From Clostridia bacterium (GTDB taxonomy: Bacteria; Bacillota; Clostridia; Peptostreptococcales; Anaerovoracaceae), in the NCBI GenBank assembly GCA_900754795.1, contig CAAEEA010000081.1, positions 6,314 to 70,313 on the forward strand: a stretch of 64,000 nt of DNA. Reading direction: 5' to 3'. The notes below the pieces were generated by a model. The model worked only from the letters and a program-made list of their open reading frames with translations. It was not told the DNA's origin and did no database searches. Below are positions 1 through 64,000 of this stretch, piece after piece. The position numbers and the translations under genes are program-made. Within the stretch, counting starts at the first letter, position 1. Each line of letters opens with the position of its first letter.

Positions 1-1501
<1,501 letters not shown>

Positions 1502-1577
1502 TCAAACCGAATAGGATACGGCAACAACATATCACAACTCGGTCGAGTAGTCCAGCGACTTTGCTGAAACAGTTTTG

Positions 1578-1781
1578 TTAACTTTTTCGACCGTTGATAA
1601 GGTATTTCAGTTTGTCCTTCGCTTCTTCCGTATCCTCACTGACAGAGAAACAAGACAGTACGGGATACTGCTTTCCTTCAACGGTCAGCACGTAACCGAG
1701 ACCGATATGCTGTGCTTCTCCTAATTCTTTCTGTAATTTCAAATTTTTCTCTCTACGCTTTTTCAGTAATTCAAAATCCAT
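1578..1781 (-). CDS. Small hypothetical protein (67 aa) upstream of the recombinase.
   Basis: Internal Met of the 106-aa track ORF (MDFELLKKRREKNLKLQKELGEAQ...), preceded by AAAGGAGAAAATATC-ATG. The longer N-terminal extension is Cys/Arg-rich and has no RBS. Confidence 0.5.
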   Translation of the reverse strand: MDFELLKKRREKNLKLQKELGEAQHIGLGYVLTVEGKQYPVLSCFSVSEDTEEAKDKLKYLINGRKS

Positions 1782-2287
1782 GATATTTTCTCCTTTCTTG
1801 CTACAACCCCTATCACAGCACCTATATTTTTCCCTTAAACACGGCACTTTCGGGGATCTGTGGCACCGTATACTGGCACAAGGCCTCTTTTGTGGCACCT
1901 AACTTTTTCAGTGTCCAAAATCCCGAAAACCCTTGTGCGGTCGGGGTTTCCGGCCGCTGTGATCCGAGTCGAGGGGCGTTTACGACCCCGACTCTTTCTC
2001 CTGCTTGATTTTCGACCCATCGAAAATGCCTGAAAGCTGCCTTGTATCACACCATATTTTGCCGTTTCAACCTTGCTCTCAAATCGCCCCAAACGGGCGA
2101 TTTTCTTTTTGGGCGAGTGTTCCTCGTATCTCTGTGTTCTTCGGCACACAGGCGGTCTGTGGGCGACACACGGGCATTCCGTGGAGGTAATCTATTCTCT
2201 TTTTTCTGTTGTAGTAGTTCCTGGGTTTTGTTCTATGGGTTTTCTTCTTGATAGGAAATCCTGACACTATCCAATGAAAGATTTACT

Positions 2288-2575
2288 CTACTCCAAAAGG
2301 CTTGCCACGTAGTAGAGGTTGCTCGTTCTCGTTCCGTCCTCTCGGTGCCGCTGAATCTTTTTCACCAGACCGAGGGATGAGAGATTTTCAATGGCAGAGT
2401 CAACGGTTTTCCTATCCATCCCGCACTCCTTTGCGATGACTCTCCGCGAGGGAAAGCAAGAGCCATCCTTGCTGTCACTGTGCCGAAGCAAACAGCAATA
2501 CACGGCGAAGTCTCTCGGCTTCAGTTCTAAATCAAAGATTCGATTGGGAACCATAAAGAAATTCTTGTGCTGCAT
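2288..2575 (-). CDS. Winged-helix/HTH DNA-binding protein (95 aa) typical of recombinase-linked mobile-element modules.
   Basis: Internal Met (MQHKNFFMVPNRIFDLELKPRDFAVYCCLLRHSD...SRRVIAKECGMDRKTVDSAIENLSSLGLVKK) with RBS AAAGGAGGATCGG-ATG. The HTH signature is IAKECGMDRKTV. Confidence 0.6.
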   Translation of the reverse strand: MQHKNFFMVPNRIFDLELKPRDFAVYCCLLRHSDSKDGSCFPSRRVIAKECGMDRKTVDSAIENLSSLGLVKKIQRHREDGTRTSNLYYVASLLE

Positions 2576-2966
2576 CCGATCCTCCTTTCGTTTGTGTTGA
2601 TTCTGAATTTTGATACAATCATTCACATTCCACCTTTCGATTTTTATGTAATCAAGGCGAGAGAGCAAAACAAAAAGACCCGCACCTACATGGGTACGGA
2701 AACACAAACAGGCGAACAAAATTGTTCGCTTAAAATGTTCCGTGCCGATGTATGTACGAGTCTATAACTCTGAATGGATGATCGTTGTCTTTCAAACGAA
2801 AGGATGACAGTAGTAACTGTCGTGGCACATATTATTCAATTTTCAGCCAATCTCTCGGTGCCCTTATTATACCATACGCAGGAAACTTTTGTCAAGGCAG
2901 GGTGAATAGTTTAGCTTTTAGTAGATATAATTCTTGCTTTACTAATCTTTTCATCTCTAAAACATA

Positions 2967-3007
2967 GAAACAAATGCTCCCCACTTTGAATGGGGAGCAT
3001 TTGTTTC
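2967..3007 (-). terminator. Intrinsic terminator hairpin just downstream of the helicase stop.
   Basis: Perfect 17-bp stem GAAACAAATGCTCCCCA / TGGGGAGCATTTGTTTC with a 7-nt loop, 4 nt after the TAA at 3012-3014. Confidence 0.75.
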
Positions 3008-3011
3008 TTAG

Positions 3012-6000
3012 TTAGAATGGTAACGAAACAGAAAGCTCATCTTCCTCTAGTGTTTCAACTGTTCCTACAAATTGTTGCAAGAATTCAATTGCTAATTTTC
3101 TGTCGAGCAAATCGTGAATCTTTTGATTTTCGTAACTACGCAAGCAGTTATAGCACGACGGTTCGCAATTACATTCACTCATCGATCTCAACGCCGACAT
3201 GAAGATGCTATGCAGCATTTTTCCGTCCTTGGTTACCAATCTTCTTGAGTGACCAGCACCGCCGGGAACGGAGTCGTAAATAACGATAGAGAAATTTAAA
3301 ATTCCATTAATGAGTTTGGCTGATAAGCACGCCTTAATATCTCGTCTTTCAATATTCAGATCTTTTGCCATCGCATTCAAGATCGCATACATTACCGACA
3401 CCATTGTATTATAGTCGGATGTGTTGCACTTGAAGGATATTTTAGCAACATCGGTTTTGAATTCATGATGGAGAGAGCGACGAACAAGTTCATGACAATT
3501 ACAGTTATACTGTCCATACAAGCTTTCGTGTGATTTTGTCGTCGTTACGGACAGTGCTCCACTACGCATCTGCTTTTCAATTTCTCTTTCGCCAATACCT
3601 TCATCTTCTGCTACTGCATAACCGCAGAGAGGACAAACATAGAAATTGCTAACAGATTTAACCATCAAGGAATCATTCGTTGTAGATTCGACCTGGATTT
3701 CTATTGAATTAAACAGATACTTATGCTTATCTATCGTTCTTGCAGCAACATTCCCAATGTAATAGTCTTCTGAACGATAATTTTTCTCCTGACGAGTCAT
3801 AGGTACATCTCGATCTTGTCGTTCGGCAACAAATCCCGAGCGCGGTTCTATACTTTCGTAGAAATCCATTTTGAACAGTTTTCTACCACAAGCCGAACAA
3901 GGGATGCCCTCACTTGTTATAGGCGTGATGCTGTAATTTACAGTATTGCAATCCTTATTTCGGCACACTCCAATATATCCCGTGTACCAGTCCTGCTTAT
4001 CTTTGCCTGTTGCGGATTTCTTGATGTAACGACTCGTATATAGTCTGCCGTCAGCGACAACCTCCGAGGAAGGCGCGTATTCAGCTATTGCAATCTGCAG
4101 ATCTCTGCTCAACCTCAACTTAGAAACATTGTTTGCAGTTGTATTTTGCTGTAGCTCAACAGTATTAACGGGGAAACCGTATCTCGGCAGTATATTTCCA
4201 CGAGCCAAGAAATCAATCAGCTTGTTTTTCTTGTAATGCTGAAGCTTTCTTTCGCACATAGCGGCTTTTGCCAAATCGTTTTCCCTCTTGAATTGCTTAA
4301 TTAACTTTTCAAAGTTTTTGATATTGTTCTCATATTCCTGAATCAATTGTGTGAACACCCCTTCGGGGCCGCTGAATTCTTCAATCCAAGAGAAATCATC
4401 AATACCGAGACGCTTATGCAAATTATCAAGATCTGGGATGGATGCCTTCAGCATATCTAAAAGTCTTTGAGGATGGCTATTGATCCACTCAATAAAGCCC
4501 TCGTATCCCTTTAGATTTATAAATTTATCGGCATCGTTATGATTGTATTGATCCTCGTGATCAGCAAAATATATGCTCAAAGCAACCGCATAGATATGTC
4601 TGCGAACAATCTTCTCGTTATCCACCTTAAAGAGCGGAGGAAGTATCGTTCCACCTATCATTCGCTTGGGATCTTTGAAGAATGCTAAGTCGTGAGAACT
4701 TAACTTTGCAAATGTAAGCACAAACGCTGCTGCATCAAGGCTACGACCTGCACGTCCGGCACGCTGTGCGTAGTTGGACGGCAGAGGAGGAACATCTCGC
4801 AAAAATACGGTTTCAAGGTCTCCAACGTCCACACCCATTTCGAAGGTGGTAGAGCAAGAAAGCGCATTGATTTCCTTCTTGATAAACTGCTCCTGATATT
4901 CTGCGCTCTCTTTTTTACTGAGCTGTGCTGTATGCTCTTTGATGAGCAATGGCGACATTCTATCGCTCATATACAGCTTTGCAAAGTGGTTATCTCTCGT
5001 AATATCATCGGGCGAGATCCGGGCGAGCTTTCCTTCGCATCTGACAGAAGGACAATGACCTAAATTGAACTGTGTGATCTTACCGCATTTCTTACAACGA
5101 TACCAATGTGCATTAGGAGAGCCGTTGATCTTTACGACAAAATGCTTTGCTCGAAGCACATAAGTTCCGTCTTTATTCAGATCATCCATACAATACGGAT
5201 TATCGCATTCAGGATCGGAAAGATACTCAAAGTACTGCGTTAAAAATTCTATCGCACGATCTTCGGATATACCAAGTGTGGAGCAAACATAATACAGACG
5301 ATTGGATTTATAGTATCCGTTTCCATTGCTCTTGCTTTTAGGCATCCAATTTGATACCGTTGCTCTCTTTCTTTCGGGTGATTGCATGAAAGCAACGAAT
5401 CTCTGCGACGGAGTAAAGAATATGTATTCTCGGTCATTATCATCAATATCACTATCGGAGTCTGTGTATATTGCTCCCATTTTAACGATTTCGAAGATTA
5501 ACAAATCGAGCAATGCCTTTACCGAAACAGGATCGGCATTATACAACTCCGCAATGCTTTCAACAATTTCCGGCGTATTACCTTTATACTCGAATTGTAT
5601 TTGACCTAACGCAGTAAGCGAGGTGGTAGAGTTATATCGAGCCAATTCGTTGAGAAGTGCAACCCAAGCGTTCTTACGACTATCAAGTGTAAGATTGCTT
5701 TCATCCGAATTACTCTTTGCAAAGCTTTTCTTTGCTGTGAAGTAATTAGTAAGCAAGGTAACAAAATCGGATATCGTATATTCATGGGATACGATTTCGT
5801 CTTTTCTTTCCGCAATGATGCGACAGATGCCACGTCTACGCAAGAATTCGTTATAGCTCTTACCTAAATAACACGCAAACTTAGCTGCTTCTTGTCTACT
5901 ATCGGAGAAAGCCAAGAACTGTCTGCCGGTCTTTCTTGCGACCTTTTTGTTTGCAGTTGCCGCCCTTGCGAAAATGTTTTTAGCTTTGGTTTGGTCTTCG

Positions 6001-7862
6001 CTTTCAACATATTCGATTTCGGGAAGCTCTTCATACAAAGAGGTTGCCAAAACAGCCGTTGCTGCATCATTACCAAGATATAACCTCTTATAATGACCAG
6101 TGTGACAGTTTCCGCATCTCGCTCCTATTTTGAGGATTTTCGCCTTAATGACCTTGATATAGTTTTCCTTGCCGCAATCGCAAGGCAGATTATGAATCTC
6201 ATTTTCGGCAACGATTGCTCCGCAGATCGGGCAGAGATAGAACACTTCTTTCTTTCCGTCGGTTTCGTCCTCAATGTCATCATCTTCAATATCGGCATTA
6301 TCATCGGCATCGAGATAGTAATATTCGACTTCTTCCTCGAGCTTGCTTGCCTGAACCAATCTACGACTTTCAATTTTGCCGACCAGTGCAATTCTTCCGC
6401 AATCATCACAAACGGCTGCTTCAAATACAGCAGATTCCTTGCCGTTCTCCCAATAGGTTCTTTGGCGGTTCAAGAACAACCGCTTATCTCCATTCAGAGT
6501 AATATAACAACCTTCGAGGCTACGGATAAAGAAGTGATACCTTGCATCAATCAAGGATTTTTTGTTCTTTTGTGCGCGAGTGCAAAGCGAAATGAACGCA
6601 ATTGCACCATCCATGTTAACAGATAACTTTTCACCGATCTCAGACAACTCGCAAATACCGCCAAGGCGGAGGCGCAATGCATGGTATAGATCAGAGGTCA
6701 GCAAGAAATCATACAGAAGCTCTTTTTCGTCAGTTGCTTTATCAACATTAAATCCGTAATCATTCAGAACCTGCCACACAAAATTTTCGCCATCCGCTAA
6801 CTTTTCATATAACTCGTTTGGATATTTTTTTATCGTGGCATTAGGAACATACGGCTCTCGTTCGGCTCTGATAATATACTTCTTGTCAAAGCTTACACCA
6901 CAGAGGTTTTCTGCAAATGTGATAATATCATCGTCTACGCTGCTATCACTACCCAAAGTAGCACTCGTTAGGATAAAGCGTGTATCCTTGGTAGCCGAAA
7001 TTCTTGCTTTTAATCTACGAAGAAGGATCGAAGTTTCGATACCTGTTGCTCCTGTGTAAATATGTGCTTCGTCCAAAACAACAAATCTAAAATCCGCATT
7101 TGAGAAAAGCACATCATCCTTCGGACGCAACAGCAAATGTTCGAGCATCGCATAGTTGGTAAACAAGATGTTCGGAGGATTCTTCTTCATCTCGTCACGA
7201 GATAGAATTTCGTTAGGCAATCTGTGGCGAAGCTCAGGCACTTTTTCTTTTGCGAACATAGCTTCATATACGGCAATAGCACTTTCTTCATCATTTTCTG
7301 TGCCGCCATTATATGCGCCGAAGGTTATATCAGGATAGCACATCAAGATCTCCCTGATATTCTTCATTTGGTCGTTTGCGAGAGCATTCATCGGATAAAT
7401 GAATAATGCACGAACACCTTTGCCGAGCGTACCTTGCTCCTTTTCTCGTAACAGTTCATTTAATACGGGAATTAAGAAGCAGTTCGTTTTACCACTACCT
7501 GTACCGGTAGAAACAACTGCGTTATTTCCACCAACGATAGCACGAATTGCTTTTTCCTGATGCAGATACAAGTTACGAGTTATCGGAAGTTTGTGCTTAT
7601 GTAACTTATCGTTCGGCTTGCCTGCTTCAAGCTCTCTGAACAGCGGAGAAAGAGGACAATCTGCATCCTCAATCATTTCTTCGATTGATTTGCCGCTCTT
7701 AAATACATCTTTAATTTCAAGCAATGGGCCGCGAGCAATATTCGCCCTTAACTCTTTTACAAACTGCTCTTGTAAAGAAGGATTCGCAAACGCATGCGTT
7801 GTCGCTATGTAGTCTATAAATTCTTCTTTTATGTTTGATGATGCTTTAGCCGGATTGAACAT
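3012..7862 (-). CDS. 1616-aa SF2 DEAH-box helicase with Zn-ribbon insertions and a C-terminal DUF1998/MrfA-type Zn-binding domain (COG1205-like; DruE-like).
   Basis: Motif I STGTGSGKT (7485-7511), motif II DEAH (7062-7073), motif III TSAT, motif IV-like FLAFSDSRQ, motif V TFEMGVDVG, motif VI QRAGRAGR (4743-4766). The C-terminus has GGAGHSRRL and CNCEPSCYNC...YENQ..H..LDR (3144-3173). RBS GAGGAGGTG; the ATG lies 1 nt after the upstream stop. Confidence 0.9.
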   Translation of the reverse strand: MFNPAKASSNIKEEFIDYIATTHAFANPSLQEQFVKELRANIARGPLLEIKDVFKSGKSIEEMIEDADCPLSPLFRELEAGKPNDKLHKHKLPITRNLYLHQEKAIRAIVGGNNAVVSTGTGSGKTNCFLIPVLNELLREKEQGTLGKGVRALFIYPMNALANDQMKNIREILMCYPDITFGAYNGGTENDEESAIAVYEAMFAKEKVPELRHRLPNEILSRDEMKKNPPNILFTNYAMLEHLLLRPKDDVLFSNADFRFVVLDEAHIYTGATGIETSILLRRLKARISATKDTRFILTSATLGSDSSVDDDIITFAENLCGVSFDKKYIIRAEREPYVPNATIKKYPNELYEKLADGENFVWQVLNDYGFNVDKATDEKELLYDFLLTSDLYHALRLRLGGICELSEIGEKLSVNMDGAIAFISLCTRAQKNKKSLIDARYHFFIRSLEGCYITLNGDKRLFLNRQRTYWENGKESAVFEAAVCDDCGRIALVGKIESRRLVQASKLEEEVEYYYLDADDNADIEDDDIEDETDGKKEVFYLCPICGAIVAENEIHNLPCDCGKENYIKVIKAKILKIGARCGNCHTGHYKRLYLGNDAATAVLATSLYEELPEIEYVESEDQTKAKNIFARAATANKKVARKTGRQFLAFSDSRQEAAKFACYLGKSYNEFLRRRGICRIIAERKDEIVSHEYTISDFVTLLTNYFTAKKSFAKSNSDESNLTLDSRKNAWVALLNELARYNSTTSLTALGQIQFEYKGNTPEIVESIAELYNADPVSVKALLDLLIFEIVKMGAIYTDSDSDIDDNDREYIFFTPSQRFVAFMQSPERKRATVSNWMPKSKSNGNGYYKSNRLYYVCSTLGISEDRAIEFLTQYFEYLSDPECDNPYCMDDLNKDGTYVLRAKHFVVKINGSPNAHWYRCKKCGKITQFNLGHCPSVRCEGKLARISPDDITRDNHFAKLYMSDRMSPLLIKEHTAQLSKKESAEYQEQFIKKEINALSCSTTFEMGVDVGDLETVFLRDVPPLPSNYAQRAGRAGRSLDAAAFVLTFAKLSSHDLAFFKDPKRMIGGTILPPLFKVDNEKIVRRHIYAVALSIYFADHEDQYNHNDADKFINLKGYEGFIEWINSHPQRLLDMLKASIPDLDNLHKRLGIDDFSWIEEFSGPEGVFTQLIQEYENNIKNFEKLIKQFKRENDLAKAAMCERKLQHYKKNKLIDFLARGNILPRYGFPVNTVELQQNTTANNVSKLRLSRDLQIAIAEYAPSSEVVADGRLYTSRYIKKSATGKDKQDWYTGYIGVCRNKDCNTVNYSITPITSEGIPCSACGRKLFKMDFYESIEPRSGFVAERQDRDVPMTRQEKNYRSEDYYIGNVAARTIDKHKYLFNSIEIQVESTTNDSLMVKSVSNFYVCPLCGYAVAEDEGIGEREIEKQMRSGALSVTTTKSHESLYGQYNCNCHELVRRSLHHEFKTDVAKISFKCNTSDYNTMVSVMYAILNAMAKDLNIERRDIKACLSAKLINGILNFSIVIYDSVPGGAGHSRRLVTKDGKMLHSIFMSALRSMSECNCEPSCYNCLRSYENQKIHDLLDRKLAIEFLQQFVGTVETLEEDELSVSLPF

Positions 7863-7863
7863 T

Positions 7864-10620
7864 CTATTTCACCTCCTCGGTGCTAAAGAGGAAATAATCA
7901 ATTCCTCTCGTATTTCTATTAAAATTGCTAATTCTGTTTTTGGTGTCAAGAGTGAATTCACCTAAGAAGTCGTCCATATCGTCGGGATTAACACCGGCAA
8001 CGATGAAACAAGAATTTTCGCTCCTGAGTTCGAGCCTTATTGGATTGATATCATCGTATGTTCCTTCGCTGTTTGCCATGGTGTTCAAATAGGTTTTCCA
8101 ACCATCACGATTGATAATATAGGCACTTCCAGTATAATAATGACAGCCGTCAAACTCTCCTATATACCAAAGGTGATCCACATAGAAGGGCTTGATTTCC
8201 TCATACGAAGCCTTGCCTGTTAGCATTACCTTTTCAAAGCGCAGACTTTTGCCCTTGAAGCGAATCTTGTTGATATCGCCAAACACCACTTGTTGCTCGA
8301 ATAAGCGGAGAGGCTTTTCGATAAATCCAACTCGCTTCATCAAATCAACGGTAACATCATAAATACCTATTTCAAGCTCAGCTAATGAGAAGTATCTACT
8401 CTTATAGTTTTCATCGATGGTTTCGCTGACGTCGAAGCTATGCTTTACTGTATCATTCTCACAGAAAGAGATTCTGAATTTTGGCGTGGAATCGCCAACA
8501 AAAGATTTGCCCACATCCCACAGCATCTCTTTTCCGCTTATTACAAAAGGCGAGAATTTGAGTTTTTCCTTCAAGCAAACTGTTAAGATAGGAATAACAG
8601 CGATATCCTCAACTTTTACGAATACGATAATTTCATTCCTACCATCTTGCAGCATAGACCAGAGAGTTTCGCCAAGCTTAAATGAATTGAATGCTGCGCT
8701 GTCGGACAAAACAGTGTTGTTATCCAAGAACACTTGGTATCCCATTTCTGTAGGCAAATCAATAATAAGCTCTGCTGAATTGGAATAATTCCTATACCAC
8801 AAATCCTCTCCGTACTGCGATGAAAATTCGCTATCGCCAAATTTCCATCTTAACACGGGCGGAGAAAGAACGATATCGCCATCATCAAACGGAATCACAG
8901 CATTGCCTTGGTTGATATCAAACGATATGATTTTATCGTATTTTTCCGTATGGAAGCGCACTGTACCAATGTTTTCCTTATCAAAATACAGCTTTTTATC
9001 GTAGGTAATGCTTATGCTGTTAAACTTTACAACATTGTAGGACGTTTCAATTTTGTTATCCGCATAGCTGAAAATATTGATTTTCTGCGGTTCGCACACA
9101 TTGAGCAGTTCCGTGATGAAAAAGGTTTTATATCCTTCGCTTTCTTCGCAAGTGAACGCACTCAGTTTAAAGTCGGTAGATTCATAACGTACGCCGTATT
9201 TAGATATATCAATATCCGACTTTACGACAACTTGCAAATCACCATCGATGACGATAAATTCCTCGCCGTCGTGTATAAACTTTGTATTATTCTTTCGATC
9301 TGCGGTAATTCTTATGTTGCGTTTCTGTTTTTCAACTACGAAGAAAACCGTTCGCTTCGAACTTTGTAACAGTTCACCCTCTTGTGCCTGAAGAATATAC
9401 AAATTTGGTTCACCTGAAACTTTTTTTATACTTTCGGGATGTGCCGAGAACTCCTCTAATTTAGGCGCGAACAATATGTAGTTTCCGGGAAGACATTCCT
9501 CTTGCAGGATTTCCCTATGATCTCTAAAGACAACATACTCTCGAAACAAGCTTGTCTTTGAGTTGTAAATGACATCTCCGCAATGCACGATCTCCAAGAT
9601 GCAATCTATTATGCCATCCTCAAAAACGAGATTGTCTGCGAACAAAGACAGTTCCTTTGTTGCCATGGTAAGACCCGAACCGAATGTGTACATTTCTCTT
9701 TGGTCAACAAGCTCTCCGTTACGATAAATATTCAGAAGAGGCATATCGTAAAAATTGTTTTTCAGACGAATACTTGGTATTGTCAAAATAGCTTGTTTGC
9801 CGTTATAGCTATATTTAGGCCGAATCGTTGAGTAATCGGTTATTGCTCGTTCATATGATTTTCTCTTGGGTTTGGCAACGCCAAAGCTTTTTTCTTTTTC
9901 CGTCCACCAATCACGAACAAGGATATTATAATATCGGTCGTTATCAAGGATTTCTCCACCAAACACCCTGTCCAACAAGGAGATTGTGCCTTCGATATAC
10001 TTGACCATTTCTTCCGGACTGTCGATTGCCATTCGCTTGATTCCGGCACGCAAAAAATATACGCCACTACCAAGCTTGAGGTCATCCTCCAAAGATTTCT
10101 CATAAGAGAAGGTTCTCTTAAGCTCCTCAGCAACGAGAGCAAATGTGTCATCGTTCTTCGTATATGTAAAATTCATATCCTCGGAATACAGATTCCAACA
10201 CAATTCCAAAAAGGATTCCGTAGAGTTGAGCGGAGCGAATGCGTGCGCTAAAATAGTGGCGTAATAGCGTTTCGTACAACCTGACAAATACATGATTTTG
10301 CCACGTTTTCCGAGCCTGTCAATTACACTCGTGAGATATGTATATATTTTCTGTGAGCCATACGAGCCGATCAACTTTTTATAGATACAATCCCAAAAGG
10401 TATCCTCTTCTGACTTCCAAGTTTTTACGGCATTCACCATAGCAACAAAGACGAGTTCATCATATCCTTGCGATATGCTGTTCCCCCAACCGCCATCATA
10501 GTTGCGAAGCAAGCAGCCTGTAAAGTCATATACACGCGCTAATTCCTCGTCGGAAAACACATAGTTACCGACAAAAGTTTCATTCATTGCTTCGCTTATC
10601 TTTGGTAACAACTCTTTCAC
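7864..10620 (-). CDS. 918-aa protein of unknown function, translationally coupled to the helicase (possible DruH-like partner).
   Basis: Long uninterrupted ORF with a GTG start preceded by TAGGAGGATCTC. Codon usage is as AT-rich as the helicase. I found no Walker A, HNH, PLD (HxK) or PD-(D/E)xK signature by eye. Confidence 0.8.
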   Translation of the reverse strand: MKELLPKISEAMNETFVGNYVFSDEELARVYDFTGCLLRNYDGGWGNSISQGYDELVFVAMVNAVKTWKSEEDTFWDCIYKKLIGSYGSQKIYTYLTSVIDRLGKRGKIMYLSGCTKRYYATILAHAFAPLNSTESFLELCWNLYSEDMNFTYTKNDDTFALVAEELKRTFSYEKSLEDDLKLGSGVYFLRAGIKRMAIDSPEEMVKYIEGTISLLDRVFGGEILDNDRYYNILVRDWWTEKEKSFGVAKPKRKSYERAITDYSTIRPKYSYNGKQAILTIPSIRLKNNFYDMPLLNIYRNGELVDQREMYTFGSGLTMATKELSLFADNLVFEDGIIDCILEIVHCGDVIYNSKTSLFREYVVFRDHREILQEECLPGNYILFAPKLEEFSAHPESIKKVSGEPNLYILQAQEGELLQSSKRTVFFVVEKQKRNIRITADRKNNTKFIHDGEEFIVIDGDLQVVVKSDIDISKYGVRYESTDFKLSAFTCEESEGYKTFFITELLNVCEPQKINIFSYADNKIETSYNVVKFNSISITYDKKLYFDKENIGTVRFHTEKYDKIISFDINQGNAVIPFDDGDIVLSPPVLRWKFGDSEFSSQYGEDLWYRNYSNSAELIIDLPTEMGYQVFLDNNTVLSDSAAFNSFKLGETLWSMLQDGRNEIIVFVKVEDIAVIPILTVCLKEKLKFSPFVISGKEMLWDVGKSFVGDSTPKFRISFCENDTVKHSFDVSETIDENYKSRYFSLAELEIGIYDVTVDLMKRVGFIEKPLRLFEQQVVFGDINKIRFKGKSLRFEKVMLTGKASYEEIKPFYVDHLWYIGEFDGCHYYTGSAYIINRDGWKTYLNTMANSEGTYDDINPIRLELRSENSCFIVAGVNPDDMDDFLGEFTLDTKNRISNFNRNTRGIDYFLFSTEEVK

Positions 10621-10642
10621 GAGATCCTCCTAATAATGATTG

Positions 10643-10828
10643 TTATTCTGCTGCGTTACCTTCTTTTATCCACGCATCGACCTCGGATATCTTAAACTTC
10701 CAAAGTCTACCGACCTTTGATGCAGGCATTTCACGCTTTGCAATCCAAGTTAGGACGGTATCACGACTGACTCCAAGATGCTCCATAATTTCTTTAAGAG
10801 AACACCATCTTTCTGCTTCGTTGTTCAT
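10643..10828 (-). CDS. Excisionase-family / MerR-like HTH DNA-binding protein (61 aa).
   Basis: Internal Met with RBS GAAGGAGGTTCGT-ATG. The sequence MNNEAERWCSLKEIMEHLGVSRDTVLTWIAKREMPASKVGRLWKFKISEVDAWIKEG follows the HTH_17/excisionase pattern (L..s..TV..wi....P..kvGr.w.f...e.d.W). Confidence 0.7.
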   Translation of the reverse strand: MNNEAERWCSLKEIMEHLGVSRDTVLTWIAKREMPASKVGRLWKFKISEVDAWIKEGNAAE

Positions 10829-10867
10829 ACGAACCTCCTTCGACATAAAGGTATAAAAATCTACTTT

Positions 10868-10896
10868 ATTATACAATATTTTTGGCGTTCTATCAA
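10868..10896 (-). promoter_or_regulatory. Sigma-A type promoter for the three-gene cassette.
   Basis: On the minus strand: TTGATA (10891-10896), 17-nt spacer, extended -10 TGTATAAT (10868-10875). It lies about 40 nt upstream of the HTH start. Confidence 0.65.
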
Positions 10897-10939
10897 TCTA
10901 TTACAGTTGTTTATTGTGGTTTTATAATGGTTAACAAGA

Positions 10940-10976
10940 AAAGATCCATCACAGATTCTATCCGTGATGGATCTTT
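10940..10976 (-). terminator. Intrinsic terminator, probably ending the upstream core operon, at the island/core junction.
   Basis: Perfect 13-bp stem AAAGATCCATCAC / GTGATGGATCTTT with an 11-nt loop, followed on the minus strand by TCTTGTT. Confidence 0.6.
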
Positions 10977-11072
10977 ATTATCCTATTCGGTTTTTGGTTT
11001 TCTTCGTTAAGGACATCCCGCTTTGGGACCGGTTCTTTTTTAATCTCTGTTCCAATATTCGGTCTGGAAACG

Positions 11073-12083
11073 CTATATCCTGCCTGCTCTGGCTGCTTCT
11101 TCCACAGATACCGCTACGGCCACCGTCGCGCCTACCATAGGGTTGTTACCCATTCCCACATAGCCCATCATCGCCACATGAGCAGGAACTGACGAAGATC
11201 CGGCAAACTGGGCGTCTGAATGCATTCTTCCCATGGTATCAGTCATACCGTAAGAAGCAGGCCCCGCGGCCATATTGTCCGGATGGAGAGTTCTGCCGGT
11301 GCCTCCGCCGGAAGCGACGGAAAAATATTTTTTGCCTTTTTCCCAGCATTCCTTTTTATATGTGCCGGCTACGGGATGCTGGAATCTTGTAGGGTTGGTC
11401 GAATTGCCGGTAATGGAGACATCTACGTCTTCAAGGTGCATAACAGCTACGCCTTCGCGGACATCATCTACTCCGTAGCAGCGCACCTGAGCTCTCTCTC
11501 CTTTTGAATAAGGTATTTCTCTGACAACGCTTATCTGCCCGCTGTGGTAATCAAAGCTTGTCTGAACATAAGTAAAGCCGTTTATCCTGGAGATTATCTG
11601 AGCCGCGTCTTTTCCCAGCCCGTTGAGAATCACTCTGAGAGGAGTTTTGCGTACTTTGTTCGCGGATCTTGCAATGCCGATAGCGCCTTCAGCCGCGGCA
11701 AAAGATTCGTGTCCCGCGAGAAAAGCAAAGCACTTTGTCTCATCTCTAAGCAGCATGGCCGCAAGATTGCCGTGTCCTATACCGACCTTTCTGTCCGCTG
11801 CCACAGATCCATCCAGGCAAAAGGCCTGCAATCCTTCACCTATGGCTTCGGCGGCGTCCGCCGCGGTGCGGCAGCCTTTTCTGATCGCTATGGCTGCTCC
11901 TGCTACGTAAGCGTAGCGTACGTCTTCAAAGCATATGGGCTGTATGTTTTTTGCGGTCTCATAAGGGTCGATTCCCGCTTTTTCACAGATTTCCCGCGCG
12001 TCCATGAGGTCTTTTATCCCGTATTTGCCGAGGACGGACAGGATATTGCCGATTTTTCTTTCGTAGTTTTCAAAGGTTATCAT
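11073..12083 (-). CDS. GGGtGRT family protein.
   Basis: Literal GGGTGRT motif (11289-11309) within SVASGGGTGRTLHPDN. RBS GGAGGACAGAG-ATG. Confidence 0.8.
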   Translation of the reverse strand: MITFENYERKIGNILSVLGKYGIKDLMDAREICEKAGIDPYETAKNIQPICFEDVRYAYVAGAAIAIRKGCRTAADAAEAIGEGLQAFCLDGSVAADRKVGIGHGNLAAMLLRDETKCFAFLAGHESFAAAEGAIGIARSANKVRKTPLRVILNGLGKDAAQIISRINGFTYVQTSFDYHSGQISVVREIPYSKGERAQVRCYGVDDVREGVAVMHLEDVDVSITGNSTNPTRFQHPVAGTYKKECWEKGKKYFSVASGGGTGRTLHPDNMAAGPASYGMTDTMGRMHSDAQFAGSSSVPAHVAMMGYVGMGNNPMVGATVAVAVSVEEAARAGRI

Positions 12084-12093
12084 CTCTGTCCTC

Positions 12094-12786
12094 CTATTCT
12101 CTTCTCGGGTCTATCGTTTTGACTGCTTCGCTGAAACGGCCGTATTCTCCGCGGGCTTTTTCGATTGCTTCCGCCGGGTCAGCGCCGTCTTTGATCGCGT
12201 CCATCATCTTGCCGATATTCACATACTGATAGCCGATGATGTTATTATCCTCATCGAGAGCCATTTTGGTTATATACCCCTCTGTAAGATCGAGATATCT
12301 GGCTCCTTTGGCTTTGGTTGAATATATCGTGCCTATCTGGCTCCTCGATCCCTTTCCCAGATCTTCCATGCCGGCGCCTACAGCCAGTCCTCCTTCAGAA
12401 AACGCGGACTGGCTCCGTCCGTAAACTATCTGCAGGAAAAGCTCTCTCATGGCCGTATTGATAGCGTCGCACACGAGGTCGGTATTCAGAGCTTCGAGCA
12501 GAGTCTTTCCCGTCAGTATTTCCCCGGCCATAGCCGCCGAGTGGGTCATGCCGGAACAGCCTATCGTCTCGACAAGCGCTTCTTCTATGATTCCGTCTTT
12601 AACGTTGAGAGTAAGCTTGCACGCGCCCTGCTGCGGAGCGCACCAACCGACGCCGTGTGTAAGCCCGGAGATATCTTTGATCTCTTTTACCTGCGTCCAT
12701 TTTCCCTCCTGAGGGATCGGAGCCGGTCCGTGATACGCGCCCTTGTTAACAGGGCACATATTTTCGATTTCTTTGGTATATATCAT
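12094..12786 (-). CDS. NifU/IscU-like iron-sulfur cluster scaffold domain protein.
   Basis: GVGWCAPQQGACKLTLNVKDGIIEEALVETIGCSGMTHSAAMAGE resembles the NifU N-terminal domain. It is paired with the GGGtGRT gene. Confidence 0.65.
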   Translation of the reverse strand: MIYTKEIENMCPVNKGAYHGPAPIPQEGKWTQVKEIKDISGLTHGVGWCAPQQGACKLTLNVKDGIIEEALVETIGCSGMTHSAAMAGEILTGKTLLEALNTDLVCDAINTAMRELFLQIVYGRSQSAFSEGGLAVGAGMEDLGKGSRSQIGTIYSTKAKGARYLDLTEGYITKMALDEDNNIIGYQYVNIGKMMDAIKDGADPAEAIEKARGEYGRFSEAVKTIDPRRE

Positions 12787-12889
12787 TTGTTCCTCCCGGA
12801 TTCATCAGTTCTTACATTTTATTTAATCACAACCCGGGGCAAAATTCAATGGTAAAAGGCAGAAAATGATCCGCCGTGTTATTCTCTTC

Positions 12890-13786
12890 TTATCTTGCTT
12901 TTCTGCGGGCAGAATTAAGTACTATGTACACAGAAATCAGTATCACGATAGCTGCTGCAAGAATCAGATATTTTTGAGTTTCTCCGACAGAATCTCCGGC
13001 AAAGTATATATTGCAGTCAAGAGCATCCCTCAGACCGTCCGTTACATGAGAAGGCACCCCGCAGCTTTCCATTTCACGGAAAACGCCTCTCATGGAATGT
13101 TCTCTTAGAAGCGATGTGGCATAAGTGCCGGGCAGATAGCTCATCGCCTTTTGCAGTCCCTCGTCAAAAGAAGCGATCGGCATGTATGCTCCGCAGATAA
13201 ATCCATAACCGGCGCTTATTATCGCGCCCACTGCCGAAATCTGCCCCTGCGTAGAAAGGAAAAAATTTATCACCGATGAAAGAGCCGTGCCGAAAAAAGA
13301 AAGCAATGCCACATCAATACAAATCAGCGTCACATCTTCTCCGGACATATACCAGCCCTCCAAATATACATAGCCAAAGCATACGGCCGTCGCGACATAA
13401 CATATCAGCAATGTTGATATCAGCGTCGCGATATAATAACTCACGGACAGAACAGACGGTCTGACCGGAGATATTCGCAAATCTCTGATACTTCCTCCTG
13501 CTTTATCCTGTACCATCAGAAAATTTGAGCAAAATGCCACAGTGACACATGAAACAGCAAGTATAGATGACATGAGCTGCGCTCCAACCAGTCCGTCGAT
13601 TAGGGAGCCGTCGATGTTCATCCCGGCCGGGATACTGCTGTTAAAAGAATCGCGGTAAACCCCTCCGAGAAAAGTTGCATAAAGCACCAGCAGTATGGCC
13701 GGTGTAATCAGGGATGTAAAAAACATTCCCCTGTCTTTAAAAAACAATTTTATATTTCTTTTTATAAGTATCAGAAATGTTATCAT
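12890..13786 (-). CDS. ABC-2 type transporter permease.
   Basis: About six predicted hydrophobic spans. The start overlaps the upstream ATPase stop (ATGA). Confidence 0.75.
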   Translation of the reverse strand: MITFLILIKRNIKLFFKDRGMFFTSLITPAILLVLYATFLGGVYRDSFNSSIPAGMNIDGSLIDGLVGAQLMSSILAVSCVTVAFCSNFLMVQDKAGGSIRDLRISPVRPSVLSVSYYIATLISTLLICYVATAVCFGYVYLEGWYMSGEDVTLICIDVALLSFFGTALSSVINFFLSTQGQISAVGAIISAGYGFICGAYMPIASFDEGLQKAMSYLPGTYATSLLREHSMRGVFREMESCGVPSHVTDGLRDALDCNIYFAGDSVGETQKYLILAAAIVILISVYIVLNSARRKAR

Positions 13787-14697
13787 TTTTCAGAATCTCC
13801 TGTCAGTTTTTTCCCTGTCACAGCCAGGAATACGTCATCCATCTTTCCTTTTGTTATCTCATAATCACTGAACACATCAGGATGACTTACTATGAGTTCT
13901 GTCGCCATTCTCGTATTCGGCACCAAAATGCGGAATGCATCTTTAATAGGCATATATTGCAGTCCAAGCTTTTTTACAGACATCTCACTGGTGCCGTATA
14001 TCGTGATAAAGTCTCCTGTGTATTCGTTTTTAAGCTGCAAAGGCGTTCCTTCCGCAACAATCATGCCATTGTCAATTATAACGACATGATCTGCTTCCGC
14101 CGCTTCTTCCATATAATGTGTAGTCAGAAAGACTGTTACGTTATCATTTTTTCTCAGATCGTATATAACATTCCATATGTTCTTTCGTGTCTGTGGATCC
14201 AGTCCCGTAGTCGGTTCGTCGAGTATCAATATTCTGGGTTTGTGAAGAAGAGCCCTTGCGATGTCTGTCCTCCTTCTTTGACCGCCGGAAAGCTTTGAAA
14301 GCGGTCGCTTTTTGAGCCTTTTAAAATCAAGAAGGTCTGACAGTTCATCAAATCGCTGCCTGAAAGCCCTGCCTGTTATCCCGTACAAAGCCGCTCTGCA
14401 TTCAAGATTGTCATATACGCTCATGGCCGAGTCAAGTACTGAATTCTGAAAGACAACACCCAGTTCCTGCTTGATAGCAACAATGTCCTTATCTGCGTTC
14501 ATTCCGTCAATGATCACGGTGCCGCTGTCTTTTGCAAGCTGACCGCACATAATATTAATAGTCGTGGATTTGCCGGCGCCGTTAATCCCAAGGAACGCAA
14601 AAAGTTCCCCTTCTTTCACTTTAAAGCTCAGATCATTTATCGCCTTTATCTTGCCAAAATTTTTGTTCAAGTTGCTGATTTCAATTACGTTTTTCAT
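13783..14697 (-). CDS. ABC transporter ATP-binding protein.
   Basis: Walker A GINGAGKST, signature LSGGQRRR, Walker B ILILDEPT. I chose the internal Met (MKNVIEISNL) over the track start. Confidence 0.9.
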   Translation of the reverse strand: MKNVIEISNLNKNFGKIKAINDLSFKVKEGELFAFLGINGAGKSTTINIMCGQLAKDSGTVIIDGMNADKDIVAIKQELGVVFQNSVLDSAMSVYDNLECRAALYGITGRAFRQRFDELSDLLDFKRLKKRPLSKLSGGQRRRTDIARALLHKPRILILDEPTTGLDPQTRKNIWNVIYDLRKNDNVTVFLTTHYMEEAAEADHVVIIDNGMIVAEGTPLQLKNEYTGDFITIYGTSEMSVKKLGLQYMPIKDAFRILVPNTRMATELIVSHPDVFSDYEITKGKMDDVFLAVTGKKLTGDSEK

Positions 14698-14801
14698 CTG
14701 ATTCCCGATCTTTCCTTTTTTTAACCCATATCTATACATGCGGAAAACCGCGCATCATTATTCGCGAAGCGCGGTTCCCAAATATTATGTTTCGTCTGAA
14801 G

Positions 14802-16898
14802 CTATTCTTCTTCTGATCTTCTCCTCTGCTTTGCAGCAGCTGCTCCGCCGGCAATACCGGCAGCGGCGATCATGGCAAGTATCCAAAGTTCTGCCTGGCT
14901 GGCATCGCCTGTCTCGGTCATTTCTGACTCTTCTTTTTCTCCGCCTGATGCAGCAATGTCATCTTTCACTCCCGTTTGCATATCTTCAGCTGCATCATCA
15001 GCTCCGAGCGCTTCAATTACAACTCCTTTTTCAATAATCTGTCCGCAGGTCGGGCATGTAACATCTCCTGAATATCCGGCTTCTTCATCAGTGGCCGCCA
15101 CAGCACCCACCAGTTCTGCTTTCGCGACATCATGACTGCATTTTGCCACTATCCTCCCCTCGCCGTATACATTTTCATAAGGTGAGTTGTCGGCAGTAAT
15201 CACAGGAAGCCCGCGCTCTTCATCTACAGGGAAAGATTCGATATAATTTGCCAGCACCATGTAGTCTTCCATTACATAGTCTACCACATTTACCGCTCCA
15301 TCAAACATTGCAAATCCGTCGCCAAGATCTCTGAGAGTGTAGTTATATCCCGCAAGATTATATGCGGCGTCAAGATCCAGAGGTTGATAAGATTTGCTCT
15401 CTTTGTCGTATATCATCACGTTTCTTACGCGATATTCTCCTGTAGGACCGCCGACCCATACACCTTTGTCATCTGCCTGCACAGTGGATTCAATGTAAGG
15501 ATTTATCTCATAGGTCAGGCCCGATACATGAAGGAATCCGCCTGATTCCGATTCCGGCATATCGGCTCTGTAGTCCTTGACTCCCCATTCAAGTGCGTCA
15601 AGTATCTGCTGACCCGTTACAGTCTGAAGACAGGCCACATTACCGAATGTATGTATATCTTTGCATGAAAGATATGTGAGGTCGCCTGTGATCGCTCCGT
15701 TTCTGATACCGCCTCCGTTCATCACGGCAACATCAACGTCGAGATCCATCTCATCGAAAAGATAGTATAAGGCGTCCGCAGCAAAATCACCTGTATTCGT
15801 CTCCTGACGGCGTACAAGACGGTTTCCGTTTTCATCGTAGTTATCGAACACCACTTCTGCACGTCCTATCACCTGTCCCAGTTCTGCGGTCAGTTCTTCT
15901 ATCCATGCATCCTCAATGGCGGCAGTTTCAGCGTCTTCTACTCTTTCCTCAAAACCTGCAACCGGATTTCCGTCTGCGTCAACGCCCGACTCAGTCAGAA
16001 GCTCAGTACTGATGGCTCCGTCCGCTGATATCGTCATCTGACCTACCGCATCAAAATATGATCCGGTCTGTGTAAGAACAACTTCCTTTCCGGATCCGTC
16101 ACTGACGATCTGATTTTCTATTACTGTGTGAGAATGGCCGTCAATGAAAGCATCAAGTCCGGTAGTGTTAGCTATGACGTCTGTCGATCTCCATGGAGCT
16201 GAGCTCAGATCCACACCAAGATGTCCAAGAGCGATAACAACATCCGCTCCTTCGGCTCTGGCGCCGTCGATGGCTTTCTGTACATCATCGTAGAGAGCCT
16301 GTCCGTCTGTTCCGCCTGATATGCCGTAGATATAATTGCCGTTTTCATCCTGGAAATACGCCGGCGTCGATTTTGTAAATGTTTCCGGCGTCGTTATTCC
16401 GATGAACGCTACCTTCATCCCGCCTCTTTCAAAAATCACGTAACTTTCCAGGACGTTATCTCCTCTGACACCGTCGTTTTCTTCGTAGAAATTGCAGGAT
16501 ACGTAAGGGAAGCTCCCGTTCTCGGTTATCTCAAGCGCTTTGAGCATCCCGTAATCAAATTCGTGATTTCCCATCGTAGCAAGATCATAGCCGGCAGATT
16601 TCATCAGGTCTATGATCGTATCACCTTCATCCATGGAACCGTAAGCGGTTCCCTGAATATGGTCTCCGCAATCAACAAGCAGGGTATTTTCGCCCAGCCC
16701 GTCTTTGAGAGCCGACAGCTTGGCATAGTTCCAGCCGGCTTCTTCATCTGTATCATTGTCAATATACGTATGGATATCATTAGTATAAAGTATTGTCACA
16801 TCTTCTGTTTGAGCCATAACTGTCTGAGGTATCACAAGAGTCAGCAACATGCACAGCGCAATGGCTATACTTAGGATACGCTTTTTCTTGTTCTTCAT
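14802..16898 (-). CDS. Secreted bifunctional metallophosphatase/5'-nucleotidase with a C-terminal membrane/cell-wall anchor.
   Basis: Signal peptide; NDIH, GDH and GNHEFD metallophosphoesterase motifs; a 5'-nucleotidase C-terminal region. The tail is TETGD + hydrophobic stretch + KQRRR. Confidence 0.85.
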   Translation of the reverse strand: MKNKKKRILSIAIALCMLLTLVIPQTVMAQTEDVTILYTNDIHTYIDNDTDEEAGWNYAKLSALKDGLGENTLLVDCGDHIQGTAYGSMDEGDTIIDLMKSAGYDLATMGNHEFDYGMLKALEITENGSFPYVSCNFYEENDGVRGDNVLESYVIFERGGMKVAFIGITTPETFTKSTPAYFQDENGNYIYGISGGTDGQALYDDVQKAIDGARAEGADVVIALGHLGVDLSSAPWRSTDVIANTTGLDAFIDGHSHTVIENQIVSDGSGKEVVLTQTGSYFDAVGQMTISADGAISTELLTESGVDADGNPVAGFEERVEDAETAAIEDAWIEELTAELGQVIGRAEVVFDNYDENGNRLVRRQETNTGDFAADALYYLFDEMDLDVDVAVMNGGGIRNGAITGDLTYLSCKDIHTFGNVACLQTVTGQQILDALEWGVKDYRADMPESESGGFLHVSGLTYEINPYIESTVQADDKGVWVGGPTGEYRVRNVMIYDKESKSYQPLDLDAAYNLAGYNYTLRDLGDGFAMFDGAVNVVDYVMEDYMVLANYIESFPVDEERGLPVITADNSPYENVYGEGRIVAKCSHDVAKAELVGAVAATDEEAGYSGDVTCPTCGQIIEKGVVIEALGADDAAEDMQTGVKDDIAASGGEKEESEMTETGDASQAELWILAMIAAAGIAGGAAAAKQRRRSEEE

Positions 16899-17000
16899 AT
16901 TTCTCTCCTTTCGTCTGTTGCCCGCATACGATGCGGTATCTTATATTTCAATGATACCTCAATAGTTTTAAACTGTCCTCAGCGGAAAGTAAAATATATA

Positions 17001-17774
17001 TTAACTTAATTCCTTTCGCATGGCGGAAAGGGCGTTCTTTTCAAGGCGGCTTACCTGCGCCTGAGAAATTCCTATTTCCTTTGCCACTTCCATCTGCGTC
17101 TTGCCTTCAAAAAATCTGATGTTGAGAATATGTCTTTCTCTCGGAGTCAGTTTATCCATGGCCTCAGACAGTGAAATATTCTCTATCCATCTGGCGTCAG
17201 TATTTTTGCTGTCAGATACCTGATCCATCACATACACCGCGTCGCCGTCATCGTGGAAGACCGGTTCAAAAAGAGACACGGGCTCCTGTATGGACTCGAG
17301 CGCCGCCACCACCTCTTCGCGGCTGACTCCCATATACTGAGCTATCTCCCCTACAGACGGTTCCTTTTGCTTTTCTCCCGCAAGGACTTCTCGCGCCTGA
17401 AGGGATTTATACGCAAGGTCTCTCATGGACCGCGATACCCTGATGGAATTATTGTCTCTGAGATATCTCCTCACTTCGCCAACTATCATCGGCACCGCAT
17501 ATGTGGAAAATTTCACTCCGTGCTTCAGGTCAAAATTTTCCAGAGCCTTGATAAGGCCTATGCACCCCACCTGAAAAAGATCGTCCGGATTTTCACCCCT
17601 GTTGGCAAAACGCTGGATCACGCTGAGGACCAGCCTCAGATTGCCGTTAATGAATTTTTCTCTGACAGAAGTGTCACCGTTTTTTATCCTTTCGAGCATC
17701 TCCGTCATTTCAGCCTCTTTGTAAAGAGGCAGTCTGGCAGTGTCAACACCGCAGATCTCAACTTTGTTTGCCAT
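17001..17774 (-). CDS. sigG: Sporulation sigma factor SigG.
   Basis: N-terminus NKVEICGVDTARLPLYKE; sigma-70 regions 2-4 (LRLVLSVIQRF..., QAQVSRLEK). It sits downstream of sigE. Confidence 0.9.
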   Translation of the reverse strand: MANKVEICGVDTARLPLYKEAEMTEMLERIKNGDTSVREKFINGNLRLVLSVIQRFANRGENPDDLFQVGCIGLIKALENFDLKHGVKFSTYAVPMIVGEVRRYLRDNNSIRVSRSMRDLAYKSLQAREVLAGEKQKEPSVGEIAQYMGVSREEVVAALESIQEPVSLFEPVFHDDGDAVYVMDQVSDSKNTDARWIENISLSEAMDKLTPRERHILNIRFFEGKTQMEVAKEIGISQAQVSRLEKNALSAMRKELS

Positions 17775-17857
17775 AATACATACCCATCCTGTTCACATTA
17801 TTTTATTTTAGTTATGTACTATGGCGGCCTGTGTTATGTGTGTCAAAGTGTGGGAAA

Positions 17858-18586
17858 TCAGCCGAGTTTTTTTATTTCCTTTTGCAGTCTTGATATTATG
17901 CGCTTTTCAAGGCGCGATATGTATGACTGGGATATTCCCATTCTGTCGGCGACTTCTTTCTGAGTCATTTCCCGTCCGTTCCTGAGTCCAAACCTCATTT
18001 CCATAAGTTCTTTTTCTCTCGGCTCCAGTTTCTTCATGGCGCCGTACAGCAGTTTGCGGTTAACTTCGTCTTCAAGTCTGTGATACACCACGTCGCTGTC
18101 GGTACCGAGTATATCCGAGAGAAGGAGCTCATTGCCGTCCCAGTCGACGTTGAGAGGCTCATCAAGGCTGACCTCGCTTTTAAGCCTGGCTGTCCTGCGC
18201 AGATGCATCAGTATTTCGTTTTCGATGCACCGTGAAGCATAGGTGGCCAGCTTTATGTTTTTTTCCGGTTTAAAAGTATTGACGGCTTTGATCAGTCCTA
18301 TCGTGCCTATAGATATCAGATCCTCAACATTGACTCCGGCGTTTTCAAATTTCTTTGAAATGTACACGACAAGGCGAAGATTACGCTCTATGAGTATGGC
18401 CCTCGCCTCTTTGCTCCCTCCCGCGTATTCTTTTAACAGTTCCGCTTCTTCCCCTCGTGTGAGCGGAGGCGGCAGAACATCGTTTCCTCCTATGTAAAAA
18501 AGAGTTCCGGCTCTTAATGCCTCTTTTATCTTCCATATCAGTCTAAGGCTTTCCCCAAGGCCTCTTGCCATCAGCTCTTTATACAT
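17858..18586 (-). CDS. sigE: Sporulation sigma factor SigE (pro-sigma-E).
   Basis: Pro-sequence followed by [17 protein letters not shown]; sigma-70 regions; directly follows spoIIGA. Confidence 0.9.
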
Positions 18587-19395
18587 TACGAAAAAAGTCC
18601 CCTTTCTAAAAAATCTCTGTTCAAAAGTACCTCGAAATCTCTGAAATCACCGCGGTAAAACGCTACGCAGGCATTCTCCACAGATATGCCTTCAAATACC
18701 ACTCTGTCTGTTCTGATTCCCTCAAGGCTGCCCTTATCTGTACCTACCGCCCGGTAAGGTATGACTCTGTATCTTGACGGCAGATCTTTCGCGCGGAAAG
18801 GCAGCCTGCCGGCTCCCCTCTCATCTATGAGAATCACAGGACTGCCGCTGAGCGGTTCTCTCAGGCTGTTTCCCGAATCCACAAAGGCGCTGAAATAATA
18901 GCTCTTGCCTTCGATCACAAGGCGCGCCTGTCCTCTGACAGCCATATCGCTTCCGCGCTTTCTGATCAGTCTTACAAACCAGTACGTTATGCCAAAAGCG
19001 ACCGCCGCCGCGCACATGAGCCATGAATAAGTAACCGCGTCCATGTATATCGTCCCCTGATGAGTAACAGCAGGCTGCTCTTTCCACAGAGTCACGGCCA
19101 TCACGATTCCGCCGGACAGAAAAGTCAGTACAAGAAACAGTGTTCCTGTTATGACGATATTCTTTCGGCCAAAGGCGACCGCCGCGCACACGGCCGCGGC
19201 GCAAATCCTGACGATTGCCGAAAGAGGCCAGTCAATCGGTACAAATATCAGAAACGCTTCAGCCCCGCATATCGCCGCTGCCGCCGCCAGCCTGAGCTTA
19301 ACCGGAGTCTTTCCTGTAAGCCTGCCTGTAAGGGTGAGCAGAATCAGTCCGACTATGAAATTTTCAAGGAAAAGATATTCACCGTAGATGACCAT
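18586..19395 (-). CDS. spoIIGA: Sigma-E processing peptidase SpoIIGA.
   Basis: Five N-terminal TM spans and the aspartic protease motif FVDSGNSL. I chose the start at [13 protein letters not shown] (RBS GGAG 7 nt upstream); the track start at 19455 is possible. Confidence 0.85.
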
Positions 19396-19517
19396 AACGC
19401 GCTCCATCCCATCCGTATGACAATGATACACCTGCGGTCTCGTGAAATTTGTCAAAGGCTGTCGCCCGCAAAAAATAAAAAACCGGCAGAAATCAATCTG
19501 CCGGAAAACATGCCGGT

Positions 19518-19877
19518 TTATTTAGACGCGGCTTTTTTAGCTGTCTCGCAGAGAGCCGCGAATCCCGCCTCGTCGTGGATAGCCATCTCTGAAAGCATCT
19601 TGCGGTTGATCTGGATACCCGCCTTCTTCAGACCGTCCATCAGTCTGCTGTAACTGAGCCCGTTCATTCTCGCGCCTGCGTTTATACGGGCAATCCACAT
19701 CTGTCTGTACTGTCTCTTTTTAAGTTTTCTGCCTACATACGCAGATCTGAGAGCTCTCATAACGGCCGGGTTAGCCGCTCTGAATACTTTGCTCTTTGCT
19801 CCGTAGAAACCCTTAGCCTGTTTTAATATTTTTTTATGTCTCTTATGGGCGTTAACGCCTTTTTTTACTCTTGCCAT
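19518..19877 (-). CDS. rplT: 50S ribosomal protein L20.
   Basis: [29 protein letters not shown]... is the canonical L20 sequence. Confidence 0.95.
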
Positions 19878-19900
19878 TTATCTTACCTCCTGTACCTCGA

Positions 19901-20101
19901 TTATTTCGCCATGGATCTGAGCATTCTCTTCAGATCCGCGCTTGTTAAAGTAGTAGCTTTTCTCAGGCCTCTCTTTCTCTTGGCCGCTTTTTTAGTAAGA
20001 ATATGGCTCTTATATGCCTTATTTCTCTTAACTTTACCGCTTCCGGTAAGTTTCATTCTCTTACATGCCCCTCTGTGGGATTTCATCTTATTCTTTGCCA
20101 T
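19901..20101 (-). CDS. rpmI: 50S ribosomal protein L35.
   Basis: [26 protein letters not shown]... Confidence 0.95.
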
Positions 20102-20162
20102 GATGATTTACTCCTCCTTATGTGAAATGATTTTACATGATCGCGGCATTTTCGCGCCGCTG

Positions 20163-20678
20163 TTATTTGTCGTGTTTTGGGCCTAAAAACATGGTCAGGT
20201 TGCGTCCTTCAAAAACAGGCTTCTTTTCAATTACGCCCACTTCTGAAACCGCTTCGGCGAAAGCGTTCATAACGTCCATGCCTTTTGCCACGTAGTCTCT
20301 TTCTCTGCCCCTGAAGCGAAGGCCTACTTTTACCTTGTCGCCGTCAGCGAGAAATTTGGCCGCGGTCTTTGCTTTCACCTGGATATCGTGAGCCTCTATG
20401 AAGGTGGAAAGTCTTATCTCTTTTACCTGAGTTGTCTTTTGCTTTTTCTTTGCTTCTTTTTCTTTTTTCTGAAGCTCATAACGGTATTTGCCGTAGTCGA
20501 GGATCTTGCATACAGCCGGTTTGGCATTCGGCGATATGTTTACCAGATCCAGTTTTTTTTCGTTTGCCAGTTCCATGGCCTTTTCGATTGGCATGACGCC
20601 CAGCATCGTACCGTCTGTGTCAATAAGTCTTACTTCTTTGTCACGAATTTCTTCGTTGATGAGATTTTCCCTGCTAAT
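20163..20678 (-). CDS. infC: Translation initiation factor IF-3, probably starting at a non-canonical ATT.
   Basis: ISRENLINEEIRDKEVRLIDTDG... is a typical IF-3 N-terminus. GGGAGGTG lies 8 nt upstream of ATT (20676-20678), and no ATG/GTG has an RBS. Confidence 0.85.
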   Translation of the reverse strand: MSRENLINEEIRDKEVRLIDTDGTMLGVMPIEKAMELANEKKLDLVNISPNAKPAVCKILDYGKYRYELQKKEKEAKKKQKTTQVKEIRLSTFIEAHDIQVKAKTAAKFLADGDKVKVGLRFRGRERDYVAKGMDVMNAFAEAVSEVGVIEKKPVFEGRNLTMFLGPKHDK

Positions 20679-20862
20679 GGTATTTACACCTCCCAAAAAT
20701 TGCCGAAAAAAAGGCGGACACACGAAGTATCCGCCAAATAAACGCCCATCAGCGCGTTTTCTCTGTTATTTACCTGTTCCGGCGCTCTGACCGGGCAGGT
20801 GAGAAGCGGATAACTTCTACTTCATACTCAAATAAGATACCACATATCGTGTATGGTGTCAA
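20679..20862 (-). promoter_or_regulatory. infC-rpmI-rplT promoter and leader with attenuator terminator (L20-leader-like).
   Basis: Minus strand: TTGACA (20857-20862), 17 nt, TGgTATCTT (-10 at 20834-20839). Then a ~150-nt leader ends in the hairpin GGCGGA...TCCGCC plus T7 (20706-20735), directly before the infC RBS. Confidence 0.5.
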
Positions 20863-20902
20863 GACCAAAAATTCAGTAACTGCCCCGTATATTTTCGATC
20901 CG

Positions 20903-21478
20903 TCATATCTGAAGCTCCAGATATTTTTTTCCGTTATCTTCCAGCCTCGCGCAGTTTTCAAAAGCCGTATCAAGATCTTTGCCGCATGTTATCATTCCGT
21001 GGTTTGACATGACTGCCCCGTATCCGTCCCCGACGGCAGAGGCGGTATTTTTCATAAGCTTTTTTGTGCCCGGAAGGGCATAACCTGCCAGGGGTATCAC
21101 GTCGCCGAAGATTTCCCGGTATTCTTCAATGACCGGCATATCTTTATGAGCCGCCGCGAAAACGCTGCAATATTTTGAGTGAGTGTGAATCACCGCTCCT
21201 ATGTCTCCCCGTTTCTTGTAGATAGCCGCGTGAAGGCCTTTTTCGGAAGTCGGCTTTTTATCTCCCTCATATTCGAGATTATCTATGCTGACTTTTACCA
21301 TATCTTCCGGCGTCAGCCTGAGATAGTCAAGACCTGACGGAGTTGTCAGCATATATTTTTCATCAAGGCGAACGGAGATGTTTCCCCAGGTACCCTGAAC
21401 AAGACCTTTTTCTACCAGCGCTTTCCCGCATTCTACAAGCGCGAGGCGCAGTGATGTTTCGTCTTTTACCGCTGCCAT
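20903..21478 (-). CDS. Class II aldolase/adducin family protein (FucA-like).
   Basis: GTWGNISVRL...TPSG...IHTHS motifs. Confidence 0.8.
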   Translation of the reverse strand: MAAVKDETSLRLALVECGKALVEKGLVQGTWGNISVRLDEKYMLTTPSGLDYLRLTPEDMVKVSIDNLEYEGDKKPTSEKGLHAAIYKKRGDIGAVIHTHSKYCSVFAAAHKDMPVIEEYREIFGDVIPLAGYALPGTKKLMKNTASAVGDGYGAVMSNHGMITCGKDLDTAFENCARLEDNGKKYLELQI

Positions 21479-22111
21479 CTATTTCACCTCCCCGGCTCTG
21501 ACTTCTTCTTCGGCTTTAGAATATTTTTTCTTATAAATCATCCTCATGAGCTTTGCTTCCCAGCGGGCTATCGGCTTTGCCCCTCCGATCTTTTCCGAAA
21601 GAGCGGTGACTTCGGCTGACTTTTCAAGTACCGTCATCGCCACGACGGCTTCATAAAGAGTACGTCCGAAAGTCAGGGCATGACCTGTGACATTGCCCTC
21701 TGTATCCTCTTTTTCCACAGCAAGAAATCCGACGTTATCTCTGAGAGCTTTTTTTATATCTCTTTCTCTGTCTTTATTCTCCTGCTTCACATCTACGATA
21801 CGCGCCTCAGGTCCGAAGATCTGAGCCATATCGTCAAGGGCAGCCCGGAAAGACTTTCCTTTTTTGAGCATTTCCATACAAAACGGAGTCTGAGAATATA
21901 CCATGGCTTTCATATCGCCGCAGGGAACAGGCATTTCGCTTCCGGGGAGCTTTATGATGTCCTTTTCCGAAATATTCCCGATATCGCAGCCGTCAACGGT
22001 AGCGTAAACGCCGTCGGAAGTCTTCTGTATCAACCGGGCGTTTCCCACCGCATAGCCGCGGGTCGCCATGAAGCGGCCGTATTTTTTCATTACCTCATAA
22101 ACTTCTTTCAT
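21479..22111 (-). CDS. Class II aldolase-like domain protein (divergent; His triad not evident).
   Basis: N-terminal G..VGNARL...DG....DIIKL pattern resembles the aldolase II fold. The gene abuts the next one (stop, then ATG). Confidence 0.45.
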   Translation of the reverse strand: MKEVYEVMKKYGRFMATRGYAVGNARLIQKTSDGVYATVDGCDIGNISEKDIIKLPGSEMPVPCGDMKAMVYSQTPFCMEMLKKGKSFRAALDDMAQIFGPEARIVDVKQENKDRERDIKKALRDNVGFLAVEKEDTEGNVTGHALTFGRTLYEAVVAMTVLEKSAEVTALSEKIGGAKPIARWEAKLMRMIYKKKYSKAEEEVRAGEVK

Positions 22112-23643
22112 TGTTCCTCTCCCTTGAACCTTTCTCCGTTAGCCTTTATGTAAGCTCCTTTGAGAGAATAGTACACATTTTTGTAATCCTCAAAGAGATC
22201 GTTATATATTTTTCTGTTTGCCGGATCAGGTTCATAGCGCTTTTCGACTCTCACAAAATCTTTTGCCGAATAAAATCCCGGCAGTTCTCCAAGACCTATG
22301 AGCGCCACGATCGCCGCTCCGACCGCTCCCGCGTTGCGCGGGTCTTTTACCACAGAAAACCGTTTCCCCGTAATATCGGCGATAATCTGCATCCACGCGT
22401 TGTCGAGGGCGCCTCCGCCGATTATTCTGAAATCGTCACAGGAAAAGCCGTAATCATGGCTGTAGTTTTCCAGTATCCACCTGAGATTATACCCTATTCC
22501 TTCGTATACCGCTCTCATCAGGTGCTCCCGGGTATGAACCATACTTATATTAAACAGTGTGGCTCTTGTCGTCGTGGACGATACGGGACATCGTTCGCCG
22601 AGCATCCACGGCGTACATATCAGATGATCGCTTCCCGGCGGTATCTTGCGTATTACATCATCCATATATTCAAAAATTCCATCGCCGTATTCTTTCTTTT
22701 CGGAAGAGAAAAACTGTTCCTGTATCCACTGAATATTGGCTCCGGCGGATTCGGTAATCCCCGCGATGAGGTTCATCTCTTTGTCCGCGCTCTGTATGGC
22801 CGCGGCGCCGTGTCTGAATTGAGTGGCCGTCTTACTGGCAGCCGCGACCCAGGCTGAAGTTCCCAGATAGATATGTATATCTCCGTCTCCGCACATTCCC
22901 GATCCTACGGCAGCCGCCTGTACGTCGTCGCATCCTCCGAGGACAGGTGTGCCCTCAGCAAGCCCCATCTGTGAAGCCGCTTCCGGTATAAGACCTCCCA
23001 CTATATCGGTACTGCAGACAAGAGGAGGAAGTTTTTCCATATCAACTCCGGTAAGCTTCATCACACCGAGCCATTCTTTCTTTTTCAGATCCAGTCCGTA
23101 AGATGACGCTCCGGAGAGTTCCGTCACCATTTTGCCGGTACACCTGAACTTGAGATATCCGTTAACATCAAGTATCTTATATGTCCCGGCATATATGTCC
23201 GGCCTTTCTTCTTTAAGCCATACGATCTTCGGTATACAGTCCTTGCCCATTATGGGCGTTCCGGCAGCCAGCGAGAAAAGTTTTTTCCCGCCGAGTTTTT
23301 TCATTATACTTTCGGCCTGTTTTTCCGCTCTGCCGTCAACCCATGTAATGTTGTTATACAAAGCCGTGCCGTGTTCATCAACAGGAATGACTCCCTGAGC
23401 CTGAGTGGAAAAAACTATTCCCTTTATCTGTTCCGGTCTTATTCCGGCCTTTTCGACTATGGCTCTGCTGCTCTTTGTCACGGCATTCCAGTAATCCCGC
23501 GGATCCTGTTCCACCCACGCGGGATTGGGGTAATACGTCGGATAAGGCTCTACCGCCGTCGCCCTTATCTCTCCGCTGTAATCCACGAGAACCGCCTTGT
23601 CCGAACTTGTTCCCATATCGTGAGATAAAATATATTTCTCCAT
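22108..23643 (-). CDS. FGGY-family carbohydrate kinase.
   Basis: ILSHDMGTSSDKAVLVD N-terminal motif and C-terminal GGGA..N..MQI.ADI.G. I chose the start at MEKYIL, with GGAGG 5 nt upstream. Confidence 0.85.
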   Translation of the reverse strand: MEKYILSHDMGTSSDKAVLVDYSGEIRATAVEPYPTYYPNPAWVEQDPRDYWNAVTKSSRAIVEKAGIRPEQIKGIVFSTQAQGVIPVDEHGTALYNNITWVDGRAEKQAESIMKKLGGKKLFSLAAGTPIMGKDCIPKIVWLKEERPDIYAGTYKILDVNGYLKFRCTGKMVTELSGASSYGLDLKKKEWLGVMKLTGVDMEKLPPLVCSTDIVGGLIPEAASQMGLAEGTPVLGGCDDVQAAAVGSGMCGDGDIHIYLGTSAWVAAASKTATQFRHGAAAIQSADKEMNLIAGITESAGANIQWIQEQFFSSEKKEYGDGIFEYMDDVIRKIPPGSDHLICTPWMLGERCPVSSTTTRATLFNISMVHTREHLMRAVYEGIGYNLRWILENYSHDYGFSCDDFRIIGGGALDNAWMQIIADITGKRFSVVKDPRNAGAVGAAIVALIGLGELPGFYSAKDFVRVEKRYEPDPANRKIYNDLFEDYKNVYYSLKGAYIKANGERFKGEEQ

Positions 23644-23656
23644 ATGTGCCTCCACT

Positions 23657-25174
23657 TTACGCTTTTGCGGAATGTGCCTGTTTCGGCGCGCATTTCTGTG
23701 TTTTTACAACATGCCTGAACACATTTTCAAACCTGTTCAGCGCTTCATCTATAACTTCATCTGTATCGGCCATGGACGTATAAAGTCTGCTTCCGGCAAG
23801 AGTCACAAGGCCGTTGGCCATATATGCCGCTCCCATTCTTTCCATGGAATCCTTGCGTTGGTACATCATATCTTTGTTTTTCAGCAGGCCGAGGGCTGAT
23901 TTAACCAGCGCGAAAGATGAAAAGTCAAAGCTCATCGCCCCTGTACATTCAAGGTGAACTATGCTGCCCTGATTGTAGCACACAAAAGGCAGCCCGTATT
24001 TTTCAAGAAGTTCTTTCAGTCCGTCAGCCAGTCTGTCTCCGGCCCGGCCCGCGATCTGACAGGCGTTGGTGCGGGCGATCTCTCTGATTGCCGTATAGCC
24101 GGCCAGCGCCGAAAGAGGGTTGGCTGCCAGAGTGCCGCCTACATAAGCTCTGTGTTTTCCCGTGGCAAGTCCCGCCGCCATAAGCTGAGCGTATTCTTTT
24201 TTTCCGCCCACTCCTCCTGCCGCCGGATATCCTCCGGCGACGATCTTTCCGAACACCGTAAGATCCGGTACCACGTCAAAGAATCCCTGAGCTCCGGAGA
24301 GGGCAATTCTGAATCCCGTAACCACTTCATCAAAGATCATCAGAGCTCCGTATCTGTCGCACAGTTCCCTCACGCCTCTGTTGTAATCCATGGCGACCGG
24401 TCTTGTGCCGCTTTCAGGTCCGACCGGTTCTACTATGACCGCGGCAGTGCCGCCTTTAAGCCTGTTTCTCTTCAGCATTTTTTCAAGCATGTCAAGATCA
24501 TTGGGTCTGACCTCATCGGTGCGTCCGTAAGCGCTGCCCGGAATACCGTGGGATTCGAGGAGTCCTCTGCTTCCGGGTATCTTCAGACCGTATACCATCT
24601 GATCGCTCCAGCCGTGATACCCTCCGCCGATTTTTATTATCCTTTTTTTGCCTGTGGCTATACGGGCGATTCTCAGGGCGGCCATCACAGACTCAGTACC
24701 GCTTCCCAGCATGCGAAACATCTCTACGTTGGGCATGTGCCGGTTTATCTCTTTTGCGATCATAAGTTCAGCTTTGTGCAGAAGTCCGGTCACCGGTCCG
24801 CAGGAGTTGAGGAGCTCTATCACAGCTTCTCTGACCGGCGGATAATTGCTGCCGAGTATGGTCGGTCCTCCGGCCTGCAAAAAGTCTATATATCTGTTGC
24901 CGTCTTCGTCATACAGATACGCTCCCTCCGCTCTTGCAAAAGCGAGAGGAAAAGGCTTGTTAAACGCCAGGTTATGCTGTACTCCCCCGGGTATATATTC
25001 TTTTGCCTCATCATATATGGCAAAGGATTTTTTGCATTTTTCATCGAAGTATCGGAGTATCTCATTTTCGTAATACTCATCGCTTACCTCCCATATGGGC
25101 TGATCTGTCAGCGCCTTAAGCTGATCGTTTATCTTTTCCGGGTCGTCCCATCTGCTTATCCCGCAGTTTTCCAT
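23657..25174 (-). CDS. Class III PLP aminotransferase (glutamate-1-semialdehyde aminomutase-like) with a ~60-aa N-terminal extension.
   Basis: GGPTILG, GSGTESVMAALRIAR, IFDEVVTGFR and GKIVAGGYP motifs. Confidence 0.85.
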   Translation of the reverse strand: MENCGISRWDDPEKINDQLKALTDQPIWEVSDEYYENEILRYFDEKCKKSFAIYDEAKEYIPGGVQHNLAFNKPFPLAFARAEGAYLYDEDGNRYIDFLQAGGPTILGSNYPPVREAVIELLNSCGPVTGLLHKAELMIAKEINRHMPNVEMFRMLGSGTESVMAALRIARIATGKKRIIKIGGGYHGWSDQMVYGLKIPGSRGLLESHGIPGSAYGRTDEVRPNDLDMLEKMLKRNRLKGGTAAVIVEPVGPESGTRPVAMDYNRGVRELCDRYGALMIFDEVVTGFRIALSGAQGFFDVVPDLTVFGKIVAGGYPAAGGVGGKKEYAQLMAAGLATGKHRAYVGGTLAANPLSALAGYTAIREIARTNACQIAGRAGDRLADGLKELLEKYGLPFVCYNQGSIVHLECTGAMSFDFSSFALVKSALGLLKNKDMMYQRKDSMERMGAAYMANGLVTLAGSRLYTSMADTDEVIDEALNRFENVFRHVVKTQKCAPKQAHSAKA

Positions 25175-25210
25175 GATATGTCCCTCCTTTGATCTTTGGT
25201 CTGTGACACT

Positions 25211-25762
25211 TTATATCCGGTCTTCCAAAAGGCTGTGAAACTCCTTTTTCATATCTTCGGCGTCAAAGACTTTATTGTTTATGTGATAATGATTTACCAG
25301 TCCGAAATACGTACCTTCAACGGCGATCACTTTCCGTTCGATATCTTCTCCGCAAACTCCTGCCTGGGTCAGGCCTTTTGCGGTAAGCTTCTCGATGATA
25401 GTAACCGGATTTTCTTTACCACTGCTTAAAACCGCGTTATTTATGAGCCTGCCGGTCAGCGCGGGATACAGAGCCGTATCTTCTATCAGTTTGTCAAACA
25501 AAGCGAAAACAAGGTCTTTCCCTTTCAGGTCTCTTTCCCCGCAAAACTCGGTTATATCGCTTATCTCCTGGCATACCAGCGCAAGCAGCAGTTCTCTTGT
25601 TCCGGAAAAATGATTGAAGACCGTTGTCCTGCACACATCCGCCGCGTCGGCGATCTGACTGAAAGTCACACCGTCAGGCCCGTATTCTTCAAACAGTCCC
25701 TTGGCGGCGTGCATGATCTTCAGTCTGCTTTTTTCTTTTTTAGAAAGCTTCTTCATTTGCAT
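25211..25762 (-). CDS. TetR/AcrR family transcriptional regulator.
   Basis: HTH GVTFSQIADAADVCRTTVFNHF. Confidence 0.85.
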   Translation of the reverse strand: MQMKKLSKKEKSRLKIMHAAKGLFEEYGPDGVTFSQIADAADVCRTTVFNHFSGTRELLLALVCQEISDITEFCGERDLKGKDLVFALFDKLIEDTALYPALTGRLINNAVLSSGKENPVTIIEKLTAKGLTQAGVCGEDIERKVIAVEGTYFGLVNHYHINNKVFDAEDMKKEFHSLLEDRI

Positions 25763-26252
25763 CAGACCTTTCCGCTCCGGCGGACTCCGCCGCCATCGCG
25801 CGGGCTTTCAGCGCCCTTCTGTTGGTATTAAGCGTGCCCCGGAACACAAAGAATCTGTCATAAAGGAATTCTGTCGTAAGATTTACTCCCATAGTTCCAA
25901 ACAGCACTATGTACTCGTTCCATCCGGCTTCGGTAAGCGCGGCTCCCCACCATGTTGACAGCGGAGTGAAAGCGCAGTAAAACAGAGCGACTTTTATCAT
26001 GGCGATCGGAACGTTATTTGCCGATTTAAAAGTGAATTCTCTGTTCAGGGTAAAATTCCACAGCACCGACAATGTGAGCGCTATAAGGTAGCACGGAGTA
26101 TAACTCCAGGACGTAAGCTCGTTTACGGCAGTGAACGAGATCGTCTGTATCAGTCCGGCAGAAACAGAAAAGATCACAAATTTTATAACCTGCACGGTAT
26201 TTTCTTTTTTTGTGAGCTTCTGATCAGCGGGATTGTCTTGTCTGTCAGCCAT
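25740..26252 (-). CDS. GtrA-family membrane protein.
   Basis: Four TM spans and WNFTLNREFTFKS, the GtrA-like signature. Confidence 0.75.
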   Translation of the reverse strand: MADRQDNPADQKLTKKENTVQVIKFVIFSVSAGLIQTISFTAVNELTSWSYTPCYLIALTLSVLWNFTLNREFTFKSANNVPIAMIKVALFYCAFTPLSTWWGAALTEAGWNEYIVLFGTMGVNLTTEFLYDRFFVFRGTLNTNRRALKARAMAAESAGAERSDANEEAF

Positions 26253-26380
26253 GTGATCCTCCTATCGTTATAATGATTGCCGCAGTAAAATGTATCGCGG
26301 TTCAAATTTGTACTATAGTACAATTATCTCACATAATCTTCATTTGTCAAGGTATACATGTTTTCTCCGCCGCGGTCATT

Positions 26381-26418
26381 AAAAAAAATATCCCGGTCTT
26401 CTCTGAGATCCGGGATAT
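26381..26418 (-). terminator. Intrinsic terminator after the Fe-S protein gene.
   Basis: Minus strand: ATATCCCGGA / TCCGGGATAT-type stem followed by T8. Confidence 0.7.
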
Positions 26419-26424
26419 CTTCGC

Positions 26425-27036
26425 TTAATCCAGTATTCTTCCGTCGATGGAGATCGTCTTCACCTGCCACGGTATGAATTTTCCGCTGTTCTTAATTGCT
26501 TTCCTGACCGCCGCTTCCAGTCCGCCGCAGCACGGAACTTCCATGCGTACTACGGTCACGCTCTTTATACCATTTTGCGCCATAATCGACGTGAGCTTTT
26601 CGCTGTAGTCACATTCATCAAGCTTGGGACAGCCGATAAGCGTTACCCTGTTTTGGATAAATATGCTGTGAAAATCACCGAAAGCATAAGCAGAGCAGTC
26701 TGCCGCTATCAGCAGATCCGCGCCGTCAAAATACGGAGCGTTTACCGGAGCCAGTTTGATCTGCACAGGCCACTGTGAAAGTCTGCTGCTTCCGCCGGCA
26801 GCGGACTTCGCGGCCGTCACCGCGGCATGGTCATAGGGACGCGCTTCTCTTTCTTCAAAAGATATGGCTCCTGTCGGACATGCCGGAAGGCAGTCCCCCA
26901 GACCGTCGCAGTAATCTTCTCTCAGAAGTTTCGCCTTTCCGTTCACCATTCCTATCGCGCCCTCATGGCAGGCCGACGCACAAAGTCCGCACCCATTGCA
27001 TTTTGATTCGTCTATCTTAATTATTTTCCTTATCAC
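26425..27036 (-). CDS. 4Fe-4S ferredoxin-domain protein.
   Basis: CNGCGLCASAC and CDGLGDCLPACP cluster motifs, plus a Cys-containing C-terminal domain. Confidence 0.8.
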   Translation of the reverse strand: MIRKIIKIDESKCNGCGLCASACHEGAIGMVNGKAKLLREDYCDGLGDCLPACPTGAISFEEREARPYDHAAVTAAKSAAGGSSRLSQWPVQIKLAPVNAPYFDGADLLIAADCSAYAFGDFHSIFIQNRVTLIGCPKLDECDYSEKLTSIMAQNGIKSVTVVRMEVPCCGGLEAAVRKAIKNSGKFIPWQVKTISIDGRILD

Positions 27037-27301
27037 TTTTTTCCACCTCTATTTTAAAAATATTTATAACTTCGCTGTCCGGGCAGCAGAAGCTTATATT
27101 GCCGTTTCTGTCAGCCGGCAGATTACCGCCGTATCGCAGTATATCAATATACGGAAACGCCACATGCATAGCCATTGGGCACAGCTTTCCTCTTTCTGTG
27201 TCAAAATCAAAGCTGTCTCCAACCTTGTGCCCTCTGTGGCAGCCCCTGTCTCCTTTTTTGTCGATCAAAGTGATCCTGATCTTAGGTTTCACCTCTTTCA
27301 C
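27017..27301 (-). CDS. Small Cys-rich protein, TIGR04076-like (family recalled from memory).
   Basis: GCHRGHKVGD...LCPMAMH...CCPD pattern. The start is GTG at 27301, or GTG at 27292, which is better spaced from the RBS. Confidence 0.5.
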   Translation of the reverse strand: MKEVKPKIRITLIDKKGDRGCHRGHKVGDSFDFDTERGKLCPMAMHVAFPYIDILRYGGNLPADRNGNISFCCPDSEVINIFKIEVEKSDKENN

Positions 27302-27395
27302 CTCCCGTCACCCATGTTTTTTCTTGCGTTTTCGAGAAAATTATAGTATGATGACAAAAATAAATCTGTTGTTTTTACAACAAAATAGGTGGAAA

Positions 27396-28055
27396 ATGAA
27401 AAAAATTTTTGAATTTCTTTCAGAGTCAGAGCTCTTTATGTCAATGGACGCTGAACAGATAAAATCTCTGCTGCCATACCTTAACGCGAGAGAACTTGAA
27501 TTTGACAAAGGAAGCCTGATCCTCTCAGAAGGCGAAGCCGCCGGAAATGCCGGCATTATCTTATCAGGCAGCGTATATATCACCAGCGAGGATTATTACG
27601 GGAACAGGAGCATAACCGCCGAAACCGGTCCCGGTGAAATGTTTGCCGAGGTATTTGCCAGCGCGGGAGTTTCTCATATGCCTGTAAGCGTATTCGCGGC
27701 TGAGAATTCCCGTATCCTTCTCCTTGATCTTCGCGCTGTTACCGGCGGATCCCTTTCTCCCATACCGGGAGCCGAAACACTTGCGGTCAATCTGCTGCGG
27801 ATCGTTTCGCGCAAAACGCTTTTACTTAACCGGAAGATCCACATCCTGTCAAGAAGGACTACCCGCGAAAAAATTCTCGCGTATCTTTCATATCATGCTC
27901 AGATATCCAAAAGCAGCTGCTTTGACATTCCCTTTGACCGTCAGGAACTCGCTGATTTTCTCTGTGTGGACAGAAGCGCCATGTCAGCTGAGCTGAGCCG
28001 CATGAAAAAAGACGGTCTGATAAAGTATCACAAAAATCACTTTCGTCTCCTGTAA
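27396..28055 (+). CDS. Crp/Fnr family transcriptional regulator.
   Basis: Internal Met of the track ORF (MKKIFEFLSESELF...) after AGGTGGAAA. It has a cNMP-binding-like N-terminus and the C-terminal HTH RQELADFLCVDRSAMSAELSRMKKDGLI. Confidence 0.85.
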   Translation: MKKIFEFLSESELFMSMDAEQIKSLLPYLNARELEFDKGSLILSEGEAAGNAGIILSGSVYITSEDYYGNRSITAETGPGEMFAEVFASAGVSHMPVSVFAAENSRILLLDLRAVTGGSLSPIPGAETLAVNLLRIVSRKTLLLNRKIHILSRRTTREKILAYLSYHAQISKSSCFDIPFDRQELADFLCVDRSAMSAELSRMKKDGLIKYHKNHFRLL

Positions 28056-28156
28056 AAACAGCGTCCTGCCCTCAGAGGAGTCAGGCTCGCCGGGCTTACT
28101 GTAAAAAACTCTTTCCAACCGGATACTTTTGTGGTATAAATATATTATGTCTGTTT

Positions 28157-28232
28157 GCGCCAGTAGCTCAGGGGATAGAGTAGCACACTCCGAATGTGAA
28201 GGCCGCGGGTTCGATTCCCGCCTGGCGCACCA
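28157..28232 (+). tRNA. tRNA-Arg (anticodon CCG), with encoded CCA.
   Basis: Hand-folded cloverleaf: acceptor GCGCCAG/CTGGCGC, D arm GCTC..GAGT, anticodon loop CTCCGAA (CCG at 28190-28192), T arm GCGGG-TTCGATT-CCCGC, then ACCA. Confidence 0.85.
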
Positions 28233-28234
28233 AG

Positions 28235-28272
28235 AGCCTTGAAATATCAATATTTTCAAGGCTTTTTCTTTT
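28235..28272 (+). terminator. Intrinsic terminator after the tRNA.
   Basis: AGCCTTGAAA / TTTCAAGGCT stem followed by TTTTCTTTT. Confidence 0.7.
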
Positions 28273-28356
28273 CCGGAGCGCCGGTCAAATAGATTGTAGT
28301 AGCAGCCTGCAAGGCGCAAGTCTGAGAACATCCTGTAAAAAAAAACATTAAATTCG

Positions 28357-28370
28357 GGAACATGCGTTTA
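28357..28370 (+). promoter_or_regulatory. Candidate LexA (Cheo-type) box overlapping the lexA promoter -35.
   Basis: GGAACATGCGTTTA = GAAC-N4-GTTT, one mismatch from GAAC-N4-GTTC. It overlaps TTTACT-17 nt-TATAGT upstream of lexA. Confidence 0.45.
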
Positions 28371-28418
28371 CTTTTTGTTCGCGTTGTGATATAGTATAAA
28401 AAAACAAAGGAGGAAGCC

Positions 28419-29081
28419 ATGGCTCAGCTTAAGGACCGCGAACAAAAAATACTGAACTATATGAAAGACGAAATCCGAATCAAGGGTTATCCTCCTACGG
28501 TACGCGAGATCTGCACGGCGCTGGGCATCAAATCAACGTCCACCGCCCACAAGGATATAGAAAGCCTGGTTCGCCAGGGATACCTTGTCAAAGACCCGTC
28601 AAAGCCCCGGGCTCTGATGGTTGTAGATCCTGTTTCCGGTCTGCACGATACGGGAGAGTCTCCTTACGGCGACGGTCTGTCTCATCTCAGAGACGACATC
28701 ATCGACATCCCCGTTGTCGGACGTGTCGCGGCCGGTACCCCTATCCTTGCCGAGCAAAACATAGAAGACACATTTCCTGTTCCGGCTCGCTACGCCTCCG
28801 GAGGGATCAACTACATGCTTCGCGTACGCGGCGAGAGCATGATAGAAGCGGGTATAATGGACGGGGATCTAATTCTCGTTCAACAGACCGAAACCGCCAG
28901 TAACGGCGAGATCGTAGTGGCGATGATAGACGGTTTTGAGAGCGAAGCCACAGTTAAGACCTTCTACAGAGAAAACGGACATGTCAGGCTTCAGCCGGAA
29001 AATCAGACAATGAGCCCAATCATCGTCAAAGATGTAAAGATTCTCGGTAAAGTCAGGGGAGTCTTCAGATATTTCAACTAA
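28419..29081 (+). CDS. lexA: LexA repressor.
   Basis: N-terminal wHTH (PPTVREICTALGIKSTST), cleavage site VAAG, and the GESM...K serine protease dyad. Confidence 0.95.
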   Translation: MAQLKDREQKILNYMKDEIRIKGYPPTVREICTALGIKSTSTAHKDIESLVRQGYLVKDPSKPRALMVVDPVSGLHDTGESPYGDGLSHLRDDIIDIPVVGRVAAGTPILAEQNIEDTFPVPARYASGGINYMLRVRGESMIEAGIMDGDLILVQQTETASNGEIVVAMIDGFESEATVKTFYRENGHVRLQPENQTMSPIIVKDVKILGKVRGVFRYFN

Positions 29082-29095
29082 GTTCAAAAACTGAT

Positions 29096-29121
29096 AACTG
29101 CCGCCCGGTCGGGCGGCAGTT
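29096..29121. terminator. Bidirectional terminator hairpin between the convergent lexA and acyl-CoA ligase genes.
   Basis: AACTGCCGCCC-GGTC-GGGCGGCAGTT, flanked by an A-run and a T-run. Confidence 0.7.
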
Positions 29122-29141
29122 TTAAGTTCGTTCTGTTATTC

Positions 29142-30866
29142 CTAAGCGTACTTGCGGGCTTCTTCCTCTTCGAGGATTCTGTATGCAACTTTTCCGACGA
29201 GAGTCTTAGGCAGGTTTTCCCTGTACTCTATCGAAGCAGGCAGAGCGTATTTTGCTACATGTTTTCTGAGATATTCCATGAGTATCGAAGTCGCTTCATC
29301 ATGGGATACTTTTACATCAGGCCTGAGCACTACAAAGGCCACAACTTTCTGCATCTTGTAAGGATCCGGAACGCCGATTACACAGCTCATATGTACCAGC
29401 TCATGCGCGTCGAGAACATTTTCGATCTGAGACGGATATACGTTATATCCGCTGGTGATGATCATCCTCTTGATCCTCTGGCGGAAATACACAAATCCTT
29501 CTTCATCCATCATACCCAGGTCTCCGGTGTGTACCCATGTAAGCCCGTCTCTGTGGCGGCGGAGAGTATTTGCGGTTTCCTCCGGGTTATTGATATATTC
29601 TATCATCACGGTTGGTCCGGCAATGCAGATTTCTCCTTCTTCTCCGTAAGGGACTTCTTCTTCCGTGCCCGGTCTTACGATCTTATAGAACGTATCAGGG
29701 AACGGCAGTCCGATACTTCCCTCTTTGGCTCTGTCCACAGGAGTCAGGCAGCTGGCGGTAACGCACTCTGTGGTTCCGTATCCCTCACGCACCGGTATGC
29801 TGGCGTTATGATCTTTGAGGAATCTGTCAAATCTCTTTTTGAGTTCGATGGACAAAGAGTCGCCCCCGCTGAAAACGCCTTTGAGGCACGAAAGATCCAC
29901 ACGGTCGAGGCTTTTAATGCGAAGAAGCGCTTCATAGAGTGTCGGTACGCCGGCGATAAAGTTAGGTCTGTGTTTCCTCAGGAGCTTCGCGTAGCTTTCC
30001 GGATTGAAACGCGGTATCAGCAGACATCTGCCCCCGTTGGCAAACATGGAATGTATGCACACTCCAAGGCCGAAACCGTGGAAGATAGGCATTACAGCCA
30101 GCATTTTATCCCCCGGTTTAAACATTGGATTGGTCGCTATTACCTGCTGAGCAAGAGCGTTAAAATTCATGTTTGAAAGCAGTATTCCTTTCTGAGTACC
30201 CGTAGTTCCCCCGCTGTAGAGGATCACCGCCGGGTCTTCAGACTTTCTGGCTACATGGAACGAGCCGTGATATTTCTTGCCGTCCATGAGGAATTTTTCC
30301 CACCATATTATCTCAGCGTTTGCAGGCACTTTTTTAACCTTGCGTCCCTCAACCAGATAATAGCCCTTTCTCTTGATCGGGCTGAGGACATCCTTGACGC
30401 TGGTGAGAATGAGATTCCTCAGGTGCACATTTTCTCTTATATTTTCAAATTTTCCGTAAAACTGGTCAAGAGTCAGGCATACAACACTTGCTGACTGTTT
30501 AAGGCAGAACTCTATTTCCTTTTCGCTGGAAAGCGGATGCACCATGTTGGCTATCGCCCCTACTTTATTGACCGCGTAAAACATTATCACGGCCTGAGGA
30601 GCGTTCGGCATACAGATAGTAACGCTCTCTCCCGGTTTAACGCCGATGGCGGCGAGAGCTCTGGCGCACTTGTCCACTTTGGAAATGAAATCCTTATACT
30701 TTACCTTGCCGCCCATAAAGTCATAGGCGATATTATCCGGATAGTTTTCGGAAACCTCCGCTACCCGGTCATACATAGACCCCTGAAAATAATCGAGATG
30801 AGCGGGAATTCCTCCCAGATGAGATATCCATGGTGTCTTTACATTTGCTGTCTTATTTTCCTTCAT
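29142..30866 (-). CDS. AMP-dependent synthetase/ligase (long-chain acyl-CoA ligase-like).
   Basis: AMP-binding motif YSGGTTGTQKG; GYGTTE; TGDLG... Confidence 0.9.
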   Translation of the reverse strand: MKENKTANVKTPWISHLGGIPAHLDYFQGSMYDRVAEVSENYPDNIAYDFMGGKVKYKDFISKVDKCARALAAIGVKPGESVTICMPNAPQAVIMFYAVNKVGAIANMVHPLSSEKEIEFCLKQSASVVCLTLDQFYGKFENIRENVHLRNLILTSVKDVLSPIKRKGYYLVEGRKVKKVPANAEIIWWEKFLMDGKKYHGSFHVARKSEDPAVILYSGGTTGTQKGILLSNMNFNALAQQVIATNPMFKPGDKMLAVMPIFHGFGLGVCIHSMFANGGRCLLIPRFNPESYAKLLRKHRPNFIAGVPTLYEALLRIKSLDRVDLSCLKGVFSGGDSLSIELKKRFDRFLKDHNASIPVREGYGTTECVTASCLTPVDRAKEGSIGLPFPDTFYKIVRPGTEEEVPYGEEGEICIAGPTVMIEYINNPEETANTLRRHRDGLTWVHTGDLGMMDEEGFVYFRQRIKRMIITSGYNVYPSQIENVLDAHELVHMSCVIGVPDPYKMQKVVAFVVLRPDVKVSHDEATSILMEYLRKHVAKYALPASIEYRENLPKTLVGKVAYRILEEEEARKYA

Positions 30867-31734
30867 AATCTACTTCCTCTCCCGCGGCAAGCTCCAGAAG
30901 CTGCGGATTTTGCAGCAGATATTTAAGGAGCTTGACCGATTTTGAATAATAATATCCGTCGGCCAGTCTTTCATCAAGAGTAAGCCCTAAATCTAAAGTT
31001 TCTTTCATCGTCATATTGCCGTCTTCATCGTAAACCGGGCTCATTTTTTTCTCTCCCATCACTACAAAGATAGAATTGGTGCCCCAGTTTGACAGATGAT
31101 GATATCCGGCTTTCAGACCTATAGAGCCGAGATTGCTTATCATTACAGAAGCATAATTCGGATCGGCTTTTACGAGGATATCCGGCACTTTTCCGTAAGT
31201 GTCCAGACGGTGCAGTATCCATACAGCTATCCTGAGCATCCAGCGGGGCATTTTGGCGAAGAAGCTCATACCGGCCGTGGAATTGTCTATTTTATCGCTG
31301 CGGCATTCATTGATCTCCGCGTATACCCTTTCCTTCACCGCGTCAATGGTAGTCGTCCCGTCAAATTCAAGGAAAGCCAGCGCCTCGCTGCCATTGTCGG
31401 CGAACTTTTTCTTTACCACAAAGGCAAGAGATACATTTGGTCTCTTATATGTACGGTATCCCTTTATAAAGTAATTCATCTTGGGTCTCAGAGTGAGAGT
31501 TTTTACGATAGCAGCCAGAATAACATGGAAAAGCTTGTACTGATCCTCTTCTATGCCCTTGTTTTTCTCTTCCAGATATCTGTTTATATTCTCCAGATCT
31601 ATTCTTTCACTTATGAAAGCCTCGCAGTCAGCCCTGTGAGGATAAAGATAAGGCACAAAGATATGCATAGGGTCAGACTCTTTTATCCATATCCCGTCTT
31701 TTCTGTCTCCGAATTTTTCCTTTTTTATTTTCAT
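30853..31734 (-). CDS. 2-oxoacid dehydrogenase acyltransferase (CAT-like) catalytic-domain protein.
   Basis: C-terminal LTLDERLADGYY resembles the DHRxxDG active-site region. I chose the start at MKIKKEKF, with GGAGGAAAAT upstream. Confidence 0.5.
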   Translation of the reverse strand: MKIKKEKFGDRKDGIWIKESDPMHIFVPYLYPHRADCEAFISERIDLENINRYLEEKNKGIEEDQYKLFHVILAAIVKTLTLRPKMNYFIKGYRTYKRPNVSLAFVVKKKFADNGSEALAFLEFDGTTTIDAVKERVYAEINECRSDKIDNSTAGMSFFAKMPRWMLRIAVWILHRLDTYGKVPDILVKADPNYASVMISNLGSIGLKAGYHHLSNWGTNSIFVVMGEKKMSPVYDEDGNMTMKETLDLGLTLDERLADGYYYSKSVKLLKYLLQNPQLLELAAGEEVDYEGK

Positions 31735-31872
31735 ATTTTCCTCCAAAAAACAAGGTGTGGATAACCACACCCTGCAATTTTATCATATTTTGACGTTTTT
31801 TCCCCTGCGGGAAACAAAAATTAACGGTTTCTTAACGCAATCGTAAGAAATCTTTAATATATATTTTACAAA

Positions 31873-32922
31873 CTACTCCGCTCTGTAAATTTTCCAGTAA
31901 GAGCTGTACATATCATCTACTTCCGCGCCGAGATTTCGCAGAGTCTCGCAGCTTGCCAGCTCCTCCTCTGTCGGATTGAGAACAGGTTCATCTACCAGAT
32001 CAGCTATCTGCGTGTTAGGTATGGCGTAAGTCAGATATTCAAAATTCGCGGCGGCCACGTCACCGTCAAGCATGAAATTCATCCACGCTTCAGCTCCGTC
32101 CTTGTTTTGAGCGGTCTTTGGTATCGCCCAGCAGTCAGTCCAAACTTCGGTTCCCTCTTCAGGAATCACATATTCAAGATTTTCATTATATTCCTTGGAA
32201 TACAGGACTTCCCCGGAAGTGATCACAGCCAGCGCCGCGGAATCTCCGATCATCTTCTCTCTCGCGCTGTCATTGTCAAAACTGTACACAAGAGGTTTCT
32301 GCTCGATGAGCTTATCTGTGATCGCGCTTATCTCTTCTTCGCTGGTAGTGTTCATGGAATATCCCAGCAGCTTGGCTCCGATCATAAATCCTTCTCTCAT
32401 TGAGTTAGGCATTACGATCTGCCCTTCGTACTGAGGATCCCAAAGGTCTTCCCAGGAATCTATCTCGCTGTTTACCATTTCAGTGTTATACATGATCCCG
32501 TAAGTTCCCCAGGTGTGCGGCAGAGAATGAACCATGCCCGGATCAAAACCTTCCATGAAAGGCTTGATATTATCGGCAACATTGGCGGCGTTAGGAACAT
32601 TGTCATAATTGATCTCCGCAAGAAGATCTTCGCTTATCAGTCTTTCTATCATGTAGTCCGACGCGCAGATGACATCATACTGAGCAGTATTGTTCTTTAT
32701 CACCGGATACATTTCCTCATTGGTGTCAAACAGGTCTACGACCACGTCATACCCCGTTTCTTCCTCAAACTGATACTCCAGCTGCGGATCGAAATAATCG
32801 CCGAAACAGTATACATAAAGGGTGCCTTTTTCACCGGCGGCATCTCCGCCGTCCTGTCCGCATCCGGTCAGGAGCGCCAGCGACATGATCATCGCCAGCA
32901 GCAGCGCTGTGATCTTTTTCAT
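31873..32922 (-). CDS. potD: Spermidine/putrescine ABC transporter substrate-binding lipoprotein.
   Basis: Lipobox LLTGC; position in a potABCD-order operon. Confidence 0.8.
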   Translation of the reverse strand: MKKITALLLAMIMSLALLTGCGQDGGDAAGEKGTLYVYCFGDYFDPQLEYQFEEETGYDVVVDLFDTNEEMYPVIKNNTAQYDVICASDYMIERLISEDLLAEINYDNVPNAANVADNIKPFMEGFDPGMVHSLPHTWGTYGIMYNTEMVNSEIDSWEDLWDPQYEGQIVMPNSMREGFMIGAKLLGYSMNTTSEEEISAITDKLIEQKPLVYSFDNDSAREKMIGDSAALAVITSGEVLYSKEYNENLEYVIPEEGTEVWTDCWAIPKTAQNKDGAEAWMNFMLDGDVAAANFEYLTYAIPNTQIADLVDEPVLNPTEEELASCETLRNLGAEVDDMYSSYWKIYRAE

Positions 32923-33698
32923 CTTTTCTTTTCCTCTCTCCTGCTACTAATGATATTAACGACTATAAGTATTATCAGCACGGCCACAAATATGACCGTT
33001 GACAACGCGTAAAGGGTCGGTCTGATCCCCACTCTCACCTGAGAGTATATCAGTGTGGAAAGCGTATTTATTCCGACTCCTCTTGTAAAGTGAGTAATCA
33101 CGAAATCATCTACTGACATCGTAAAAGCCAGCAGAAAGCCGGAGATAACCCCGGGCATTATATCAGGCAGCACCACCTTAAAAAACGCGTAGGCAGGACT
33201 TGCCCCCAGGTCAAGAGCCGCCTCATAGTGTATGTCTTCGAGCTGTCTGAACTTCGGCATAACGGACAGAATAACATACGGTATGCAAAAGGTAATGTGC
33301 GCGAACAGCACGGTTCCGTAATTGAGTGAGATCCCGAACAGCAGGAACGACAACATGAGCGATATGCCTGTCACTATATCGGCGTTCAGCAGCGGAATAT
33401 TGTTAAGCCCCATGAACACCGATCTGCTTCTTTCCCTCATCGCGTTAAGACCTATGCAGGCCATAACGCCGATCACGGTGGAAACAGCAGCCGCCCAGAA
33501 CGCTATGGACATGGTGTTTACAAGGGCGTCGATTATCATCTCGCTGTGGAACATTTCTTTATACCAGTCCAGCGAAAACCCTGTCCAGGCGTTCATGGAC
33601 TTTCCGCTGTTAAAAGAAAGAACCATCAGCGTCCCTATCGGCAGATAGAGAAACAGTACGATCAGGGCAAGATAAATAAATTTTAAAGCTCTTTTCAT
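32919..33698 (-). CDS. potC: Spermidine/putrescine ABC transporter permease.
   Basis: Six TM spans, EAA-type loop (EAALDLGASP), overlapping start/stop codons. Confidence 0.8.
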   Translation of the reverse strand: MKRALKFIYLALIVLFLYLPIGTLMVLSFNSGKSMNAWTGFSLDWYKEMFHSEMIIDALVNTMSIAFWAAAVSTVIGVMACIGLNAMRERSRSVFMGLNNIPLLNADIVTGISLMLSFLLFGISLNYGTVLFAHITFCIPYVILSVMPKFRQLEDIHYEAALDLGASPAYAFFKVVLPDIMPGVISGFLLAFTMSVDDFVITHFTRGVGINTLSTLIYSQVRVGIRPTLYALSTVIFVAVLIILIVVNIISSRREEKKR

Positions 33699-34507
33699 AT
33701 CACGCTGCCCTCCCCGTTCCGGTCAAACTTTTCGATAAACGCCATGCTTATGACTATAAACACCATCATTACCAGAGAAAGCCCCGCGCCCAGATTCCAG
33801 TTGGAGCTGGTGGTGAATTCCTGTTCGATTATATTTCCTATCAGGTTCACTTTGCCGCCGCCGAGCATGGTGGATACGGCGAAAGTTGTAAGGGACGGCA
33901 CAAATACCATTGTCACGCCGCTTACTATGCCGGGTATGCTGAGGGGCATAAGGATCTTTACAAGAACCTGTCTGAATCCCGCGCCCAGATCATAAGCCGC
34001 TTCTATTATATGTTTGTCAATTCTCGTAAGGGCATTGTAAATGGGCAGTATCATAAACGGCAGATAGTCGTACACCATACCGAGGACTACCGCCGCCGGC
34101 GTGTTGATTATTTCAAGGGCGGGTATGCCGAAGAAACCGAGCGCCTGATTGATCACGCCGTTTCTTTCGAGGAGCACCTGCCACGCCATGGTTCTGAGCA
34201 GGAAGTTCATCCACATCGGCAAAACGAAGATGAATATCATGAATCCTTTTCTGCCCAGCCTGCTGTCTCTGAGTATCAGTCCAAGAGGAAAAGCAATGAC
34301 AAAGCATATGACTGTGCTTATCACCGCCAGAGCAAGAGCAAGGAAAAGAGCTTCTCTGTGCTCCGGAGTAGCAATAGCCAGTATATTGTCAAGTGTGAAA
34401 GCCCCGCTTCTGTCTGTAAGCCCGTAAAAAGCTATTACACCCAGCGGCACTACAGTGCCGCAGAGAAGAAAGATCGCGAACGGCCCGCTGAAAATTTTTC
34501 TAATCAT
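33695..34507 (-). CDS. potB: Spermidine/putrescine ABC transporter permease.
   Basis: EAAYDLGAG loop. I chose the start at ATG 34507, which overlaps the potA stop (ATGATTAG). Confidence 0.8.
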   Translation of the reverse strand: MIRKIFSGPFAIFLLCGTVVPLGVIAFYGLTDRSGAFTLDNILAIATPEHREALFLALALAVISTVICFVIAFPLGLILRDSRLGRKGFMIFIFVLPMWMNFLLRTMAWQVLLERNGVINQALGFFGIPALEIINTPAAVVLGMVYDYLPFMILPIYNALTRIDKHIIEAAYDLGAGFRQVLVKILMPLSIPGIVSGVTMVFVPSLTTFAVSTMLGGGKVNLIGNIIEQEFTTSSNWNLGAGLSLVMMVFIVISMAFIEKFDRNGEGSVI

Positions 34508-35567
34508 CCAGAGCCATCGCCTCCTCATCTTCAGACTGAGGTTTATTCATTATCTGTATGTTTTCCGGAAGCACCCGCATGGAAACTTTCTTTCCGACAG
34601 GATAGCTTACCGTATTCTGGGCGAGCCATTCAAAACCGCCCGCTTCTATGCACATCTCATAGTGGACTCCGATGAAAACGTTGGAAGTCACCACTCCGTC
34701 AATAGTCCCCCTGCCCGGTTCGTCTATGATTATATCTTCCGGACGGATTACCGCGTCTACGGGAGTCTGTCTGCCAAACCCCTCGTCAACACACGGGAAT
34801 ACACAGCCGCAGATCCTCACGACTCTGTCCTGAAGCATCATCGCGTCTATGATATTGCTGTCTCCTATAAAGTCGGCAACAAAAGCGTTTTCAGGTTCGT
34901 TGTATATCTCTTCCGGCGTACCCATCTGCTGGATATAGCCCCGGTTCATCACGACGACTTTGTCAGACATGGTCAGGGCCTCTTCCTGATCGTGGGTAAC
35001 ATAAAGAAAAGTTATTCCCAGCTCGTTCTTGAGCCTTATGAGCTCATACTGCATCTCCTGTCTGAGTTTAAGATCCAGAGCTCCGAGAGGCTCGTCAAGG
35101 AGCAGCACTCTTGGCTCATTTACTATGGCTCTCGCGATGGCTATTCGCTGCTGCTGTCCTCCGGAAAGGGAATCTACCCGTCTCTTTTCATATCCGCTCA
35201 GATTTACAAGTTTGAGAGCGTATTTTATCTTGTCGTTTATGTATTCTTTGCTCTTGCCGCTTATTTTCAGGCCGAAAGCGATATTCTCGGCTATGTTCAT
35301 GTTCGGAAAAAGGGCGTATTTCTGAAAGACCGTGTTTATCTGCCTTTTGTTTGGCGCCAGATCGGTTATATCCTCTCCCTGAAACATTACTCTGCCGGTG
35401 TCAGGTTTTTCAAAACCGCCCAGTATTCGCAAAGTGGTGGTCTTGCCGCAGCCTGAAGGTCCCAGAAGAGTTATGAACTCGTTTTCTTCAATCTTAAGAT
35501 CGAATTCATCCAGCACCAGTTCTCCGTCAAAAGATTTTGATATGTCAATAAGTTCTATCAAAGCCAT
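34500..35567 (-). CDS. potA: Spermidine/putrescine ABC transporter ATPase.
   Basis: GPSGCGKTT, LSGGQQQR and LLLDEPL motifs, plus a C-terminal TOBE-like domain. Confidence 0.9.
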   Translation of the reverse strand: MALIELIDISKSFDGELVLDEFDLKIEENEFITLLGPSGCGKTTTLRILGGFEKPDTGRVMFQGEDITDLAPNKRQINTVFQKYALFPNMNIAENIAFGLKISGKSKEYINDKIKYALKLVNLSGYEKRRVDSLSGGQQQRIAIARAIVNEPRVLLLDEPLGALDLKLRQEMQYELIRLKNELGITFLYVTHDQEEALTMSDKVVVMNRGYIQQMGTPEEIYNEPENAFVADFIGDSNIIDAMMLQDRVVRICGCVFPCVDEGFGRQTPVDAVIRPEDIIIDEPGRGTIDGVVTSNVFIGVHYEMCIEAGGFEWLAQNTVSYPVGKKVSMRVLPENIQIMNKPQSEDEEAMALDD

Positions 35568-35574
35568 ATACAGT

Positions 35575-36111
35575 TTAGAAACTCGGCGGTGTGCTAACCC
35601 ACAGAATTTCCGCTCCTTTCTTCGATGTTATATAATGATTCTTGTCGGGAGTATAATAAAATGATTCTCCGGCCTTTGCCCTGTGCTTTTCCTTGCCTAT
35701 CGCGATGATTATTTCGCCTCGCAGCACATATCCGAATTCTTCTCCCTCGTGAGGATTATCTGGATATGTGGAGCCTCCGGGACTGAGAGTCAGCCTTATG
35801 GGCTCCATCATGTTTTTCTGAGCGTTGGGAATTATCCACTCTGTCTTGTTGCCCAGGTCTTCGTCTATCTTTTCAAAGTAGTCTTCATCTTTGAACACCA
35901 CCTGCGCCGGTTCCTCTTCTCCCGAGAAAAACTCACTGATAGTCATGCCCAGACACTGCAGTATATCTTCGAGGGTGGAAATCGACGGAGATGTCAGATC
36001 GTTTTCCAGCTGAGATATGAAACCTTTTGAAAGTTCGCTCCTGTCCGCCAGTTCCTCTTGTGTAAGTCCGTTTAATACCCTCAGTTCTTTTATTTTAGAG
36101 CCTATTTCCAT
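35575..36111 (-). CDS. XRE-family HTH + cupin domain transcriptional regulator.
   Basis: IKELRVLNGLTQEELADRSELSKGFISQLEN HTH; C-terminal cupin (GEEFGYVLRGE). Confidence 0.85.
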   Translation of the reverse strand: MEIGSKIKELRVLNGLTQEELADRSELSKGFISQLENDLTSPSISTLEDILQCLGMTISEFFSGEEEPAQVVFKDEDYFEKIDEDLGNKTEWIIPNAQKNMMEPIRLTLSPGGSTYPDNPHEGEEFGYVLRGEIIIAIGKEKHRAKAGESFYYTPDKNHYITSKKGAEILWVSTPPSF

Positions 36112-36288
36112 TGTCTCTTCCCGTTTCCGCGTTTCGTTATAATAAACACTGAGTTTAGAAATACTAAACCTCCGCGCATATTATTATATACGAAACCCGC
36201 GTTATGTCAAGGGGATAGCTTCAGGAAATTTAGCAAAATCATCACGCTCCCTGATGACTTTTCTTTCACGCGATGATATAATACCGTT

Positions 36289-37239
36289 ATGGCTACGATT
36301 TTATACAAGATAACATCAATTTTTCTCATCATGGGCGTGGGGTTCTTCCTGAACAGGAGCAGGATCATCCCTTCTGAGGCAGAAAAATACTTTGTCAACC
36401 TCCTCCTTTTCATCACAACCCCGTGCATGATTCTCTCCTCCGTAACGGCAAACGAATTCAGCAGCGAGATGATGACCGCTACTGTCCAAGCGCTGCTCTG
36501 CGGGGTGGGATTTTTCGCCGTGCTCTTCATCCTCGGATATCTGCTGCTTAAAAAGATAATGAAAGTTCGTCCCGAGGAAGATACCGGAGTCTATATAATG
36601 GCTTTCTCCACAGTGAACAACGGGTTTATGGGCTTTCCGATCACCAACGCGATCTTTGGAGGCAGTATTCTCTATCTGATGATAATACACAACATCTGTC
36701 TTACGGTGTACATGTACTCCGCTGGGCCTTTTATACTGAACATGAACTCAGATCACGGTTCTTTCAGCTTCCGCCGGCTGCTCAGTACATTCCGCAACCC
36801 GTCGACGATTATCTCTCTTATTGCGGTGGCGATGCTATTTATGGGTCTTAAACTTCCGGGGCTTATAAACGAATCCGTTACTCTTATAGGCGATATGACC
36901 GTGCCTCTTTCCATGATGGTAGTAGGAATGCAGCTGGGGGAAAGCAACATCGGCAGCATAATCAAAAACCGCAGCCTGGTGATAATGTCGCTGATAAAGA
37001 TGTTCATTATCCCGGTTCTGATATTCCTTCTTGTAAACTGGCTTCCCATCGATGATTCGGTCAAGCTCACCATCGTGTTCGCTTCGGCCTTTCCGGCCGC
37101 GGTGGTAACTTCCGCCCTTGCTTTTATGGAAAGCAAAAACTCTACCCTCGCAGCCGAAGCCATTGCCTTTACCACCCTGATTTCAGTTATCTGTATCCCG
37201 GTATGCGCCGTGCTGCTTACAGAATTTTACGGTATATAG
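36289..37239 (+). CDS. AEC (auxin efflux carrier) family transporter.
   Basis: About 10 TM spans with a typical AEC N-terminus (ILYKITSIFLIMGVGFFL). Confidence 0.75.
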   Translation: MATILYKITSIFLIMGVGFFLNRSRIIPSEAEKYFVNLLLFITTPCMILSSVTANEFSSEMMTATVQALLCGVGFFAVLFILGYLLLKKIMKVRPEEDTGVYIMAFSTVNNGFMGFPITNAIFGGSILYLMIIHNICLTVYMYSAGPFILNMNSDHGSFSFRRLLSTFRNPSTIISLIAVAMLFMGLKLPGLINESVTLIGDMTVPLSMMVVGMQLGESNIGSIIKNRSLVIMSLIKMFIIPVLIFLLVNWLPIDDSVKLTIVFASAFPAAVVTSALAFMESKNSTLAAEAIAFTTLISVICIPVCAVLLTEFYGI

Positions 37240-37273
37240 AAACTTTCCGTCCGACAAACCCCGGCATAAAAAA

Positions 37274-37310
37274 GACGCCTTAAAAGCCGTTTTACGGCTT
37301 CTAAGACGTC
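37274..37310. terminator. Bidirectional terminator between convergent genes.
   Basis: GACGCCTTAAAAGCCG-TTTTA-CGGCTTCTAAGACGTC (one mismatch), flanked by A6 and T7. Confidence 0.65.
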
Positions 37311-37316
37311 ATTTTT

Positions 37317-38435
37317 TTAATACAGGTCGCTTCCCGGTTCGTTTTCTTTTTTTCGTTTATTGTAAATGGTATATCCGCCAAGTCCGGCAAATGCCAGCGC
37401 GAAGGCCAAAGCCGCGGCTCCGAGAATAATTGTCATGGAACTGTTTTCTCCTTTTTCCGCTTCAAGGGCCAGTCTCTCATATTCCAGCGCTTCTTCCACA
37501 GAGATCGTTCTGGATGAGGTTATCTTTTCTGTTTCTTCATCATAGAAAAACCATTTTTCTTCGTCTGTCTCGGGATCACTCAGCAAAATCAGTTTATATT
37601 CGCTCTCGTCGCTGACGGCGATCTGTATGTTCCAGTCATATTCGCCGTAAGCGGAATCTTTGGCTTCAAATCCCTCCGGAAGTTTTTTATCCTTTAGATC
37701 ATCGACTATCACATAAGTCCTGTCTCCGACTTCGACTTCAATGTTATCCGGTTTTTCTGACGGATCAGGTTCTTCCTCCTCTTCTGTCTTTTCTTCATCG
37801 TCAGCTTCCGGCGGTTCGACTACCGTGGAAGTTGCCTCGTCAAAGTCTCCCCGTCCGTTAGTTCCCGAAGGCGAACTCTGGACAGCGCCGGAGCTGCCTG
37901 AAGATCCTCCCGACGATGAACTGCTTCCGGAGCTGCCGCTGTGCGAGCCGGAGGATGAACTTCCGGATGAAGATGAGCTTCCACTGGAAGATGAACTTCC
38001 GGATGACTTTTCTTTAATTGTAATAGAAACACTTGCCCCATTGTCAAAAGGCGTCTTATCAATCGTGCCACCTGTTACGTTACTCATAGAAATACTTGCA
38101 TCTCCTGCCGCAACCGCTTTGAATTTAAAAGTAGTTGACATAGATGTAGATCCCGCCGAATCTAAAATGAGGGTTCCATTGCCCGGATTATATGTTCCGT
38201 TCGTAGGACCATCACCTATTAACTGCAACTTTGAAGAAAAACTAAATGTCCCCTGAACAGCCCCAAAGGTACCGTTCTTATAAGTTAGCGTAACTGATAT
38301 TGTATCTCCTACTGTACATGTTCTTTTATTGGCAGACATTGTTGCGGTAACAGCAGAGCCATATCCTGTTGCCATTGATCCTAAAATAAATGTAATGGCA
38401 ATAACTAAAACAACTAATCTTTTTCTCATTTTCAT
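37317..38435 (-). CDS. Membrane-anchored surface protein with an N-terminal cohesin-like beta-sandwich domain, a Ser/Gly linker and an acidic region.
   Basis: Signal peptide; VGDTISVTLTYKNGTFGAVQGTFSFSSKLQL resembles the cohesin core pattern; C-terminal TM span + KRKK; adjacent to a dockerin-bearing enzyme. Confidence 0.5.
   Translation of the reverse strand: MKMRKRLVVLVIAITFILGSMATGYGSAVTATMSANKRTCTVGDTISVTLTYKNGTFGAVQGTFSFSSKLQLIGDGPTNGTYNPGNGTLILDSAGSTSMSTTFKFKAVAAGDASISMSNVTGGTIDKTPFDNGASVSITIKEKSSGSSSSSGSSSSSGSSSSGSHSGSSGSSSSSGGSSGSSGAVQSSPSGTNGRGDFDEATSTVVEPPEADDEEKTEEEEEPDPSEKPDNIEVEVGDRTYVIVDDLKDKKLPEGFEAKDSAYGEYDWNIQIAVSDESEYKLILLSDPETDEEKWFFYDEETEKITSSRTISVEEALEYERLALEAEKGENSSMTIILGAAALAFALAFAGLGGYTIYNKRKKENEPGSDLY
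37887..38006 (-). repeat. Low-complexity Ser/Gly-coding repeat (linker) inside the surface protein gene.
   Basis: Encodes SSGSSSSSGSSSSSGSSSSGSHSGSSGSSSSSGGSSGSSG. Confidence 0.8.
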
Positions 38436-38440
38436 TTCCT

Positions 38441-39877
38441 TTATTCAAATAATCTTATCCCAGCCAAATGCATACGCAGGTCAATAAGGTCAAATATATC
38501 CGTAGTATCGTTTTCATCTATATCTAAGGCTTTTTCGCTGCTATCTGACAGTTCAGATAAACCTGCTAAATGATTTCGCATATCTATCAAATCAAATATA
38601 CTGCACTTCCCGTCTCCGTCGCTGTCGCCTCTTACGACTATCACCGCCTGACCGATAGTCTTGCCGCCGCTGTCATGCACCGACAGCCTGTCTCCCGTGC
38701 CCACGGCGCCGGAGGTCATCTCCTTGCCCGATTCACTTAGGACTTTAAATGTATAACCATCCTTAACTTTCACATTTTTCTTAAATGTGGCGACAGACGT
38801 TTCAAGACTTACTCCGGTGACATAGTCTCCTATTTTATATTTATCGCTGACGGCAAAATCGCTTTCAATACCCGGAGCTTCGCTTATCTTAAATGATACG
38901 AGCTGGTATCCGGTATATTTGCCCGTTCCTTTTACATAGGCGTAAGCTGTGCCGAGCGATCTGTTGTCTATGTATCCTACCAGATAATCCGTACCCTCTT
39001 TAAGGGTCTTGTCACCGGACTTGACGGTAACAGCCGGTTCGTAATTTTTCTTTCCCTCGTACAGGGCGTCAGCCACGGTTATCTTGCAGCCTGCTATGGA
39101 AGAACCGGATGATGAAGTCTGCGGTGAAAGGTACATAAAGTTGCAGTCGGTTCTGCCGCTTATACCGTTTACAGATCCGTCGGAACCGTACTGCCATATC
39201 AGATACTCATAATCATACTGACAGCGATTGTAATACTGCGCGACCCATGACACATATTTTTCGCTTATCTGTTTGCCGTCCACGGAATTTTCATAAAAAA
39301 GCAGGTTTGAATAAAATCCCGCGTCATATCCGGCCGCCTCAATAGTGTCGCAGAAAGCTCTCACGTTAGAAGTTCTCTGACTCTTAGACAGGTTCTTTAT
39401 TCTGCCCGGATTCGCCGAATCGCTGGCGTGCTCATAATCCATGAACACCGGAAGCTGCAGATCGTAACCTTCTATTTCCTGCAGTGTCCACCGGGCTTCT
39501 GCTTTGGCTTCGGCATTGGTCTTCGCCTGGGAGAAATAATAAACTCCCACCATTATGCCCGCCTTTTGCGCTCCTTTTATATTTTTGTCAAAATAATCGT
39601 CGGAATACATGGTGCCTGACGCGCCGTATCCTCTGCCTCCCACTCTTATGATGGCAAAATCCACCCCGTCTGCTTTTACCTTGTTCCAGTCTATGTTCCC
39701 CTGATAAGCGGACACGTCTATACCGTTGACGACAACCGAGCCGTCAAACTTTGAAGCGTGATTGTATGTTTTTCCGTTATAAGGTGACTTGCCTGATCCG
39801 GCAAAGACAGTTAAAGGAGAAAAGCAAAACGTGAATATCAGCATCACAGTCAGGATAAAAACAAATTTTTTTCTCAT
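38441..39877 (-). CDS. GH25 muramidase (lysozyme) with a C-terminal type-I-like dockerin.
   Basis: GIDVSAYQGNIDWNKVKADGVDFAIIRVG is the GH25 signature. The C-terminus has duplicated Ca-binding repeats DSDGDGKCSIFDLIDMRNHLAG / DIDENDTTDIFDLIDLRMHLAG (about 38444-38650). Confidence 0.85.
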   Translation of the reverse strand: MRKKFVFILTVMLIFTFCFSPLTVFAGSGKSPYNGKTYNHASKFDGSVVVNGIDVSAYQGNIDWNKVKADGVDFAIIRVGGRGYGASGTMYSDDYFDKNIKGAQKAGIMVGVYYFSQAKTNAEAKAEARWTLQEIEGYDLQLPVFMDYEHASDSANPGRIKNLSKSQRTSNVRAFCDTIEAAGYDAGFYSNLLFYENSVDGKQISEKYVSWVAQYYNRCQYDYEYLIWQYGSDGSVNGISGRTDCNFMYLSPQTSSSGSSIAGCKITVADALYEGKKNYEPAVTVKSGDKTLKEGTDYLVGYIDNRSLGTAYAYVKGTGKYTGYQLVSFKISEAPGIESDFAVSDKYKIGDYVTGVSLETSVATFKKNVKVKDGYTFKVLSESGKEMTSGAVGTGDRLSVHDSGGKTIGQAVIVVRGDSDGDGKCSIFDLIDMRNHLAGLSELSDSSEKALDIDENDTTDIFDLIDLRMHLAGIRLFE

Positions 39878-39967
39878 ATCTTCACTCCCGTGGAAAATAT
39901 TCTACTATAGAGCGGCGGTCTTTTCAACCGGATAACACAAGATACCCATGAGAATTTTTTCCTTATA

Positions 39968-40921
39968 CTATATCATTATTATCGCTCTCACCGGGCAGAC
40001 CGGAGCACAGTAACCGCAGGTAAGGCATTTTTTCTCATCTATACGGGCAAGTCCTCTCTCACTGTAATATATTGCTTCTGACTGACAGGCCGCGCGGCAG
40101 AGACCGCAGCCCTCGCAGCTGTCTTCTTCAATCCACATTTTCTTTTCCGATACGTCCGGATTATACGAGGCGGGCAGCTTACCGTCAAAAAAGCTGACGG
40201 CGTCATCTATTTCTTTCGCCGACGAAAATCCTATCATGACCGAATCCACCTGGCACAGGGACAACGCGTACCCCAGGGCTTTTTGGTAATTCAGTGTCAG
40301 GTTGCCTCCGCCAAAGGCTTTCATGGACATTGTCCCTTTTCCCATATCACGGCACAGTCTGAGAGCCTCTTCCATGTCCCGCGCCGTTCCCTGCCGGCCG
40401 CCGTGACGTATTCCCAGACCCGCGTAATTTATGAGAGAAAACACTACGTCACATTCATTTATTCCAGCCATCTGCATGGTTACATCAACGTTGTGAGTTG
40501 ATACGCCGGCCGCGCGTATAATCCCCCGGGCTTTAACGTCGCAAAGGCACTCCCATGCTCCTGCCCGCTCCTCGAACTGTCCGGCGCGCACTTCGTGCAT
40601 CAGAAAAATATCTATAACATCCGTATCAAGAGCTCTGCGAGCTTCTTCTATCGCGGCGCTCATTCCTTCATAATCCGCCGCGAGAGATTTTGAACATACC
40701 ACTGCCTTATGCCGCCCGGAACTCAGAGCGCGGCGGATATACGGATACGCTCTGTAATATTGCGCCGTGTCTATCAGATTTATTCCTTTGTCAAAGGCAT
40801 GGCTGATCACGTCCGCTCCCTCTTTTAGAGGCAAATTTCTCTGATTGGGGCCTATCGCGAGTACGCCCATGCCTATGCGGCTCACCTCTAAGCCTGTATT
40901 TCCCAGTAATATGTTTTTCAT
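39968..40921 (-). CDS. Aldo/keto reductase fused to a 2x[4Fe-4S] ferredoxin domain.
   Basis: AKR N-terminus (GMGVL...INLIDTAQYY); C-terminal CEGCGLCRAAC and CLTCGYCAPVCP. Confidence 0.8.
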   Translation of the reverse strand: MKNILLGNTGLEVSRIGMGVLAIGPNQRNLPLKEGADVISHAFDKGINLIDTAQYYRAYPYIRRALSSGRHKAVVCSKSLAADYEGMSAAIEEARRALDTDVIDIFLMHEVRAGQFEERAGAWECLCDVKARGIIRAAGVSTHNVDVTMQMAGINECDVVFSLINYAGLGIRHGGRQGTARDMEEALRLCRDMGKGTMSMKAFGGGNLTLNYQKALGYALSLCQVDSVMIGFSSAKEIDDAVSFFDGKLPASYNPDVSEKKMWIEEDSCEGCGLCRAACQSEAIYYSERGLARIDEKKCLTCGYCAPVCPVRAIIMI

Positions 40922-40993
40922 GTGAAAATCCTTTCCTTTTAAATTATAATCGAGTATAATTATGATGTAAACATAATCTTTGGGGGTAAAAAA

Positions 40994-41632
40994 ATGCCAG
41001 ATTCAAAGAATCTCGCCGCGGAGCCGGGCTTTGAGACGTTCAGACACGCCTACAGAGCCGCCATCAAAGAGGTCCGCACTAAAATCGAGATCCTCAGCGA
41101 AGATTTCGCGGTCAGACACGACTATAATCCTATCCACCATATGGAAAGGCGTCTGAAATCTCCGGAAAGCATAGAAGAGAAGCTGACCCGCTACGGAAAG
41201 GAAATATCCATAGAATCCGCCCGCAAAAACATCATGGACATAGCCGGCATAAGGGTTGTGTGCAATTTTATTGATGACGTATATGCAATGGCTGATATGA
41301 TGCTTGAGCAAAATGACGTAAAGCTCGTCAACCGCAAAGATTACATAAGCAGTCCTAAAGAAAACGGTTACAGAAGCCTCCATCTCGTCATAGCCGTTCC
41401 CGTCTTTCTCCTTGACGGCTGCGAATATGTGCCGGTAGAGGTTCAGATCAGGACGGTCGCCATGGACTTCTGGGCCAGTCTTGAACATCAGCTCAGATAT
41501 AAAAAAGAAAAGGAACTTTCTCCGAAAGTTCATCAGGAACTGAAAGCGTGCGCGGAAGCAAGCGCCAATCTTGACAAGCGGATGCAGCTTTTGTTCGATG
41601 AAATAGCAAAATCAGACGGTTCCCGGGACTGA
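40994..41632 (+). CDS. Small alarmone synthetase (RelA/SpoT-domain GTP pyrophosphokinase, RelQ/RelP-like).
   Basis: DIAGIRVVCNF..., ENGYRSLHLVI, VEVQIRTVAMDFWASLEH. Confidence 0.85.
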   Translation: MPDSKNLAAEPGFETFRHAYRAAIKEVRTKIEILSEDFAVRHDYNPIHHMERRLKSPESIEEKLTRYGKEISIESARKNIMDIAGIRVVCNFIDDVYAMADMMLEQNDVKLVNRKDYISSPKENGYRSLHLVIAVPVFLLDGCEYVPVEVQIRTVAMDFWASLEHQLRYKKEKELSPKVHQELKACAEASANLDKRMQLLFDEIAKSDGSRD

Positions 41633-41672
41633 CAATCAAAAAAATAAAAGCAGGATCAGATCCTGCTTTTTG

Positions 41673-42704
41673 TTATGCCAGATAATAGAGATCATCGAGT
41701 TTTTGAAGTTTCATGAGAGCCCAGATTGCGTCGTTAACTTCCATTCTCGTATTCAGATATCCGAAACTGAAACGCGCCACGCCCCCGTCCGCTCCGAGCG
41801 CAGGTAGCATCATCGGGCAGTCACAGTCGCCGGCGCCTATGGCAATGTGGTTTTCTCTCATAAAATCTTTTATTTCTTTTGGAGAAAATCCCTTAACTGT
41901 CACAGACACGGAAGGCACTCTTGTGTTTGTTCCAAAGTCACCGTAAACTTTGACGTCAGGCATTGAGCTTACAGACTCAAAAAATCTCTTTGCCAGTCTG
42001 TGCGGAAACACGCTTACGCCGTATATTCCTTTTTCCAGTATAAAATCCACGGCGGCTTTGAGCCGGCCGAGTTTTTCTTCAGAAGGCGTGCGCAGCATAT
42101 CCGTAATCTCTCTGTCCGGTAAAATACCGTCTCTCAAACAGATCCCCCCTGTGCCCACAGGTCCCATCAGCTTCTTGTGACCCGAAAAGCAGAAAACGTC
42201 GATCTGCAGATCTTCAAGATTTACGGGGGTCGCTCCCGCGCTCTGACCGCCGTCAACTATAAGCAGAAGCCCGTGACGCCTCGCGAACGCGCCGATTTTT
42301 TCCATATCGGCTATGTTTCCCGTCAGCGCGCAGCCATGAGAACAGACGATGACTTTTGTCTCAGGCTTTAAAGAACTCTCCAGCAGATCATATCTGATCA
42401 CTCCGTACTCGTTTACCGGGAGATATGTTACGCTGCTTCCGTCCTTTTCGGCTCCCGCGAGAGCCTCCAGCGTAGCCCTGTGCTCTGTGACCGTTGATAT
42501 CACATGATCTCCGGACTTAACAAAACATTTTACCGCTGCTTTTACCGCTTCGCTGCCGCTCTCGGCAAACAATATGTTCTCAGGTTTTTTTACACCTAAA
42601 AGTCTGGCAATGCTCCCGGCGGCAGCGTAACTTGGAGCCGGAGGAGCTTCTTTTACGGCAGACAGATTAGAAACCGCTGTATACGCGTTATTTAAATATG
42701 CCAT
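41673..42704 (-). CDS. Class V aminotransferase / cysteine desulfurase-like PLP enzyme.
   Basis: FSGHKKLMGPVGTGG PLP-lysine motif. Confidence 0.75.
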   Translation of the reverse strand: MAYLNNAYTAVSNLSAVKEAPPAPSYAAAGSIARLLGVKKPENILFAESGSEAVKAAVKCFVKSGDHVISTVTEHRATLEALAGAEKDGSSVTYLPVNEYGVIRYDLLESSLKPETKVIVCSHGCALTGNIADMEKIGAFARRHGLLLIVDGGQSAGATPVNLEDLQIDVFCFSGHKKLMGPVGTGGICLRDGILPDREITDMLRTPSEEKLGRLKAAVDFILEKGIYGVSVFPHRLAKRFFESVSSMPDVKVYGDFGTNTRVPSVSVTVKGFSPKEIKDFMRENHIAIGAGDCDCPMMLPALGADGGVARFSFGYLNTRMEVNDAIWALMKLQKLDDLYYLA

Positions 42705-42706
42705 AT

Positions 42707-43243
42707 CTACCTCTTCACTTCCACATGCACTGATCCCATTACATCAAGAGCCGCCTTCTGGAGATCGTCGTCATTGCTCGCCACGCACCCCGCGTCGACT
42801 CTGATCGGCACTTCAGGCAACGCGGCTTTGGCGATCGCTATATTTGAAATTACACAGATATTGGTCACCACCCCGGCAAACTCGATGCTTTCAAAACTGT
42901 CCTTATGTCCTCGCAGATATTCGCCCAGTTCCCATGAACCAAATGTAGGCTTGTCAAAAGAAATATCTCCTTCCTCTCTGAGCTCTCCTATTCTGCCGTA
43001 AAGCTGCCAGCCTTTTGTCCCTTTTATGTAGTGAGGCACAGGAAGATGTTTTCCCTCCTGAGTATCCATATAATCTTCTCCGTGAGTATCCATGGTGAAG
43101 ATTATCTGGCCATTCTCTCCCATAGCCCTGTATTCTTTGATTTTTTCAGCCAGCTTTTCTTCAATCTTATGAGCCTGAGCGCATCCCAGCGCTCCATCCA
43201 CAAAATCATTCTGGTAATCTACAACGATAAGCAGCTTTTTCAT
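42707..43243 (-). CDS. Isochorismatase-family cysteine hydrolase (nicotinamidase-like).
   Basis: VVDYQNDF and GVVTNICV motifs. Confidence 0.8.
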   Translation of the reverse strand: MKKLLIVVDYQNDFVDGALGCAQAHKIEEKLAEKIKEYRAMGENGQIIFTMDTHGEDYMDTQEGKHLPVPHYIKGTKGWQLYGRIGELREEGDISFDKPTFGSWELGEYLRGHKDSFESIEFAGVVTNICVISNIAIAKAALPEVPIRVDAGCVASNDDDLQKAALDVMGSVHVEVKR

Positions 43244-43255
43244 TTTTTCCTCCTG

Positions 43256-44098
43256 TCAGACTTCAGACTGACTGCCCTCCGGCGCTATGGCCTTCGTAAG
43301 TATCCAGTCTACCCATTCCACATAGTATTTGCCCAGCACGTGAGTATTGTCGCTGGTACATTCAGCTTTCAGATTGCCGTTTTCATCATCGAATATCTCG
43401 TTAACATCAATATAGAATATCTTTTTGTTATCCGCAAGTTCAGATATCCTGCTGTTGAACTCATTGATGTTCGCGTTATTGAAAACGCTGTCGCTGTCGG
43501 ATCTGCCGGCGGAAACATGCAGGTTAGCCTCAATAAAGATAAGAGCGTCCGGCGCTTTTGTCCTGATCCAGTTTATGAGATCAGCATATTTATCTACAGT
43601 ATTGTCTCTGTTGTATCCCAGCTCGTTGATCCCCAGCATGACATAGATTTTGCCGTAACTTTTGGCGGACAGCAGTCCGTCCAGTGTATATGTGCCGACT
43701 CCCGGCACGTTGACCGACTCGTCTCTTACATTATACACATTCATACCTGTAGTGGCAAAGAAATTTGGTCCCTGAGTCTGTCCGTATTCTCTGAGTCCAA
43801 CGGTTCTCGAATCTCCGATAAACAGAGCATCGTTGAGATAAGAGCTGTCCGCTGTCGTAAACGGAGCCGCGGAAGGGTCGGCTTTTTCAGGCTCAGGATT
43901 TGAAGGTTCTGCTGTTTCTCCTTCTTCTTTGCTCTCGTCATTGCCGCCGGAAGGTTCTTCCTGAGCGGGAGGAGCTTCCGCCGGCGTATCCTCGCTGAGG
44001 CTGTCCACTATAAGCACTTTAAAAGAAACTATAGCAAACAAAACTACACAGGAGATCATTATTAAGATTGAAAAGGAATATCTTATAAAATTCTTCAT
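43256..44098 (-). CDS. Membrane-anchored SGNH/GDSL hydrolase-type acyltransferase/esterase.
   Basis: N-terminal TM span, FIGDSRTVG block I, and adjacency to an MBOAT gene. Confidence 0.7.
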   Translation of the reverse strand: MKNFIRYSFSILIMISCVVLFAIVSFKVLIVDSLSEDTPAEAPPAQEEPSGGNDESKEEGETAEPSNPEPEKADPSAAPFTTADSSYLNDALFIGDSRTVGLREYGQTQGPNFFATTGMNVYNVRDESVNVPGVGTYTLDGLLSAKSYGKIYVMLGINELGYNRDNTVDKYADLINWIRTKAPDALIFIEANLHVSAGRSDSDSVFNNANINEFNSRISELADNKKIFYIDVNEIFDDENGNLKAECTSDNTHVLGKYYVEWVDWILTKAIAPEGSQSEV

Positions 44099-44106
44099 AG
44101 TTCACC

Positions 44107-45513
44107 TTAAAATCTGAAATACAGGAACGGGTCGTTTAATCCAAGATAGATCAGATAAACGCTTACCCAGAAAACAACAAACAGTACCGCGGTTCCGATT
44201 ATGCCGTTTCTTACGCGGGCAAATATTCTTTCCGGAACAGAGGTGCTCATGATAAGACACACGATCATCAGGACACCGTATGTATCCCAGTATTTTTCAA
44301 AATCCCCGGCGAATACAGTATCGCTCTTAGTTCCGGCAAAATCAAACAGTCTCTCTATATATATGCCAAGCTGGTCTATATCCGTTATCGCGAATATCAT
44401 CCAGGACAGCGGTATCAGGAAAATCATATATATGTGTCCGAGAATTCTGACTCTGTCAAATAATTTCTTGAGCGCCGCTTTTTCCACAGCTATGCATACA
44501 AACAGAAAAAGTCCCCAGATTATAAAGTTCCAGCCCGCTCCGTGCCAGAATCCCGTCAGAAGCCATACTATCAGCAGGTTCAGATATACCCGCGGCACAG
44601 CCCGTCTGTTACCTCCCAGAGGTATATACACATAGTCTCTGAACCAGCTTCCCAGAGTCATGTGCCATCTGCGCCAGAACTCTGTCATTGTAAGCGATTC
44701 GTAAGGATGATCAAAGTTCTGCGGTATGGAATAGCCTATCATCCTGCCCAGACCCATGGCCATCATGGAATATCCGTAGAAATCAAAGTACAGCTGAAAA
44801 CTGTAGGCAAATATACCCATCCACGCCACAGGCGATGAAATACTTTCAAACCCTATAGCCTGTATGTCGCTCCAGCAGCTTCCTATTCTGTCGGCAAGGA
44901 GCACTTTAAAGCCCAGCCCCATGGCGAACATCCTCAGTCCTCTGTCGAAATTCTCCATGGAAGCTGCTCTGTTTTTAAGATCTTTTCTGATTGTGGCGAA
45001 ACGTGTTATCGGTCCCGTGGTGATTTTCGGGAACATGGTAAAATACGTTCCGAAAGACACGAAATTTCTTTCGGCCGCCACGTCGCGCCTGTATACGTCA
45101 ACGAGATAAGAAATCGCCTGGAACGTATAGAAACTAATGCCTATGGGCAGCAGAAGCCCCCAGTGTTCCGTCACATTTCCGTCTCCGAACTTCTCAGACA
45201 GCAGGTTGATATTATCAATTATAAAGTCAGCGTACTTGAATACGCCCAGCCAGGCGAGATTGTAAAGTATGCCGGCCGCCAGGATAAACCGCGGCTTTGA
45301 ACTTTTTTCTACGGTCTTGCCCAGCGCGAAATTCACAAGAACAGAAAGCAGCAGTATCAATATATACTGAGGCTTGTCCCATGTTCCGGCAGCATAAAAC
45401 GCGATACTTGACGCAAACAGCCAGAGGTTTCTCCACTGCGCGGGTATCGCGAAATATACTATCAAAAATACCGGTAAAAAAACAAGAATAAATTCGATAC
45501 TGCTGAAAACCAT
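44107..45513 (-). CDS. MBOAT-family O-acyltransferase (AlgI/DltB-like).
   Basis: FWRRWHMTLGSWFRDYVYIPLGGNR signature with the conserved His; multi-pass membrane protein. Confidence 0.85.
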   Translation of the reverse strand: MVFSSIEFILVFLPVFLIVYFAIPAQWRNLWLFASSIAFYAAGTWDKPQYILILLLSVLVNFALGKTVEKSSKPRFILAAGILYNLAWLGVFKYADFIIDNINLLSEKFGDGNVTEHWGLLLPIGISFYTFQAISYLVDVYRRDVAAERNFVSFGTYFTMFPKITTGPITRFATIRKDLKNRAASMENFDRGLRMFAMGLGFKVLLADRIGSCWSDIQAIGFESISSPVAWMGIFAYSFQLYFDFYGYSMMAMGLGRMIGYSIPQNFDHPYESLTMTEFWRRWHMTLGSWFRDYVYIPLGGNRRAVPRVYLNLLIVWLLTGFWHGAGWNFIIWGLFLFVCIAVEKAALKKLFDRVRILGHIYMIFLIPLSWMIFAITDIDQLGIYIERLFDFAGTKSDTVFAGDFEKYWDTYGVLMIVCLIMSTSVPERIFARVRNGIIGTAVLFVVFWVSVYLIYLGLNDPFLYFRF

Positions 45514-45631
45514 AAATAAAAAAAATTATCCCCTCTCAAAATACCCATGTTAAAGCGTTGTTTATTTATAATATCACAAAATATCGGTCTTTAACAGGAC
45601 TTTTTTTGTTTTCACGTCAAAAAATGTCAAT

Positions 45632-45663
45632 AAAAAATTTTGACCTTGCGGTCAAAATTTTTT
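45632..45663 (-). terminator. Terminator hairpin at the response-regulator stop.
   Basis: AAAAAATTTTGACC-TTGC-GGTCAAAATTTTTT. Confidence 0.65.
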
Positions 45664-46375
45664 AAAGAAGGTTTTCGTCTTCTATCATTCTGTAACCGAC
45701 TCCGAGCTCAGTGAAGATATATTCCGGCTCGCCCGGATTTTTTTCAAGTTTGCGGCGGATATTAGCCATGTTTACCCTCAATATTCTGTTATTGTCATCC
45801 GCGTAAGGTCCCCATACCTGTTCTATTAGGGATTTATACGTGATAACCTTTCCGGAATTCTGAGCGAGCATGGACACGATCTTATATTCCACCCTGGTAA
45901 GATGCACTTCTTTGCCGTCTACGGTAACAAGCCTGCGTACAAAATCTATGGAAAGTCCTTTAGCAGAATACGGCCTGTTGCTGTTGACTCTGTCATCCAT
46001 TATCTTGTTGCTGTGGCGTATCGCCGTCCTGATCCTTGCCAGGAGCTCGTCTGTCCCGAAAGGTTTGGTGATATAATCATCAGCTCCCGCGTCCAGCGCG
46101 GCGACTTTCTCTTTTTCCTGTACTCTGGCGGAAATCACGATGATCGGCAGGCTCGACCATTCTCTCGTCTGCTTTATTACGTCAATGCCGTCCATATCAG
46201 GCAGACCCAGATCAAGAAGCACAAGATCCGGCAGAGCCGACGTCAGAATCGCCATGCCTTCCTTGCCGCTGACCGCCGTAATCGTCTTGTAATCGTTGGA
46301 ATTCAGCGTCTTGGCAATAAAATCGCATATTGTCTTTTCGTCCTCTATTATCAGTATGGATACTTTCTGCTGCAT
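45662..46375 (-). CDS. OmpR-family response regulator (KdpE-like).
   Basis: Receiver LVLLDLGLPDMDG; winged-helix C-terminus. I chose the start at MQQKVSILIIED, with GGAGGAATAAAT upstream. Confidence 0.85.
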   Translation of the reverse strand: MQQKVSILIIEDEKTICDFIAKTLNSNDYKTITAVSGKEGMAILTSALPDLVLLDLGLPDMDGIDVIKQTREWSSLPIIVISARVQEKEKVAALDAGADDYITKPFGTDELLARIRTAIRHSNKIMDDRVNSNRPYSAKGLSIDFVRRLVTVDGKEVHLTRVEYKIVSMLAQNSGKVITYKSLIEQVWGPYADDNNRILRVNMANIRRKLEKNPGEPEYIFTELGVGYRMIEDENLL

Positions 46376-46377
46376 AT

Positions 46378-47520
46378 TTATTCCTCCGTTTCTTTTGGCA
46401 GACAAAAGTAAAATTCACTTCCGTCTCCGTGATTCTTTGCCATTATGTCTCCGCCGTGAGCGGTAACTATTGTCTTGCATATCGAAAGGCCTATTCCCAT
46501 TCCCTTATGGCCGTCAGCCTTGGAATCCTGATATTTCTGATAGTCTTCCCCGTCAAATATGGTCTCTATTTTTTCTTCATCTATACCCACGCCGTAATCT
46601 TTTATATAAAACCATACGCGGTCGCCGTCATCTTTGACTCTCAATTCTACCGGTTTCATACTCTGAGCATGGATATAAGCGTTTTGCAGTATGTTTATTA
46701 TAACCTGCTCTATGAGCATCGAATCCATCATCACCATCACTACGTCATCAGGCAGAAAGACTTTAAGCTGCGCCTTTGGAAAACGCTTGCGGAATCTTGC
46801 CACTGCTGAAGATACCACCTCGTCTACCGGCTCGAGATATTTCGTTACTTTGGCGGTCTCGTTGTTTATCCTCGTTACCGAAAGCAGGTTTTCGACCATG
46901 TTGAGGAGCCAGGACGCGTCGTTTTCGATGTTTTCGACTATCTCATGCTTCTCCGCGTCTGTCATGGTGTCTTCCATTTTCATATACGACTCGCTGTTTC
47001 CGATTATACCGGTGAGCGGAGTTCTCAGATCGTGGGATATGGCTCTGAGCAGGTTGGCGCGCATCTTTTCTTTCTGAGCTTCCATCAGCTCTTTTTCCTG
47101 TTTTGCCAGAATAAATGACTGCTCTTTCATATTTGTCGTCATGGTCGATGTTATCGCGTAAATTATCAGCATCGAGACGAACGTTATAGGATATCCTTCT
47201 ATCGTAAAATTAAAATCCCAGTAAGGATATGTGAAGAGGAAGTTTACGCTGAGTATGGAAAAAACGCTGAACAGAACGCCCCACACATATCCGTCGGTGT
47301 ACCTGGCAACCAGTATTATTCCGAGTATGTAAAAAATCGCCATGTTGCTGTCGTAGTCCTTGGCGACAAATTCTCTGAAAGCGAGGGATATGGCTGTCGT
47401 ACCAAAAAAGACCCCGAAAAATGTAAGGAAATCCCTCTTATAATTTTTCGGAAGCATTTTTCTGACTGAAACGTCCTTTAGCATGTCCCGTTCAGAGCGG
47501 AGCCGTTTTCCTATGCCCAA
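46378..47520 (-). CDS. Sensor histidine kinase with a KdpD C-terminal-type membrane domain (DUF4118-like); no KdpD N-terminal sensor domain.
   Basis: H-box LRAISHDLRTPLT; HATPase N and G boxes (GMGIGLSICK). TTG start 8 nt after GGAGGG. Confidence 0.8.
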   Translation of the reverse strand: MGIGKRLRSERDMLKDVSVRKMLPKNYKRDFLTFFGVFFGTTAISLAFREFVAKDYDSNMAIFYILGIILVARYTDGYVWGVLFSVFSILSVNFLFTYPYWDFNFTIEGYPITFVSMLIIYAITSTMTTNMKEQSFILAKQEKELMEAQKEKMRANLLRAISHDLRTPLTGIIGNSESYMKMEDTMTDAEKHEIVENIENDASWLLNMVENLLSVTRINNETAKVTKYLEPVDEVVSSAVARFRKRFPKAQLKVFLPDDVVMVMMDSMLIEQVIINILQNAYIHAQSMKPVELRVKDDGDRVWFYIKDYGVGIDEEKIETIFDGEDYQKYQDSKADGHKGMGIGLSICKTIVTAHGGDIMAKNHGDGSEFYFCLPKETEE

Positions 47521-47707
47521 TGTTTATTCCCTCCTCTCATATGATATATGCAACAGTGATTAAAATGTCGCTAAAAAATGAACTTCTCATTGATATTTTT
47601 ATACTTATATAATAAATAAAACCCTGTTTTTTTTCAAGGGGGCATTTCACAAGGGGACAACGGGTGTCATAAAATGAAATATAACCATGTAAGAAAGGAG
47701 ATTTATC

Positions 47708-48007
47708 TTGATCAAGGATCCTTATATCGGAATGCCGATAATAATTGACGACAACTGGAATGACAATGGTTGTTGCTGTGGTTCTCAGCGTCCGGATCGT
47801 CCCGGCTGCGGCGGAGATGCCGGTGACAATGATCAGACGGTGGATGACGATACTTTTGACAGCATGTATCTTGGCACTCTTCCTCTGGCCATGGCCTATG
47901 TCCCGATTCAAAAGTGGAAAACCACATATTCGCCCGAAAAAGCTCTTCAGGCCGGCACTGTCTTTCCTGAATTAGATCTTCCCTTCAGAGGAGGTATGAC
48001 CAGATGA
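47708..48007 (+). CDS. cotJA: Spore coat-associated protein CotJA.
   Basis: LAMAYVPIQKW...ALQAGTVFPELDLPF signature. TTG start after AAAGGAG. Confidence 0.8.
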   Translation: MIKDPYIGMPIIIDDNWNDNGCCCGSQRPDRPGCGGDAGDNDQTVDDDTFDSMYLGTLPLAMAYVPIQKWKTTYSPEKALQAGTVFPELDLPFRGGMTR

Positions 48008-48252
48008 ACAAAGACGAACTGATGAAACAGATACAGGAGACAGGTTTCGCTCTCTATGATCTGACCCTTTTCCTCGATTCTCATCCGAAAGATCAGATGG
48101 CTCTTGATTTTTTTACTGATGTGCAGAAACAGTATACTCAGCTCCAGGCCGAGTATGAAATGATGTACGGTCCTCTGACCGCTTTTGACACTAATACGGA
48201 GCACGGCTGGACGTGGATCGGCGATCCGTGGCCGTGGGAACTGGAGGCCTGA
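48004..48252 (+). CDS. cotJB: Spore coat protein CotJB.
   Basis: FALYDLTLFLDSHP...YGPL...PWPWE signature. Confidence 0.85.
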   Translation: MNKDELMKQIQETGFALYDLTLFLDSHPKDQMALDFFTDVQKQYTQLQAEYEMMYGPLTAFDTNTEHGWTWIGDPWPWELEA

Positions 48253-48255
48253 CGT

Positions 48256-48849
48256 ATGTGGACTTATGAAAGAAGACTTGAATATCCTATAAAGATCAAA
48301 AACCCCAATCCGGCTCTCGCCAAATTCATAATATCGCAGTACGGAGGTCCGCACGGCGAGCTTGGCGCGTCTTTGCGCTATCTGTCACAGCGCTGTTCCA
48401 TGCCGTATCGTGAGGTCGCCGGAGTTTTAAATGACATCGGCACTGAGGAATTGGCCCATCTGGAAATGATATGCGCCATCGTCCACCAGCTGACAAGGAA
48501 CATGACCATGGACGAGATAAAAGCCGCCGGTTTTGAAGACTATTTTGTCGACCATACGGCGGGAGTTTATCCTCAGGCTGCTTCCGGCATGCCTTTCAGC
48601 GCGGCAACCCTGGCGGTCACCGGAGACCCTGTAGCCGACATTTCAGAAGATATGGGTGCGGAACAAAAAGCGAGGCTGACCTACGACAATATCCTGCGTC
48701 TTGCAGACGATCCTGACGTTATTGATCCCATCCGTTTCCTCAGGGAGCGCGAGATCGTTCATTACCAGAGATTCGGAGAAAGTTTGAGATTCATTCAGGA
48801 TAAGCTGGACAGCAAGAATTTTTACGCTTTTAACCCGGCTTTTGACTGA
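48256..48849 (+). CDS. cotJC: Spore coat protein CotJC (manganese catalase family).
   Basis: GGPHGELGASLRYLSQR...EELAHLEM motifs. Confidence 0.9.
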   Translation: MWTYERRLEYPIKIKNPNPALAKFIISQYGGPHGELGASLRYLSQRCSMPYREVAGVLNDIGTEELAHLEMICAIVHQLTRNMTMDEIKAAGFEDYFVDHTAGVYPQAASGMPFSAATLAVTGDPVADISEDMGAEQKARLTYDNILRLADDPDVIDPIRFLREREIVHYQRFGESLRFIQDKLDSKNFYAFNPAFD

Positions 48850-48854
48850 CAGAA

Positions 48855-48878
48855 CGGCCGCCCCGGCCGGGGCGGCCG
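48855..48878. terminator. GC-rich hairpin between cotJC and a convergent small ORF.
   Basis: Perfect 10-bp stem CGGCCGCCCC-GGCC-GGGGCGGCCG. There is no clean T-run, so the termination function is uncertain. Confidence 0.4.
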
Positions 48879-48902
48879 GCAGCTGTGATATGTCTCTTCC
48901 TC

Positions 48903-48992
48903 TTAATACATCATATCGGCGATGTGCACCAGGGGAGCGCATACAAGCAGTACGGCGGCAAGCTCTAAAATACCTTTTCTTAACTTTTTCAT
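48903..48992 (-). CDS. Candidate 29-aa hydrophobic peptide (below the ORF-track cutoff).
   Basis: My translation: MKKLRKGILELAAVLLVCAPLVHIADMMY. RBS-like AAAGGGGAAATCGAA-ATG. An extended -10 TGTATAAT (49028-49035) lies upstream, just after the nuclease terminator. Confidence 0.35.
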   Translation of the reverse strand: MKKLRKGILELAAVLLVCAPLVHIADMMY

Positions 48993-49040
48993 TTCGATTT
49001 CCCCTTTCTTTTTTCTTTTATAAGGTCATTATACAGAAAA

Positions 49041-49064
49041 CACTGTCCTGAAATCAGGACAGTG
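49041..49064 (-). terminator. Intrinsic terminator after the nuclease gene.
   Basis: Minus strand: CACTGTCCTGA..TCAGGACAGTG followed by TTTTCTGT. Confidence 0.65.
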
Positions 49065-49085
49065 CCGGAGAAATTTTAATTTTTT

Positions 49086-50003
49086 TCAGGGCCGGCAGCT
49101 GCCGCACGGCTCAAACCCCTCTTCAATAAGGAATTCTCTCGTACCCCTGAAAACCTCTTTGTTTTTTTCCTTTATCGAGTCCACCGACGAACATTCCGGA
49201 AGGTGAAACTTGCCGCTGTTGGTGTTTATCACGTAATCGCGGGGTTCGGACCGAACTGTTCCTGAAGTCTCGTCTCCGGCTGAAGGTTCCGCGGCCCGGC
49301 GGCTTTCTCCAGTGGCATAATCTATTACCACTCCGGGCTGTATGTTGTAGACGAACACGTTAAAACACACTCCGGCTCCCGAGTCTTCCACAGAAAAGGC
49401 TTCCATTTTGACTCCTCTCGCTACCAGATCATCTCCTTCATATATCGGAGACACACGATAAAGGACGTGGTTTCCTGTCTCTCTGATATAATCCGCCACT
49501 TCATTTTCAAAGGGGAGCATACCCTCGACATTCATGTATCTTGTACCTGTTATCAGGTTCTTTTCGTTGGCGTTTTCTCCCGCCAGCTGAAATCCTATGA
49601 GATGACACCTGTTGTACAGATATTTGTCAGAGATCAGATCGTCATATCTTACGGTGTGCCATCCGCTCGGTTTTACCTGACCTATGCTGCCTCTTTCCTC
49701 ATCAGGCATGAGTTCCCTGCCGAGCAGCGCGAAAGCCTGTCCGCATCTTCCCAGGCTGTCAAGTTCACTGTAGTTTTCAAATACGTCCGCGCTGAGATCT
49801 TCTTCGGAAAATTCCGGCATATTGTCATTAAGTACGGTATATGCCTGCTGAGTGTCCGAAGCCGCCCGGGGCAGAGCCGACGAATCCATATAGGCGTCAG
49901 AGTAGGAAAGCTCTCCGGCGGCAGAGCATCCTCCAAAGGTAATTATCAGGGCCAGCAGCATCGCCGCCAGCGCCGCGGCCGGTCTGATCTTTGTTTTTAT
50001 CAT
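49086..50003 (-). CDS. Secreted/lipoprotein DNA/RNA non-specific endonuclease (DNA-entry nuclease-like) with a C-terminal Cys4 Zn module.
   Basis: Lipobox FGGC; NRCHLIGFQLAGENANEKNLITGTRYMN nuclease core; C-terminal FHLPECSS...CGSCRP. Confidence 0.75.
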   Translation of the reverse strand: MIKTKIRPAAALAAMLLALIITFGGCSAAGELSYSDAYMDSSALPRAASDTQQAYTVLNDNMPEFSEEDLSADVFENYSELDSLGRCGQAFALLGRELMPDEERGSIGQVKPSGWHTVRYDDLISDKYLYNRCHLIGFQLAGENANEKNLITGTRYMNVEGMLPFENEVADYIRETGNHVLYRVSPIYEGDDLVARGVKMEAFSVEDSGAGVCFNVFVYNIQPGVVIDYATGESRRAAEPSAGDETSGTVRSEPRDYVINTNSGKFHLPECSSVDSIKEKNKEVFRGTREFLIEEGFEPCGSCRP

Positions 50004-50203
50004 ATCCAGTCTCCTGATTCTGATGTCATAACATGACCGTCAAAGTCAAAAGCAAGAATCTTGCGACTCTTGCTTTTGCTCTATCGATGATCACACACTA
50101 TACGCGTTTTTCGTAAGACAAAATGATTCCGTCTTCCTTTGTTGTATAAAAAAACTTACCAAAACTGCGTACATGTATATTATAGACCATCTCCGAAAAT
50201 AAA

Positions 50204-51034
50204 TCAAGTTAACAGTTTATCAATTGACTCAAATTTATATCCCTTTTCCCTCCAGCCGTCTATCAGCTCTCCGAGTATTCTGGCATTGGTCTTTGACGTA
50301 CTGTGCAGCAGAACTATCGCGCCCGGATGTATCCTTTTATTTAGCAGATTAAGAGCCTCTTCCCGAGTAGGCTGATCATTTTCATACCAGTCTTCGTAGG
50401 CCAGGCTCCACAATACAGTGGTATAGCCCATATCCTGAGCCTGCTTCAGATTGTTCTCGCTGTAAACGCCCCGGGGCGGCCGGTAAAACTTCTTCATTTC
50501 TTTGCCGGTAACAGCCTTATACGCCTCCTCAAGTTCTGTCAGTTCCCCGCGGAACTCGTCTATATCGGCTATGGAGGCCATGTCCGGGTGAGTCATGGTG
50601 TGGTTGCCCACTATATGCCCTTCGGCTTCCATCCGGCGCAGGATTTCCGGCTCATCTTCAACAAAATTGCCCACCACAAAAAAAGCAGCGGGAACGTCTT
50701 TTTCCTTTAATACATCAAGTATATCCTCTGTATTTCCGTTTTCGTACCCCGCGTCAAAAGTAAGATATATGGTTTTGTCCCGGGCGCCTTTTTCGTCTAT
50801 ATAATACGCTCCGAACCGGCTGAGATAATCCGCCGGAGCGTTGCCTTCCGGAGGCGCCCCTTCTTCTCTGAAAGAAAGCCCCCAGCTTGTTTCCGTATCT
50901 GCCGAAACAGTTTCTGACCGCGCTTCTCCCGGGTCTATGGCGCCGTCTTCGTCAAGGGAAGTCAGTATGGCCGCCCACATTCCCATTCCGACCGCCGCGG
51001 CGGCGCAAAGGCTCACGATAAGATTTTTCTTCAT
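50204..51034 (-). CDS. Polysaccharide deacetylase (PdaA-like, spore cortex delta-lactam pathway type).
   Basis: YLTFDAGYENGNT...AAFFVVG...GHIVGNHTMTHP NodB motifs. Confidence 0.8.
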   Translation of the reverse strand: MKKNLIVSLCAAAAVGMGMWAAILTSLDEDGAIDPGEARSETVSADTETSWGLSFREEGAPPEGNAPADYLSRFGAYYIDEKGARDKTIYLTFDAGYENGNTEDILDVLKEKDVPAAFFVVGNFVEDEPEILRRMEAEGHIVGNHTMTHPDMASIADIDEFRGELTELEEAYKAVTGKEMKKFYRPPRGVYSENNLKQAQDMGYTTVLWSLAYEDWYENDQPTREEALNLLNKRIHPGAIVLLHSTSKTNARILGELIDGWREKGYKFESIDKLLT

Positions 51035-51079
51035 AAAAAAATCACCTCATAACAGAGTATGAGGTGGCTCCGGAAAATA

Positions 51080-52330
51080 TTATACGGTTTTGTTGCTCTT
51101 TACTTTCCCTACGGCGCATACGATCAGAACGGCGCCTGCTCCGGTCAGTACAGAGGAGATCATCAGCAGCGACGACGCGCCGCTGAGGTCGAGGATTACG
51201 CCGCCTGAAAGGCTTGCGAATATCGTTCCCACCGTCGTCATAACAGTATAGAGGGCCTGGCCTTTTACGGCTTCGCCTTTTTCCATTATCTCATCTATAA
51301 AGCAGACCATGGCCGGCAGGAATATTCCGAAAGCAGCCGGCTGGAAAAGCTGGGATATGTACACCATCGTGACGTTAGTCGCCACATACGCGCAGAATAT
51401 CTTAAGGAAAAAGCATATCGCCCCGACTTTGAGCAGAGTCTTGCAGGAAACCCTGCTGTGGATCCTGTCGAACATAAACAGCGCCGGGATCTCGAGGAAT
51501 GCCATGATTGAAAGTATCCTGCCCATGTCCTCGCTGGTTCCGCCGACGTTTTCCACTATCTGAAGCATAAAATTGTTGAATATGGAGTTGCTGAAAAAAA
51601 GTCCCACAACGCCCAGATTCACAAGGATAAAGAGCTTGTTTCGTTTTATAAATTTCGCGAAATTGATCTGCTCATTTTCGGGAATTTCTCCGCTGTCAGT
51701 TCTGATCGTTCCTTTTTCGGCGAAAACCGCGCCGGAAGCCTTTTCCTTTTCAGCCCTTATGGCGCAGGCGCGTTTAAAATGCCTGCCTGTTATCCAAAGG
51801 GTGAGAAGCATCATAACAAGTATTATCTCCCCCGTCACGGGCAGAACCTGGACTCCCATCTTTTCGGTGAGCGTTCCGAGAAAGGCGCAGAGGACGGAAT
51901 AGGATAAGGAGCCCATTGCTCTGTTTATTCCGAACTTAATCTCGTGGCCGCTCTCTTCGAGTTTAAAGGCCAGAGAATTAAACAGGGGCTGAAGGGCGGT
52001 ATCCCATGCCACGAGCATAATGAACACCACCGTCAGGGCGACGGAAGCCTCTTTCATTATAAATGAGAGGGCTGTCATTACCATCATAAACACCGTTATC
52101 ATCTCAGTCAGCCCTATGAGAGATATTTTTTCGGACCGGTCCGCTATATCAGCCAGGATAGGCTGTAAGAACACGGCCAGCACGCTTCCTACCGCGATTA
52201 TCAGACCGATATATGAATTTGAATAGCCTCTGCCCAGCAAAAAAGCCGAAGCAAAGCTCGCCACTATGGCATATGTCATCCAGTAAGTAGCGTGGATCGC
52301 GCCATATTCAACATTGAGTATTTTTTTCAT
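51080..52330 (-). CDS. MFS transporter.
   Basis: About 12 hydrophobic spans with a central loop. Confidence 0.75.
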   Translation of the reverse strand: MKKILNVEYGAIHATYWMTYAIVASFASAFLLGRGYSNSYIGLIIAVGSVLAVFLQPILADIADRSEKISLIGLTEMITVFMMVMTALSFIMKEASVALTVVFIMLVAWDTALQPLFNSLAFKLEESGHEIKFGINRAMGSLSYSVLCAFLGTLTEKMGVQVLPVTGEIILVMMLLTLWITGRHFKRACAIRAEKEKASGAVFAEKGTIRTDSGEIPENEQINFAKFIKRNKLFILVNLGVVGLFFSNSIFNNFMLQIVENVGGTSEDMGRILSIMAFLEIPALFMFDRIHSRVSCKTLLKVGAICFFLKIFCAYVATNVTMVYISQLFQPAAFGIFLPAMVCFIDEIMEKGEAVKGQALYTVMTTVGTIFASLSGGVILDLSGASSLLMISSVLTGAGAVLIVCAVGKVKSNKTV

Positions 52331-52351
52331 GTCTTTACCGGGTTGTACAAA

Positions 52352-53368
52352 TTACAAAAATTTTCTGAGATATTTTACCGTCCTGACCATCTGGGACACA
52401 TAGCTGTTTTCGTTGTCGTACCACGCGACCACCCTTACTTCGTAGATCTTCGTACCGCACCTTTCGGCAAGAGTCTGAGTAGCGTCAAACAGAGAACCAT
52501 ATTCCATCCCTATTATATCGCTTGATACAAGTTCTTCCTCCGTATATCCGAAAGCTTCATTGGCAGCCGCTTTCATGGCGGCGTTTATGCCTTCGGCGCT
52601 GACGGTTTCGGTCTCGTCTTTGAGGGTGGCGTCAAGTATGGTTATGGAGCCCGAAGGAACAGGCACTCTCTGAGCCGATCCTATGAGCTTTCCGGCAAGT
52701 TCCGGTATCACGAGTCCTATGGCCTTTGCCGCCCCCGTACTGTTAGGTACGATATTTATGGCTCCTGCTCTGGCTCTCCTTAGATCTCCCTTTCTGTGAG
52801 GTCCGTCCAGTATCATCTGGTCACCTGTATAAGCGTGTATGGTCGTCATAAAGCCTGTCCTCAGTTCTCTGTATTCATTGAGGACTTTTGCCATCGGCGC
52901 AAGGCAGTTGGTGGTGCAGGACGCAGTGGAAATCACATCGTCGTTTTCAGTCAGTATGTGATGGTTAGTGCCGTAAACGATAGTAGGCAGGTCGCTGCCC
53001 GCGGGAGCTGAGATCACCACTTTTTTTGCCCCTGCTTTTACATGGGCTGAGGCCTTTTCTTTTGAAGCAAAAAATCCCGTACATTCAAGCACGATATCTA
53101 TCCCCATATCCTTCCACGGCAGAGCCGAAGGATCTTTTTCCGAAAGGATCTTTATCCTCTTTCCGTCTACCGTTATGGAGCTGTCGTCGCTGGTAACAGT
53201 ATGTCCGGCGTAGCTTCCCTGAACACTGTCATATTTGAGAAGATGAGCCAGCATACGAGGCTCGGTCAGGTCGTTGATTGCGGCTATCTCAAAAGTATCG
53301 TCGGCAAAAAGCTGTCTGAAAGCAAGTCTGCCTATTCTTCCGAATCCGTTGATCGCGATCTTAGTCAT
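52352..53368 (-). CDS. gap: Type I glyceraldehyde-3-phosphate dehydrogenase.
   Basis: INGFGRIGR and [10 protein letters not shown] active site. Confidence 0.95.
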
Positions 53369-54408
53369 TGGTTAACCTCCGTCTGTAAAATTTTTCTTAG
53401 CTGTTCTATATCTCCGTCTGTCGTTGCCCAGCTGGTGGCAAACCTCACTACCGTGCGGTTTTCATCAAGCTTTTCCCAGAAGCTGAAGGCGACTTTTTCG
53501 CGGAGTTTTTCCAGTCTGTCGTTTTCAAGTATTATAAACTGCTGATTTGTAGGTGATTTCAGATAAAAATCATATCCGGCCTCTTCAAAGACGCTTATAA
53601 GCTTTTCAGCTTTATCTATGGCGTTGCCGCTTATCTTCATATAAAGATCGTCTGAAAAAAGCACATCAAACTGGATTCCCAGCACTCTGCCTTTAGCCAG
53701 CAGAGCTCCGTGCTGCTTTATCATGGTCTCCATATGCTTTGGCGCGTTGCCTCTCGGAAAAACAAGCGCTTCTCCCAAAAGAGCTCCTGCTTTTGTTCCT
53801 CCTATATAAAACACGTCGCACAGCTTCGCTATATCTTCGAGGGTTACATCCGTATGTCTGCTTGCCAGCCCGTACCCCAGCCGCGCCCCGTCCATATAAA
53901 GCGGAATCCCGTAATTTCTGCATATTTCGGATAATCTTATCAGCTCCTGTTTTGTATACAGCGTGCCGTATTCCGTCGGATGAGAAATATATACCATGCC
54001 CGGAAAAACCATGTGTTCATGGTTTCCGTCATCATAAAAATCTTTTATGTATCTGTCCAGTTCTTCCGGATCTATCTTTCCCATGTGTTCGGGCAGTGTC
54101 AGTACCTTGTGTCCCGAATACTCTATGGCTCCGGCTTCGTGGGTGTTTATATGTGAAGTTCCGGCGCCTATGACGCCCTCATAAGATCGTGTAAGCACAG
54201 ATATCACTATCTGGTTTGTCTGTGTTCCCCCGGCGAGGAAAAACACCTGCGCCTTAGGGCTTCCGCAGGCTTTTCTTATCTTTCTCACCGCCCTGCGGGA
54301 AAAAGCGTCAGCGCCGTATCCCGGCTGAGACTGATAATTAGTCTGCATCATTTTTTCAAATATCTTGGGGTGTGCCCCCATAATATAGTCTGACTCAAAA
54401 GAAAGCAC
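53365..54408 (-). CDS. Threonine aldolase / beta-eliminating lyase family PLP enzyme.
   Basis: [14 protein letters not shown]..., GGTQTN and GGTKAG (PLP Lys) motifs. I chose the GTG start at 54408, 8 nt after GGGAGGG; the stop overlaps the gap start (ATGA). Confidence 0.75.
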
Positions 54409-54531
54409 CGCGTAATCCCTCCCCCGTATTTTTATCCACAATAATAGGTATATCACATTTCAGCGAAAAATTAAAGACGGCAATTATATAATTATCCTCT
54501 TTACGCGAGATCCCCGGCTTATTTGACGATT

Positions 54532-55467
54532 TCAGCAAAGATCCCTCACGGTCAGAGTCTTCGCCGTCCTGGCCGCCTCGTCCATCTTTGCATGTCTGAT
54601 GTCCGGACTGTCGTAAGTCTTGTAATAATATATTCCCGCGGATGTATCTATACAGCATGAATATGTGGTGATATCATATCTGCCCTCCGCCGTGATTACA
54701 CACCCTCTTACCATTGCCACAGAATCAAGTATATGGAAAAACTGCGCCACCTGCGAGCCGTCATCTCCGCAGACAGAATGAGCCTTGCAGAAAGCCGCCC
54801 TGACAAAACGCGAGGCCGGCGACCAGTCTCCCGGAAGCCCTATGGCTCCCATTCCCTGCCCGTAAGGCTTCAGACCGTCGTGAGGTTCAGGATTGACCGC
54901 CGTAAGTCCGATATAATTGTTCATGTTCGCGGCGTGGAAAGGAAACGGCGGGTTGTTGGTGAGTACCCCGAACGGATTTTCATAAAGAGCCGTTCCCTCC
55001 GCCGTCTGTTCAAGAACCAGACATCTTTCCCTGTCGCTTATCATCCAGTGCAGTCCGGCAGGCGTCATCTGACGCGAAAACGCTTCGTCCGTGATGTTGA
55101 TACGGCGAAGGTGTCTCTCAGCCTCCCCGATCGACTCAAAATTGCCGAGAAGCCACGGGATCAGTTCAAAAGAGGCGATGTTCAGTTTATCAGGATCCGG
55201 TCTGTTATAAACGGCGCTGCCCGGAAAATACAGGCCCGCTATGCAAAGGCCTTTTTCATTGGCCGCTTCCGCGTAAAGAGGATATTCTCCGCCGCCGACC
55301 GCCGCCATCCCGATCATCGCGTAACCGGTATCAAATTCCTGTCCCGATCTCAGTTTAAAACCATATCCTCTCGGCGTGACCACAACTTTTTCCCCGAACC
55401 TGTATTCAAGGTCAAGATTACGTCCGAAATATAAACCGCTGTCTTTAAGTTCTATACATGTGCACAT
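54532..55467 (-). CDS. Choloylglycine hydrolase family Ntn hydrolase (bile salt hydrolase-like).
   Basis: MCT... N-terminal Cys2 nucleophile; FGRNLD, and NNPPFPFH... motifs. Confidence 0.85.
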   Translation of the reverse strand: MCTCIELKDSGLYFGRNLDLEYRFGEKVVVTPRGYGFKLRSGQEFDTGYAMIGMAAVGGGEYPLYAEAANEKGLCIAGLYFPGSAVYNRPDPDKLNIASFELIPWLLGNFESIGEAERHLRRINITDEAFSRQMTPAGLHWMISDRERCLVLEQTAEGTALYENPFGVLTNNPPFPFHAANMNNYIGLTAVNPEPHDGLKPYGQGMGAIGLPGDWSPASRFVRAAFCKAHSVCGDDGSQVAQFFHILDSVAMVRGCVITAEGRYDITTYSCCIDTSAGIYYYKTYDSPDIRHAKMDEAARTAKTLTVRDLC

Positions 55468-55592
55468 TTTTGCCTCCGTTCAGTCTCCCGGTACTATAGC
55501 CGCGATATATCGCCACATATATTTTATCACATTCGGCGACATATTGAAATTCCGCCTTTGAACTGATTATTTCCAAAAATCCCAAAAATATA

Positions 55593-55647
55593 TTGACACA
55601 GTGTCAGAACGGTGGTATAAATCAAATATAAGCTGACACTGTGTCAG
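55593..55647 (+). promoter_or_regulatory. Promoter with two copies of a 13-15-bp palindromic operator (probable TetR site).
   Basis: TTGACA (55593-55598), 17 nt, TATAAA (55616-55621). Palindromes TGACACAGTGTCA (55594-55606) and CTGACACTGTGTCAG (55633-55647). Confidence 0.6.
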
Positions 55648-55673
55648 AATAAATCAAAAAGGAGAGATAAGTC

Positions 55674-56141
55674 ATGAGTAAGACATTAGTAGCATATTTT
55701 TCGGCCAGCGGCGTGACCGCGGGCATAGCAAAAGAGATCGCGGAGGCTGTGGGCGCGGATATTTACGAGATACGCCCAAAAGATGCCTACACCCCAGCTG
55801 ATCTGAACTGGATGGATAAGCAGAGCCGCAGTTCTGTAGAAATGAATGATCCTGATTGCCGGCCGGCTATAGCTGAGCCCGTATCCGGCATGGAAGACTA
55901 TTCCACCGTTTTTTTAGGGTTCCCTATATGGTGGTATATTGAGCCGCGCATAGTGGACACCTTCATTGAAAGCTATGATTTTTCCGGCAAGACTATCATA
56001 CCTTTTGCCACTTCGGGAGGCAGCGGTATCGGTAAAGCCGAAAACAGCCTTAAAGCCCACTGTCCTGCCGCGAACTGGGGCAAAGGCCGGCTTCTCAACG
56101 GATCAGACGCGGCCGGCTGGGCAAAAAGTATGGTAAAATAG
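55674..56141 (+). CDS. Flavodoxin.
   Basis: LVAYFSASGVT FMN-binding N-terminus. RBS AAAGGAGAG. Confidence 0.8.
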   Translation: MSKTLVAYFSASGVTAGIAKEIAEAVGADIYEIRPKDAYTPADLNWMDKQSRSSVEMNDPDCRPAIAEPVSGMEDYSTVFLGFPIWWYIEPRIVDTFIESYDFSGKTIIPFATSGGSGIGKAENSLKAHCPAANWGKGRLLNGSDAAGWAKSMVK

Positions 56142-56154
56142 GAAAGGATACGTT

Positions 56155-57045
56155 ATGACAAAATCTAAAGTTTATTTTACAAAAGAAATAACTCCCGAAA
56201 AGGTAGTGGAGATCTATGAAAAATTAAATATTTCTCTTCCGGGTAAAGTCGCCGTCAAGGTCCACACCGGTGAAAAAGGCAACCAGAACTATCTTCATCC
56301 TGAGTTCTGGAAGCCGATAGCCGACAAGATACACGGCACCGTCGTTGAATGTAACACGGCCTACGGAGACGCGACAGTCGGCGTCCGCGACCATACGGAA
56401 TCCCACCTGAAGCTCCTTGAAGAACACGGCTGGACAAAATATTTTGATGTTGACATCATGGACTCGGAAGGGCCTGATCTCGTATGGCCCGTAAAAGGCA
56501 AAGTTCTGAGAGAAAACCATGTCGGCAGACATATAGCCGATTATGATTCAATGCTCGTGCTGGCTCACTTCAAAGGTCATCCGGCGGGAGGCTACGGCGG
56601 AGCTCTAAAGCAGCTTGCCATAGGATGCGCCTCAAGAGGCGGCAAAGCCCTTATCCATTCCGCCGGCAAGACAGACGACCGGTTTAAGACATGGGAAATG
56701 CACGCCGATAACGTGGCCTTTCCTGAAGCCATGGCCGACGCCGCCATGAGCATAGTCGAGCACTTCAACGGCAACATGGCGTTTATCAATGTGATGAAAA
56801 ATCTGTCCGTGGACTGCGACTGCTGCGCCGTGGCTGAAGATCCGTGCATGAAAGATATGGGAATTCTCGCCTCCCTCGACCCGGTCGCCGTCGATCAGGC
56901 ATGTATAGATCTCGTCGCCGGCTCTGACGACCCGGGTAAAGACCATTTCATGGAACGGGTGAACAGCCGCAACGGCATACATACCATTGAGGCCGCGGCT
57001 GAGCTCGGGTACGGCTCCAGAGACTATGAACTTATCGAATTCTGA
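56155..57045 (+). CDS. DUF362 domain protein.
   Basis: Family recalled from the N-terminal VAVKVHTGEKGN pattern and the internal CDCC motif; assignment is moderate. Confidence 0.55.
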   Translation: MTKSKVYFTKEITPEKVVEIYEKLNISLPGKVAVKVHTGEKGNQNYLHPEFWKPIADKIHGTVVECNTAYGDATVGVRDHTESHLKLLEEHGWTKYFDVDIMDSEGPDLVWPVKGKVLRENHVGRHIADYDSMLVLAHFKGHPAGGYGGALKQLAIGCASRGGKALIHSAGKTDDRFKTWEMHADNVAFPEAMADAAMSIVEHFNGNMAFINVMKNLSVDCDCCAVAEDPCMKDMGILASLDPVAVDQACIDLVAGSDDPGKDHFMERVNSRNGIHTIEAAAELGYGSRDYELIEF

Positions 57046-57055
57046 CTGAAAGGCG

Positions 57056-57688
57056 GTGGCGATGATGCCAAAAGGTTCGGAAGAACTGATTAACGCGAGA
57101 AAAGAAGAGATCATAGACGCCTGTGCGTCTTTATATGAAACGATGGGTTTCAATGAAATCACCATAAGAAGCATAGGCAAAAAGACTTCTTTTACCCGCA
57201 CTTCAATCTACAACTATTTTCAGACCAAGGAAGAAATCTTCCTTGGTCTGCTGCGGCGTGAGTACGAAGCATGGGCTTCTGATCTTGAGGCGATCCTCAG
57301 CCGCAAAATAACCACCACAGACATGTTTGCCGAAGAGCTCGCCCATACACTCGAAAAGAGAGAAACAATGCTCAGACTCCTGTCCATGAACCTCTATGAC
57401 ATGGAGGGCAACAGCCGCCTCGAAAATCTGACTGAATTCAAACTCGCCTATGCCGGTTCCCTGCGGGCTGTCTCCCGCTGCCTGGAAAAATTTTTCCCTT
57501 CAATGACGCGGGAAGACATACAGAGTTTCATATACGCTTTTCTGCCGTTCACATTCGGAATCTATCCTTACACTTCCGCGACCTCAAAGCAGAAAGCCGC
57601 CATGGAGGCGGCTCACATTGACCATGTGCAGTATTCCATCTTTGAACTCACGCGCTCATTCGCCGCGAAAATGTTAAAAGGATTTTAA
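57056..57688 (+). CDS. TetR family transcriptional regulator.
   Basis: HTH ITIRSIGKKTSFTRTSIYNYF. Confidence 0.85.
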   Translation: MAMMPKGSEELINARKEEIIDACASLYETMGFNEITIRSIGKKTSFTRTSIYNYFQTKEEIFLGLLRREYEAWASDLEAILSRKITTTDMFAEELAHTLEKRETMLRLLSMNLYDMEGNSRLENLTEFKLAYAGSLRAVSRCLEKFFPSMTREDIQSFIYAFLPFTFGIYPYTSATSKQKAAMEAAHIDHVQYSIFELTRSFAAKMLKGF

Positions 57689-59001
57689 CTGCCGGATATC
57701 TCAGATTCTCTTTGCTGTTTCTTTTCTGAAGCCAGATACCGCCTGAGTATTATCATAAACAGGGTGAACACGACCAGACCTTTGGCGCAGCTTGATATGG
57801 TAATGCTCCACCATATCCCGTCCAGACCCAGCGCGGTAGCTGACAGGATAATCGCCATCGGGATCCGGGACAGATTTCCGAGAATACCTGTTACAGTCGG
57901 CGGTATCGGTCTTCCCATGCCCTGAAAAGCTCCCGCGGAGGTTATCTCCACACACATCAGAAGCTGAGAGAATCCCATTATTCTCAGATATGACACGCCT
58001 ATGGGAAGTACGTCCGGTTCAGTGATAAAAATTTTAAACAGCGGCGCGGGAAATACGATCAGGAGCACAGAAGTAAATATACTCCATACTATCATCATAC
58101 TTATGGCTGTAGAAAAGCCTTTTTTTATCCGTTCAGGTTTCCCCGCCCCGAAGTTTTGCGCTATAAAAGCGTTTATCGCGCTGCCGAAGCCGTCCGCCGT
58201 CATATATGATATGGATTCTATCTGAGCTCCCACCTTCTGAGCCGCTATGGCGGCGTCTCCCCATCCTGCCACAAGCCTTGCTATTATCATAGACAGGAAA
58301 GCGAAAAACAGGCTCTGTATCGCCACGGGAAGTCCTATCCGCGCCACATCAGCCCATGCTCTCATGTCGCTTTTTTTAAACAGGCGCACATGAGGGAAAA
58401 GAAAGTCATCCTTTCTGGCGGCAAACACAAACATCATGAACACAAGTCCCTGAGCAAGAGATGTGGCCACCGCCGCTCCGGCTACACCCCATTCCGGAAA
58501 CGGACCGACTCCGAAAATAAAAAGAGGATCCAGTACGGCGTTGGCAACAAGACCGACAGATGTGGAGCGCAGTACCGTGGTTCCTGCTCCCATGGCGGTA
58601 AAAAGTCCTGTGCATATCTGACTTGAAAAAGAAAAAACATATCCGCAGGCTACTATGAGCAGATAGCTCCTCGCGTCAGCTATGACTTCGGGACTGTTAA
58701 GTCTGAAAAAACTTATCAGCGGACCGTTGAAAAATATACACACCGCCGTGAAAGCCGCCATAAGGACAGCTCCCATATGAAAAGCCGCCTGAGCATATCC
58801 CGCCGCTCTTTCCACATCACCGGCCCCTATGGCCTGAGCCGATTTCACCTGGCTTCCTATACGGGGGATGACCGCCAGTCCGTATGCTATATTCAGATAC
58901 ATGCCCGCCGCCCCTACAGATGCCACTGCGTCGGCGGACAGTCTGCCTATCCACAGCATATCTATAAGGTTATAAGCCATCTGCACCAGCGACGTTCCCA
59001 T
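57685..59001 (-). CDS. MATE family efflux transporter; the 5' end is unresolved.
   Basis: 12-TM MATE pattern. The conserved N-terminal sequence continues 23 codons upstream of the first ATG (see finding). Confidence 0.8.
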   Translation of the reverse strand: MGTSLVQMAYNLIDMLWIGRLSADAVASVGAAGMYLNIAYGLAVIPRIGSQVKSAQAIGAGDVERAAGYAQAAFHMGAVLMAAFTAVCIFFNGPLISFFRLNSPEVIADARSYLLIVACGYVFSFSSQICTGLFTAMGAGTTVLRSTSVGLVANAVLDPLFIFGVGPFPEWGVAGAAVATSLAQGLVFMMFVFAARKDDFLFPHVRLFKKSDMRAWADVARIGLPVAIQSLFFAFLSMIIARLVAGWGDAAIAAQKVGAQIESISYMTADGFGSAINAFIAQNFGAGKPERIKKGFSTAISMMIVWSIFTSVLLIVFPAPLFKIFITEPDVLPIGVSYLRIMGFSQLLMCVEITSAGAFQGMGRPIPPTVTGILGNLSRIPMAIILSATALGLDGIWWSITISSCAKGLVVFTLFMIILRRYLASEKKQQRESEISGS

Positions 59002-59082
59002 TATCGGAAGCGCCAGCCTTATCAGGGCGGGAACTATCCTGCCGTTTAAGAGATCAACCTTTTGCGTATTTCACATCTCCTT

Positions 59083-60546
59083 TCATCTGAGTTTCAGGAG
59101 CCCTACGGCTTCTGTCCTGCCTGTCCACGGGAACATATCGACCGGTGTGACTTCCTGAAGTTCATACCCGGCGGCGTCAAGTTCCCGGATATCCCGTGCC
59201 ATCGTCGCGGGATCGCAGGATACATAAATTATTCTGTCAACGCCCAGATCCGCTACCGATTTGAGAAGCTCCGGACGGCAGCCGGCTCTCGGCGGGTCTA
59301 TCACCGCAACATCCGCTATGAGAGCGGGGTTCCCGTCTCCCATGTCTTTCTTCATAAGTTTCTGCAGCTCTTCCTCTGCACGTCCGCAGACATATACGGC
59401 GTTTACTACGCCGTTTATCACCGCGTTTCTGTTCGCGTCAATCACCGCTTCTCGGACAGACTCTATGCCGATAACTCTTCCGTTTCCGCCTTTTTGGCGC
59501 ATATCGTCAGCGCAGAAAAGACCTATGGATCCTACGCCGCAATACAGATCCAGAACCGTTTCATCGCCCTGAAGGTCTGCATATTGCAGCACCTTTTCGT
59601 AAAGTCTGACCATCTGCTCCGGATTGACCTGATAAAAAGACGCCGGCGATATTTCAAAATCGAGATTTCCAATATGTTCATTTATCACGGGTTTTCCGGC
59701 CAGAACCTTCCATTCTCCGCCGAAAACATCGCCGCCGTTCTTTCCTTTTTTTATGTTGAGCACAACGCTTTCAAGGCTGTAAGTTATCCCGCCCGGACCT
59801 TCCGGAAGCCGGGCAATCTCATCGTCTAACATAGATATGAGTTTGGATGCTCCCGGTATGCCTTTTCCGTTGATGACGAGAATGACCATCACCTCTCCTG
59901 TGCCGAAAGCTGTCCTGACCGCCAGGTGTCTCATGAGACCCTTATCCCAGCGCTCATCGTAAGAAGTTATATTATCTTCTTTCATGAACTTTCTCAGCAC
60001 CCTCGCGGCGGCCATGGCCGGAGGCGCCTGCAGCATACAGTCTCCGCAGTCAGTCACATCGTGGCTCTTTGCTCTGTAAAAGCCTATCCTCGGTTCGTGT
60101 ACCGGCACCGTAACGCCGCCTTTTTTTGTGATAAGCCCTCCTGTGCTAACAGGCATCACCGCCTTGTTTCTGTAATTAAACGGGTTTTCCATGCCTACGG
60201 ACGGATTCACTTCAGGATCCGCTATGCCGCCCAGCCGCCGCAGTTTTTCTCTCACCTGTTTTGTCTTAACTTCAAGCTGGCTTTTGTAATCCAGGTTCTG
60301 GTACGTACAGCCGCCGCATTGGCCTGCCCACGGGCAGCGGGCCGGGATCCTGTCCGGCGAATATTTTACATAACCGGTCACAGTTCCCAGAGCATAGTTT
60401 TTTTTAAGTTTTGTAAGCTGCACTTCCACCACATCTCCGGGTACGGCGTCTCCCGCGAACACGGCCAGACCGTCAGCTTTTCCTATTCCTTTTCCTTCTG
60501 CGGAAATATCTTCTATTGTGATCTTTACCTTATCTCCCTTTTCCAT
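59083..60546 (-). CDS. TRAM-domain 23S rRNA (uracil-5-)-methyltransferase (RumA/RlmD family).
   Basis: N-terminal TRAM (ITIEDISAEGKGIGK), Cys cluster CPWAGQCGGC, SAM motif DLYCGVGSIG, and C-terminal catalytic Cys region YVSCDP. Confidence 0.85.
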   Translation of the reverse strand: MEKGDKVKITIEDISAEGKGIGKADGLAVFAGDAVPGDVVEVQLTKLKKNYALGTVTGYVKYSPDRIPARCPWAGQCGGCTYQNLDYKSQLEVKTKQVREKLRRLGGIADPEVNPSVGMENPFNYRNKAVMPVSTGGLITKKGGVTVPVHEPRIGFYRAKSHDVTDCGDCMLQAPPAMAAARVLRKFMKEDNITSYDERWDKGLMRHLAVRTAFGTGEVMVILVINGKGIPGASKLISMLDDEIARLPEGPGGITYSLESVVLNIKKGKNGGDVFGGEWKVLAGKPVINEHIGNLDFEISPASFYQVNPEQMVRLYEKVLQYADLQGDETVLDLYCGVGSIGLFCADDMRQKGGNGRVIGIESVREAVIDANRNAVINGVVNAVYVCGRAEEELQKLMKKDMGDGNPALIADVAVIDPPRAGCRPELLKSVADLGVDRIIYVSCDPATMARDIRELDAAGYELQEVTPVDMFPWTGRTEAVGLLKLR

Positions 60547-61105
60547 ATGTCCTCAGCATCTCCCTGTATTCTTCCGGGGTATTTATATTTATCATGCTCC
60601 GGTCGTCAGCCTCAACGGTTTCAAAGCCAAAAGCCTCTATTATATCTATGACCTTCCTGTTTCCGCCGGTCAGCTCTCTCCTGATAAAATCCGCCGCCGC
60701 TTTGGGATATATACCTACAAGAGGCTGAATCGTCCCGGCGCCGCGGGCCACCACTATCTTATCTGTTCTCCGGGCCGCCTCCCGCAGTTTTCCGGCCAGT
60801 TCTCCGCTTACGAAAGGCATGTCGCACGGCACTGTCATCAGCCGTCCGCACCGGCAAAAATCAAGAGCCGTTACTATTCCGGCCGCCGGTCCCATTCCCG
60901 CCAGTTCTTTTTCATCAGCAAGGGTTACGAATCCGTCAACAGTCATATCGCGGTTAGACGATAAGATTTTTTCGTCAAAGTCTTTAAGCTGCCCCGCGAT
61001 CTTTTCGATGAAAGTCTCTTCTCCGATTTTAAGTTTCTCCTTATCTGCTCCCATCCTGAGGGATCTTCCTCCGGCCAGGATCAGAAGACCCGGTTTCTTT
61101 TCCAT
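60530..61105 (-). CDS. mobA: Molybdenum cofactor guanylyltransferase.
   Basis: LILAGGRSLRMGADK motif. Confidence 0.8.
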   Translation of the reverse strand: MEKKPGLLILAGGRSLRMGADKEKLKIGEETFIEKIAGQLKDFDEKILSSNRDMTVDGFVTLADEKELAGMGPAAGIVTALDFCRCGRLMTVPCDMPFVSGELAGKLREAARRTDKIVVARGAGTIQPLVGIYPKAAADFIRRELTGGNRKVIDIIEAFGFETVEADDRSMININTPEEYREMLRTYGKGR

Positions 61106-61167
61106 GCTAACAATTATACACGACCCCCGAAATTAAAACAACTTTTTTGACGAGGGAGTATTTTTTC

Positions 61168-61197
61168 TTGTAAAAGCATCTCTACATTTTGTATAAT
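61168..61197 (+). promoter_or_regulatory. Sigma-A type promoter for the molybdoenzyme operon.
   Basis: TTGTAA, 18 nt, extended -10 TGTATAAT, about 25 nt before AAAGGAGG-ATG. Confidence 0.5.
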
Positions 61198-61220
61198 CAA
61201 ATTAAAAGGAGGCCTGAGAA

Positions 61221-61742
61221 ATGAGCAGAACAGGTTTTATCTATAATATGAACACTTGCCTTGGGTGCGGTAACTGCCAGGTGGCGTGCAAACAGTCTCA
61301 CGGGCTCAGGGACGGAGAATTTTTCCGCCGCGTCATCATGCTTAAAAGCGGTCCTTTTTCGGGCGGCTGCAATCACTGCCGGGACGCGGCCTGCGTAAAG
61401 GCCTGCCCTGTCGGAGCCATGTACAGGGCAGAAGACGGAACCACCCGCCACGACGACGGAAAATGCATAGGCTGCGGGTCATGTATGTGGAGCTGTCCTT
61501 ACGGAGCAGTTTCATTCAGTCTTACAAAAGGAGTCACTCAAAAATGTGATTCCTGCGCTGACAGAAGATCCTCCGGGCTTGCCCCCGCATGTGTCGCGGC
61601 CTGCCCTACGGAAAGTTTATCTTTCGGCGAGCTTGACAGCGTCATGGCTACCGTGAGTTTTCTTCCCGATCCCGATATCACGGATCCTTCTCTTTGCATA
61701 AAACTTTCTAAACGATACGGGGAGGTAAAAGGCAATGAATAA
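61221..61742 (+). CDS. 4Fe-4S dicluster protein (DmsB-type electron-transfer subunit).
   Basis: CLGCGNCQVAC, CNHCRDAACVKACP, CIGCGSCMWSCP and CDSC...C..ACP cluster motifs. Confidence 0.85.
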   Translation: MSRTGFIYNMNTCLGCGNCQVACKQSHGLRDGEFFRRVIMLKSGPFSGGCNHCRDAACVKACPVGAMYRAEDGTTRHDDGKCIGCGSCMWSCPYGAVSFSLTKGVTQKCDSCADRRSSGLAPACVAACPTESLSFGELDSVMATVSFLPDPDITDPSLCIKLSKRYGEVKGNE

Positions 61743-62934
61743 ACGGTATCTGATCGCGGGAGCCGGCATTGCCGGCCTGTCAGCGGCCGAGGCCGTCAGA
61801 GAAGCTGACCCCTCCGGCGTTATCATCATGTTTTCCGCCGAAGACTGTCTTCCGTACTCGCGGCCCATGCTGACCAAAGCGCCCCTTTCATCGTTTAATC
61901 CCGATGGCTTCATCATACATGAGCGGAGCTGGTTTGCCGAAAAAAACATAGCGCTCAGGCTTTCTGATCCCGTGACTTCTGTAGACGCAGTCAAAAAAAC
62001 CGTCACGGCCCTGTCCGGTACTTACGGCTATGATAAACTTATCATAGCTTCCGGAGCTGACAGCTTCATCCCTCCTTTTCCGGGCGCTGACCGTGATATG
62101 GTCCGCGCCATAAGGCGAACCGAAGATATCTTCGGTATAAAACCTTCGTGCGGTCCGGGAAGCCGGGCCGTCATCATAGGAGGCGGCGTGATCGGTATCG
62201 AAGCGGCGCTCCAGCTGTACCGCTCCGGAGCTGAAGTCACTGTCCTTGAAGCAATGCCTCACCTTATGGCAAAGCAGATAGACAGGGAGATCTCAGACCT
62301 TATCTGCCGTGAGCTTGACGGCATCATAAAAATACATACAGGCGCCGTGATCAGTTCTATCGAAGAGGATAGCGTTATCCTGTCTGACGGACAAAAATTC
62401 TGCTGCGACATTGTCATAATATCCTGCGGAGTGCGGTCTTCAGTTTCTGTCGCGCCTCCTTCAGTCAAAGCAGCAGGATCAATTCAGATCGACGAACACT
62501 GCCTCACATCTGATCCCGATATCTATGCCGCGGGAGACTGCGCCGCGCGGGACGGAATCAACTATGCCCTGTGGTCGCAGGCCATGGCTCAGGGAAGAAC
62601 CGCGGGACTGAACGCCGCGTCTTCAGATAACAGACACGTTATTGAACCTTTTGACACTTCCCTTGTCATAAACAGTCCTTATCTCAGTCTGTTCGCCGCG
62701 GGCGACCCCGGCAGAAAAGAAGACCGGGAATACGAAACGCGGTATCTCTCCGCCCGGGAAGAAGACAAAACTTTTTACGTTAATCAGTCTCAGGGGAAAC
62801 GTTTTGAAAAACTGTATTATCTTGACGGCCGCCTGACAGGAGCCGCCGTTATAGGGAACCTTTCCCACATGGAAAAACTCAAAGAAGAAATTCTCGGCAT
62901 TCACCCTGCCGTTAGAAAGGAGACCGGCGTATGA
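61735..62934 (+). CDS. FAD-dependent pyridine nucleotide-disulfide oxidoreductase family protein.
   Basis: IAGAGIAGLSAAE (FAD), VIIGGGVIGIEAA (NAD) and AAGDCA motifs. Confidence 0.85.
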   Translation: MNKRYLIAGAGIAGLSAAEAVREADPSGVIIMFSAEDCLPYSRPMLTKAPLSSFNPDGFIIHERSWFAEKNIALRLSDPVTSVDAVKKTVTALSGTYGYDKLIIASGADSFIPPFPGADRDMVRAIRRTEDIFGIKPSCGPGSRAVIIGGGVIGIEAALQLYRSGAEVTVLEAMPHLMAKQIDREISDLICRELDGIIKIHTGAVISSIEEDSVILSDGQKFCCDIVIISCGVRSSVSVAPPSVKAAGSIQIDEHCLTSDPDIYAAGDCAARDGINYALWSQAMAQGRTAGLNAASSDNRHVIEPFDTSLVINSPYLSLFAAGDPGRKEDREYETRYLSAREEDKTFYVNQSQGKRFEKLYYLDGRLTGAAVIGNLSHMEKLKEEILGIHPAVRKETGV

Positions 62935-64000
62935 AAATGGATCTGAGGCATAAATTCCTCAATTATCACGGATTGAGGCTCTTTTTCAGCAGCCTTGACG
63001 ATTTCAGAAAATTCAGCGCTCAGACCGGCCGTCCTTTCGATCTTGGCGATGATGTTTACAGCGATCTGTTTTACGGCACCGACGCTGATATTTATGTCCC
63101 TCTGTGGGCTTCCGTAGCCAAAACGGGACAGGACGTCCTTTTAAATCATGTGACTTTGGATGTCATACGGTTTTACAAGGAATTCGGCTACGAACCGGTC
63201 CGGATGGACGGCAACCCTCCTGATTTCGCGGGGGAGCAGGCTGGTTTCCTTGAGTACCTCGCAGGCTGCGCTCTCAACGGTACGATGGCGGAAGAAGAAG
63301 CCCTCAGCGCCGCGAAAAGATTTGAAGACATGTTCTTTACCGATACCATGCATATGATATCAAGACACATCAGATCTTCCAAAGCGGCAAACGCCGAACC
63401 CGCGCTCTGTGTTATTGACGGGGCTGTGAGCGGCGAATGGCTTTTTGACGGCAGTACGGACAGCATTGCGCTCAACGCTCTTGCAGATAGGCTGATCAGT
63501 CTTTCCCGCCGCAGATCTTCTCCTATACCTGTCGAAGATCAGCGCGTGGTAAGCTTTGCCAGCTGCTCTGACTGCGGGAGCAAATGCAAGATGCTCGCTA
63601 CAGTATGTGAAGGCTGTATCCTCAATATCGAACCTGACAGAAACGGGACTCCCATACGCTTTACGGGCTGTCCCCGCGGACTCGCCTATCCGCAGACCTT
63701 TCTCACCTCAAAGAGGCTGCGTTTTCCAATGGAACGCACAGGTCTTAGAGGCGACGGAAAGTTCCGCAGAATAACATGGAAAGAAGCCACCGAAAAGATC
63801 GCGGCCATAACACGAGAATCAGGGGAAAAATACGGACCGGGTTCACGCTTTGTCATCAACGCCGCAGGTGTTTCCGCGGCTGTCAGAGGAGACCGCTTTA
63901 TGAAAAACCTCCTCGCCCTTGACGGGGGTTATCTGAACTACTATAACTACTACAGCGCCGCCTGCGCCGTATACATCATGCCTTATATATACGGACAGGT
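62931..64000 (+). CDS. TorD/DmsD-like chaperone domain fused to a molybdopterin oxidoreductase (DMSO reductase family) catalytic subunit; the 3' end runs off the window.
   Basis: Absent from the ORF track (no stop in the window). My translation is open from ATG 62931 (ATGA overlap, RBS AAAGGAG). PLWASV...PPDFAGEQAGFLEYLA is the TorD-like pattern. After that come CSDCGSKC (63564-63587), then GCPRG, then the start of the molybdopterin domain. Confidence 0.7.
   Translation, partial: MKMDLRHKFLNYHGLRLFFSSLDDFRKFSAQTGRPFDLGDDVYSDLFYGTDADIYVPLWASVAKTGQDVLLNHVTLDVIRFYKEFGYEPVRMDGNPPDFAGEQAGFLEYLAGCALNGTMAEEEALSAAKRFEDMFFTDTMHMISRHIRSSKAANAEPALCVIDGAVSGEWLFDGSTDSIALNALADRLISLSRRRSSPIPVEDQRVVSFASCSDCGSKCKMLATVCEGCILNIEPDRNGTPIRFTGCPRGLAYPQTFLTSKRLRFPMERTGLRGDGKFRRITWKEATEKIAAITRESGEKYGPGSRFVINAAGVSAAVRGDRFMKNLLALDGGYLNYYNYYSAACAVYIMPYIYGQ

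Follow-up and report, generated by a model that had tools for sequence, protein, structure and literature searches.

Druantia III is among the commonest phage defences, and the question raised by the locus described here is whether it encodes such a system or a helicase-based defence with a new partner protein. In the window (the whole stretch of 64,000 nucleotides that was analysed), three ORFs lie on the minus strand at 10876/10828..10643, 10620..7864 (918 aa, GTG start) and 7862..3012 (1616 aa). An earlier note had taken them for a three-gene cassette and a candidate helicase-based defence system, either Druantia III-like or with a new partner, and this candidacy is supported by the protein family, the gene order and the context. 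The gaps of 22 nt and 1 nt that it gave between the ORFs are correct (TAG-A-ATG at 7866..7860), and a GGAGG-type ribosome-binding site precedes each of the three starts, as it had claimed. The DruH-DruE pair of Druantia type III reportedly goes back to Doron et al. 2018.

We examined the signals that bracket the ORFs. The sigma-70-type promoter TTGATA-17-TATAAT (10896..10868, minus strand), which had been called near-consensus, does match at 11 of 12 positions and has the HTH start codon 40 nt downstream. As a class, promoter-like matches were in no excess (24 found versus 21 expected in shuffled sequence), and the cassette promoter is credible by its position and score, not by statistics. The cassette ends in an intrinsic terminator (3008..2966, minus strand), which begins 4 nt past the helicase stop codon and has 8 G-C pairs and a T tail; its presence had been noted correctly, but the measured stem is 20 bp long, not 17 bp. 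A hairpin with a 17-bp stem (10940..10976, minus strand) lies upstream of this promoter, just inside the end of a mobile element, and is a possible insulating terminator. A repeat scan for an operator near this promoter gave only the hairpin and nothing convincing, and an Rfam scan of positions 1..11200 gave no match to an RNA family. The cassette has a GC content of 40.9% (38-44% in 500-nt windows), compared to 47.9% in the rest of the window and 46.8% in the left part of the same element. Hence, the cassette is indeed AT-richer than its surroundings, but by about 7 points, and not by the roughly 20 points implied by flanks of 57-60%.

The 1616-aa gene product, an SF2 helicase of the DEAH type, belongs to the DruE family (YprA/MrfA-like) and carries an MZB/DUF1998 zinc domain at its C-terminus. 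It is recognised by all of the PADLOC models DruE1-DruE4 (DruE1 E 1.7e-170, DruE3 E 3.9e-167, weakest E 4e-107), in agreement with the DruE-like helicase proposed earlier, and it is, like DruE of Druantia, a very large YprA/COG1205 SF2 helicase with DUF1998/MZB; the PADLOC matches to DrmA are weak (E 1e-15). In Pfam, DEAD, Helicase_C and MZB/DUF1998 scored above their cutoffs (MZB E 3.3e-12), which bears out the assignment of the C-terminal module to the DUF1998/MrfA zinc domain. The SF2 motif set stands with one correction, as the Walker A/motif I GTGSGKT (7485..7505, K125) ends at 7505 and not at 7511; motif II DEAH (7062..7073, D264-H267), motif VI QRAGRAGR (4743..4766), GGAGHS (3246..3263) and the MZB/DUF1998 cysteine cluster CNCEPSCYNC (3144..3173) follow on the same minus strand, motif VI also being kept in the alignment to E. 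coli DruE. The protein thus has motifs I, II and VI together with the four-cysteine MZB of the YprA/MrfA family, and its seven CxxC motifs are consistent with the zinc-binding modules described by Bell et al. in the defence-clade helicases.

We then compared the helicase with that of Druantia III-A from E. coli and P. aeruginosa. Across about 1500 aligned residues the two have the SF2 core, zinc modules and OB-CON-MZB in common, with 26-28% identity to E. coli DruE over residues 84-1594, and the best solved relative among PDB sequences is a chain of 9tu7 (E-value 1.5e-83), a 2108-aa helicase deposited alongside the DruH entry 9tud. However, the window helicase aligns to residues 85-1712 of the 2104 in E. 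coli DruE and ends 22 residues past the aligned region, whereas E. coli DruE continues for about 390 residues. Since it ends right after the MZB zinc domain, it is without a C-terminal nuclease: the tandem PLD nuclease at the C-terminus of III-A DruE has no counterpart (1616 versus about 2100 aa), Pfam gave no PLD match in the helicase, and the cassette as a whole yielded no nuclease motif. This nuclease-less architecture fits III-B, as III-B/Druantia III-like helicases are most often without a nuclease (Bell et al. 2025). In M. smegmatis, defence has been demonstrated experimentally for DruH (1132 aa, MSMEG_1253) and DruE (1667 aa, MSMEG_1254), the latter with DExD/H, helicase C-terminal and DUF1998 as its only reported domains and no nuclease among them (Cell Insight 2026). 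Compared by reported sizes and domains, the window pair resembles III-B/M. smegmatis in a nuclease-less DruE of about 1650 aa and in overlapping or coupled genes, but its partner is about 200 residues shorter than the 1132-aa DruH.

A genome scan run with the partner alignment (A1) gave 34 loci, spread over Bacillota, and in 29 of them the helicase gene lies directly after the partner gene; of the five exceptions, four are truncated at a contig end, leaving 29 of 30 evaluable loci. The spacing is a few bases or an overlap, as with the 1-nt gap in the window, so that the partner stands immediately upstream of druE in a coupled two-gene operon, large partner first and DruE-family helicase second, as in Druantia III-A. 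The partner-helicase pair is therefore a conserved unit. Where the helicase is 62-75% identical, the partner is only 34-45% identical, and this faster divergence of the partner has likewise been reported for DruH relative to DruE (2026 paper).

The first gene of the cassette does not belong to this unit. It encodes a 61-aa HTH_17/excisionase-family DNA-binding protein (10643..10828, minus strand; Pfam HTH_17 E 3.9e-14), and its true start is ATG 10828 rather than TTG 10876, because the latter lies upstream of the -10 box and homologous loci call a 61-aa gene. The protein matched the NCBIfam 'excise' domain (E 1.1e-13) and PADLOC mad1 (E 6.5e-9), but reached only 64.7 bits against the MADS MAD1 model (NCBIfam NF047737), below the cutoff of 80, and by these profiles we take it to be a generic HTH_17/excisionase-family member. 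The gene is restricted to a close subclade: the partner is at least 64% identical wherever the gene occurs, and three loci above this level are without it; judged by this distribution, it is an accessory, optional first gene that is not conserved across the family. Since the HTH gene is not conserved, we dropped the three-gene system, and the cassette unit of the earlier note shrinks to two genes. The HTH_17 protein would most likely be an operon regulator or a factor owned by the element, and such an additional gene, like the host (Bacillota versus Pseudomonadota), sets the window locus apart from Druantia III-A.

The neighbourhoods of the pair fit a role in defence. Among the handful of loci sampled for defence-island context, type I R-M genes adjoin the pair in three (L001, L050 and L051), and serine-recombinase elements carry it in two (L004 and L043), so that the pair shares with Druantia III-A a defence-island or mobile-element context. 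By tblastn, the partner had no match in phages and one record in plasmids; phages and plasmids are therefore not typical carriers of the cassette. Two DISARM-like cassettes (L030 and L053), in which DrmA and DrmB accompany a NERD-SF1 helicase, also contain relatives of the partner, and further relatives form fusions with a UvrD helicase or with RNA-polymerase alpha-CTD-like domains. The window cassette itself resembles DISARM in its YprA-superfamily helicase and in these partner relatives, but its helicase is a single fused DruE-type protein where DISARM has the DrmA/DrmB split, and the cassette has no methyltransferase, DrmC or SNF2 helicase.

An MZB-containing YprA helicase could also serve in repair, and we weighed whether the pair is a module of the MrfA/YprA kind that has no immune role and works in DNA repair or replication, either as a housekeeping function or in the service of the element. 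The family does include the repair enzyme MrfA (YprA of B. subtilis), which shares the SF2 DEAH core and the four-cysteine MZB domain; the helicase matched YprA in the PDB (6znp, E 3.5e-17), a nuclease is absent, and the mobile element that carries the window cassette could need a helicase. However, the 6znp match covers RecA1 only (residues 97-188), whereas the DruE models cover most of the protein, and MrfA is about 750 aa long, is without the inserted zinc modules and partners the MrfB exonuclease. MrfA is moreover a chromosomal housekeeping enzyme, whereas the window cassette is cargo of an element; the pair is patchily distributed, has moved with the element into three different sites, is also found without a recombinase element beside type I R-M genes, and has a partner that evolves fast, unlike housekeeping genes. 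We accordingly rejected the repair helicase, which we regard as very improbable, in favour of a defence module.

We then turned to the 918-aa partner (7864..10620, minus strand), which belongs to an unannotated family whose profile matches at least 543 clusters at 50% identity. Its AF2 model (pLDDT 87) opens with a helical N-domain (1-245), after which residues 268-917 form an all-beta, Ig-like array. We considered and dropped a secreted or surface Ig protein because the N-terminus is helical and without a signal-like hydrophobic stretch. No PADLOC, Pfam or NCBIfam model matched the partner. In particular, none of the 11 PADLOC DruH models did so even at E<=10, although all 11 recognise E. coli DruH (up to 2539 bits), and they also gave no match to eight distant members of the partner family or to the C. 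butyricum relative. The domains YjiT_N (PF27201) and YjiT_2nd (PF27205), carried by DruH relatives down to 21% identity with one fragment as the single exception, were found on none of 120 partner relatives among the matches listed. The full-length profile-profile comparison with DruH by hhalign was non-significant (probability 1.4%), and cross-family hmmsearch between the partner family and DruH gave negative bit scores. Against PDB sequences, the partner profile (A1) had two chance-level matches (E about 0.7-0.9) and none to 9tud. A Foldseek search of PDB and BFVD with the partner model returned generic tandem Ig/FN3 proteins only (TM about 0.1), a null that carries no weight against likeness to DruH, since the set searched lacked the DruH structure 9tud, as a control with the DruH model showed. 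By PADLOC, Pfam and hhalign, then, the partner is not DruH as Druantia type III is recognised (DruH3 models, YjiT Pfam), which fits the second of the two options left by the earlier note.

The published structure of DruH has an N-helical domain, six Ig-like domains as well as a C-terminal domain (2026 papers), and the DruH model is helical at 1-247, beta at 260-831 and helical again at 842-1119. In its predicted fold the partner resembles III-A DruH by a helical N-domain of about 245 residues followed by Ig-like domains, but it is shorter (918 versus about 1119 aa) and its model has beta domains where DruH has its helical C-domain with the ssDNA/ATP-binding pocket (R1031, H1062, R1064 and K1067; 2026 paper). 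Aligned alone by hhalign, the N-domains of partner and DruH are collinear (26-141 versus 33-141) with a score of 26.4 (P 0.005); none of the 60 column-shuffled controls scored above 17.9, and the reversed control scored 14.9. For helical domains, however, a null made by column shuffling is lenient. Hence, as the fold plan of the model is like that of DruH, 'new partner' may mean a very diverged DruH instead of an unrelated protein. The locus would then be a canonical Druantia type III of the III-B branch, with a true DruH that lies beyond profile detection and has lost or replaced its C-terminal domain. Gene order and coupling with a DruE-family helicase are the same, N-terminal helical domains of equal size with collinear helices precede Ig-like arrays in both, the N-domain score exceeds its controls, and the III-B branch is described as mostly nuclease-less. 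On the other hand, the 11 DruH models that miss the partner, its distant members and the C. butyricum relative span DruH diversity, and the YjiT domains, the full-length profile comparison, the all-beta C-terminal third (all-helical in DruH) and the leniency of the shuffled null all speak against it; on balance, we consider a canonical III-B system unlikely, though well within consideration.

A second way to read the partner starts from its own relatives. The Clostridium sister family A5, of about 1070 aa, is a full-length homologue of the partner family (E 6e-62) but gives no bridge from it to DruH (E 0.4). We tentatively suggest, with the odds somewhat against it, that the partner family and A5 form an undescribed superfamily of helical-plus-Ig-array proteins, which would not be DruH but would stand in its position, serving YprA-type defence helicases as a modular sensor or adaptor. 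At least three architectures may then exist: the nuclease-less DruE-like pair, the DISARM-like cassette with DrmA, DrmB and a NERD helicase, and the UvrD or alpha-CTD-like fusions. If so, the window pair would be a new Druantia type or a new system, and Ig-array partners would have been recruited to YprA-type helicases more than once. The family's presence in DISARM-like cassettes as well suggests one accessory module common to several helicase-based immune systems.

Taken with the conserved pair, we infer a Druantia type III-like module with a non-canonical partner: the core of the locus is probably a two-gene anti-phage module of this kind, carried as cargo by an approximately 11.3-kb serine-recombinase element and acting as follows. 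Judged from its homologues, DruE of E. coli and P. aeruginosa and MrfA, the helicase would bind phage replication or recombination intermediates where they are single-stranded, translocate 3'->5' and unwind the duplex with ATP. The partner, predicted to be cytoplasmic and translationally coupled, would take the place of DruH as the faster-evolving subunit, one that probably senses infection or presents the substrate and that licenses the helicase. As the helicase is without a nuclease domain, interference would have to come about in one of three ways: the partner N-domain may have a nuclease or DNA-processing activity, host nucleases may be recruited, or a non-nucleolytic block may keep phage DNA from circularising and replicating, as M. 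smegmatis DruH-DruE is reported to do (Cell Insight 2026). The earlier statement that the mechanism of this class is poorly understood is dated, as 2026 papers give Druantia III structures and biochemistry; they differ on the activity of DruH, described as a 3'-5' exonuclease acting via the N-domain, as a dimer-dependent nickase or as an ATP-competed ssDNA binder acting via the C-terminal domain. Since the partner is not recognisably DruH, the transfer of any such mechanism from Druantia III to the window pair would be by analogy.

A variant with neither a PLD nuclease nor a counterpart of the DruH C-terminal domain is a natural experiment on the mechanism of Druantia III. If it defends, the minimal machine would be a helicase, an N-domain and an Ig array, and the nuclease and ATP-pocket models would become directly testable. 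As the PADLOC DruH models, Pfam and NCBIfam all miss the partner, a rule requiring DruH as well as DruE would pass over this system in gut Bacillota, and a profile of the 918-aa family would close this annotation gap.

Finally, we looked at the element that carries the cassette. The mobile-element context noted earlier was confirmed, the cassette being cargo of the serine-recombinase integrative element in three insertion contexts; because the pair also occurs without a recombinase element, beside type I R-M genes, it is cargo and not backbone. At the right end of the element (11002..11024, minus strand), homology to two other loci (L043 and L009) begins and the flanks differ, and a 16-nt terminal inverted repeat, GATGTCCTTAACGAAG, lies at 11017..11002. 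The left end, seen in L043 only, is CTCCGTTAAGAACATC, a 15/16 reverse-complement match to the right-end repeat. The backbone includes a 95-aa HTH_36 protein (2288..2575, minus strand; Pfam HTH_36 E 2.2e-15), which is also a gene call in L043, and a large serine recombinase (2..1462, minus strand), of which the window holds the first 487 of 553 residues, as the gene runs off the window start. This recombinase and its counterpart in L043, which has the domains Resolvase, Recombinase, Zn_ribbon_recom and DUF4368, are identical, and the element thus has the domains, the defined ends and the more than one insertion site of large-serine-recombinase elements. At 11 kb, it is a compact vehicle by which the cassette appears to have been carried from site to site. 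In layout, it resembles the Tn4451-family/large-serine-recombinase elements of Clostridia in its short terminal inverted repeats, its multiple insertion sites and a large serine recombinase with the same four domains at one end. TnpV in a related locus is a further likeness. Unlike those elements, it has a helicase cassette as cargo, and no mobilisation or resistance genes were seen in it.

The cassette lies on the minus strand and comprises a 61-aa HTH_17 gene (10828..10643, an ORF from ATG), the 918-aa partner gene (10620..7864, with a GTG start) and the 1616-aa helicase gene (7862..3012). ORF and sequence inspection bore out the spacing of 22 nt and then 1 nt between these genes, as well as the GGAGG upstream of all three starts, that an earlier note had read by eye. 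The promoter and terminator said to bracket the cassette are also present: a sequence scan finds TTGATA-17-TATAAT at 10896..10868 (minus), and a T-tailed terminator with a 20-bp stem (3008..2966, minus) lies 4 nt past the helicase stop codon. The strong compositional contrast claimed on the basis of flanks of 57-60% GC was overstated, as GC content is 40.9% in the cassette, 46.8% in the left part of the element that carries it and 47.9% elsewhere in the window.

Judged by its sequence, the 1616-aa protein belongs to the DruE family of helicases, as the note had proposed: PADLOC matched it to DruE1 (E 1.7e-170) and DruE3 (E 3.9e-167), with other helicase models far weaker, and Pfam finds DEAD, Helicase_C and MrfA zinc-binding domains. 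Every helicase motif that had been quoted is where it was placed, apart from the end of GTGSGKT, which was off by 6 nt. Among solved structures, its closest relative is a 2108-aa helicase in PDB 9tu7 (E 1.5e-83), from an entry series that also holds DruH (9tud). When compared to E. coli DruE (reference sequence from plasmid NZ_CP127005.1), residues 84-1594 of the window helicase align to residues 85-1712 with 26-28% identity; the window protein then ends, while E. coli DruE extends for ~390 residues more, which are tandem PLD nuclease domains according to the literature. Since the window helicase stops where E. coli DruE runs on into the PLD domains, it has no nuclease domain. This is the commonest state in the 'Druantia type III-like' (III-B) branch (Bell et al., 10.1101/2025.09.15.676423), and for the DruE (1667 aa) of M. 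smegmatis, whose system is active in experiments, no nuclease is reported either: its reported domains are only DExD/H, helicase C-terminal and DUF1998 (PMC13316683). In precomputed Pfam annotations, PF27116 (YjiV_N) is found on the helicases of the homologous loci L001 and L043 and of other loci, and DruH carries YjiT_N/YjiT_2nd. The yjiT gene in the immigration control region of E. coli K-12 is a DruH (YjiT) family member (Wu et al.), and the Pfam name YjiV_N suggests that its neighbour yjiV is DruE-related.

Of the DruE and DruH profiles that the note had advised running, those for DruE matched, but no PADLOC DruH model matches the 918-aa partner. Pfam and NCBIfam likewise give no match for it, nor does any PADLOC model, even at E<=10. 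As a positive control, a genuine DruH from E. coli (1119 aa, 'STY4851/ECs_5259 family') is recognised by 11 PADLOC DruH models. DruH relatives down to 21% identity bear Pfam YjiT_N and YjiT_2nd, one fragment excepted; among the listed relatives of the partner, 0 of 120 have a Pfam domain. Profile-profile comparison of the partner family (42-sequence alignment) with DruH (25-sequence alignment) gave a probability of 1.4%, and reciprocal hmmsearch between them gave negative bit scores. Among the papers found on Druantia, DruH and YprA-family systems, none describes the partner family.

In the AlphaFold2 model of the partner (pLDDT 87), a helical region (residues 1-245) is followed by an all-beta one (268-917). 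In that of DruH (pLDDT 83), helical regions at 1-247 and 842-1119 enclose a beta region (260-831), a domain order that agrees with the published cryo-EM description. The two predicted N-domains are of equal size, with a collinear helix series, and hhalign on these domains alone gave a score of 26.4 (P 0.005), compared to a maximum of 17.9 for 60 column-shuffled controls, all below 26.4, and 14.9 for the reversed one. Such N-domain similarity hints at a very distant partner-DruH relationship but is no proof of one. That the partner is a DruH diverged past detection is nevertheless the less likely reading in our view, given the profile comparisons and a C-terminal domain with an ssDNA/ATP pocket in DruH that has no counterpart in the partner model. 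Foldseek matched both models only to generic Ig and FN3 arrays, in a structure library without the DruH entry 9tud.

With one genome taken per species, a conservation scan yielded 34 loci, in Clostridia, Christensenellaceae, Erysipelotrichaceae, 'Mollicutes'-labelled bins and one Spirochaetales bin. A DruE-like helicase directly follows the partner in 29 of them; four others are cut by a contig end, and one (L030) is differently arranged. Where the partner is only 34-45% identical, the helicase is still 62-75% identical, which parallels Druantia III, where faster evolution of DruH was reported by Wu et al. The HTH_17 gene is confined to loci with a partner at least 64% identical and is absent from some of those; it is therefore an accessory gene, outside the conserved two-gene unit. 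Its product resembles that of the MADS first gene MAD1 but scores under the family cutoff.

In whole-library HMMER, the partner profile reached 543 clusters at 50% identity. A sister family of ~1070 aa, found via a C. butyricum megaplasmid, is homologous to the 918-aa family along the full length (E 6e-62) and has an additional N-terminal repeat region of ~170 residues; in Clostridia it numbers 374 or more clusters at 90% identity, and its profile gave no significant match to DruH. On C. butyricum plasmid pNPD4_2 (L008, 4783-12668), a sister-family gene is followed by a 1559-aa nuclease-less DruE-like helicase. In a few loci outside the main genome survey, the partner family again occurs with YprA-type defence helicases in other architectures. 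The relatives P0204 and P0254 (1350-1680 aa) have N-terminal RNA-polymerase alpha-CTD-like (helix-hairpin-helix) domains, and at the sole such locus examined (L052, 241-4608) P0204 precedes a DruE-like helicase 44% identical to that of the window. Two gene sets are DISARM-like: in L030 (1249-10725) the partner homologue comes after DrmA (E 1e-140), DrmB (E 2e-42) and a NERD-SF1 helicase, and in L053 (144-13625), next to an HpaII R-M pair, a partner-UvrD fusion is followed by DrmA, DrmB and a NERD-UvrD protein. No account of this gene set turned up in the papers searched on Druantia, DruH and YprA.

The partner and helicase probably form a two-component module for DNA-directed defence that resembles Druantia type III. 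Assignment to Druantia III fails at the sequence level on DruH, and assignment to III-A fails additionally on the PLD domains; we therefore rate the pair as III-like, with a non-canonical partner. By homology to the proteins of the 2026 structures and biochemistry, the helicase would load onto phage intermediates that contain ssDNA and translocate 3'->5', with the Ig-array partner as a variable subunit, probably sensing or substrate-presenting. As the helicase is without a nuclease domain, the killing step could come from the partner N-domain or from borrowed host nucleases, or be non-nucleolytic, as proposed for the mycobacterial DruH-DruE system.

The cassette is cargo of a ~11.3-kb large-serine-recombinase integrative element, which spans window 1-11024, with its left end past the window edge, and 9597-~20900 in L043. 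From 11024 down to 1, the window is 99.6% identical to metagenome scaffolds L043-L048, where the genes sit between tyrS and dapB, and L009 shows a third flank, so that the element occurs at this identity in three or more distinct chromosomal settings. Its gene order is HTH_17, partner, helicase, HTH_36, a 67-aa ORF and a 553-aa large serine recombinase, of which the window edge leaves only the first 487 residues, and its ends form a 16-nt imperfect terminal inverted repeat. The genes to the right of 11024 are of an ordinary chromosomal kind, encoding a GGGtGRT protein, an ABC transporter and a 5'-nucleotidase. The partner family was found in 0 of 50,697 phage records and 1 of 72,556 plasmids. 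Distant copies of the pair adjoin type I R-M genes (L001, L050, L051), and in L004 the pair lies on another serine-recombinase element, with TnpV. The insertion site is not a tRNA gene; a lone tRNA-Arg (CCG) gene lies at 28157-28232, far from the element.

A sigma-70 promoter that matches perfectly (12/12) and includes an extended -10 (2895..2866, minus) precedes the HTH_36 backbone gene, and two hairpins (2729..2712 and 2700..2679) lie in a ~290-nt leader ahead of the called start of this gene at 2575 (minus). This leader (2575-2895) matches no Rfam family and may be regulated. A further hairpin, with a 17-bp stem (10940-10976), lies just within the end of the element and 44 nt ahead of the cassette promoter, and could act as a read-through insulator for the cassette or as a recombinase-binding site.
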